Part shown: positions 1-35,253 of the stretch, in pieces | How the letters are laid out: the number at the start of each line of letters is the position of its first letter | Position numbering within the stretch: the first letter of the stretch is position 1 | Assembly (NCBI GenBank): GCA_964359945.1 | Contig: CAYHUM010000003.1 | Coordinates: 1-35,253, forward strand | Origin: Candidatus Woesearchaeota archaeon | Lineage (GTDB): Archaea; Nanobdellota; Nanobdellia; SCGC-AAA011-G17; CAYHUM01 | Length of the DNA stretch: 35,253 nucleotides | Direction: 5' to 3' | Notes under the pieces: model-generated | What the model was told of the DNA's origin: nothing | What the model saw: only the letters and a program-made list of their open reading frames with translations | Database searches by the model: none | Made by a program: the position numbers and the translations under genes

Positions 1-456
1 CCAAATACAGAATATAATCCGGAACAATTCCCAGGCTTAGTAATGCGTATTAGAGAACCTAAAACATCTGCCTTAATTTTTAGTTCTGGTAATATAGTTT
101 GTACAGGAGCTAAATCCTTAGCAAAAGTAAAAGAATCCATAAAGTGTATAATAAAGAATATAGAAAAAATAGGCATAAAAATTACTGTTAATCCACAAAT
201 TAAAGTACAAAATATGGTTTCATCTGGAGCAATAGGAATGGATTTAAACTTGAACTCATTAGCTGTAAAACTAGAAAACACAGAATATGAACCAGAACAA
301 TTCCCAGGTTTAGTATATAAGTTACCCGGAACCAGAGCAACTTTTTTATTGTTTAGTAATGGGAAAATAGTTTGCACAGGTACAAGATCAGAAGCAAAGT
401 TAATGGAAGCTGTAGATAAATTAATAGAGAACTTAAAAAAAGTAAATAGAAAATGA
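1..456 (+). CDS. tbp: TATA-box-binding protein (5' truncated by window edge)
   Basis: Frame is open from base 1 (PNTEYNPEQFPGLVMR...); two TBP repeats EYxPEQFPGLV...LxFSxGxIVCTG. Confidence 0.97.
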   Translation, partial: PNTEYNPEQFPGLVMRIREPKTSALIFSSGNIVCTGAKSLAKVKESIKCIIKNIEKIGIKITVNPQIKVQNMVSSGAIGMDLNLNSLAVKLENTEYEPEQFPGLVYKLPGTRATFLLFSNGKIVCTGTRSEAKLMEAVDKLIENLKKVNRK

Positions 457-2474
457 TTGATATAAATGAACAAGTTGAAAAATTTAAAGATTTCATTGAA
501 GAGTATTATAAAGAGGGACTATATGAATTAATTTCTAAAGGAGCTAAATCCTTAGTTATTAATTTTACGGATTTAGTAAAACATGATCCATCTTTAGCAG
601 AACAATTATTACAAGATCCTATAAATGCAATAAGAGCAGGAGAAATTTCTCTTGAACAATTAAATTTACCAGAGAATAATATAAATAGAGTAAGAATTGA
701 TAATATTCCAGAATCACAAAAATTAATGATTCGCGATATAAGAAGTGAAAATTTAAGCAAGTTTATTAGTGTAGAGGGGATAGTAAGACAAGCTTCTGAT
801 GTAAGACCCCAAGTTGTTTCTGCTAAATTTGAATGTCCTAGTTGTGGTAATGTTTTAAATATACTCCAAGTAGGAACCCAATTTAGAGAGCCATATAGGT
901 GTAGCTGTGGTAGAAAAGGAAAATTTAGATTATTAAGTAAAGATCTAGTAGATGCTCAAAGATTAGTAATAGAAGAAGTTCCTGAAACTCTAGAAGGAGC
1001 AGAGCAACCAAAAAGACTTTCTATATTTTTAAAAGAAGATTTAGTCGAGCCTAAAATGGAGCATAGAACTACTCCTGGAATAAGAATAAGAGTAAATGGT
1101 ATTTTAGAAGAAGTTCCTATACTAGCAAAAACAGGTGGTCAATCAACAACTTATAATATAATTTTACAATCTAATTATATTACTCCTGTAGAAGAGCATT
1201 TTGAAGAACTAGGAATAAGCAAAGATGAAGAAAAGAAAATTAAGGATTTAGCTAAGAATCCTAAAGTATATGACTTATTAGCAAGTTCCATAGCACCTTC
1301 AATTTTTGGTCATGAAAAAATAAAAGAAGCATTATTATTACAATTATTTGGAGGTGTAAAAAAAATAAGAGAAGATGGAACTAAAACAAGAGGAGATATG
1401 CATGTTTTATTGGTGGGAGATCCAGGAGCTGCAAAATCAAGTTTATTAATGTATATTTCTAAAGCAGCTCCAAAAGCAAGATTTGTTTCTGGTAAAGGAT
1501 CAACTTCAGCCGGAATAACAGCTTCAGTAGTAAAAGATGAATTTTTACGTGGATGGGCTCTAGAAGCAGGCGCTTTGGTTTTAGCTAATAGAGGAATAGT
1601 TGCAATAGACGAGTTAGATAAAATGTCTCCTGAAGATAGATCAGCTATGCATGAGGCACTTGAGCAACAACAAATTACTATAAGTAAAGCTAATATTCAA
1701 GCAACATTAAGAGCAGAAACTACTGTATTAGCTGCAGCTAATCCAAAACTTGGAAGATTTGACCCATTTGCTCCTATAGCTGCACAAATTGACTTACCCC
1801 CAACCTTAATTAATAGGTTTGATTTAATATTTCCAATTAGAGATATTCCTAATCGTGAAAAAGATGAAAAAATTGCTTCACATGTACTAGCATTACATAA
1901 AGATCCAAAAACAATTCAACCAGCAATAGATTTAAAATTATTTAGAAAATATATAGCATATGCTAGACAAAATATCAAACCACAGTTAACACAAGAAGCA
2001 TTAGATGAAATAAAATCATTTTATGTCGAATTAAGAAATTCTGCTGTAGCCTCTCCTGATGAAATTAAACCTATACCTATATCAGCAAGACAACTTGAAG
2101 CTCTAGTAAGACTTGCAGAATCATCAGCAAAAACGAGGTTATCTAATAAAGTAACTAAAGGAGATGCATTAAGAGCAATTGACTTACTCAAATTCTGCCT
2201 TTATCAAGTAGGATTTGACAGAGAAACAGGGCAAATTGATATTGATAGAATTTCTACAGGTATTACAACAGCCCAAAGAAGCAAAATGGTTGTTGTAAGA
2301 GAAATAATTACTGACATGGATGCCCATGGTCTTAAATCAATACCTATTCAAGATATAATTGAAGAAGCAAAGAGTAAAGGAATAGAAGAAGATCAAGTTG
2401 AAGATATAATAGAAAAATTAAAACGTGATGGTTCTATATTTGAGCCTAAACGTGGATTTATTTCAAAAATATAA
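453..2474 (+). CDS. mcm: MCM replicative helicase
   Basis: Zn-finger CPSC..CSC, Walker A GDPGAAKS, Walker B IDELDKM, AAANP, arginine finger NRFDL, ISARQLE, C-terminal winged helix. Confidence 0.97.
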   Translation: MIDINEQVEKFKDFIEEYYKEGLYELISKGAKSLVINFTDLVKHDPSLAEQLLQDPINAIRAGEISLEQLNLPENNINRVRIDNIPESQKLMIRDIRSENLSKFISVEGIVRQASDVRPQVVSAKFECPSCGNVLNILQVGTQFREPYRCSCGRKGKFRLLSKDLVDAQRLVIEEVPETLEGAEQPKRLSIFLKEDLVEPKMEHRTTPGIRIRVNGILEEVPILAKTGGQSTTYNIILQSNYITPVEEHFEELGISKDEEKKIKDLAKNPKVYDLLASSIAPSIFGHEKIKEALLLQLFGGVKKIREDGTKTRGDMHVLLVGDPGAAKSSLLMYISKAAPKARFVSGKGSTSAGITASVVKDEFLRGWALEAGALVLANRGIVAIDELDKMSPEDRSAMHEALEQQQITISKANIQATLRAETTVLAAANPKLGRFDPFAPIAAQIDLPPTLINRFDLIFPIRDIPNREKDEKIASHVLALHKDPKTIQPAIDLKLFRKYIAYARQNIKPQLTQEALDEIKSFYVELRNSAVASPDEIKPIPISARQLEALVRLAESSAKTRLSNKVTKGDALRAIDLLKFCLYQVGFDRETGQIDIDRISTGITTAQRSKMVVVREIITDMDAHGLKSIPIQDIIEEAKSKGIEEDQVEDIIEKLKRDGSIFEPKRGFISKI

Positions 2475-2483
2475 TTTCTTAAA

Positions 2484-3137
2484 ATGGAAAATACAAGGCA
2501 AACAGCTTATAAGCTATGGATTAAAGATATGGTTAATGGAGAATTTGTAAAGAGTTCAGGTAATTTTGATCCTAATTATATAAACACAAGAGATTTAAAA
2601 GTATCCAGAGTAAATATAATAGCTACAGTAATTTACAAAATAGATGATGAAAATTATTCTTCTATGGTACTAGAGGATAGTTCTGGTAATATAAGGGTTA
2701 AAGAATGGTCAAAACTAGAACTTTTAAAAGATATTAATATTGGAGATTTAGTTTTAATCATCGGAAAACCAAGACAATTTAATAATGAAATTTATATAAC
2801 CCCTGAAATAATAAAGAAATTAGATAATTTAAACTGGTTAAAAGTTAGAGAATTAGAATTAACTAAAATTTATGGGAAGCAAATTAAAAAACAAATTAGC
2901 TTAGATGAAAAATCATTACAAGAAATAGATAAAATTGAAGAAATAACAATACTAAATAATAGACAAAGAATCTTAAAAATGATAGAAAACCTTAGTAATG
3001 AAGATGGAGTAAGTTATTTAGACATAATGAATAATCTAGGACTAGATAAAGAAGAATCACAATTTATCATAGAAGAATTATTAAAAGAAGGAGAAATATT
3101 TGAAGTAAGTGAGGGAAAACTCAAAATATTGAGGTAA
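2484..3137 (+). CDS. RPA32-like OB-fold plus winged-helix ssDNA-binding protein
   Basis: RQTAYKLWI..RVNIIATV..LEDSSGNIRV OB-fold; C-terminal LLKEGEIFE winged helix; adjacent to mcm. Confidence 0.8.
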   Translation: MENTRQTAYKLWIKDMVNGEFVKSSGNFDPNYINTRDLKVSRVNIIATVIYKIDDENYSSMVLEDSSGNIRVKEWSKLELLKDINIGDLVLIIGKPRQFNNEIYITPEIIKKLDNLNWLKVRELELTKIYGKQIKKQISLDEKSLQEIDKIEEITILNNRQRILKMIENLSNEDGVSYLDIMNNLGLDKEESQFIIEELLKEGEIFEVSEGKLKILR

Positions 3138-3139
3138 AA

Positions 3140-3550
3140 ATGGAAGAATACACAGAATTATTACAAAAAGCATATTCAAAGTTGCCTAAAAAAATAACAA
3201 CTAAGGAAAGATTTGAAGTACCTAAGGTAGCTGGTCATATACAAGGTAATAAAACAATAATTAGTAATTTTTCTCAGATATGTGATACATTTCAAAGAGA
3301 ACCTTCACATTTACTTAAATATTTACAAAGAGAATTAGCCACCCCAGCTTCCATAGATGGACCTAGATTAGTTCTTGGGAGAAAAATAAGTTCAGATTTA
3401 ATAAACAACAAAATACAACAATATGCAAATGATTTTGTAATATGCTCAGAATGTAAAAAACCAGATACAAAACTTGTTAAAGAAGGTAAATTTTTGTTCA
3501 TTAAATGTTCAGCCTGCGGTGCTAAACATCCAGTAAAATCCAGAATATAA
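3140..3550 (+). CDS. eif2b: Translation initiation factor aIF2 beta subunit
   Basis: ERFEVP, GNKTII-NF, C-terminal CxxC-PDT...CxxCG zinc ribbon. Confidence 0.95.
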   Translation: MEEYTELLQKAYSKLPKKITTKERFEVPKVAGHIQGNKTIISNFSQICDTFQREPSHLLKYLQRELATPASIDGPRLVLGRKISSDLINNKIQQYANDFVICSECKKPDTKLVKEGKFLFIKCSACGAKHPVKSRI

Positions 3551-3551
3551 A

Positions 3552-4022
3552 ATGAAAAATATAAAAGAAGAATATACAAAAATAAAAACTAAATTTAATT
3601 TGCCTAATTTTGAAGAGGTAGATAAAGAATTTGAATTATATAGGATCGATATAGACAAAACAAGTATTTTAACGAAAGAAATACTGAGAACAATAATATC
3701 AAGGTTAATTAATTTCATAAATACGCTTGATCCTATAGTAAATACCCCTCCCCAATCTTTACATGCACTTATAGAAATAAACAATTTATCTGATGATGAT
3801 AAAAGAGAAATATTTGTTTTTTATAAAAGATTATCTATTTTAATACATGAAGCTTTAGTAGCAGAAATAGCAACAGAAAAAGAAAGTGCACAATTCATTA
3901 TGAAAATATGGAAACAATGGCCAGAAATAAGAAAAAAAGAAATGACATTTTTGAAGAAAATAGCTGAAGCCTGGCAAAAAGAAGAAGAGAAAGATGAAAG
4001 CTTAAAGGGATATACAACATAA
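3552..4022 (+). CDS. Hypothetical protein (alpha-helical)
   Basis: 156-aa ORF coupled by TAAAATG junctions on both sides; no motif recognised. Confidence 0.75.
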   Translation: MKNIKEEYTKIKTKFNLPNFEEVDKEFELYRIDIDKTSILTKEILRTIISRLINFINTLDPIVNTPPQSLHALIEINNLSDDDKREIFVFYKRLSILIHEALVAEIATEKESAQFIMKIWKQWPEIRKKEMTFLKKIAEAWQKEEEKDESLKGYTT

Positions 4023-4023
4023 A

Positions 4024-4308
4024 ATGTTTATAAAAATACATAAAAACTTTGGAAACGAAATAATTGCAGTTTGTGACGAAGATCTAATAGGAAAAACTAT
4101 AGAAGATAAAAAAATGAAGATTACAATTACTGAAAGATTTTACAAAGGAGAGAAAAAATCATCAACAGAAATTATTTCAATATTAAAAGAAGCTAAAAAT
4201 GCAAACTTAGTAGGTAAAGAAACTATAAAATTAGCTATAGATAATAATCTAATAAAAAAAGAGAATGTAATTAAAATTAAAAATATACCACATGCACAAA
4301 TCTTCTAA
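4024..4308 (+). CDS. DUF424 family protein
   Basis: IIAVCDEDLIGK, FYKGE, ANLVG, IPHAQ motifs typical of DUF424. Confidence 0.88.
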   Translation: MFIKIHKNFGNEIIAVCDEDLIGKTIEDKKMKITITERFYKGEKKSSTEIISILKEAKNANLVGKETIKLAIDNNLIKKENVIKIKNIPHAQIF

Positions 4309-4603
4309 ATCTTCTCGATCTGATTATTATGAGGGTATCTTACAAATAAGACCAAGGAATAAAGAATTATATGATTTTGTAATAAACCAAGTTCGTAAAA
4401 ATAATATTAGTATTGCAAAAGAATTAGATTTTGATTATGGATATGATTTTTATTTAAGTTCTAGAAAATTTACCACACAATTAGGAAAAAAATTAACAAA
4501 AAGCTTTAAAGGTGAAATTAAGATATCAAAGAGTTTGTATGGAAGACATAAACAAACTAGTAAAGATTTATACAGAATTACTGTATTCTTCAGAAAATTT
4601 TAA
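4292..4603 (+). CDS. NMD3-related protein (short, lacks N-terminal Zn-binding part)
   Basis: YYEGILQIR, GYDFYLSS, LYG...LYRITV resemble the C-terminal half of archaeal NMD3; next to DUF424. Confidence 0.7.
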   Translation: MHKSSKSSRSDYYEGILQIRPRNKELYDFVINQVRKNNISIAKELDFDYGYDFYLSSRKFTTQLGKKLTKSFKGEIKISKSLYGRHKQTSKDLYRITVFFRKF

Positions 4604-4604
4604 T

Positions 4605-4619
4605 CAAAAACTTTATAAA
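4605..4619 (+). promoter_or_regulatory. BRE plus TATA box for aIF1A-KH (probably leaderless)
   Basis: CAAAAAC-TTTATAAA; TATA 4612-4619, about 23 nt upstream of ATG 4642. Confidence 0.6.
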
Positions 4620-4641
4620 CATTCTATATGGTTTTTAGATA

Positions 4642-4968
4642 ATGAATAGAAGACAACAAAATCAAGACAATGAAGAAGTATTTAGAGTAAAAGTTCCTAA
4701 AGATAATGAAGTTATAGGAATTTTAGATCAAAGATTAGGAGCTTCTAGAATGCGTGTTAAATGTCTAGATGGAAAATCAAGAATTTGTAGAATTCCAGGA
4801 AGATTAAAAAGAAAATTATGGGTTAGAGAAGGTGATATGGTATTAGTTGAGCCTTGGGAATTTGGGGGCGATGAGAAAGGAGATATAGTTTTTAAATATA
4901 GAGATAACCAAATTCAATGGCTTAAAGAAAATGGATATCTTAAAAAATTAGACGAATTAGAATTCTAA
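4642..4968 (+). CDS. eif1a: Translation initiation factor aIF1A
   Basis: LGASRMRVKCLDGKSRICRIPGRLK..WVREGD.VLVEPW, KGDIVFKY. Confidence 0.96.
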   Translation: MNRRQQNQDNEEVFRVKVPKDNEVIGILDQRLGASRMRVKCLDGKSRICRIPGRLKRKLWVREGDMVLVEPWEFGGDEKGDIVFKYRDNQIQWLKENGYLKKLDELEF

Positions 4969-4969
4969 T

Positions 4970-5500
4970 ATGTATCAAGAAGAAATAAGAATTCCTAAAG
5001 AAAGAATAGCAATTCTCATAGGAAAGAAAGGATCGATTAAGAAAGATATAGAGAGAACTATGCATACCTTAATTAAAATAGATTCTATGGAAGGGGACAT
5101 TATTATAAAAGGTAAAGACTATTTAGAAGTTTCTACAACGAAAAATATAATTAATGCAATAGGTAGAGGTTTTAATCCATGGATAGCAAAACAATTATGT
5201 GATGAAGAGAATACTTTAGAAATAGTTAATATTCCTGAATACTCAAAAAAATCAAAGAAAAAACTAATAAGACTTAAATCAAGAGTAATTGGTACTAAAG
5301 GCCGTGCATGGAAATTAATAGAACAAATGACTAATACAGATATTTCAGTTTATGGAAAAACAGTATGTGTTATAGGACATATAGAAGATGCAGATTTAGC
5401 AAGAAAAGCAATCAGGATTTTATTATCAGGAGCTGAGCACGGAAATGCTTATAGATGGATAGAACGACAAAAAGCATTGCATAGAGATAGAAATTATTGA
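4970..5500 (+). CDS. KH-domain pre-rRNA processing protein (Dim2/Pno1)
   Basis: Two KH domains: RIAILIGKKG, AIGRGF, RVIGTKG, ISVYGKTV, GAEHGNAY. Confidence 0.92.
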   Translation: MYQEEIRIPKERIAILIGKKGSIKKDIERTMHTLIKIDSMEGDIIIKGKDYLEVSTTKNIINAIGRGFNPWIAKQLCDEENTLEIVNIPEYSKKSKKKLIRLKSRVIGTKGRAWKLIEQMTNTDISVYGKTVCVIGHIEDADLARKAIRILLSGAEHGNAYRWIERQKALHRDRNY

Positions 5501-5524
5501 TTTCTTCTAAAAATTTACATAATC

Positions 5525-5532
5525 TTTATAAA
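5525..5532 (+). promoter_or_regulatory. TATA box for top6B-top6A
   Basis: TTTATAAA about 25 nt upstream of ATG 5557. Confidence 0.55.
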
Positions 5533-5556
5533 GAATTCAGAATTCTAAATTAAAAA

Positions 5557-7149
5557 ATGACTGAAAAAAATAAATCAAATGAACCAATGGCAATAGAATT
5601 AGCCAAGTCTCAGAGAGAGATTTCTATATCAGAATTTTTTACAAAAAATAGACATTTACTAGGATATGACAATCCAGTAAGAGCATTAATGATGACAGTA
5701 AAAGAAGCTGTAGACAACTCAATGGATGCATGTCAAGAAATGAAAGTAATTCCCGAAATCTTTATTCAAATAGATCAATTAAGTGAAGATCGATTTAAAG
5801 TTATAGTAGAAGATAATGGTCCTGGAATAGTAAAAAAACAAATCCCAAATGTATTTGGTCGTTTATTATATGGATCAAAATTTCATAGATTAAGACAAAG
5901 TATGGGTCAACAAGGTATAGGTATAAGTGCAGCTGTACTTTATTCACAATTAACAACAGGAAAACCAACTAAAGTTGTTTCTAAAATAGATCCTCAAAAA
6001 CCAGCCCACTATTATGAACTTGGAATTAATACAAAAACAAATCAACCTGAAATTTTTAAAGAAGATGATATTGAATGGCAAAAAAATCATGGAACAAAAA
6101 TTGAAATAGAACTAGAGGCTAAATATCAAAAAGGAAAACAATCTGTTGATGAATATGTAAAACAAATCGCAATAGCTAATCCCCATGCCCATTTAATTTA
6201 TATTACGCCAGAAAAAGAAAAAATAGAATATGTAAGAGCAACTACACAATTACCTATTGAACCTAAAGAAATTAAACCTCATCCACATGGAATAGAACTT
6301 GGAATTCTAATTAAAATGTTGCATGATACAGAAGCAAAAACTGTTCAAAGTTTTTTACAAAACGACTTTTCTAGAATTGGACCTGGAACAGCAAAAGAAG
6401 TAATAGAGCAATCTAAAATTACAACAAAAAAATCTAAAGACTTAGAAGCAGATGAAATAGAAAGATTATTCAGAGCATTACAAAATGTAAGAGTAATAGC
6501 TCCTCCTACAGATTGTTTAAGTCCAATTGGTCAAGAATTATTAGAAAAAAGTCTTAGAAAAGAAATAGATTCTGAATTTTATGTTACTGTAACGAGATCT
6601 CCTAGTGTTTACAGAGGAATGCCTTTCCAAGTAGAAGCAGCAATAGCATATGGAGGTAATATTGATAGAGAATCTCAAGTTAGATTATTGAGATTTGCTA
6701 ATAGAGTTCCTCTACTTTATCAACAAGGAGCATGTGCAATTACCGAAGCTGTTATTGAAACTAATTGGAAAGCATATAATTTACAGCAATCTTCTAATAG
6801 TCTACCTATAGGCCCAGCAATTATACTTGTACATATTGCTTCAGTATGGGTTCCATTTACTAACGAAGCAAAAGAAGCAATAGCTCATTATGATGAGATT
6901 ATAAAAGAAATAAAATTAGCTTTACAAGAATGTGGGAGAAAATTAAATATTTATATTAATAAAACAATAAGAAGTGCAGAACAAAAAGAAAAAATAAGTT
7001 TATTTGAAAAATACATTCCTGAATTAGCTTCATCTTTAGCAACTTTATCAAATGAAAGTAAATCAAAAATAGAAGAAAGCTTAAGAAAAATATTAAAGAA
7101 AAATATGTCTAATTTACTAAATGAAAATGGCATCCAAGACAAAACCTAA
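5557..7149 (+). CDS. top6B: DNA topoisomerase VI subunit B
   Basis: GHKL motifs EAVDNSMDA, VEDNGPGI, GQQGIGIS; H2TH; RFANRVPL. Confidence 0.97.
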   Translation: MTEKNKSNEPMAIELAKSQREISISEFFTKNRHLLGYDNPVRALMMTVKEAVDNSMDACQEMKVIPEIFIQIDQLSEDRFKVIVEDNGPGIVKKQIPNVFGRLLYGSKFHRLRQSMGQQGIGISAAVLYSQLTTGKPTKVVSKIDPQKPAHYYELGINTKTNQPEIFKEDDIEWQKNHGTKIEIELEAKYQKGKQSVDEYVKQIAIANPHAHLIYITPEKEKIEYVRATTQLPIEPKEIKPHPHGIELGILIKMLHDTEAKTVQSFLQNDFSRIGPGTAKEVIEQSKITTKKSKDLEADEIERLFRALQNVRVIAPPTDCLSPIGQELLEKSLRKEIDSEFYVTVTRSPSVYRGMPFQVEAAIAYGGNIDRESQVRLLRFANRVPLLYQQGACAITEAVIETNWKAYNLQQSSNSLPIGPAIILVHIASVWVPFTNEAKEAIAHYDEIIKEIKLALQECGRKLNIYINKTIRSAEQKEKISLFEKYIPELASSLATLSNESKSKIEESLRKILKKNMSNLLNENGIQDKT

Positions 7150-8215
7150 AGAAGAAATACAATTACTTGGTAAAAAAATAACTAATCAAGTAGATAAAGG
7201 AAAAAATCCCGAAATTACTTTTCTATCTAGAAGTTTAAATAATATTGTTTATGACAAAAAAACTAAAACTCTAAAGCTAGGTGATAAAACAGCTACAAGG
7301 TCATTCTTTAATGTGGCTCATGCAAAAAAATTTTTACAAACAGTAGAAGTAGCTAGTGTAATTAAAAAAGAGTTATTAGATTCAGGAAAACATGAACATT
7401 TAAGAGGAGTATTTTATATTGTAAAAAGAACTATTCCTGGAACTAATGTTAATTTAGTTGATGAGCAAGTTGAAAGTGATAAAGCTATAGAAGACTTAGA
7501 AGTTATTACAGGGTTATCTAGAGAACAAATGCATGTTTCTGCAAATAAAATGGGAAGTATGGTTGGTAATTTAATTTTAGAAGATTCTGGAGACATAATA
7601 GATTGTTCTAAGTTGGGAAGAGGTGGTTATTCTATACCTTCTATTACAGACGAATTAGATTTTAAAAAAATAAAAGCAGATTATATTTTATATATGGAAA
7701 AAGCAGCTATATTTGAAAGACTTAACGAAGATAAATTTTGGCAAAAGAATAATTGCATTTTAATAACATCACAAGGTCAAACTACAAGAGGAATAAGAAG
7801 ATTATTACAAAGATTATCAGAAGAAAAAAATTTACCAATATATGTTTTATGTGATTGGGATATTTATGGAGCATATATTTATTCTGTAGTAAAATATGGA
7901 TCTATTACTTTAGCTCATGCATCTGAAAAATTAACTATACCAAATGTAAAATATATAGGAATTACAGGAGATGATGTTGTAAAATATGATTTAAAGAGGC
8001 ATTTAATTAAATTAACTGAACAAGATTCAGCTAGAATAAAACAAGTTTCTGAATATGATTGGTTTAAAGATAATAAAGAATGGATTAGACAATTTAAAAT
8101 GATGAAGGAAATGAATGGTAAAGTTGAAATACAAGCACTTGCAGCAAGAGGAATAAGTTTTATTTCAGAAACATATTTACCATCTAAAATTAAGAATAAG
8201 GAATTTTTAGACTAA
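7121..8215 (+). CDS. top6A: DNA topoisomerase VI subunit A (start may be 7127)
   Basis: Spo11-like: LRGVFY catalytic-Tyr region, EKAAIFERL, TOPRIM DWD, KVEIQAL. Confidence 0.95.
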   Translation: MKMASKTKPKEEIQLLGKKITNQVDKGKNPEITFLSRSLNNIVYDKKTKTLKLGDKTATRSFFNVAHAKKFLQTVEVASVIKKELLDSGKHEHLRGVFYIVKRTIPGTNVNLVDEQVESDKAIEDLEVITGLSREQMHVSANKMGSMVGNLILEDSGDIIDCSKLGRGGYSIPSITDELDFKKIKADYILYMEKAAIFERLNEDKFWQKNNCILITSQGQTTRGIRRLLQRLSEEKNLPIYVLCDWDIYGAYIYSVVKYGSITLAHASEKLTIPNVKYIGITGDDVVKYDLKRHLIKLTEQDSARIKQVSEYDWFKDNKEWIRQFKMMKEMNGKVEIQALAARGISFISETYLPSKIKNKEFLD

Positions 8216-8226
8216 AATTCTATATC

Positions 8227-8979
8227 TTATTCAATAGAAATTAATTCTACTTTTTCTCCGCTTGTAAGAGAAATTTCAAGTGTCGCTCCACCAACTTCAG
8301 AACAATAATATTTATTTTCTTTTAAGTCTGGGTCAAGAGGAGTGTAATCGAGAGTTTTTATACAGTTATTAAATGTACCAAAAGGAACTATGACTTTTTC
8401 ACCTAAAGAAACAACATCAGCCATGTCTTCAGCCTCGCCCTTATAATATTCTTGTCTATAAGAATCTCCAACTTTAGGATTTGCTTTCATTATAATTCCT
8501 GGTTTTGCACCATTTATACCAGTTTCCCAAGATCCTTTAGTGCTTACAACTTTTCCATTTTCAAATTCTTTGGAATCTTCACCAAAATACCAAACATTCC
8601 CTTCTTTATCTTGAGCATACCAATCAAATGTTTCTTCAATTAGTTCTCCATCAAGCCATACTCTATCCCATACAACAGTTGTTTCTATTTCATTAACCAT
8701 TCTTGTTTCATTAGTAACATAAGTCTCAATTTTTTCTAAACCATCTTTAGTATTTCCCTCATAAACCATTTTCTTCCCAGGACTTAAAGTAAAATATTTA
8801 TTAGTGATCTTAGATGTAAAATCAGAAGGATTAATTATTGGATTATAAGTAGTTTCATATAATTTTTCTGATTTTTGATTATTTTTTGGGGTTGATAAAA
8901 AATTAGATATAAATAAAGTATTTAAAACTATAAAAACTATTACAGTAATCATTAAATAAATAAGGTATTTTGTTTTCAT
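8227..8979 (-). CDS. Hypothetical membrane-anchored/exported protein
   Basis: N-terminal hydrophobic helix; beta-rich body with DWYAQDKEGNVWYFGE, GSWETG, YRQEYY motifs. Confidence 0.8.
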   Translation of the reverse strand: MKTKYLIYLMITVIVFIVLNTLFISNFLSTPKNNQKSEKLYETTYNPIINPSDFTSKITNKYFTLSPGKKMVYEGNTKDGLEKIETYVTNETRMVNEIETTVVWDRVWLDGELIEETFDWYAQDKEGNVWYFGEDSKEFENGKVVSTKGSWETGINGAKPGIIMKANPKVGDSYRQEYYKGEAEDMADVVSLGEKVIVPFGTFNNCIKTLDYTPLDPDLKENKYYCSEVGGATLEISLTSGEKVELISIE

Positions 8980-9100
8980 CTAAAAATTTTAAAGTAAGAT
9001 AAATTTATAAATTTAATTATATAATAATAAAATATTATTTTTCCTTAATACTAATCTTTTAGAAATGTTTTTAAAGCGATTTTTTGCTTATTATTTTTAT

Positions 9101-9186
9101 GCCCCGGTAGCTCAGCCTGGTAGAGCACATGGCTGTTAAAATATATAGAAACCATGCGGTCGGGGGTTCAAATCCCTCCTGGGGCG
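9101..9186 (+). tRNA. tRNA-Asn(GTT) with 12-nt intron at 37/38 (9139-9150)
   Basis: Acceptor GCCCCGG/CTGGGGC, anticodon stem CATGG/CCATG, T-arm GGGGG-TTCAAAT-CCCTC; BHB central helix CTGT/ATAG; TTTAAAG about 25-30 nt upstream; no encoded CCA. Confidence 0.93.
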
Positions 9187-9244
9187 CTTTTTTTTAAAAA
9201 CCCAGAAAAGCTTATAAACAATTTAAAAGCTATTTTATTTCTAA

Positions 9245-9408
9245 GGGCCTGTAGCTTAGCCTGGTTAGAGCACTCGACTGATAGGTTTGTTAGGCTCTCA
9301 TTTCCACGGAGGTGAGAATAGAGAGTTCTACTCTCTCCTAATTAAGCTCACAAATCGAGAGAACTAAAGTTCCGATAAAGGTCCCAAGTTCAAATCTTGG
9401 CAGGCCCA
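9245..9408 (+). tRNA. tRNA-Ile(GAT) with two introns: 70 nt at 37/38 (9284-9353) and 19 nt at 43/44 (9360-9378)
   Basis: Acceptor GGGCCTG/CAGGCCC, anticodon stem CTCGA/TCGAG, T-arm CCAAG-TTCAAAT-CTTGG; removing both inserts gives a normal cloverleaf with AGGTC variable loop; GAAAAG-CTTATAAA promoter at 9205-9218. Confidence 0.9.
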
Positions 9409-9411
9409 CTT

Positions 9412-9744
9412 TTACTGTATTTTAGCACCGTTTTTTATGTCAGAATCAGGTTGCAATAAGCTAACAATATTATTTTCTTGATCAACAGCTGCTAGTATCA
9501 TACCTTCACTTTTTATTCCTCTAAAAACAGCAGGTTCAAGATTAACAAATACAATTACTTTCTTTCCAATTAAATCATCTTCATTATAATATTGCTTAAT
9601 TCCAGCTACTAAATTTATTTCTTTATCACCTACATCAATTTTTAGTAAAATTAATTTATCTGCATTTGGATGTTTTTTTACACCTTTAATTTCTCCAACT
9701 CTTAAATCCAACTTTTTCCAATCACTAAATTTTATAATTTCCAT
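9412..9744 (-). CDS. Stand-alone tRNA-binding OB protein (MetRS C-terminal domain/Trbp111-like)
   Basis: LDLRVGEI..HPNADKL..LVAGI..NLEPA..GIKSEGMILAA. Confidence 0.92.
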   Translation of the reverse strand: MEIIKFSDWKKLDLRVGEIKGVKKHPNADKLILLKIDVGDKEINLVAGIKQYYNEDDLIGKKVIVFVNLEPAVFRGIKSEGMILAAVDQENNIVSLLQPDSDIKNGAKIQ

Positions 9745-9756
9745 TTTATAAAGCTA

Positions 9757-10317
9757 TTATTTTAGTACTTTAGATATGTATAAAGCCATAGCATGCAATA
9801 TTACTCTATGGACTTCTTGAATGTACTGAGTATCATTTGAATGAACTTTTACACTATAATGACAAATATCTGCTAATTTACTATCTTTTTTTGTAATACC
9901 AACGGTAAGACATTCTAGGTCATTAGCTTTATTTATAGCATTTATTACATTTTTAGATTCACCACTTGTACTAATTCCGATTACAACATCATCTTTTCTT
10001 GCGTAAGCTTCTACTTGTCTAGAGAATATGTACTCAAAACCAAGATCATTCCCTATTGCAGTAATTATTGCAGGATTAGTTAAAGAGTACACTGGTAATG
10101 CTCTTCTAGAATCATTTATTTTACAAACGAGTTCTGCTGCGAAATGATCAGCATCACTAGAAGAACCACCATTACCCAAAATTAATGATTTACTACCTTT
10201 TTTTAATCTTCTTGAAAGAAGGTAAGAAACACTCTGGGTGCTATCTATCAATACATTCAAATATTTTTTTTCTATATTTAAGTTTTTCTTTAAGTAATCT
10301 CGTATCAAAAATCTCAT
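9757..10317 (-). CDS. gmhA: Phosphoheptose isomerase GmhA/DiaA-family SIS protein
   Basis: GNGGSSSDADHFAAEL, TAIGNDLGFEYIFSRQV, GISTSGES, IQEVH. Confidence 0.85.
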   Translation of the reverse strand: MRFLIRDYLKKNLNIEKKYLNVLIDSTQSVSYLLSRRLKKGSKSLILGNGGSSSDADHFAAELVCKINDSRRALPVYSLTNPAIITAIGNDLGFEYIFSRQVEAYARKDDVVIGISTSGESKNVINAINKANDLECLTVGITKKDSKLADICHYSVKVHSNDTQYIQEVHRVILHAMALYISKVLK

Positions 10318-11789
10318 TTTATTTTTTTAAATAAAATTTCTCCTTTACTAATTTTATATTCTTTTACTAAACCGAATTTACAATCTTTTAAATAACCTTG
10401 ATTTACACCTAAAAATTTATTAATTTTTTCACAAGTTTCAGGAATAAATGAACTAAGTAATATTGAAATTATTCTAATTGCTTCTAATAAAGTATAAACG
10501 TGTTTATTTAATGTTTCACCTTTCATTTCCCAAGGTTTTTCATCATTAATATGTTTATTACATTCTTTAACAAATTTCCAGATTGTGTTTAAAGATTCAG
10601 TTAACTCATAATTATCCATTAATTTTTGTATAGTCTTTAATTCTAATTTATTACTTAATTCTTTATCAACATCACTTTTCTTTATTTTACTACCTAAATT
10701 CTTTTCACATATGGTTAAAACTCTACTTACTAAATTTCCTAAATCATTAGCTAATTCATTATTTAGCCTTTCCTTTAAAGCTTCTTCAGAAAAATCACCA
10801 TCTTGACCAAAATGTATTTCTCTTAATAAAAAATATCTCAAAGTGTCTAATCCGTATTTATCAATTAATTTTATCGGGTTAACAACATTTCCAGAAGTTT
10901 TACTTAGTTTTTCTCCTTTTAGATTAATAAAACCGTGAACTAAAACTTTTTCGGGAACTTTTATGTTTGTAGCCATTAAAATCGCAGGCCAGATAACACA
11001 ATGAAACCATGTGATATCTTTACCTATTAAATGAACATTAGCAGGCCAAAATTTTTTGAAATTATCTCCATTTGGATAATCTATTGCTGAAATGTAGTTA
11101 CTTAATGCATCAATCCAAACATAAATTTTGTGATTTTTATCAAAAGGAACATCTATACCCCAATCCAAATTTCTTCTTGAAACACTTAAGTCTTTTAAAC
11201 CATCTTTTTTAATTCTATTTATTAATTCAATCATTTTATTTTCAGGAATAATAAATTCCTTATTATTTAACAATTTTAAAATATCTTTTTCATATTTACT
11301 TAACTTAAAGAAATAACTTTCTTCTTTTAAATACTCAACTTTGATTTTATGTATAGGACATTTACCATTATCTAAATCCTTCTCCAAATAAAAATTCTCA
11401 CAACTTGTACAATACAATCCTTCATAATTTCCTTTATAAATCTCTTTTTTATCATATAATTTTTGAAATATTAATTGAGCAACTTTTACATGTTTAGGCT
11501 CTGTAGTTCTTATAAAATAGTCATTACTTATCTTTAACTTGACACATAAGTTTCTAAATTTTAAAGCATTTTTATCTACAAATTCTTTTATTGGAACTTT
11601 AGCAATTTTAGCTGCTTTAGCGTTTTTTTGTGCATTTTCATCAGTTCCAGTAAGAAAAAATACTTCTTTCTCATTAAGCCTGTTCCATCTTGCTATTATA
11701 TCCGCACATACCTTTTCATATGCATGTCCTAAATGCGGGTCAGAATTTACATAGTCTATTGCAGTAGTTATATAAAATTTATTTACCAT
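10314..11789 (-). CDS. metG: Methionyl-tRNA synthetase (short form, no C-terminal tRNA-binding domain)
   Basis: FYITTAIDYVN-PHLGH (HIGH), single knuckle CTSC..CPIH, YVWIDAL, IGKDITWFH, KLSKT (KMSKS), LANDLGNL. Confidence 0.95.
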   Translation of the reverse strand: MVNKFYITTAIDYVNSDPHLGHAYEKVCADIIARWNRLNEKEVFFLTGTDENAQKNAKAAKIAKVPIKEFVDKNALKFRNLCVKLKISNDYFIRTTEPKHVKVAQLIFQKLYDKKEIYKGNYEGLYCTSCENFYLEKDLDNGKCPIHKIKVEYLKEESYFFKLSKYEKDILKLLNNKEFIIPENKMIELINRIKKDGLKDLSVSRRNLDWGIDVPFDKNHKIYVWIDALSNYISAIDYPNGDNFKKFWPANVHLIGKDITWFHCVIWPAILMATNIKVPEKVLVHGFINLKGEKLSKTSGNVVNPIKLIDKYGLDTLRYFLLREIHFGQDGDFSEEALKERLNNELANDLGNLVSRVLTICEKNLGSKIKKSDVDKELSNKLELKTIQKLMDNYELTESLNTIWKFVKECNKHINDEKPWEMKGETLNKHVYTLLEAIRIISILLSSFIPETCEKINKFLGVNQGYLKDCKFGLVKEYKISKGEILFKKIK

Positions 11790-11880
11790 AGGAGTAAATT
11801 TATTATGAACTTATTTAAACTTTTTCTTTCTAAAATGAGATTATAGAAGCCTTTTTAAAGAGGCGCAAGTGACCGATTGT

Positions 11881-13080
11881 ATGAACTCAAAAACACATTT
11901 ACAAGAAGAATTAGTAAAAGCAGTAAACGATCTTGGCTTTGTTGAATTTACCGAGATTCAAAAAAGAGTTATACCTTTAATACAAGAAGGAAAGGATGTT
12001 ATAGCACAATCTCTTACAGGATCTGGAAAAACAGCTGCTTTTGGGTTACCAATAATAGAAAAAACAATATACGGGCAAGGTTTACAAGTCTTAATTTTAG
12101 TTCCAACAAGAGAGTTATGCGAACAAGTTAATAAGGAGATGCATAAGTTTTCTAAATATAAGAAGTTTAATATTTTAGCAGTGTATGGTGGAGTTTCAAT
12201 AAATCCTCAAATTCAAAAATTAAGGAATGCAGATATAGTTGTTGGCACTCCAGGAAGAATCCTAGATCATATTCAAAGACATACAATAATCTTAAGCAAA
12301 GTCAGAATTCTAGTTTTAGATGAAGCAGATAAGATGTTCGAAATGGGATTTATAGATGCAGTAAAAAAAATAATATCTTATCTAAATAAAAATAGACAAA
12401 CTTTATTGTTTAGTGCTACAATTTCTTCACAAGTTCATAATATAGTTAAGAATTACATGAAAACCCCCATAATGGTTAAAACTAAGTCATATATTGATGA
12501 GGAAAATATAGTACAACACTATTATAATGTTAATTCTAGAGAAAAATTTTCTCTATTAGTTCATTTATTAAAAGAAGAAGACAAAGAATTAACAATTATC
12601 TTTTGTGCAACCAGAAGAATGGTTGATATACTCTCTAAAAATCTAAGCCATTTAGAAATTAGATCAGGTAAATTGCACGGAGGATTATCTCAAAATAGAA
12701 GGAAAGAGGCTATTGATATGTTTCATAGTCATAAGTTTAATATTCTCGTAGCAAGCGATGTTGCAGCCCGAGGCCTAGATATAAAAAATGTTTCCCACAT
12801 AATTAATTATGATATTCCTAAAACTTCTAATGAGTATGTTCATAGGATTGGAAGAACTGCAAGAGCAGGGAGTCATGGAAAAGTTATTTCTTTACTTTCA
12901 GAAGGAGATTATGATAACTTTAGAAACGTTTTAGAAGACAAATCTTTAATTCTTCAGAAAATAGGATTACCAGAGTTTCAAAAGATTCCATTAATTAAAC
13001 AACAACATAGAAACTTTCACAATAGAGATCATTTTCATCACCAAAAAGGATTTCATAAAAGAAGTTTCAGAAGACACTAA
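11881..13080 (+). CDS. DEAD-box RNA helicase (ATG start 11881 preferred over GTG 11869)
   Basis: Q motif, TGSGKT, PTREL, TPGR, DEAD, SAT, ARGLD, HRIGRTAR; His/Arg-rich tail. Confidence 0.95.
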   Translation: MNSKTHLQEELVKAVNDLGFVEFTEIQKRVIPLIQEGKDVIAQSLTGSGKTAAFGLPIIEKTIYGQGLQVLILVPTRELCEQVNKEMHKFSKYKKFNILAVYGGVSINPQIQKLRNADIVVGTPGRILDHIQRHTIILSKVRILVLDEADKMFEMGFIDAVKKIISYLNKNRQTLLFSATISSQVHNIVKNYMKTPIMVKTKSYIDEENIVQHYYNVNSREKFSLLVHLLKEEDKELTIIFCATRRMVDILSKNLSHLEIRSGKLHGGLSQNRRKEAIDMFHSHKFNILVASDVAARGLDIKNVSHIINYDIPKTSNEYVHRIGRTARAGSHGKVISLLSEGDYDNFRNVLEDKSLILQKIGLPEFQKIPLIKQQHRNFHNRDHFHHQKGFHKRSFRRH

Positions 13081-14093
13081 TTTTTTTCTTTTGAATATGC
13101 TATACTTTTATTTAAGGCGTCTGTAGTTTCTTTTAAGTCCCCACCAAATAAAAATAAATCAGGTAAATTGTTATTGTGAATATACCACCAGTTTAAATTT
13201 TCTTTCTCAGCTTTTAACAATTTTTTTAATTTTAGTTTCTTAAATTCACTTTTATACCTTACTAGAACATTATTTGCCATCTTATAATGAAAATCTATAA
13301 ATTTTTTATTTAGGATAGGAAATGGATATAACATTAATCTATCTTCTAAATCTTTATTTAAAAACCTAGAAATTAAAGTAGCAACACTACCAAATGTAAA
13401 TCTATGCTCATCTATCTTAAACTTTTTAGATGTAGATTCAAATAATGCGGCTTTAGTTTCATCATAAGGTATTAAATTTATCCATGCCTCATAAATATGA
13501 TCTCCTTTAGAGTTTAAAGGTAAATAAATTAATTTAAATGTATTTTCAGGTTTTTCAGAATCAAAAGATGGAATTTCTCCTACACAACGATCACTGTAAT
13601 CATATATTTTTACATTTCCACTACAATAAACTCTTAATCCTCTATAATCTTCTAATATTGGTAAAACCTTTGGTAATGTATCCAAAGAACCAATACCTCT
13701 CCACATTATTCCTCTACACGATGCATTTACTGATCCATTTTTACTTTCTTTATTTCTTCTATATTTCCAATAAGCTAAAGATCTATGTATAACTTTTTGT
13801 GGGTTTATTTTCTTGTCTATACATTCCCTTTGGCTTTCTGGTAAATCAATAAGTCTACACTCGTTATAAGTTTTCCAAAATTCATTAGAACTCATTTCTG
13901 TTAAGGGGTTTTCTTTATATGTAGGTAATATGTAGTTATTTTCAGATATAATAAAATATTCATCATCTCTCAAATTTTCTATAATCCCAACTAATTCACT
14001 GTTACCTTTAAAATCAGTTTCAACTAATTTTTTCTTTTTAATTTCAGTTAAAGGTAAACCATCCACATATTGTTCTAAATTACTTATTGTCAT
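13077..14093 (-). CDS. Hypothetical protein
   Basis: 338-aa ORF in AT-rich DNA, ATG about 23-30 nt from a minus-strand TATA-like CTTAAATA; no family recognised. Confidence 0.75.
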   Translation of the reverse strand: MTISNLEQYVDGLPLTEIKKKKLVETDFKGNSELVGIIENLRDDEYFIISENNYILPTYKENPLTEMSSNEFWKTYNECRLIDLPESQRECIDKKINPQKVIHRSLAYWKYRRNKESKNGSVNASCRGIMWRGIGSLDTLPKVLPILEDYRGLRVYCSGNVKIYDYSDRCVGEIPSFDSEKPENTFKLIYLPLNSKGDHIYEAWINLIPYDETKAALFESTSKKFKIDEHRFTFGSVATLISRFLNKDLEDRLMLYPFPILNKKFIDFHYKMANNVLVRYKSEFKKLKLKKLLKAEKENLNWWYIHNNNLPDLFLFGGDLKETTDALNKSIAYSKEKN

Positions 14094-14108
14094 GATTATT
14101 ATTAAGAT

Positions 14109-14149
14109 AAAAAAATATTTAAGTGTATCTTTCTTATTATCTAGAAAGA
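14109..14149. promoter_or_regulatory. Shared bidirectional TATA element plus 7-bp inverted repeat
   Basis: AAAAAATATTTAAG reads as TATA-like on both strands between divergent genes; TCTTTCT-N8-AGAAAGA at 14128-14149. Confidence 0.45.
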
Positions 14150-14151
14150 AA

Positions 14152-14865
14152 ATGAGAGAAGAAGCTATAGAACTGATTAAAAAAGGATATTCTTTAAATA
14201 AAATAAAAAGTATAACGGGAATAAATAAATCCTCACTGTACTATCATTATAAAAAAATAAATGGCAGAAAATATAATTTAATAAAAATAAATGATTGTAA
14301 TAAACAAAAAATTGGAGAGTTTATTGGAATCTTTACGGGAGATGGTAATTTTTTCTTCGATAAAAACAAACATCATTATAGAATAACAATTTATACAGGA
14401 TTATATGAAGAAGATTATAGGAAGCATCTAAAAAGATTATTTAAAGATCTATTTTCAAAAACCCCTAGAATTTATAAAAATTACAAAACTAATGTTCAAC
14501 TTACACAGTATTATTCTAAAGATATTTACTTATTAATTAAAAGATATCTTACTTGGAATAAAAATAAAACTAAATCAGTTAGACTCAAGAAAATAATGTT
14601 TAATGAGCAGAATTTCCTCATCGGATTTTTAAGAGGGCTATTTGATACTGATGGCGGGATTTATAAAAAGAAAAATAAAGTAGCATTCGGAACAGCTTCA
14701 AAATATTTAGCATATCAAATAAGAAACATACTTAAATCATTTAATTTGCCTCCAGGATTTTATAAGTATAGTAATAAAGATTTCTATTATATTGACTTAT
14801 ATGGTGATAGAACAAGAAGATTTATGAAACTAATAAAACCTAATAACACTAATAAGATTTTATAG
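14152..14865 (+). mobile_element. Free-standing HTH plus double-motif LAGLIDADG homing endonuclease gene
   Basis: N-terminal HTH (GYSLNKIKSITGINKSSLYYH); motifs IGEFIGIFTGDG and LIGFLRGLFDTDG with acidic residues intact; no intein Cys/His-Asn ends; ATG 14152 preferred over 14092. Confidence 0.88.
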
Positions 14866-14948
14866 CAGTAGTAGTTCAGTGGTAGAATTTCGGCTTCCCA
14901 TTATTAAGGAAATAGCTGATGACCCGAGTTCAAATCTCGGCTACTGCA
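14865..14948 (+). tRNA. tRNA-Gly(CCC) with 13-nt intron at 37/38 (14901-14913)
   Basis: Acceptor GCAGTAG/CTACTGC, anticodon stem TCGGC/GCTGA, T-arm CCGAG-TTCAAAT-CTCGG; BHB central helix TTCC/GGAA; followed by a T-run. Confidence 0.93.
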
Positions 14949-15009
14949 CTTTTTAAGTCAAATGAAATACTGAAAAAGTTTAAATACAACTACTTATTAC
15001 CAAATAACT

Positions 15010-15449
15010 ATGAAAAAAAGGCATTACATATTAATCGTGCTTATTTCTTCTATAATATTTATTAGTGGATGTGCACAACTAAATTATGTATGTTATGATG
15101 GTACTGTAGTTTCTACTCATTCACTATGCCCTAAAGAGACTGAGATAAATTTTGAATTAGCTAATCAAAAATTTGGTCATTACAACAATGAAAGTAGGGA
15201 TTATTGGGCAGCGGATGTAACTTGTGATACGGAGTTTTAAAAAATCACAAATCTGATATAGAAAATGGATATATCAAAAATGTTATGTGTTATATGAGGG
15301 CTGTAGAACCTGAACCACCTAAAGAATATGAGTGTGCAACTGGGTTCTTTACTCAAGATAGAATAAATAACGGTAAATTTACTGGATGTCATACATCTGT
15401 ACATATATATTGTAGATGCAAATATCAAATAAGTTCGCCAACCCAATAA
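15010..15449 (+). pseudogene. Frameshifted Cys-rich lipoprotein-like gene
   Basis: Signal/lipobox-like FISGC and CYDGTVVSTHSLCP; stops at TAA 15238-15240 within TTTTAAAAAA, but the -1 frame is open for 70 codons (LKNHKSDIENG...CRCKYQISSPTQ*) to 15449. Confidence 0.65.
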
Positions 15450-15493
15450 TTTTATTTAATGAATTGCAAAAACATTTAGCTACCACTTTTATA

Positions 15494-15736
15494 TCATCTT
15501 CTTCTCTTAGTAACCCATTTGCCACTCTTAATTAGAACCTTATAAGTCGGACTTGATAATTTAAGCTTATAATCAGAAATTTTATTAATCTTTTCATATT
15601 CGTTTACTATTTTATGATCAATATTCTCTTTCTCTTCAGAAGTTTTTGCTTGTTCTCGTTGTTTTTTAAATAGGTTAATCTTATCAAAATGAATCTTTTC
15701 CCTAATATATAATTTATCTATTGATTTTTTAGTCAT
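15494..15736 (-). CDS. Small basic hypothetical protein
   Basis: 80-aa ATG ORF filling an intergenic gap, coiled-coil-like. Confidence 0.55.
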   Translation of the reverse strand: MTKKSIDKLYIREKIHFDKINLFKKQREQAKTSEEKENIDHKIVNEYEKINKISDYKLKLSSPTYKVLIKSGKWVTKRRR

Positions 15737-15863
15737 TTTTCATTTAAAATCATTAAAATATATTACTTATTTATCTATAATAACAATTATAATAATCCAC
15801 AAACTATTTAAGTTTTTCTATATTATCTATTATAAAGTAATTAAAATTAAGGGGGGAATATGA

Positions 15864-16343
15864 ATGAATAAAATCATAAAAGGATTAACATTAACAACAA
15901 TAGTTTTAGGTTTATCAATTTCTTGTGGGAAAAAAGAACAAAAAGTTACTGAACCTGCTCCAAAACCAAAAACAGTACAAGAATTACTAAATGAAAAACT
16001 TAGCCCTAATTATACAAATGTAAAAGATGGATTTATTAATTATCAGGTTACATCTACTAACCATTTATGGGAAATAGTAAGGACATATTCTAATCATTAT
16101 TACCAAGTTGTTCATAAAAGAAATGCAACACCTGGAGAAGTTGACAGTAAAGTAGTAGAAACAATAAGACTTAATCAAGATTTAGCTAAAAAATATGAAA
16201 ATTTAAATGAAACAAACTTTTTTGGGGGTTTTGAAGATGAAAATTTACTAATCATTCCTAATCATATAGAGACTGGTGATGTAGTAAAAATAAAACCTTA
16301 CTTAATCTCATCTAATGGAGGAGGAATAATAATAGATTTATAA
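15864..16343 (+). CDS. Putative lipoprotein with degenerate, interrupted LysM-like motif
   Basis: Signal peptide ending LSISC; YQVTSTNHLWEIVRTY ... IPNHIETGDVVKI; GGGGGG SD-like run upstream. Confidence 0.7.
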   Translation: MNKIIKGLTLTTIVLGLSISCGKKEQKVTEPAPKPKTVQELLNEKLSPNYTNVKDGFINYQVTSTNHLWEIVRTYSNHYYQVVHKRNATPGEVDSKVVETIRLNQDLAKKYENLNETNFFGGFEDENLLIIPNHIETGDVVKIKPYLISSNGGGIIIDL

Positions 16344-17048
16344 ATTTTTTATTACCTCTTTCCATTCTTCATAGTTTAATTGATAAACTAATTTATTATT
16401 AAAACTAAAATTAGGGATTTTTTTAGTAGCATCAAACTTATTTAATTCAAAAATTTTCTTAAAAGAATCTCTAGTTGCGTTTTTTAATTTCTTATCATTT
16501 TGCAAATAAATCTCTTTTATTAATAATTCTTTTTTTGATAATTTCTTTGGAATTATCTTAATAACATTAGAACTAACTCTTGGCATAGGTTCAAAAGCCT
16601 CTTTATTTACTTCTTCTAAGATAGCAATAATAAAAAAGATAGGCATTAAAATAGAAAGCAAACTTTTTTCTTTTGTTAATCTTGAAGCAAATTTATATGG
16701 AACTGTAAAAATAGCTAATTCAAAATTTATATTTAATAACTTATTCAATAACGGTTCACAAATATTATATGGTAAATTACTTACGATTTTATTAAATTTC
16801 AATTTATTTATTAATTTTAAAATATTTCCCTCTATTACCTCAACATTCTTTAATTTTTTATCTTTTAATGTTTTTACTAACACAGAATCAATTTCCACAG
16901 CGATAACTTTACATTTCTTACATAGTTCTTGAGTTAAATTTCCTGTACCAGAGCCTATTTCAAGGACAATATCATTTTTATTTAAACTAGCATAACTAAC
17001 TATTCTTTTAATTAGTTCCTTATCTATTATAAAATGTTGGTCTAACAT
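16338..17048 (-). CDS. rsmA: 16S rRNA adenine dimethyltransferase KsgA/Dim1
   Basis: LDQHFIID, VLEIGSGTGNLT, AVEID, VSNLPY, FEPMPRVSS. Confidence 0.93.
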   Translation of the reverse strand: MLDQHFIIDKELIKRIVSYASLNKNDIVLEIGSGTGNLTQELCKKCKVIAVEIDSVLVKTLKDKKLKNVEVIEGNILKLINKLKFNKIVSNLPYNICEPLLNKLLNINFELAIFTVPYKFASRLTKEKSLLSILMPIFFIIAILEEVNKEAFEPMPRVSSNVIKIIPKKLSKKELLIKEIYLQNDKKLKNATRDSFKKIFELNKFDATKKIPNFSFNNKLVYQLNYEEWKEVIKNL

Positions 17049-17093
17049 AAATTTCTTAAAGAAATAACATTTAAAATACTAACTTTTTTGTGT

Positions 17094-17720
17094 TTATCCT
17101 CTATTAAGATTATTTCTTAACTCGTCTGCATATCTGTGAGCTAGATGTAATGGTTCTGGTAATTTGTGAGGTAATCTTACACTTTTTTTAACAATATCAA
17201 CAGCTGTATTTAAACTAATTTTGTTTCCGGGACTAACAAATAAAGGTTTACTACCTTCTTTTAATTTAATTTTCATTCCTCTTAATTCATTTTCAACATA
17301 TATTTCATCTCCCTTAGTTACACCTAATAAAAAACTTTTAGATACTCCTATAGTACATTGATCTAATAAAATCCCGATATGAGAAGCTAAACCAATTCTA
17401 GAAGGATGTAAAATACCATTGCCATCAACCATCAAAACATCTGGTTTATTTTCTATTTTAGAAAAAGCTTCTATAATAACAGGTCCTTCCCTATAAGCTA
17501 GAAATCCCGGAACATAAGGAAATTTTACTTTAGTTATAGCATATTTTTTCTCTACAATTTTCATATCCTTATCACAAACTACTATGGCAGAAATTATATT
17601 TTTTCCACTAAAATTTTGATCTACTCCAGCTATTAGTTCAAGTTTATCAAAATCATCTTTTATTATAACTTTTTTAGCTAATTTTTCTTGCTCCTCTTTT
17701 AATTTATTTAGGTTTATCAT
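17094..17720 (-). CDS. nfi: Endonuclease V (start 17720 preferred over 17771)
   Basis: IAGVD, FPYVPGFLAYRE, VDGNGILHP-RIGLASH, TIGVSK, PLFVSPG, KLPEPLHLAH. Confidence 0.94.
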   Translation of the reverse strand: MINLNKLKEEQEKLAKKVIIKDDFDKLELIAGVDQNFSGKNIISAIVVCDKDMKIVEKKYAITKVKFPYVPGFLAYREGPVIIEAFSKIENKPDVLMVDGNGILHPSRIGLASHIGILLDQCTIGVSKSFLLGVTKGDEIYVENELRGMKIKLKEGSKPLFVSPGNKISLNTAVDIVKKSVRLPHKLPEPLHLAHRYADELRNNLNRG

Positions 17721-19068
17721 CTTTTTTTTCTGTAATATCATGAAGCATATGATGATGGAAACCATGAGCAATATTATTTAATTTTAATCCTATAATACTA
17801 TATAAAGGCTTTTCATCTACTTTTCTTTCTTCTTTAATTAAAGGCAACATTGAAGCAGATACACCAAATCTTAAGATTGCAGATACAAGAAATATGAATA
17901 AAAATATGTTCATAAATCCTATATCTAAATTAGTAGCTAAATATCCTCCTATACTTGCACCTATAAAAATACCTACACCTGATAAAATATTTAAATAAGA
18001 AACACAAACTGCTCTTTTTTCTCTACCTACAGCATCAAAAACAAAATTACCTGAACTTAGACCAAATCCTGCCCATACAAATCCTGAATATGTTTGTATA
18101 ACCATTAAGTAATATTGATTTGGAGAAAATATAAATAATATTGGAACTAAAGGTATTAATAATCCAGTTAATCTCATAACTTTAACATTACCAAACCTAT
18201 CTGCAATTTTCCCCCATAAAGGCATACTAAATAAAGAAGCTAAAGCAGAAAATACATTAATTATAGTATAGATAGTATAACTAAATTTTAATTCTCTAAG
18301 CAAATAAACAGTAAAAAATGGAGAAGCAATCATCACAACTAAATAAATTAGCATCATATATATTGTATAACGACCAAAATTAGTTGTCCACATTTTCTTT
18401 ATAAAATCAATAAAGCCAAATTCAAATTCTTTTTTTATTATTAATTTAGGCTCATAAATTCTAGCAAATAAAACACCGGAAAATAATCTAGCTATTATGG
18501 CAATAATAAACAAAATCGCGAAACCTATAAAAACTTCATTCTTAGGAAATAAATCAAGAAAAAATCCTGCCAATAACATAGAAATTAAACCAACTAAACC
18601 AATTATTTCACTTCTTTTACCAAAATACCTTCCTCTTTGATCTTCAGGAACGATGTCACCCATCCAAGACATCCATACAGGGTTGATAAAAGAACTAACA
18701 ATTACTGCTAAAGAAAATAAGATTATTAAAATTAAGGGACCATTTTTTAGAAATAAAAATGGTATTAACAATATTGGTAACCACAAAAATGAATGCATAA
18801 AAATGTTTGCTAATATTATTTTTTTTCTGCTACCTACTTTTTCTAAAATAGAAGCTGTTTTTAACTGAAAAAATGGTGCAACTAAACTTGGAATAGAAGT
18901 TAATGCAGCAATCTGAGCATTACTTGCATTCATGGCAATAGCAAATGGACTTATATATGCATTACCAACACCATCCATAACAGCATAAGAACTTCCTTCT
19001 GCTATAGACAATTTTAAACTTTTATCTATTTTTTCTTTTTCCTCTTTTTCCTCTTTTTTTTCAACCAT
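17704..19068 (-). CDS. MFS transporter
   Basis: About 12 hydrophobic segments; WMSWMGDIVP-RGRYFG, WGKIADRFG MFS motifs. Confidence 0.9.
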   Translation of the reverse strand: MVEKKEEKEEKEKIDKSLKLSIAEGSSYAVMDGVGNAYISPFAIAMNASNAQIAALTSIPSLVAPFFQLKTASILEKVGSRKKIILANIFMHSFLWLPILLIPFLFLKNGPLILIILFSLAVIVSSFINPVWMSWMGDIVPEDQRGRYFGKRSEIIGLVGLISMLLAGFFLDLFPKNEVFIGFAILFIIAIIARLFSGVLFARIYEPKLIIKKEFEFGFIDFIKKMWTTNFGRYTIYMMLIYLVVMIASPFFTVYLLRELKFSYTIYTIINVFSALASLFSMPLWGKIADRFGNVKVMRLTGLLIPLVPILFIFSPNQYYLMVIQTYSGFVWAGFGLSSGNFVFDAVGREKRAVCVSYLNILSGVGIFIGASIGGYLATNLDIGFMNIFLFIFLVSAILRFGVSASMLPLIKEERKVDEKPLYSIIGLKLNNIAHGFHHHMLHDITEKKDDKPK

Positions 19069-19109
19069 ATACTATTTTTTTATTTAATTTATTTAAATAC
19101 TTTACTAGA

Positions 19110-19181
19110 TGGGCCTACCAGGAATTGAACCTGGATTTAGATCCTGTGAAGATCTCGTCATAACCACTAGACCATAAGCCC
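19110..19181 (-). tRNA. tRNA-Val(CAC), intronless
   Basis: Minus strand: GGGCTTA...AGATC-TT-CAC-AG-GATCT...CCAGG-TTCAATT-CCTGG-TAGGCCC-A. Confidence 0.93.
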
Positions 19182-19222
19182 TTAAGAAAATTCTTTACTT
19201 AAGACAACATTGTCATTTTGAA

Positions 19223-19356
19223 TGCTCCTGGCGAGACTTTCACTAAGGATGCAGGTTGATAAGGACGCAATCCTTATTTTGAACTCGCGTCTCGGCCTTT
19301 CTATAATTATAAATTTCGAGAGGGCCGAATCCTTAACCGGGCTAGACTACAGGAGC
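19223..19356 (-). tRNA. tRNA-Glu(CTC) with two introns: 18 nt at 37/38 (19299-19316) and 41 nt at 59/60 in the T-loop (19237-19277)
   Basis: Acceptor GCTCCTG/CAGGAGC, anticodon stem CGGCC/GGCCG, T-stem GCGAG/CTCGC; T-loop BHB helix TTCA/TGAA with AA|A and AG|T bulges; TTTATATA promoter at 19382-19389 on the minus strand. Confidence 0.9.
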
Positions 19357-19392
19357 TTGAAAATAAAAGAAAAAAAGAAAGTATATAAATTT

Positions 19393-20139
19393 TTACTTAA
19401 TTTTATATACTGCTGTTATTGATGCAGATATCTCTAATTTTTGTGGATTGATTTCTATAGATTCTGCATTCCCGACTCTTGCTATATCTGCTTTTAATGC
19501 AGCCTCAGCATAAATATAAGGTGGGTAATAAAAATTAGATTCACTTACACTTACTAAATCCCCCAATCTTGCTCCAAGACCAGTAGCAATAGATTCTGCT
19601 TTACTCTTTGCTTCAGACGCAGCTTTAGTTAATACTTCTTTTTTAATTTGCTCTTCTTTTTCTTTAGTTAAAACAAAAGATACTTGATCTATACCATTTG
19701 CACCATTATCTATTGATTTGTCTATTATTCTTCCCACTCTTTCTAGTTCAGTAGTAGAAACTTTTAATTGATTATATAAAGTATAACCATCAATTTTACT
19801 TTCTCCATCATCATAGATATATTTAGGGGATAAATAATATTGAGTAGTTTCTATATCTTTACTTAGAATTCCCATATCTTTTAAAGCATTTACTACATTA
19901 TCATTAATTTTTGAATTTTCATTTTTTACTTCTTCTGCACTTTTACCTTCAGTTAATATCTTAATATAAACTTCAGCTTTATCAGGAGCAATTGTTGTAG
20001 AACTTTGTCCAGTTACAGAAACTACTTTTTCATTTGGATTTGTGTTTCCTTTTAAATTATAAGCAAGTATTCCTATGACTACAATTAATCCAACTAGAGC
20101 TATTCCAATTAAAGTATTTTTTGAGTTTGTTCTTTCCAT
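19393..20139 (-). CDS. SIMPL (DUF541) domain membrane-anchored protein
   Basis: N-terminal TM; VSVTG..IAPDKA, DIETTQYYLSP, GANGIDQVSF, AKSKAESIA..LG; GGTGA SD upstream. Confidence 0.9.
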   Translation of the reverse strand: MERTNSKNTLIGIALVGLIVVIGILAYNLKGNTNPNEKVVSVTGQSSTTIAPDKAEVYIKILTEGKSAEEVKNENSKINDNVVNALKDMGILSKDIETTQYYLSPKYIYDDGESKIDGYTLYNQLKVSTTELERVGRIIDKSIDNGANGIDQVSFVLTKEKEEQIKKEVLTKAASEAKSKAESIATGLGARLGDLVSVSESNFYYPPYIYAEAALKADIARVGNAESIEINPQKLEISASITAVYKIK

Positions 20140-20211
20140 TTTTAATCACCAATTTTTATTTATTTTTGGTATTTAAATACATTACTTTAACTACAACTTG
20201 AATTGAAGTTA

Positions 20212-20284
20212 TAGCCTCGGGAGGATTCGAACCTCCGTCAATAGGTCCAGAGCCTACTATCCTTGACCACTAGACTACGAGGCT
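20212..20284 (-). tRNA. tRNA-Gln(CTG), intronless
   Basis: Minus strand: AGCCTCG...GTAGG-CT-CTG-GA-CCTAT...GGAGG-TTCGAAT-CCTCC-CGAGGCT-A; A1-U72 pair typical of archaeal tRNA-Gln. Confidence 0.94.
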
Positions 20285-20325
20285 ATTACAAATATTTATA
20301 TATAACCTCTTTTAAGCTTTTTTCT

Positions 20326-20742
20326 ATGTTAAATGAACCAACTTCAGTTGACGAATGTGTATACTTTACAAATAGAAGTGTAAATGAAAAAGGACATGTA
20401 AAGGCATGGGTTTATCGTGAAAAATGTCCTAAATGCGGTAAGGCCTTAATGGGCAAGCCTAAAGATCCTAAAACAGGCAAGCCAAAAATAAGAGCAGATT
20501 TCTATATTTGTCCAGTTTGCAATCATCAAGAAAATAAAGAAGAATATGAAGACAAATTAACAGTAAATATTAAATATACATGTCCATATTGTAATCATTC
20601 ATCTGAAACTCAAGTTCCATTTAAGAGAAAAAAAGTAAGGATCTTTGATGAAAAAGATATGAAGAATAAAACAGTAGATGTGATAAGATTTCAGTGTGGT
20701 AAATGCGGTAAGAATATAAACATAACAAAAAAAATGAAGTAG
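20326..20742 (+). CDS. Multi-CxxC zinc-ribbon protein (start 20326; ORF-track start overlaps tRNA-Gln)
   Basis: Four CxxC pairs (CPKC, CPVC, CPYC, CGKC); TTTATATA about 23 nt upstream. Confidence 0.82.
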   Translation: MLNEPTSVDECVYFTNRSVNEKGHVKAWVYREKCPKCGKALMGKPKDPKTGKPKIRADFYICPVCNHQENKEEYEDKLTVNIKYTCPYCNHSSETQVPFKRKKVRIFDEKDMKNKTVDVIRFQCGKCGKNINITKKMK

Positions 20743-20744
20743 AA

Positions 20745-21023
20745 ATGAGTAGCAATATAGATTTAAGAGAATTTTATAATAATACAGAAGTAAAAGATTC
20801 ATTAGGTCAATTTTTAAGTGGGAAAAAAGGTTATAAGGTAACAGATGAACCAAGAATAATACATTGTCCAGGATGTAAAATAAAATTAAAAGATAATCTT
20901 AAATTTTGTCCTGAGTGTGGAACTAAACTAGAACCAGAAAAACCTAAAAATTGCTCTAATTGTAATACTATTCTTAAAATAGGTCAAAAATTCTGTACTG
21001 AATGTGGTACTAAAACTCCTTAA
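20745..21023 (+). CDS. Double zinc-ribbon (DZR) protein
   Basis: CPGC..KFCPECG and CSNC..KFCTECG repeats. Confidence 0.82.
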   Translation: MSSNIDLREFYNNTEVKDSLGQFLSGKKGYKVTDEPRIIHCPGCKIKLKDNLKFCPECGTKLEPEKPKNCSNCNTILKIGQKFCTECGTKTP

Positions 21024-21064
21024 AAAATAACAATATTTAAATAATTTTTCAGTTCTTAAATATT

Positions 21065-21520
21065 ATGAAAAAAATATTATTTTTATTATTCATTTTAATT
21101 TTTATTTCTTCTTGTACAACTGGTAATGTAATAAAAGAAAACCCAAAAGAAGGACCTTTTTTAGTGATTAAAGTTATTGATGGAGATACTTTAGATATAG
21201 AAACAGGAGAAAGAATAAGATTGAGTGGAATAGACACCCCTGAAAAAGGTGAATGTTATTATAAAGAAGCTAAAAGTACTTTAGCTAATTTAACTTTAAA
21301 CAAAACTGTATTAATACAACAAGACATTACAAATAAAGATAAATATGGAAGACTATTAAGGTATATTTATTTAGAAGATATTTTAATTAATGAATATTTA
21401 GTAAGAGATGGGTATGCCAGAGTTTATGATAAATATAAAGATGATACTTCTAAATATGGATTATTAAAGCACTCTGAAATAAAAGCATTTGATGAAAAAA
21501 AGGGATTATGGAGTTGTTAA
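21065..21520 (+). CDS. Thermonuclease (SNase family), lipoprotein-like
   Basis: Signal ending ISSC; VIDGDT, IRLSGIDTPE, DKYGRLLRY, LVRDGYA, KKGLW. Confidence 0.93.
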   Translation: MKKILFLLFILIFISSCTTGNVIKENPKEGPFLVIKVIDGDTLDIETGERIRLSGIDTPEKGECYYKEAKSTLANLTLNKTVLIQQDITNKDKYGRLLRYIYLEDILINEYLVRDGYARVYDKYKDDTSKYGLLKHSEIKAFDEKKGLWSC

Positions 21521-21532
21521 TATTAAAAAAGA

Positions 21533-21739
21533 TTATTTAGCTGCTAATTTTATATCAGCAGCCTTAATTGTTTTTCTTCCAGAATGTAAAGCAAATTTAA
21601 CTGATTTTTCAGCTATTAAATGAGCATGTTCTTCTAGAACTTCACGTAAAGCTTCTTTTGCATTATCACTCACTCTTTCAGCTCCCCCTTTCTTAAGTAA
21701 ACGTTCCATTGCAGCTAAAGGTAGTATTGAATTTGCCAT
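21533..21739 (-). CDS. Archaeal histone (HMfA/B family)
   Basis: LPLAAMERLLKKGGAERVS..A..HSGRKTIKAADI; GGAGG SD upstream of ATG 21739. Confidence 0.95.
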   Translation of the reverse strand: MANSILPLAAMERLLKKGGAERVSDNAKEALREVLEEHAHLIAEKSVKFALHSGRKTIKAADIKLAAK

Positions 21740-21954
21740 TTTGCCCTCCAAAAAGCTATTTTAAACTATTTAAACATAAAATAACTTTAATAAATGAAAA
21801 TAGAAATTATTAGTATATAAATATTTGCATAAGAGTTTATATTTACTCTAATAAAGAAAATAAGGATTTTATAACCACTTTTCTAAAATATATTTTTAGT
21901 ATATTAAAGTTTAATTTCTAAAACTAAGCATAAAAACCTAAGGTTTATAAAAAC

Positions 21955-21969
21955 CAAAACCTTTATAAA
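21955..21969 (+). promoter_or_regulatory. BRE plus TATA box of the ribosomal protein superoperon
   Basis: CAAAACC-TTTATAAA (21962-21969); a second TTTATAAA lies about 18 nt upstream; predicted start about 21992. Confidence 0.6.
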
Positions 21970-22000
21970 TATACTTTAAAACAAAAAATATACCCTACTG

Positions 22001-22063
22001 ATGAAACAAAATATTAACCTAAAAGTCGCTGATTCTAAGTTAGTCAAATTTCCAATGAAATAA
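22001..22063 (+). CDS. Candidate 20-aa leader peptide (uORF) MKQNINLKVADSKLVKFPMK
   Basis: ATG about 9 nt after the predicted TSS; ends in the TAAAATG junction with rpl3. Confidence 0.35.
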   Translation: MKQNINLKVADSKLVKFPMK

Positions 22064-22064
22064 A

Positions 22065-23042
22065 ATGCCAAGAGTTCATGACCCTAGAGCAGGATCAATG
22101 CAATACTGGCCAAGAAAAAGGGCTAAACGAATATACCCTAAAATAAGATCTTGGCTTAAGTCTGAGGTAGCTAGACCTTTAGGATTTGCAGGATATAAAG
22201 TTGCTATGACTCACTTAATTTTTAAGGATAATAGACAAAATTCAAGAACAAGAGGAGAAAATGTTTTTTTCCCAATAACTATTTTAGAATGTCCCCCATT
22301 AAAGATACTTGCTTTAAAATTATACAAAAATACTACTTATGGATTAGTTCCTTCAAAACAAATTTATAATCCTAAATTAGATAAAGAACTTGCAAGAAAA
22401 ATAAACTTACCTAAAAAAATAAAAGACCAAATAAATGAAATAGAAAATAAACTAAATGACTATTCTGAATTGCGTTTATTGGTTTATACACAACCTAGAT
22501 TAACAACAATAGGAAAGAAAAAACCAGAAATCTTTGAAATAGCTTTGGGTGGTACAATACAAGAACAATTTAATTATGCAAAATCAATGTTAGATAAAGA
22601 AGTTAGAATTTCAGAAATTTTTAAAGAAGGTCAATATTTAGACACACATTCAGTTTCTATAGGAAAAGGACTTCAAGGACCAGTTAAAAGATTTGGAGTT
22701 TCACTTAAATCACATAAATCAGAAAAAAAGAGAAGAAGTTCAGGTAATCTTGGTTCATGGAATCCTTCAAAAGTACTATCAACTGTACCTCAAAAAGGTC
22801 AACTAGGATTCCAAACAAGGACTGAATATAATAAATTACTTATAAAAATGTCAAATGATACTAAATTAATTAATCCTAAAGGAGGATTTAATAGTTATGG
22901 TTTAGTAAAAAATGATTATGTTTTAATTAAGGGGTCTATAACCGGACCTGTAAGAAGACTAATAAGATTAACTCCGGCATTAAGAAACCAAAAATTAGAA
23001 CAACCATTAGAAATAAACTATATAAGTTTAAAATCAAGTTAA
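22065..23042 (+). CDS. rpl3: 50S ribosomal protein uL3
   Basis: PRAGSMQYWPRKRA, GFAGYKVAMTH, GKGLQGPVKRFG. Confidence 0.97.
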   Translation: MPRVHDPRAGSMQYWPRKRAKRIYPKIRSWLKSEVARPLGFAGYKVAMTHLIFKDNRQNSRTRGENVFFPITILECPPLKILALKLYKNTTYGLVPSKQIYNPKLDKELARKINLPKKIKDQINEIENKLNDYSELRLLVYTQPRLTTIGKKKPEIFEIALGGTIQEQFNYAKSMLDKEVRISEIFKEGQYLDTHSVSIGKGLQGPVKRFGVSLKSHKSEKKRRSSGNLGSWNPSKVLSTVPQKGQLGFQTRTEYNKLLIKMSNDTKLINPKGGFNSYGLVKNDYVLIKGSITGPVRRLIRLTPALRNQKLEQPLEINYISLKSS

Positions 23043-23043
23043 A

Positions 23044-23841
23044 ATGAAAGCAGATATAATTGATTTAAATGGACACAAAGTAAGAACAATTGAACTACCA
23101 AAACAATTTCAAGAAGAAATAAGACTAGATTTAATTAAACGTTCAAATCTTGCATTAAGAAGTCATAAACGACAACCATATGGAGCATTTCCTTTAGCTG
23201 GGCAACAAGTCTCAGCGAAATTATCAAGGAGAAGAAGAGACTATAAAACAGCATATGGAAAAGGAATTTCAAGATCACCAAGAAAAACACTTTGGCGTAG
23301 AGGAACTAATTTTATGTGGGTAGGTGCCCTAGCTCCTAATACAGTTAAAGGTAGAGAAGCTCACCCCCCAAAATCACAAAAAAATATATACAGAAAAATA
23401 AATAAAAAAGAACGCAGAAAAGCCATAAGATCAGCAATTTCAGCTTCTGTAAACAAAGAATTTTTTAAAGATCATAAATTTAACTTACCTATAATAATAA
23501 ATTCTGATTTTGAAAATATAAAGAAAACTAAAGAATTACAGAAATTTTTAATTAAAATAGGTCTAGAAAGTTTAATAGATAAAGTTAAAGAGAAAAAAAT
23601 AAGAGCAGGAAAAGGTAAAGCTAGAGGTAGAAAATACATTAAAAGAAAAGGACCATTAATAGTGGTTTCGGATAATTGTTCATTATTAAAATGCTCTAAT
23701 CTTCCTGGATTTGATATAGTTAAAGTAAATTCATTAAATACAGAATTATTAGCTCCTGGTTTTAACCCAAGATTAATAATTTGGAGTGAAAAAGCAATAG
23801 AAAAACTAGAAAAAGAAAATTTGTTTTATGATAAAAAATGA
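23044..23841 (+). CDS. rpl4: 50S ribosomal protein uL4
   Basis: RQPYG, GREAHPPK, KINKKERRKAIRSA, RAGKGKARGR, LAPG. Confidence 0.96.
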   Translation: MKADIIDLNGHKVRTIELPKQFQEEIRLDLIKRSNLALRSHKRQPYGAFPLAGQQVSAKLSRRRRDYKTAYGKGISRSPRKTLWRRGTNFMWVGALAPNTVKGREAHPPKSQKNIYRKINKKERRKAIRSAISASVNKEFFKDHKFNLPIIINSDFENIKKTKELQKFLIKIGLESLIDKVKEKKIRAGKGKARGRKYIKRKGPLIVVSDNCSLLKCSNLPGFDIVKVNSLNTELLAPGFNPRLIIWSEKAIEKLEKENLFYDKK

Positions 23842-24101
23842 AAGAACCATACTCAATACTAAAATATCCATTATCTACAGAAAAATCATTCAAGTTAATG
23901 GAATCTGAGAATAAATTAGTATTTATAGTAGATAGAAGAGCAAAAAAGCAAGAAATTAAAGACGCATTTGAGAAATTGTTTAAAGCAAAAGTTCTAAACA
24001 TAAATACTTTAATAGATTCAGACGGAAAGAAAAAAGCATTTATAAAAATTTCAAATGAAACTCCAGCTATTGATATAGCTACTCAACTAGGAATGATGTA
24101 A
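23838..24101 (+). CDS. rpl23: 50S ribosomal protein uL23
   Basis: YPLSTEK, ENKLVFIV, INTLI..GKKKAFI. Confidence 0.96.
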   Translation: MKEPYSILKYPLSTEKSFKLMESENKLVFIVDRRAKKQEIKDAFEKLFKAKVLNINTLIDSDGKKKAFIKISNETPAIDIATQLGMM

Positions 24102-24102
24102 A

Positions 24103-24828
24103 ATGGGAAAAAGTTTATTGCAACAAAGACGTGGAAAAGGAGGACTTACATTTAGAGCTAGATCTCATTACTATAAAGCAGAGGTTAAACATAGAAGTTA
24201 TGATGACGTAGAAAAAACTTCAGTCATGGAAGGAAAAATAATAAATCTTATTCACGACCCTGGTCATAATGCTCCTTTAGCCCAAGTAAAATATCAGGAT
24301 AATAAAACATTATTTATTTTTGCTCCATTAGGAATTAATTTACACGATACAATAATGTCTGGCAATAATGCTTCTATTAAAGCTGGAAATACATTACCAT
24401 TAAAAAATATACCAGAAGGAACTCAAATTTATAATATTGAAAGTTTTCCTGGAGACGGCGGAAAATTTGTGAGATCTCCTGGAACTGCTGCTAATATTAC
24501 CTCAAAAACCGAAGATAAAGTAATTATTTTACTTCCTTCAAAGAAATTAAAAGAATTAAATCCAGATTGTAGAGCAACTATAGGAATAATAGCAGGATCA
24601 GGAAGAAAAGAAAAACCATTTTTAAAAGCAGGAAAAAAATATCATGCAATGAAAGCACGTAATAGGTATTATCCTACAGTTTCAGGTGTATCAATGAATG
24701 TAGTAAGTCATCCGTTTGGTTCTGGAAGGGGATCCCATAAAGGACAATCTACTACTATTTCAAGAAAAGCTCCGCCAGGACGTAAAGTAGGACTAATCTC
24801 AGCTAGAAGGTCAGGACGTAAGAAGTAA
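24103..24828 (+). CDS. rpl2: 50S ribosomal protein uL2
   Basis: [37 protein letters not shown]. Confidence 0.97.
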
Positions 24829-24829
24829 A

Positions 24830-25228
24830 ATGGCAAAGAAAGAATTCACATTTAAAGGAAAGACAATTCAAGAACTCCAAAAAATGTCCTTAGAAGAATT
24901 TATAAAAATAATTCCTTCACGTCAAAGAAGATCTCTAACAAGAGGATTTTCTGAAACCCAAAAAATATTACTTAATAAAATCAAAAAATCAAAAAATGGA
25001 ACTTATAAAAAAATAATAAAAACACATTGTCGCGATATGATTGTAGTTCCAGAAATGATTTCCTTAACTATTCATGTTTATAACGGAAGATCTTTTAATC
25101 CGGTACTTATTACAGAAGATATGTTAGGCCATTATTTAGGAGAATTTGTATTAACAAGGAAGAAAGTTCAGCACTCAGCCCCTGGTATAGGAGCTACAAA
25201 ATCTAGTTCAGCAGTATCAGTAAAATAA
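24830..25228 (+). CDS. rps19: 30S ribosomal protein uS19
   Basis: [31 protein letters not shown]. Confidence 0.97.
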
Positions 25229-25229
25229 A

Positions 25230-25637
25230 ATGGCCAATAATAATTATTCAAAAATCATAGGAAAGAATTTACCTATATCCACTAAACAAGCTATTGAGAT
25301 TTTAAATAGCATAAGGAATAAAAATATAGCAAAAGTAAAGAAATTTTTGCAGAGAGTAATAGACAAAAAAACACCTGTTGAATATAAAAGATTTAATAGA
25401 GATACTGGTCATAAACCCGGAATGGCAGCTGGTCGTTACCCTGTAAAATCTTCAAAACATATTTTACAACTAATTAATAGTCTTGAAGCAAATGCAGAAT
25501 TTAAAGGCATGGATAAAGAAAAATTAATCATAAGTTATGCTGTTGCAAATAAAGGCAATACGCAATTTCATCCTGGAAGAATAAGAGGACGTCAATTTAA
25601 AACCACACATATTGAATTAAGAGCAATGGAAAAATGA
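25230..25637 (+). CDS. rpl22: 50S ribosomal protein uL22
   Basis: PISTK, GHK..GRYPVK, ANAEFKG, TTHIE. Confidence 0.94.
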   Translation: MANNNYSKIIGKNLPISTKQAIEILNSIRNKNIAKVKKFLQRVIDKKTPVEYKRFNRDTGHKPGMAAGRYPVKSSKHILQLINSLEANAEFKGMDKEKLIISYAVANKGNTQFHPGRIRGRQFKTTHIELRAMEK

Positions 25638-26389
25638 TAGAAAAAGATTTTGTGTCAAGAAAAATAAAAGGATATAGAATAGAAGAATTTATTTCTTCTC
25701 ATCTAAAAGAAGCTGGATATAGTCATACAGAGATTCAAAGAACTCCTTTAGGAGAGAAAATTATAATTTACACATCTAAGCCAGGATTAATCGTAGGTCA
25801 CAGAGGAGAGAATATAAAAAATTTAACACGTTATCTAAAGAAAAAATTTAAGATGGAAAACCCACAAATAGAAGTAGCTGAAATATCAGATCCTTTGTTA
25901 AATCCTCAATCAGTTGCTTCCCATATAACATATTTGTTTGAAAAATATGGACCAAAGCACTTTAAGTCAACTGGCTATAAAACAATAGAACAAATTATGG
26001 TAGCAGGTGCTACTGGAGTTGAAATTGTTATTTCAGGTAGAGGAATTCCTAGTTCCAGAGCAAAAAGATGGAGATTTTCAGCTGGATATCTTAAAAAATC
26101 CGGGGATATTTCAGAAAATTTTGTAAAAAGAGGTTTTTCTGTAGCTCAATTAAGATCAGGTTCAATAGGCGTGAAAGTTAGTATATTAACTCCAGATGTT
26201 AAATTACCTGATAAGATTGTTTTAAGTGAGGTTAAAGAAGATTCTGAAACTAAAGTAGAGCATAAAAAAGAACCTGAACCAGAAGCTAAAAAAGAAGTAA
26301 AAGAGGAGAAAAAAATTAAACATAGAAAACCAAAAACAGAAAATGGCACTAATAAGAAAAAAAGAACTTCAACAGATGAAGGAAACTGA
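25634..26389 (+). CDS. rps3: 30S ribosomal protein uS3 (with Lys/Glu-rich C-terminal extension)
   Basis: AGYS..RTPLG..KPGLIVG KH domain, GATGVEIVISG, GYLKKSG, GSIGVKV. Confidence 0.96.
   Translation: MIEKDFVSRKIKGYRIEEFISSHLKEAGYSHTEIQRTPLGEKIIIYTSKPGLIVGHRGENIKNLTRYLKKKFKMENPQIEVAEISDPLLNPQSVASHITYLFEKYGPKHFKSTGYKTIEQIMVAGATGVEIVISGRGIPSSRAKRWRFSAGYLKKSGDISENFVKRGFSVAQLRSGSIGVKVSILTPDVKLPDKIVLSEVKEDSETKVEHKKEPEPEAKKEVKEEKKIKHRKPKTENGTNKKKRTSTDEGN
26246..26311 (+). repeat. 66-bp direct repeat, copy 1 (uS3 tail)
   Basis: 62/66 identical to 31039-31104. Confidence 0.95.
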
Positions 26390-26558
26390 TTTGAAAGCAA
26401 AGCTAACTGAACTTAAAAAAGAATTAGTTAAGCTTAATGCTAAAGTTGCAATAGGGACTATTCCAGAAAGTCCAGGAAAAATAAGGTTAATTAAAAAAAC
26501 TATTGCAAGAATAAACACAAAATTAAACGAATTTAGGAGGACGAAAGCAAAAATATGA
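26343..26558 (+). CDS. rpl29: 50S ribosomal protein uL29
   Basis: KELQQM..L.ELKKEL..PGKIRLIKKTIARI. Confidence 0.94.
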   Translation: MALIRKKELQQMKETDLKAKLTELKKELVKLNAKVAIGTIPESPGKIRLIKKTIARINTKLNEFRRTKAKI

Positions 26559-26863
26559 GTGATATATGCCCTAAATGTGGCTTACCTCGTGAATTGTGTG
26601 TTTGTGAATCTATAGCAAGAGAGGGGCAGCGAATTAAAGTTAAAATGGTAAAAAGAAGATTTGGAAAGATGATAACTTTAGTAGAAGGGATAAATAGTAA
26701 TGACGTCGGTCTAAAAGAAATTGCAAAAAGACTAAAGTCTAAATTTGCATGTGGTGGTACAGTAAAAGACGGAAACATAGAATTGCAAGGAGACCATCTG
26801 CATAAAGTAAAGAAAGAATTGATTGCCCTTGGTTTTAACTCAGACACAATAGATGTAGATTAA
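26555..26863 (+). CDS. sui1: Translation initiation factor aIF1/SUI1
   Basis: CPKCGLPRELCVCE, RRFGK, LKSKFACGGT, IELQGDH. Confidence 0.96.
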   Translation: MSDICPKCGLPRELCVCESIAREGQRIKVKMVKRRFGKMITLVEGINSNDVGLKEIAKRLKSKFACGGTVKDGNIELQGDHLHKVKKELIALGFNSDTIDVD

Positions 26864-26870
26864 CAAAATA

Positions 26871-27110
26871 ATGAAAGAAGAACTGATAGGAAATCAGATA
26901 GAGGTAATAAAATCTAAAAATAAATCTCTAGAAGGAATCAAAGGTAAAATAATAGATGAGACTAAAAATACACTAACGATAAAAACAAATTCAAAGATTA
27001 AAAAAATCATAAAGAATCAAACAATAATGAAAATTAAAATCAAAAATAAGATATTGCAAGTAAATGGAAAAGAAATCCAGCAAAGACCAGAGGACAGGTT
27101 AAAAAAATGA
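26871..27110 (+). CDS. rnp1: RNase P protein subunit Rpp29/Pop4
   Basis: ELIG..V..S.N..GIKGKIIDETKNTL, RPEDRLK; conserved operon position. Confidence 0.92.
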   Translation: MKEELIGNQIEVIKSKNKSLEGIKGKIIDETKNTLTIKTNSKIKKIIKNQTIMKIKIKNKILQVNGKEIQQRPEDRLKK

Positions 27111-27439
27111 AAGAAAAATTAGACATTGGTATAGATGTAAAATCACCTGAAAATAAATGTGAAGATAAACATTGTCCATTTCATGGTTCATTGAAAGTTA
27201 GAGGATTTACATTTACAGGAAAAATAGTAAAATCAGATGTACATAATACTACAACAATTGAATGGCCGAGACTTTTTTACTTGCATAAATATGAACGTTA
27301 CGAAAAAAGACGTTCTAGAGTTAAATCCCATAATCCACCTTGTATCAATGCCAAAGTTGGAGATGAGGTTAAAATTATTGAATGTAAACCAATAAGTAAA
27401 ACAAAAAAATTTGTCATAGTTGAGAAGGTAACAAAATGA
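27107..27439 (+). CDS. rps17: 30S ribosomal protein uS17
   Basis: CEDKHCPFHG-L-VRG, KYERYEKR, ECKPISKTK. Confidence 0.96.
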   Translation: MKEKLDIGIDVKSPENKCEDKHCPFHGSLKVRGFTFTGKIVKSDVHNTTTIEWPRLFYLHKYERYEKRRSRVKSHNPPCINAKVGDEVKIIECKPISKTKKFVIVEKVTK

Positions 27440-27837
27440 AAGCATTAAAAGCGAGAATAACAAAAGCCTTGCCAAAAGACTCTAAAATTGAAGTTTGTGA
27501 TAATTCAGGAGCTAAAATAATCAATATAATTTCAATAAAAGGATCAAAAACAAGAAAAGGTCGTTATCCTAGTGCAGGTGTTGGAGATTATATAATGGCT
27601 TCTGTAATCAAAGGAGAAGCAGACATAAGAAAACAAGTAGTTCCTGCTATAATAGTAAGACAAAAAAAAGAATATAGAAGACCAGACGGAACAAGAATTA
27701 AATTTGAGGATAATGCAGCAGTAATACTAAAAGATGATTTAGGTAATCCAAGAGGAACAGCATTAAAGGGGCCTATTGCAAAAGAAGCAGCAGACAGATG
27801 GCCTGGAATTGCAAAATTAGCTTCTATAATAGTATAA
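27436..27837 (+). CDS. rpl14: 50S ribosomal protein uL14
   Basis: DNSGAK, AGVGD, RQKKEYRRPDG..FEDNAAV, GPIAKE. Confidence 0.97.
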   Translation: MKALKARITKALPKDSKIEVCDNSGAKIINIISIKGSKTRKGRYPSAGVGDYIMASVIKGEADIRKQVVPAIIVRQKKEYRRPDGTRIKFEDNAAVILKDDLGNPRGTALKGPIAKEAADRWPGIAKLASIIV

Positions 27838-27838
27838 A

Positions 27839-28219
27839 ATGAAGAAAGAATTTTCAAAACATTGGATTTCAAGTAAGCAACCAAGAAAACAAAGAAAATA
27901 TTTGTATAACGCACCTTTGAATATTAGACAAATCTTTGTTTCAGCACATCTAAGCAAAGAACTAAGAAAAAAACATAATAAAAGAAGTATAATTTTGAAA
28001 AAAGGAGATAAAGTAAAAATTATGAGAGGCCAATTTAAAAATAAATTTGGAAAAATTGAAAAAGTTAACTTAAAGGATATTACAGTTTTTGTAGAGGGAA
28101 TTCAAACTACAAAAAAGGATGGGAGTAAAGTATACATCCCCATACATCCCTCAAACATAATCATAACAGAACTTAATTTAGAAGATAAACATAGGAGAGA
28201 AATACTAGAAAGAAAATGA
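27839..28219 (+). CDS. rpl24: 50S ribosomal protein uL24
   Basis: SKQPRKQRK, LSKELR, KGDKVKIMRG KOW motif, IHPSN. Confidence 0.96.
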   Translation: MKKEFSKHWISSKQPRKQRKYLYNAPLNIRQIFVSAHLSKELRKKHNKRSIILKKGDKVKIMRGQFKNKFGKIEKVNLKDITVFVEGIQTTKKDGSKVYIPIHPSNIIITELNLEDKHRREILERK

Positions 28220-28944
28220 GTAAAAGTCATATCAAAAGAATAGCAGCACCAAGGTCATGGCCTATTCCAAGAAAAAAATCTAAATGGATAACTAAACCAA
28301 GACCAGGACCACATTCTATAGATAGAAGTATGCCCTTGTCTTTAATATTAAAAGATATAATTAGACTTGCAGAGAATAAAAGAGAGGTAAAAAAAATATT
28401 ATATGAAGGAAAGATTTTAATAAACCATATAATCAGAAAAGATCCAAAATTCCCAGTTGGCTTAATGGACACAATTTCTATACCATCTATAAACAAATAT
28501 TATAGAATATTATTTAATTATAAAGGACAATTAGTTTTACACAAGATAAACAAATCAGAATCAAATATTAAACTAAGTAAAATAATAAATAAAAAAATAC
28601 TGAGAGGGAAAAAAACTCAAATAAATTTATATGATGGTTATAATAAAATCGTTGATAAAGATCATTACAAAGTAGGAGATTCTGTTTTATTTGATTTGGA
28701 AAAGAATCATATTGTAGAGCACTTAAAATTAGAAAAAGGTGCATATGTTTATTTAACTAATGGTAAACATATAGGAACTACTGGTGTAATAGATAAAGTT
28801 CTTACATCTAAGGGAACTTATCCGTCTAAAATAGTGTTTAAGAAGAAAAATCATAGTTTTGAAACTTTAAAGGATTATGCTTTTGTTATAGGTAAAGAAA
28901 AACCATTAATATCATTACCAGAAGAAAATGAACAAGGAAAATAA
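28216..28944 (+). CDS. rps4e: 30S ribosomal protein eS4
   Basis: HIKRIAAP-SW, PGPH, FPVGLMD, NLYDG, GKHIG, FETLKDY. Confidence 0.96.
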   Translation: MSKSHIKRIAAPRSWPIPRKKSKWITKPRPGPHSIDRSMPLSLILKDIIRLAENKREVKKILYEGKILINHIIRKDPKFPVGLMDTISIPSINKYYRILFNYKGQLVLHKINKSESNIKLSKIINKKILRGKKTQINLYDGYNKIVDKDHYKVGDSVLFDLEKNHIVEHLKLEKGAYVYLTNGKHIGTTGVIDKVLTSKGTYPSKIVFKKKNHSFETLKDYAFVIGKEKPLISLPEENEQGK

Positions 28945-29449
28945 GATGAGAGAAATAAAAATTGAAAAAATAACTCTAAATATTGGAGTAGGACAAGCAG
29001 GAGATAAACTAGATAATGCTGTTTTATTACTGCAAACTATAAGTAATTCTAAACCTATACAAACTAAAACCATGAAAAGGATCCCTACTTGGGGTTTAAG
29101 ACCTAGATTGCCTATAGGTACTAAGGTAACATTAAGGGGCAAAAAAGCATTATCATTATTACCTAGATTATTTGCAGCAGTGGATAATAAACTTAAAATA
29201 AATAATTTTGATACTTATGGAAATATTTCATTTGGTATTAAGGAGTATATAGATATTCCAGATGTAGAATATAATGTTAAGATAGGTATTATAGGGTTAC
29301 AAGCTTCTATAACATTACAAAGAGCAGGATTTAGAATTAAATACAGAAAACAAAAAAATGCCAAGATCCCAAACAGACATAGAATAACTAAAGATGAAGC
29401 AATTAACTTTGTAAAAAATAAATTTAATATTAATGTAACTGAGGAATAA
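28928..29449 (+). CDS. rpl5: 50S ribosomal protein uL5
   Basis: [35 protein letters not shown]. Confidence 0.96.
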
Positions 29450-29450
29450 T

Positions 29451-29681
29451 ATGACAACAAGCTACTTTAAAAAACCAATGAAACAGCTGAGATCAAAACC
29501 AGCTAAATTAAAGAAATATCTAAAACATAATTCTCCTAAAGAAAGAGAATTTGGATTGGGTTCAAGAAAATGTAGAAGATGTGGAAGATATGGAGCACAT
29601 ATTCAAAAATATGGTTTACATATGTGCAGACAATGTTTTAGAGACGTAGCAAAGAAAATTGGATTTAAAAAATACAACTAA
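29451..29681 (+). CDS. rps14: 30S ribosomal protein uS14 (Zn type, N-terminal extension)
   Basis: CRRCG...[16 protein letters not shown]. Confidence 0.95.
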
Positions 29682-29682
29682 A

Positions 29683-30075
29683 ATGACAATAAACAATACT
29701 TTAGCAAGTGCATTATCTCATATCCTTAATTGTGAGAAAATTGGAAAGATAGAATGTATAGTGAAACCTTCATCTAATTTAATTTTATCAACATTAAAGA
29801 TTTTAAAAGATCATAATTATATAGGTGATTTTAATGTTGTAAATAATAAAAGAGGAAATTTAATTAAAGTAAATTTAATAGGTAATCTTAATAAATGCGG
29901 TGTAATAAGTCCTCGTTTTTCTGCTACTAAAGATGAATTTGAAAAATTTGAAAAAAGATTTTTACTAGCTAAAGACTTTGGGTTGTTAATAGTATCAACA
30001 CCACAAGGTTTGATGACACACAAAGATGCTATTACTAAAGGTTTAGGGGGACGTTTAATTTCTTATTGTTACTAA
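29683..30075 (+). CDS. rps8: 30S ribosomal protein uS8 (start 29683)
   Basis: LASALSHI.N, YIGDF, NKCGVISPRF, IVSTPQG.MTH, GGRLISYCY. Confidence 0.96.
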   Translation: MTINNTLASALSHILNCEKIGKIECIVKPSSNLILSTLKILKDHNYIGDFNVVNNKRGNLIKVNLIGNLNKCGVISPRFSATKDEFEKFEKRFLLAKDFGLLIVSTPQGLMTHKDAITKGLGGRLISYCY

Positions 30076-30076
30076 A

Positions 30077-30622
30077 ATGGCAATTAAAAATAAAGTTGAA
30101 TATGAAATAGAATTACCTAGTGATGTAGAAGCTAATCTAGATGGGCATATATTAGTAATTAAAGGAATAAATGGAGAACTACAGAAAAAATTTGCATATC
30201 CAAAAATAAAGATTAATGTTAAAGATAATAAAATTTTGATTCAGGCAATAAAACCAACAAAAAGAGAAAAAACCTACGCAGGAACTTTTAGGGCGCATAT
30301 TAAAAATATGATTTTGGGAGTGTCAAAAGATTTTGAATATAAACTTAAAATATGTTCAGGACACTTCCCTATGTCAGTAACAGTAGATCATGAAAAAGTT
30401 ATAATAAAGAATTTTTTGGGGGAGAAAATACCTAGAATAGCAAAAATTTTACCAGGTGTTAAGTGTTCTGTTATGGGCGATGAGATAATAATTAGAGGAA
30501 CAAATAAAGAAAATGCAGGCCAATCAGCAGCTAATATTGAAATGGCAACTAGAATAGTAAATAGAGACAGAAGAGTCTTTCAAGATGGCATTTTTATAAT
30601 AAGTAAAGGTGGAGAAAAATGA
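30077..30622 (+). CDS. rpl6: 50S ribosomal protein uL6
   Basis: GTFRAHIKNM, HFPM, NFLGEK, GQSAANIE, DRRVFQDGI. Confidence 0.96.
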   Translation: MAIKNKVEYEIELPSDVEANLDGHILVIKGINGELQKKFAYPKIKINVKDNKILIQAIKPTKREKTYAGTFRAHIKNMILGVSKDFEYKLKICSGHFPMSVTVDHEKVIIKNFLGEKIPRIAKILPGVKCSVMGDEIIIRGTNKENAGQSAANIEMATRIVNRDRRVFQDGIFIISKGGEK

Positions 30623-31134
30623 CCAAATTACTTGAAGTTAGAAAAATCTTGAAATCATCTAAACCCAAATTTTTAAGACAAGATGCTCATAAAATTCCAA
30701 GATTAGAAAAAAAATGGAAAAAACCTACTGGTATACATAATAAAATGCGATTAAAGAAAAAAGGTCATAGAAGAGGACCTTCAGTAGGTTACAAATCACC
30801 TAAACAAGTAAGAGGTTTAACAAGAACAGGATTTAAACCTATAACAATCTCAAATATTAAAAATCTTGAGAACATTGATCATAAAACAGAAGCAGGTTTA
30901 ATATCCAGAACCGTAGGAAAAAGAAATAAAATTAAAATTTTGGAGAGAGCTAAACATCTTCATATTACAATTTTAAACTTTAAAGATATTGATTTATATA
31001 TAAAAAACGTCAAAGAAAAATTTGAGAAAAAACCTAAAGAAACTAAAATAGAACATAAAAAAGAACCTGAACCAGAAGCTAAAAAAGAAGTAAAAGAAGA
31101 AAAAACAACTGAAAAACAAAATGAAACTAAATAA
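30619..31134 (+). CDS. rpl32e: 50S ribosomal protein eL32 (with Lys/Glu-rich C-terminal extension)
   Basis: KPKFLRQ..WKKPTGIHNKMR..PSVGY-SP..RGL. Confidence 0.95.
   Translation: MTKLLEVRKILKSSKPKFLRQDAHKIPRLEKKWKKPTGIHNKMRLKKKGHRRGPSVGYKSPKQVRGLTRTGFKPITISNIKNLENIDHKTEAGLISRTVGKRNKIKILERAKHLHITILNFKDIDLYIKNVKEKFEKKPKETKIEHKKEPEPEAKKEVKEEKTTEKQNETK
31039..31104 (+). repeat. 66-bp direct repeat, copy 2 (eL32 tail)
   Basis: 62/66 identical to 26246-26311. Confidence 0.95.
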
Positions 31135-31570
31135 TCAAAGAAGGATTGCAGCATACATTCTCAAAGTAGGTACAAATAGAGTTTGGTTAGATCCAACTAA
31201 AGCATCTGATATAAAAGAAGCAATAACTAAGGCAGATATAAAATCATTAATAAATAATCATGTAATTAAAGCAATCCCGGAAAAAGGAATTTCTAGATTT
31301 AGAATTAGAAAAAGAATAAGACAAAGAAGGAAAGGAAGACTTTCTGGATCGGGTTCAAGAAAAGGTAAAAAAACCGCGAGATTACCTAGTAAAAAAATTT
31401 GGATTAACATGATGAGGTCTCAAAGAGAATTTTTAAAAATGATTAGGGATAAAAAATTAATTACACCTAATACTTATCATGAATTATACAAGAGATCTAA
31501 GGGGGGATTCTTTAGAAGTGTAAGGCACATTAAATTATATTTAAATGAACATAACTTAATTAAAAAATGA
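31121..31570 (+). CDS. rpl19e: 50S ribosomal protein eL19
   Basis: QRRIAA..VG.NRVWLDP, GSRKGKKTAR, KGGFF. Confidence 0.96.
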   Translation: MKLNNQRRIAAYILKVGTNRVWLDPTKASDIKEAITKADIKSLINNHVIKAIPEKGISRFRIRKRIRQRRKGRLSGSGSRKGKKTARLPSKKIWINMMRSQREFLKMIRDKKLITPNTYHELYKRSKGGFFRSVRHIKLYLNEHNLIKK

Positions 31571-32148
31571 AAAGAAAATTTAAATTAGATTATAAGAGAA
31601 GGGTAAAAGGAATAACTGATTATAGAAAAAGAATAAGATTACTTTCATCTAAAAAGTTAAGAATGGTAGTTAGAGTTAGATCAAATTCTATTCATACACA
31701 AATAATTCAATTTGAAAGAAAAGGAGATAAAGTAATAATATCTGCAAATTCATCTCAACTTAAAAAATTTGGATATAATCTTCATAGAGGGAATATACCT
31801 ACTGCATATTTAACAGGAATGTTGCTTGGGATAAAATCAAAACAAAAAGGTATAAAAGAAGCAATTTTAGATGTTGGACTAAAAAAACCAACACCACAGT
31901 CAACAGTATATGCTGCTCTTAAAGGCGCAGTTGATGCTGGTATAAAAATACCTTATAATGAAGAGGTATTACCTAAACTATCAAAATTAAAAGGTGGGGA
32001 CATAGAGGAATACGCAAAACTTTTACATAAAAACAATCCAGAAAAATATCAAAAGCAATTTTCAAGATATCTTAAAAATAATATTAATCCACAACAAATA
32101 ACTAAAATAATAGACGAAACAAAAAACAAGATATTACTAGGTAAATAA
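31567..32148 (+). CDS. rpl18: 50S ribosomal protein uL18
   Basis: RRVKGITDYRKR, GNIPTAYLTG, LDVGL, AALKGAVDAG. Confidence 0.96.
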   Translation: MKRKFKLDYKRRVKGITDYRKRIRLLSSKKLRMVVRVRSNSIHTQIIQFERKGDKVIISANSSQLKKFGYNLHRGNIPTAYLTGMLLGIKSKQKGIKEAILDVGLKKPTPQSTVYAALKGAVDAGIKIPYNEEVLPKLSKLKGGDIEEYAKLLHKNNPEKYQKQFSRYLKNNINPQQITKIIDETKNKILLGK

Positions 32149-32149
32149 A

Positions 32150-32968
32150 ATGTCACGAAAACCTAAAATTGAAGTAGAAGAAAAGAATAAGACAGAAGTT
32201 CAATTGGAAGAAACAATAATTCCCGAAGTAGTATTACCAGAAATAAAAGAAATTAAAAAAACAGAAGAAAGAACACAAGAAGGATGGAATCCTAAAACTT
32301 CATTAGGCAAAAAAGTTAAATCAGGAGAAATAATTAATATTGATGAAATTCTTGATAAAGGTATGAAGATACTTGAACCACAAATTGTAGAGAAACTATT
32401 ACCAAATTTAGAAATCGAATTAATAAAAGTAGGACAATCTAAAGGTAAGTTTGGTGGTGGTAAAAGAAATATTTGGCGCCAAACCCAGAAAAAAACTAAA
32501 GAAGGGAATAATCCAAAATTCGGTGCTTTAGTCATAGTAGGAAATCGTGATGGTTACGTTGGTATAGGTTATGGTAATGCTAAAGAAACAGTTCCTGCAC
32601 GTGAAAAAGCAATAAGAAATGCTAAACTAAACGTAATAAAAATAAGACGTGGTTGTGGTTCATGGACATGTGGTTGTAGAGAACCTCATTCAATTCCATT
32701 TACTGTTAAAGGTAAATCAGGTAGTGTAATAATGAAAATAATGCCCGCGCCCAAAGGTACAAAATTATGTATAGAGGAAGAAACTCAAAAACTTTTAAGA
32801 TTAGCAGGAATAAAAGATGTTTATTCTAAAGCATATGGACAAACAAGAACTAAATTAAATACATTATATGCATGTTTTGATGCCCTAAAGAAACTATCAC
32901 AAACTAAAGTACATTCAAATTTTATAAAAACTTCAGGCCTTGTTGAAGGTTCTATTGTTAAATCTTAA
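32150..32968 (+). CDS. rps5: 30S ribosomal protein uS5
   Basis: WNPKTSLG, VGNRDGYVG, RRGCGSW-C-C, PAPKGT. Confidence 0.96.
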   Translation: MSRKPKIEVEEKNKTEVQLEETIIPEVVLPEIKEIKKTEERTQEGWNPKTSLGKKVKSGEIINIDEILDKGMKILEPQIVEKLLPNLEIELIKVGQSKGKFGGGKRNIWRQTQKKTKEGNNPKFGALVIVGNRDGYVGIGYGNAKETVPAREKAIRNAKLNVIKIRRGCGSWTCGCREPHSIPFTVKGKSGSVIMKIMPAPKGTKLCIEEETQKLLRLAGIKDVYSKAYGQTRTKLNTLYACFDALKKLSQTKVHSNFIKTSGLVEGSIVKS

Positions 32969-32969
32969 A

Positions 32970-33443
32970 ATGAACAAGAGACTAGCTGTTTTAAGGATAA
33001 GAGGATCAATAGGTGTAGATAAAAAAATTCAAGATACTTTGAATATGCTACGCTTGTATAGAAAGAACTATTGTTCCATAGTTCCAAATAATCATTCATA
33101 TATAGGAATGTTATCAAGAGTAAAAGATTATGTTACATGGGGGGAAATAGATAAAGAAACTTTTAAGTTATTACTAGAAAAAAGGGGAAAAATAGTAGGA
33201 AATAAATCATTAAATGAACATTATGTAAAAGAAAAGTCTGGGTTAAACATAGAACAATTTTCAGAAGATTTTTTACAACAAAAAAAAGATTTTAAAGATA
33301 TACCTGGAATAAAACAATTTTTTAGATTAAAGCCTCCCACTAAAGGTTTTGAAAGAGGGGGGATTAAAAAACCATTCTCATTAGGAGGAGCTTTAGGATA
33401 TAGAAAAAACCATATAAATGATTTAATAAGAAGAATGATCTAA
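32970..33443 (+). CDS. rpl30: 50S ribosomal protein uL30 (start 32970)
   Basis: AVLRIRG..TL.MLRL, KDYVTWGE, FRLKPP-KGF, GALGYR. Confidence 0.95.
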   Translation: MNKRLAVLRIRGSIGVDKKIQDTLNMLRLYRKNYCSIVPNNHSYIGMLSRVKDYVTWGEIDKETFKLLLEKRGKIVGNKSLNEHYVKEKSGLNIEQFSEDFLQQKKDFKDIPGIKQFFRLKPPTKGFERGGIKKPFSLGGALGYRKNHINDLIRRMI

Positions 33444-33444
33444 A

Positions 33445-33882
33445 ATGGTAGTCAATAAAAGAAAAAAATTTTCAAGACATCGCGGGAAAAGTTCTCATGG
33501 TTATGGAGCTAAGAAAAAACATAGAGGATATGGTAGTAAAGGAGGTAAAGGAAAAGCTGGAAGCGGAAAAAGAGCTCATCAAAAAAAACCTACTATACTT
33601 AAATTATATGGTCCAGAATATTTTGGTAAACATGGATTTAAAAGACCAAGATTTCACAATAAAAAAACAAAAACAATTAATTTAAAGCAAATAGAAGAAA
33701 ATCTAGATAAATTTGCAACTAAAGAACATGATATTTTCGTTGTAGATTTAAAAAAATTGGGATATGACAAAGTTTTATCAGAAGGTCATATTACAAAAAA
33801 ACTTAAGATTATGGCTAAATCTTTTTCTAAAAATGCTATAGAGAAAATAAAAGAAGCAGGTGGAGAAGCAGTAATATGCTAA
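33445..33882 (+). CDS. rpl15: 50S ribosomal protein uL15
   Basis: RG..SHGYG..KHRG.G.KGG.G.AG, FGKHGF, GYDKVL, AIEKIKEAGG. Confidence 0.96.
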   Translation: MVVNKRKKFSRHRGKSSHGYGAKKKHRGYGSKGGKGKAGSGKRAHQKKPTILKLYGPEYFGKHGFKRPRFHNKKTKTINLKQIEENLDKFATKEHDIFVVDLKKLGYDKVLSEGHITKKLKIMAKSFSKNAIEKIKEAGGEAVIC

Positions 33883-35253
33883 AAGCACTTCTTATGAACT
33901 TACCTGAGGTAAAAGCACCTCTACAAAGAAGACTGTCATTTAAAGAAAAATTAAAATGGACATTGCTTGTATTACTTGCATTCTTTATTCTTTCTAATAT
34001 TCCTTTATTTGGACTTGGTCAAAATTCTTTACAGCAATTTACATTTTTATCAATAATTCTTGGAGCTTCTTTTGGTTCTATAATGTCACTTGGTATAGGG
34101 CCTATAGTAACAGCATCTATTGTATTACAACTTTTAACAGGATCAGGATTATTAAAATTAGATTTAACTAAACCAGAAGGAAGAAAATTTTTCCAGGGAT
34201 TACAAAAATTATTAGCAATATTTTTTATTATATTTGAAGCTGCTATTTATGTATTAATGGGAGGTTTATCGCCTGCTGCAGGATTGCCTCCATCACAATA
34301 TTATTTTATGCAGTTTATATTAATAGGACAATTAATTTTGGGTGGATTACTTATTCTTTATATGGATGAAGTTACAAGTAAATGGGGCTTTGGTTCAGGA
34401 GTATCTTTATTTATAGCAGCTAATGTTAGTCAAGAAATAATAGTAAGAGCTCTAAGTCCATTATCAAGCACTGGTCAATGGGCATTTGGTTCAGGTCAAC
34501 CTCCTATAGGAGCTATTTTAGTATTTTTCACATCTTTATTAGCAGGTGATGCAAGAAGTGCAGTAATCGCAGTATCTGCTGTATTAGCTACAGTTCTTGT
34601 ATTTTTTGTTTCAGTATATGCACAAGCAATGAAAGTAGAAATACCTTTATCATTTGGAAGAATTAGAGGACATGGTATACGGTGGCCGCTGAATTTTATT
34701 TATACAAGTAATATTCCTGTTATTTTGGTTGCTGCTTTACTTGCAAACTTTCAATTATGGGCAAAATTACTTGAAAACGCAGGCAAACCAATACTAGGAA
34801 CTTTTTCAGGAAATGCTCCAGCAACTGGTTTTATAGCATGGATAAATCCCCCTAATATAATTGGAGGGGTATTAACAAATTCCCTAAGATCTATAGATTT
34901 TGCACATGCATTTGTTTATTTGCTATTTATGGTTGCAGGTTCAATTCTATTTTCAGTATTTTGGGTACAAACAGCAGGAATGGATGCAAGATCACAAGCA
35001 AGACAAATAATGTCATCTGGATTACAAATACCAGGATTTAGAAGAGATGAAAGAGTTTTAGAAAGATTATTAAAGCGTTATATTACACCATTAACAGTTT
35101 TGGGTGGTTTAACAGTTGGTGCTTTAGCTGCATTAGCAGATTTAACAGGGGCGTTATCAAGAGGTACAGGAATATTGTTAGCAGTAATGATAATTTACAG
35201 ATTATATGAAGATATAGCCCAACAACATATGATGGATATGTATCCAGGATTAA
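33876..35253 (+). CDS. secY: Preprotein translocase SecY (3' truncated; not in ORF track)
   Basis: MLKALLMNLPEVKAP..SFKEKLKWT, LGIGPIVTASIVLQLL, KWGFGSGVSLFI, YTSNIP, IPGFRRD, GTGILL; terminal TAA is out of frame. Confidence 0.96.
   Translation, partial: MLKALLMNLPEVKAPLQRRLSFKEKLKWTLLVLLAFFILSNIPLFGLGQNSLQQFTFLSIILGASFGSIMSLGIGPIVTASIVLQLLTGSGLLKLDLTKPEGRKFFQGLQKLLAIFFIIFEAAIYVLMGGLSPAAGLPPSQYYFMQFILIGQLILGGLLILYMDEVTSKWGFGSGVSLFIAANVSQEIIVRALSPLSSTGQWAFGSGQPPIGAILVFFTSLLAGDARSAVIAVSAVLATVLVFFVSVYAQAMKVEIPLSFGRIRGHGIRWPLNFIYTSNIPVILVAALLANFQLWAKLLENAGKPILGTFSGNAPATGFIAWINPPNIIGGVLTNSLRSIDFAHAFVYLLFMVAGSILFSVFWVQTAGMDARSQARQIMSSGLQIPGFRRDERVLERLLKRYITPLTVLGGLTVGALAALADLTGALSRGTGILLAVMIIYRLYEDIAQQHMMDMYPGL

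Follow-up and report, generated by a model that had tools for sequence, protein, structure and literature searches.

The archaeal single-chain LAGLIDADG endonucleases I-DmoI, I-Tsp061I, PI-PfuI and TliVMA share a two-domain fold with one acidic residue per motif and are encoded within rRNA introns or inteins. Homing endonucleases can also be free-standing and lie with tRNA genes, as in phage T4, where the GIY-YIG endonuclease SegB is found in a tRNA gene cluster; to our knowledge SegB neither docks end-on nor has a frame that enters a tRNA, and isoacceptor-specific clades are not known for it. The combination of LAGLIDADG and helix-turn-helix (HTH) domains occurs in WhiA, a vertically conserved bacterial regulator that bears its HTH at the C-terminus and is degenerate, without catalytic residues. 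How archaeal bulge-helix-bulge introns, which encode nothing themselves, are gained and moved is an old question, especially for the many introns at odd positions in the tRNAs of small archaea and for the very rare ones in mRNA. In cyanophage S-PM2, the free-standing F-CphI adjoins the intron-containing psbA gene in an arrangement known as collaborative homing (Zeng, Bonocora & Shub, 2009, described in PMC6083498).

The locus reported here has the layout of collaborative homing, an endonuclease gene beside, and not inside, an intron-containing tRNA-Gly gene. It lies in a 35,253-nt stretch (the window, meaning the whole stretch of DNA that was analysed) of a Candidatus Woesearchaeota archaeon genome (772 kb in 60 contigs, 95% complete). 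Going by the published description cited above, the likeness to F-CphI appears to be that a free-standing gene neighbours a conserved gene with an intron. F-CphI itself is of the Endo VII type, its partner is a self-splicing group I intron and its host a phage, whereas the present system combines a LAGLIDADG protein with a 13-nt protein-spliced archaeal mini-intron in a cellular genome. T4 SegB is likewise a free-standing homing endonuclease with tRNA genes; it differs in belonging to another nuclease family and in being phage-borne. Compared with I-DmoI, I-Tsp061I, PI-PfuI and TliVMA, the window's enzyme is free-standing, carries an extra N-terminal HTH and is encoded outside its presumed tRNA target. 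The features discussed below are as follows, in window positions.

14111..14126, + strand: TATA/BRE-like box AAAAATATTTAAGTGT; 2.6 bits; by arithmetic, at -39 from the tRNA +1 if the gene is absent
14133..14863, no strand: optional 731-nt segment holding the whole endonuclease gene; joint 14132 to 14864 in one contig of run X6
14152..14865, + strand: free-standing HTH and double-LAGLIDADG endonuclease gene, 237 aa, with the last letter of its TAG stop as tRNA base 1
14158..14262, + strand: N-terminal three-helix HTH-like domain, aa 3-37; weak Pfam HTH_psq/HTH_7; model helices 3-10, 15-22 and 26-37
14314..14346, + strand: LAGLIDADG motif 1, GEFIGIFTGDG, with D64; G55, E56, G59, F61, G63, D64 and G65 invariant in 23/23
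14623..14655, + strand: LAGLIDADG motif 2, GFLRGLFDTDG, with D167; F159, G162, D167 and G168 invariant in 23/23
14826..14841, + strand: promoter-like box GAAACTAATAAAACCT in the last codons (K-L-I-K-P motif); starts at -39 from the tRNA +1; 4.5 bits
14865..14948, + strand: tRNA-Gly(CCC) gene; Rfam RF00005 56.2 bits, our own tRNA model 58.4 bits
14901..14913, + strand: 13-nt intron TTATTAAGGAAAT at the canonical 37/38 position; ARAGORN with introns allowed
19223-19356, - strand: tRNA-Glu(CUC), the sixth tRNA of the window; missed by Rfam at the gathering threshold

The endonuclease stop codon (TAG, 14863-14865) and the tRNA, which Rfam (RF00005) places from 14865, share one letter, and thus the G of the stop is tRNA base 1. 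The frame lacks a stop within the gene itself and continues until the flanking DNA provides one, here T-A followed by the tRNA G1. The ORF coordinates together with Rfam and ARAGORN confirmed the overlap of the stop codon with G1 of an intron-containing tRNA-Gly(CCC) that the first-pass annotation had pointed out. That annotation began the gene at 14109, a position that falls at the TATA-like box. The start has to be moved to the ATG at 14152, the likely start codon since it matches where the N-termini of homologues align.

Pfam detected LAGLIDADG_3 over the second half of the protein (5e-14, aa 155-228) and, below cut-off, LAGLIDADG_2 over the first domain (1e-4, aa 58-138). The HTH matches were weak (HTH_psq and HTH_7, aa 3-38), and the homologues carry HTH_7, HTH_23, HTH_28 or HTH_38 labels. 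The nearest homologues (P0002-P0024) are 55-67% identical. The acidic residues are kept in both motifs, as had been noted from the sequence, and D64 and D167 are invariant in all 23 aligned homologues. A sequence search against solved structures was marginal (best E=0.065). The AlphaFold2 model had a mean pLDDT of 93.3, and the top Foldseek matches were the endonuclease domains of the TliVMA and PI-PfuI inteins, I-DmoI, I-SceI and I-Tsp061I. Foldseek gave a probability of 1.00 for I-DmoI, PI-PfuI, I-SceI and I-Tsp061I, and E values of 4.5e-10 to 9e-8 for I-DmoI, I-Tsp061I, PI-PfuI and TliVMA; target-normalised TM-scores to I-DmoI and I-Tsp061I were 0.66-0.78. The predicted structure has the pseudo-dimeric alpha-beta-beta-alpha-beta-beta-alpha fold. 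Two motifs, each with its acidic residue, are those of a single-chain LAGLIDADG enzyme of the I-DmoI type, and the optional and patchy presence, with decayed copies among the relatives, agrees with mobility. Pfam, the invariant Asp residues and the predicted fold bear out the description of the protein as a free-standing, apparently intact HTH-LAGLIDADG endonuclease. An intron- or intein-encoded endonuclease was ruled out, as the gene has its own ATG with a TATA-like box 41 nt upstream and an intact tRNA downstream. The earlier statement that intein ends and flanking intron halves are missing holds: the ORF lies 5' of an intact tRNA, the intron of which measures 13 nt.

The tRNA at 14865 is the only CCC isoacceptor found in the genome. 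ARAGORN with default settings missed it; the introns-allowed mode was needed, and placed the 13-nt insert after the base 3' of the anticodon. The mini-intron begins 36 nt into the tRNA. In the predicted fold its GGA pairs with UCC of the anticodon loop and a 3-nt bulge is left.

The stretch was found in eight DNA sequencing runs from two studies, and contigs from four of these were compared with window positions 12000-17000. One X6 contig joins 14132 to 14864 and has 16 other letters in place of the 731 nt; it is a single contig with a depth of 2.5, and its left side covers 32 nt. The segment holding the endonuclease gene is therefore optional in the population. The same contig carries the 84-nt tRNA block uninterrupted, and then omits 14948-15794; the intron is thus present in the gene-less allele. 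At this allele the upstream box would start at the canonical -39 from the tRNA, as expected if the gene lies between the tRNA and its promoter. This one contig, at depth 2.5, supports the endonuclease gene being an optional insertion in the ~17-nt spacer between the tRNA TATA box and +1, and with it the earlier proposal that a selfish gene had inserted between tRNA-Gly and its promoter. The comparison with empty loci, which had been recommended, succeeded only within the population: an ancestral empty site was not found by synteny among relatives, an occupied genome (G182) and an unoccupied one (G184) having the tRNA alone in common. Short direct repeats at two junctions (TTATTA..TAG and GATTTT..TAG) resemble the 16 letters of the gene-less allele and are too AT-rich to interpret.

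We searched 239 genomes of the same order for relatives of the endonuclease. Matches at E<=1e-20 numbered 33 and were spread patchily over 30 genomes. Our own tRNA covariance model (R1) was run on all loci; L062 extends past the end of its contig, so that 32 could be assessed, and the multi-intron tRNA-Pro in L069, missed by R1, was read by eye. In 28 of the 32 members the 3' end of the ORF either overlaps a tRNA or stops <=5 nt from a tRNA end, and the other four are 28, 33, ~75 and 99 nt away. Docking is co-directional in 14 members, on the tRNA 5' end, and convergent in 18, on the 3' end, and in every case the endonuclease 3' end faces the tRNA; the ORF of L066 covers a whole antisense tRNA. 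A second sample, taken from other orders of the class and excluding one locus from an unpublished genome, gave 12/14 loci overlapping a tRNA and a thirteenth at 10 nt. By our own arithmetic, adjacency by chance is well under 1% at ~30 tRNAs per 0.8 Mb. The adjacency of these ORFs to tRNAs is far beyond chance. The survey for enrichment at tRNA ends that had been suggested thus gave a clear answer in the same order and in other orders, and the tRNA-anchored family proposed for DPANN-type archaea stands on both.

Docking is also specific. On the protein tree, ten labels combining tRNA identity and orientation need nine changes, the minimum number; shuffled labels needed 20.6 on average, and 0/200 shuffles were as low. 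Each clade keeps to one isoacceptor, which for the window's clade is Gly(CCC). In the starred clade that holds the window's protein, five members are docked on Gly(CCC) and two on Glu(CUC). The seven closest members are all co-directional on tRNA-Gly(CCC) (L152 and L153 read by eye), and the nearest two from other orders (44-45% identity) were read by eye as sitting on tRNA-Gly(CCC) too. Relatives differ in where the stop falls: ahead of the tRNA, on base +1, on bases 5-7 or 8-10, or as far as 48 nt inside. Frames that enter the tRNA often end on conserved letters, either U8-A9-G10 as a sense TAG or the T-loop as an antisense TGA. Five family copies (L047, L052, L021, L022 and L026) are pseudogenised.

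A position-weight matrix was built from 24 tRNA promoters of the genome. These promoters are unusually regular, with the consensus AAAA(C/G)GTTTAAAAAC starting at about -38, and 17/24 begin at -39 to -36. Strong boxes with starts at -38 to -40 precede the tRNAs at 9101, 9245 and 20212. The tRNA-Glu(CUC) gene precedes tRNA-Val(CAC) by 41 nt, and the latter has no promoter-like box of its own. The matrix scan agrees in this with the first-pass annotation, which had given TATA-like boxes to four of the other five tRNAs of the window and placed tRNA-Val behind tRNA-Glu. The box AAAAATATTTAAGTGT is probably the native promoter of tRNA-Gly, which now stands 41 nt ahead of the endonuclease ATG as a result of the 731-nt insertion into the spacer between TATA box and +1. 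Capture of this promoter suggests a leaderless or near-leaderless endonuclease mRNA. Among the family members, the best promoter-like site lies 33-41 nt before the start codon in 19/29. In many members a conserved GC-rich block directly precedes the TATA box, and the window's copy does not have it.

The upstream box, at 2.6 bits, is weaker than the box GAAACTAATAAAACCT in the last codons, at 4.5 bits. At canonical spacing 4.5 bits is reached by 3.2% of random genomic windows, and 5/24 real tRNA promoters score no higher. The internal box partly encodes the conserved L-I-K-P motif and is also present in a convergent member (L012), so that taken alone it is ambiguous. Across the family, the score at canonical spacing had a median of 4.5 bits in 19 co-directional loci versus -2.2 in 23 convergent ones (Mann-Whitney p=6e-4), and over a wider range the medians were 6.9 and 1.6 bits, respectively (Mann-Whitney p=4e-5); all these p-values are overstated, since the genomes and members are related and not independent. 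Judged from these scores, co-directional cassettes seem to bring a replacement tRNA promoter within their last codons. In the window the box is a candidate replacement promoter for tRNA-Gly, and a tRNA-specific start there is plausible. Elsewhere in the order, AT-rich boxes stand at about -38 to -24 of the 19 tRNA-Gly(CCC) genes that are unoccupied.

Six of the seven occupied Gly(CCC) genes carry an insert, five of them of 11-17 nt at 37/38 and one in the T-arm (L047); L043 has none. Only 1/19 unoccupied Gly(CCC) genes (L082) has an intron, in a sample biased towards intron-less genes because the BLAST query was an intron-less tRNA-Gly; this query missed even the studied genome's own tRNA-Gly(CCC). 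The introns are associated with the endonuclease genes and not strictly linked to them. The intron occurs without the gene on the X6 contig and in L082, and the gene without the intron in L043, so that the intron cannot be the sole determinant of immunity. The earlier proposal that endonuclease and 13-nt intron spread together thus keeps the association (6/7 versus the biased 1/19) and loses strict co-inheritance, given the intron-only X6 allele and the gene-only L043. Convergent members, as read by eye, often have their insert ~25-30 nt from the docking end, where the 5' strand of the T-stem meets the T-loop.

Together, we consider the gene to encode an intact single-chain LAGLIDADG homing-type endonuclease with an N-terminal HTH. 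It belongs to a DPANN-type (Nanoarchaeota-class) family whose members dock their 3' ends on a particular tRNA, in a lineage dedicated to the 5' end of tRNA-Gly(CCC) that has captured the promoter and would home into unoccupied alleles; we give this reading a probability of about 0.72. According to it, the captured tRNA promoter would drive a leaderless endonuclease mRNA, and the tRNA would owe its expression either to the promoter-like box in the last codons or to RNase P cleavage of read-through transcripts. The enzyme would cut unoccupied tRNA-Gly(CCC) alleles, and repair of the break would copy the gene in. By analogy with collaborative homing, the site of cleavage is probably marked or disrupted by the small intron that begins 36 nt into the tRNA.

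Three other explanations were weighed against this reading. The first-pass annotation had seen a built-in off-switch: the tRNA would have lost its promoter and be made from the co-transcript only, and RNase P would cut UA|G to leave a stop-less endonuclease mRNA, the overlap having been selected for this purpose. Its basis is the overlap of the stop with tRNA +1 and the position of the native TATA box upstream of the endonuclease gene. With the stop at or inside the tRNA, RNase P cleavage of a read-through transcript would indeed remove it, and this position recurs in 10/14 co-directional members and in the paralogues on contigs C4 and C8; RNase P proteins are encoded in the genome as well (Rpp29 at 26865-27107 of the window, Rpp30 on contig C40). 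The stop position, however, is not conserved: it lies 1 nt before the tRNA in L046, 28 nt before it in L051 and 4-48 nt inside in others. In 18/32 members RNase P cannot be involved, since the gene is convergent with the tRNA. Promoter-like boxes, moreover, are enriched at canonical spacing in co-directional 3' ends, including that of the window's copy. RNase P RNA went undetected with RF00373, which in a 95%-complete genome is not evidence of absence. Taken together, variable stops, a majority of convergent members and internal boxes speak for a UA|G overlap that arose as a by-product of docking and against a tuned switch; as a designed feature the off-switch is unsupported, and we regard it as unlikely.

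That the reading frame enters tRNA sequence in most members would also be expected of a cassette that inserts inside the tRNA gene and carries a replacement copy of the displaced 5' part; comparable cassettes with a spare gene end are the mobile endonuclease ORFs of fungal mitochondria. Such an event should leave a tRNA fragment behind, yet blastn-short, comparing the tRNA side with the 500 nt upstream of the gene, found none at 42 loci, the exception being a 12-nt T-loop match in L043, and the gene-less contig differs outside the tRNA and not inside. The spare-tRNA-end model is therefore unsupported for the tRNA-docked family and quite improbable. More improbable still is a domesticated, vertically inherited DNA-binding regulator of the WhiA type that happens to be encoded beside tRNAs. 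The protein resembles WhiA in combining HTH and LAGLIDADG domains, Pfam gave a weak LAGLIDADG_WhiA match (E=0.069), and WhiA structures appeared at Foldseek ranks 42 and 47, outranked by homing endonucleases. In contrast to WhiA, its HTH is N-terminal and both catalytic Asp residues are invariant. The patchy distribution (30/239 genomes), presence/absence polymorphism within one population (the one X6 contig) and the pseudogenised copies also speak against this candidate. With its retained Asp residues, N-terminal HTH and patchy distribution, the protein does not fit a WhiA-like regulator.

Full-text searches, in which the sources were visible in part, returned no description of tRNA-docked LAGLIDADG genes in archaea. 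Free-standing homing endonucleases are themselves a known kind; what we rate as new here is the class of target and the geometry of docking and promoter swap. Its position shows a tidy route by which a selfish gene can enter an essential promoter-proximal site without harm. Isoacceptor-specific endonuclease genes that lie outside their target and are associated with a nearby mini-intron offer a concrete and testable agent for intron gain and spread. They also make up a set of compact nucleases that probably recognise tRNA-gene DNA.

Docking on gene ends extends beyond this one locus in the genome. Three free-standing LAGLIDADG ORFs run into tRNA 5' ends, on contigs C3, C4 and C8, and three more abut protein genes, namely alba, rtcB and a radical-SAM gene. 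The C4 paralogue, 30% identical, runs 15 nt into a tRNA-Val(UAC) with a 31-nt D-loop insert. The alba-linked paralogue (contig C23) represents a sister family, in which 11/12 close relatives lie directly upstream of alba and the twelfth runs off its contig. Among the best 30 alba loci of the order, 12 have a frame-breaking insert of ~30 nt at one position. An endonuclease lies upstream of 6/12 insert-bearing alba genes (four intact, two short remnants) versus 0/18 intron-less ones (Fisher p ~0.0016 by our own arithmetic, the genomes not being independent). All the expected stages were seen: an intron with an intact gene, an intron with a decayed one, an intron by itself, and alba genes lacking both. 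This pattern looks like a homing cycle and, as far as the F-CphI/psbA case is described in the source cited above, would fit collaborative homing; the association of gene and intron, at alba as at Gly(CCC), is a further apparent likeness between the two systems.

We tentatively extend the reading to all end-docked LAGLIDADG genes (on tRNAs, alba, rtcB and a glutaredoxin-like gene), a speculation with the odds somewhat against it. Such genes might drive both the origin and the spread of the small protein-spliced introns that DPANN archaea have in tRNA and mRNA alike. Each lineage would cut its target tens of bases from the docking end, a mini-intron at that place would be the mark of immunity, and gene and intron would move together by break repair; cassettes docking at a 5' end would take the host promoter and supply a new one from their last codons.

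For annotation, the overlaps between ORFs and tRNAs in such genomes should be taken as real. Inserts are present in 17/30 ARAGORN tRNA calls of this genome. The LAGLIDADG ORF on contig C8 runs 17 nt into a tRNA-Leu(UAA) of 145 nt with three inserts; this tRNA was missed by Rfam (E<=1) and by our model R1, and was resolved by ARAGORN once the three segments had been removed.

LAGLIDADG open reading frames (ORFs) in the genome holding the window (G000) were also found adjoining protein-coding genes.

Contig C23, 3029-4329: LAGLIDADG ORF and alba, the ORF being in frame with alba exon 1 (loci L005/L102)
Contig C60, 105-1000: LAGLIDADG ORF overlapping the rtcB ATG (locus L003)
Contig C26, 5102-6394: 430-aa LAGLIDADG-containing ORF sharing ~35 nt with the start of a radical-SAM gene

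On C23, the reading frame of the endonuclease continues into exon 1 of alba, and the alba frame is then broken after ...GNKPFMKF by an insert of ~30 nt, a candidate mRNA intron. Among the 30 best alba loci of the GTDB order to which G000 belongs, 12 carry an insert at the same position; an endonuclease gene of the C23 type, or a remnant of one, lies upstream in 6 of these 12 versus none of the 18 intron-less loci. The rtcB frame on C60 is likewise interrupted, after ...MPDGH, by a hairpin-forming insert of 32-35 nt, and this putative mRNA intron would reside within the very gene that encodes the tRNA ligase. Loci L115 and L117-L121, from other genomes of the order, hold C23-type endonucleases of a more distant clade, and in these loci a small glutaredoxin/NrdH-like CxxC gene is located directly downstream of the endonuclease.

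A GC-rich conserved block, conspicuous against the AT-rich DNA, was observed immediately ahead of the TATA box upstream of the endonuclease start in homologous loci L048, L050, L053, L056, L057, L058, L067, L069 and others (examples are ...ACGCGCGTGAGG and ...CGCGCCAGG). The block may mark the left end of a mobile unit; it is missing from the endonuclease copy in the window. The single metagenome contig (from run X6) that lacks the window's endonuclease gene also skips 847 nt, which is a second presence/absence difference adjoining tRNA-Gly(CCC). The skipped DNA contains two small ORFs.

Window 14948-15794: ORF of 76 aa, lipoprotein-like; ORF of 80 aa on the minus strand

Two tRNA genes carry multiple inserts.

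Contig C8, 22410-22554, minus strand: tRNA-Leu(UAA), 145 nt, three inserts
Window 19223-19356, minus strand: tRNA-Glu(CUC), 134 nt, anticodon loop and T-arm interrupted by inserts

In tRNA-Leu(UAA), which was detected neither by Rfam nor by our own tRNA covariance model, one insert follows the acceptor stem and the others flank the anticodon loop on both sides. A LAGLIDADG ORF (C8, 23191-22538) extends 17 nt into this gene, and one further tRNA is present on each side of it. The tRNA-Glu(CUC) gene scored 46.7 bits with our model and was not found by Rfam at the gathering threshold; tRNA-Val(CAC) lies 41 nt downstream, with no promoter-like box of its own.

In the 60 nt preceding each of 24 tRNA genes of G000, the promoters are very regular, reading AAAA(C/G)GTTTAAAAAC and starting at about -38, from which tRNA transcripts are expected to be almost leaderless. 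A search of the whole of G000 (95% complete) with RF00373, the model for archaeal RNase P RNA, gave no match at E<=0.001; two RNase P protein genes are present.

Window 26865-27107: Rpp29 gene
Contig C40, 4019-4426: Rpp30 gene

LAGLIDADG domains were further identified inside two long open frames of G000, where they are probably inteins of the host proteins.

Contig C6, 25024-26970: open frame of 648 aa
Contig C40, 1-2228: open frame of >742 aa
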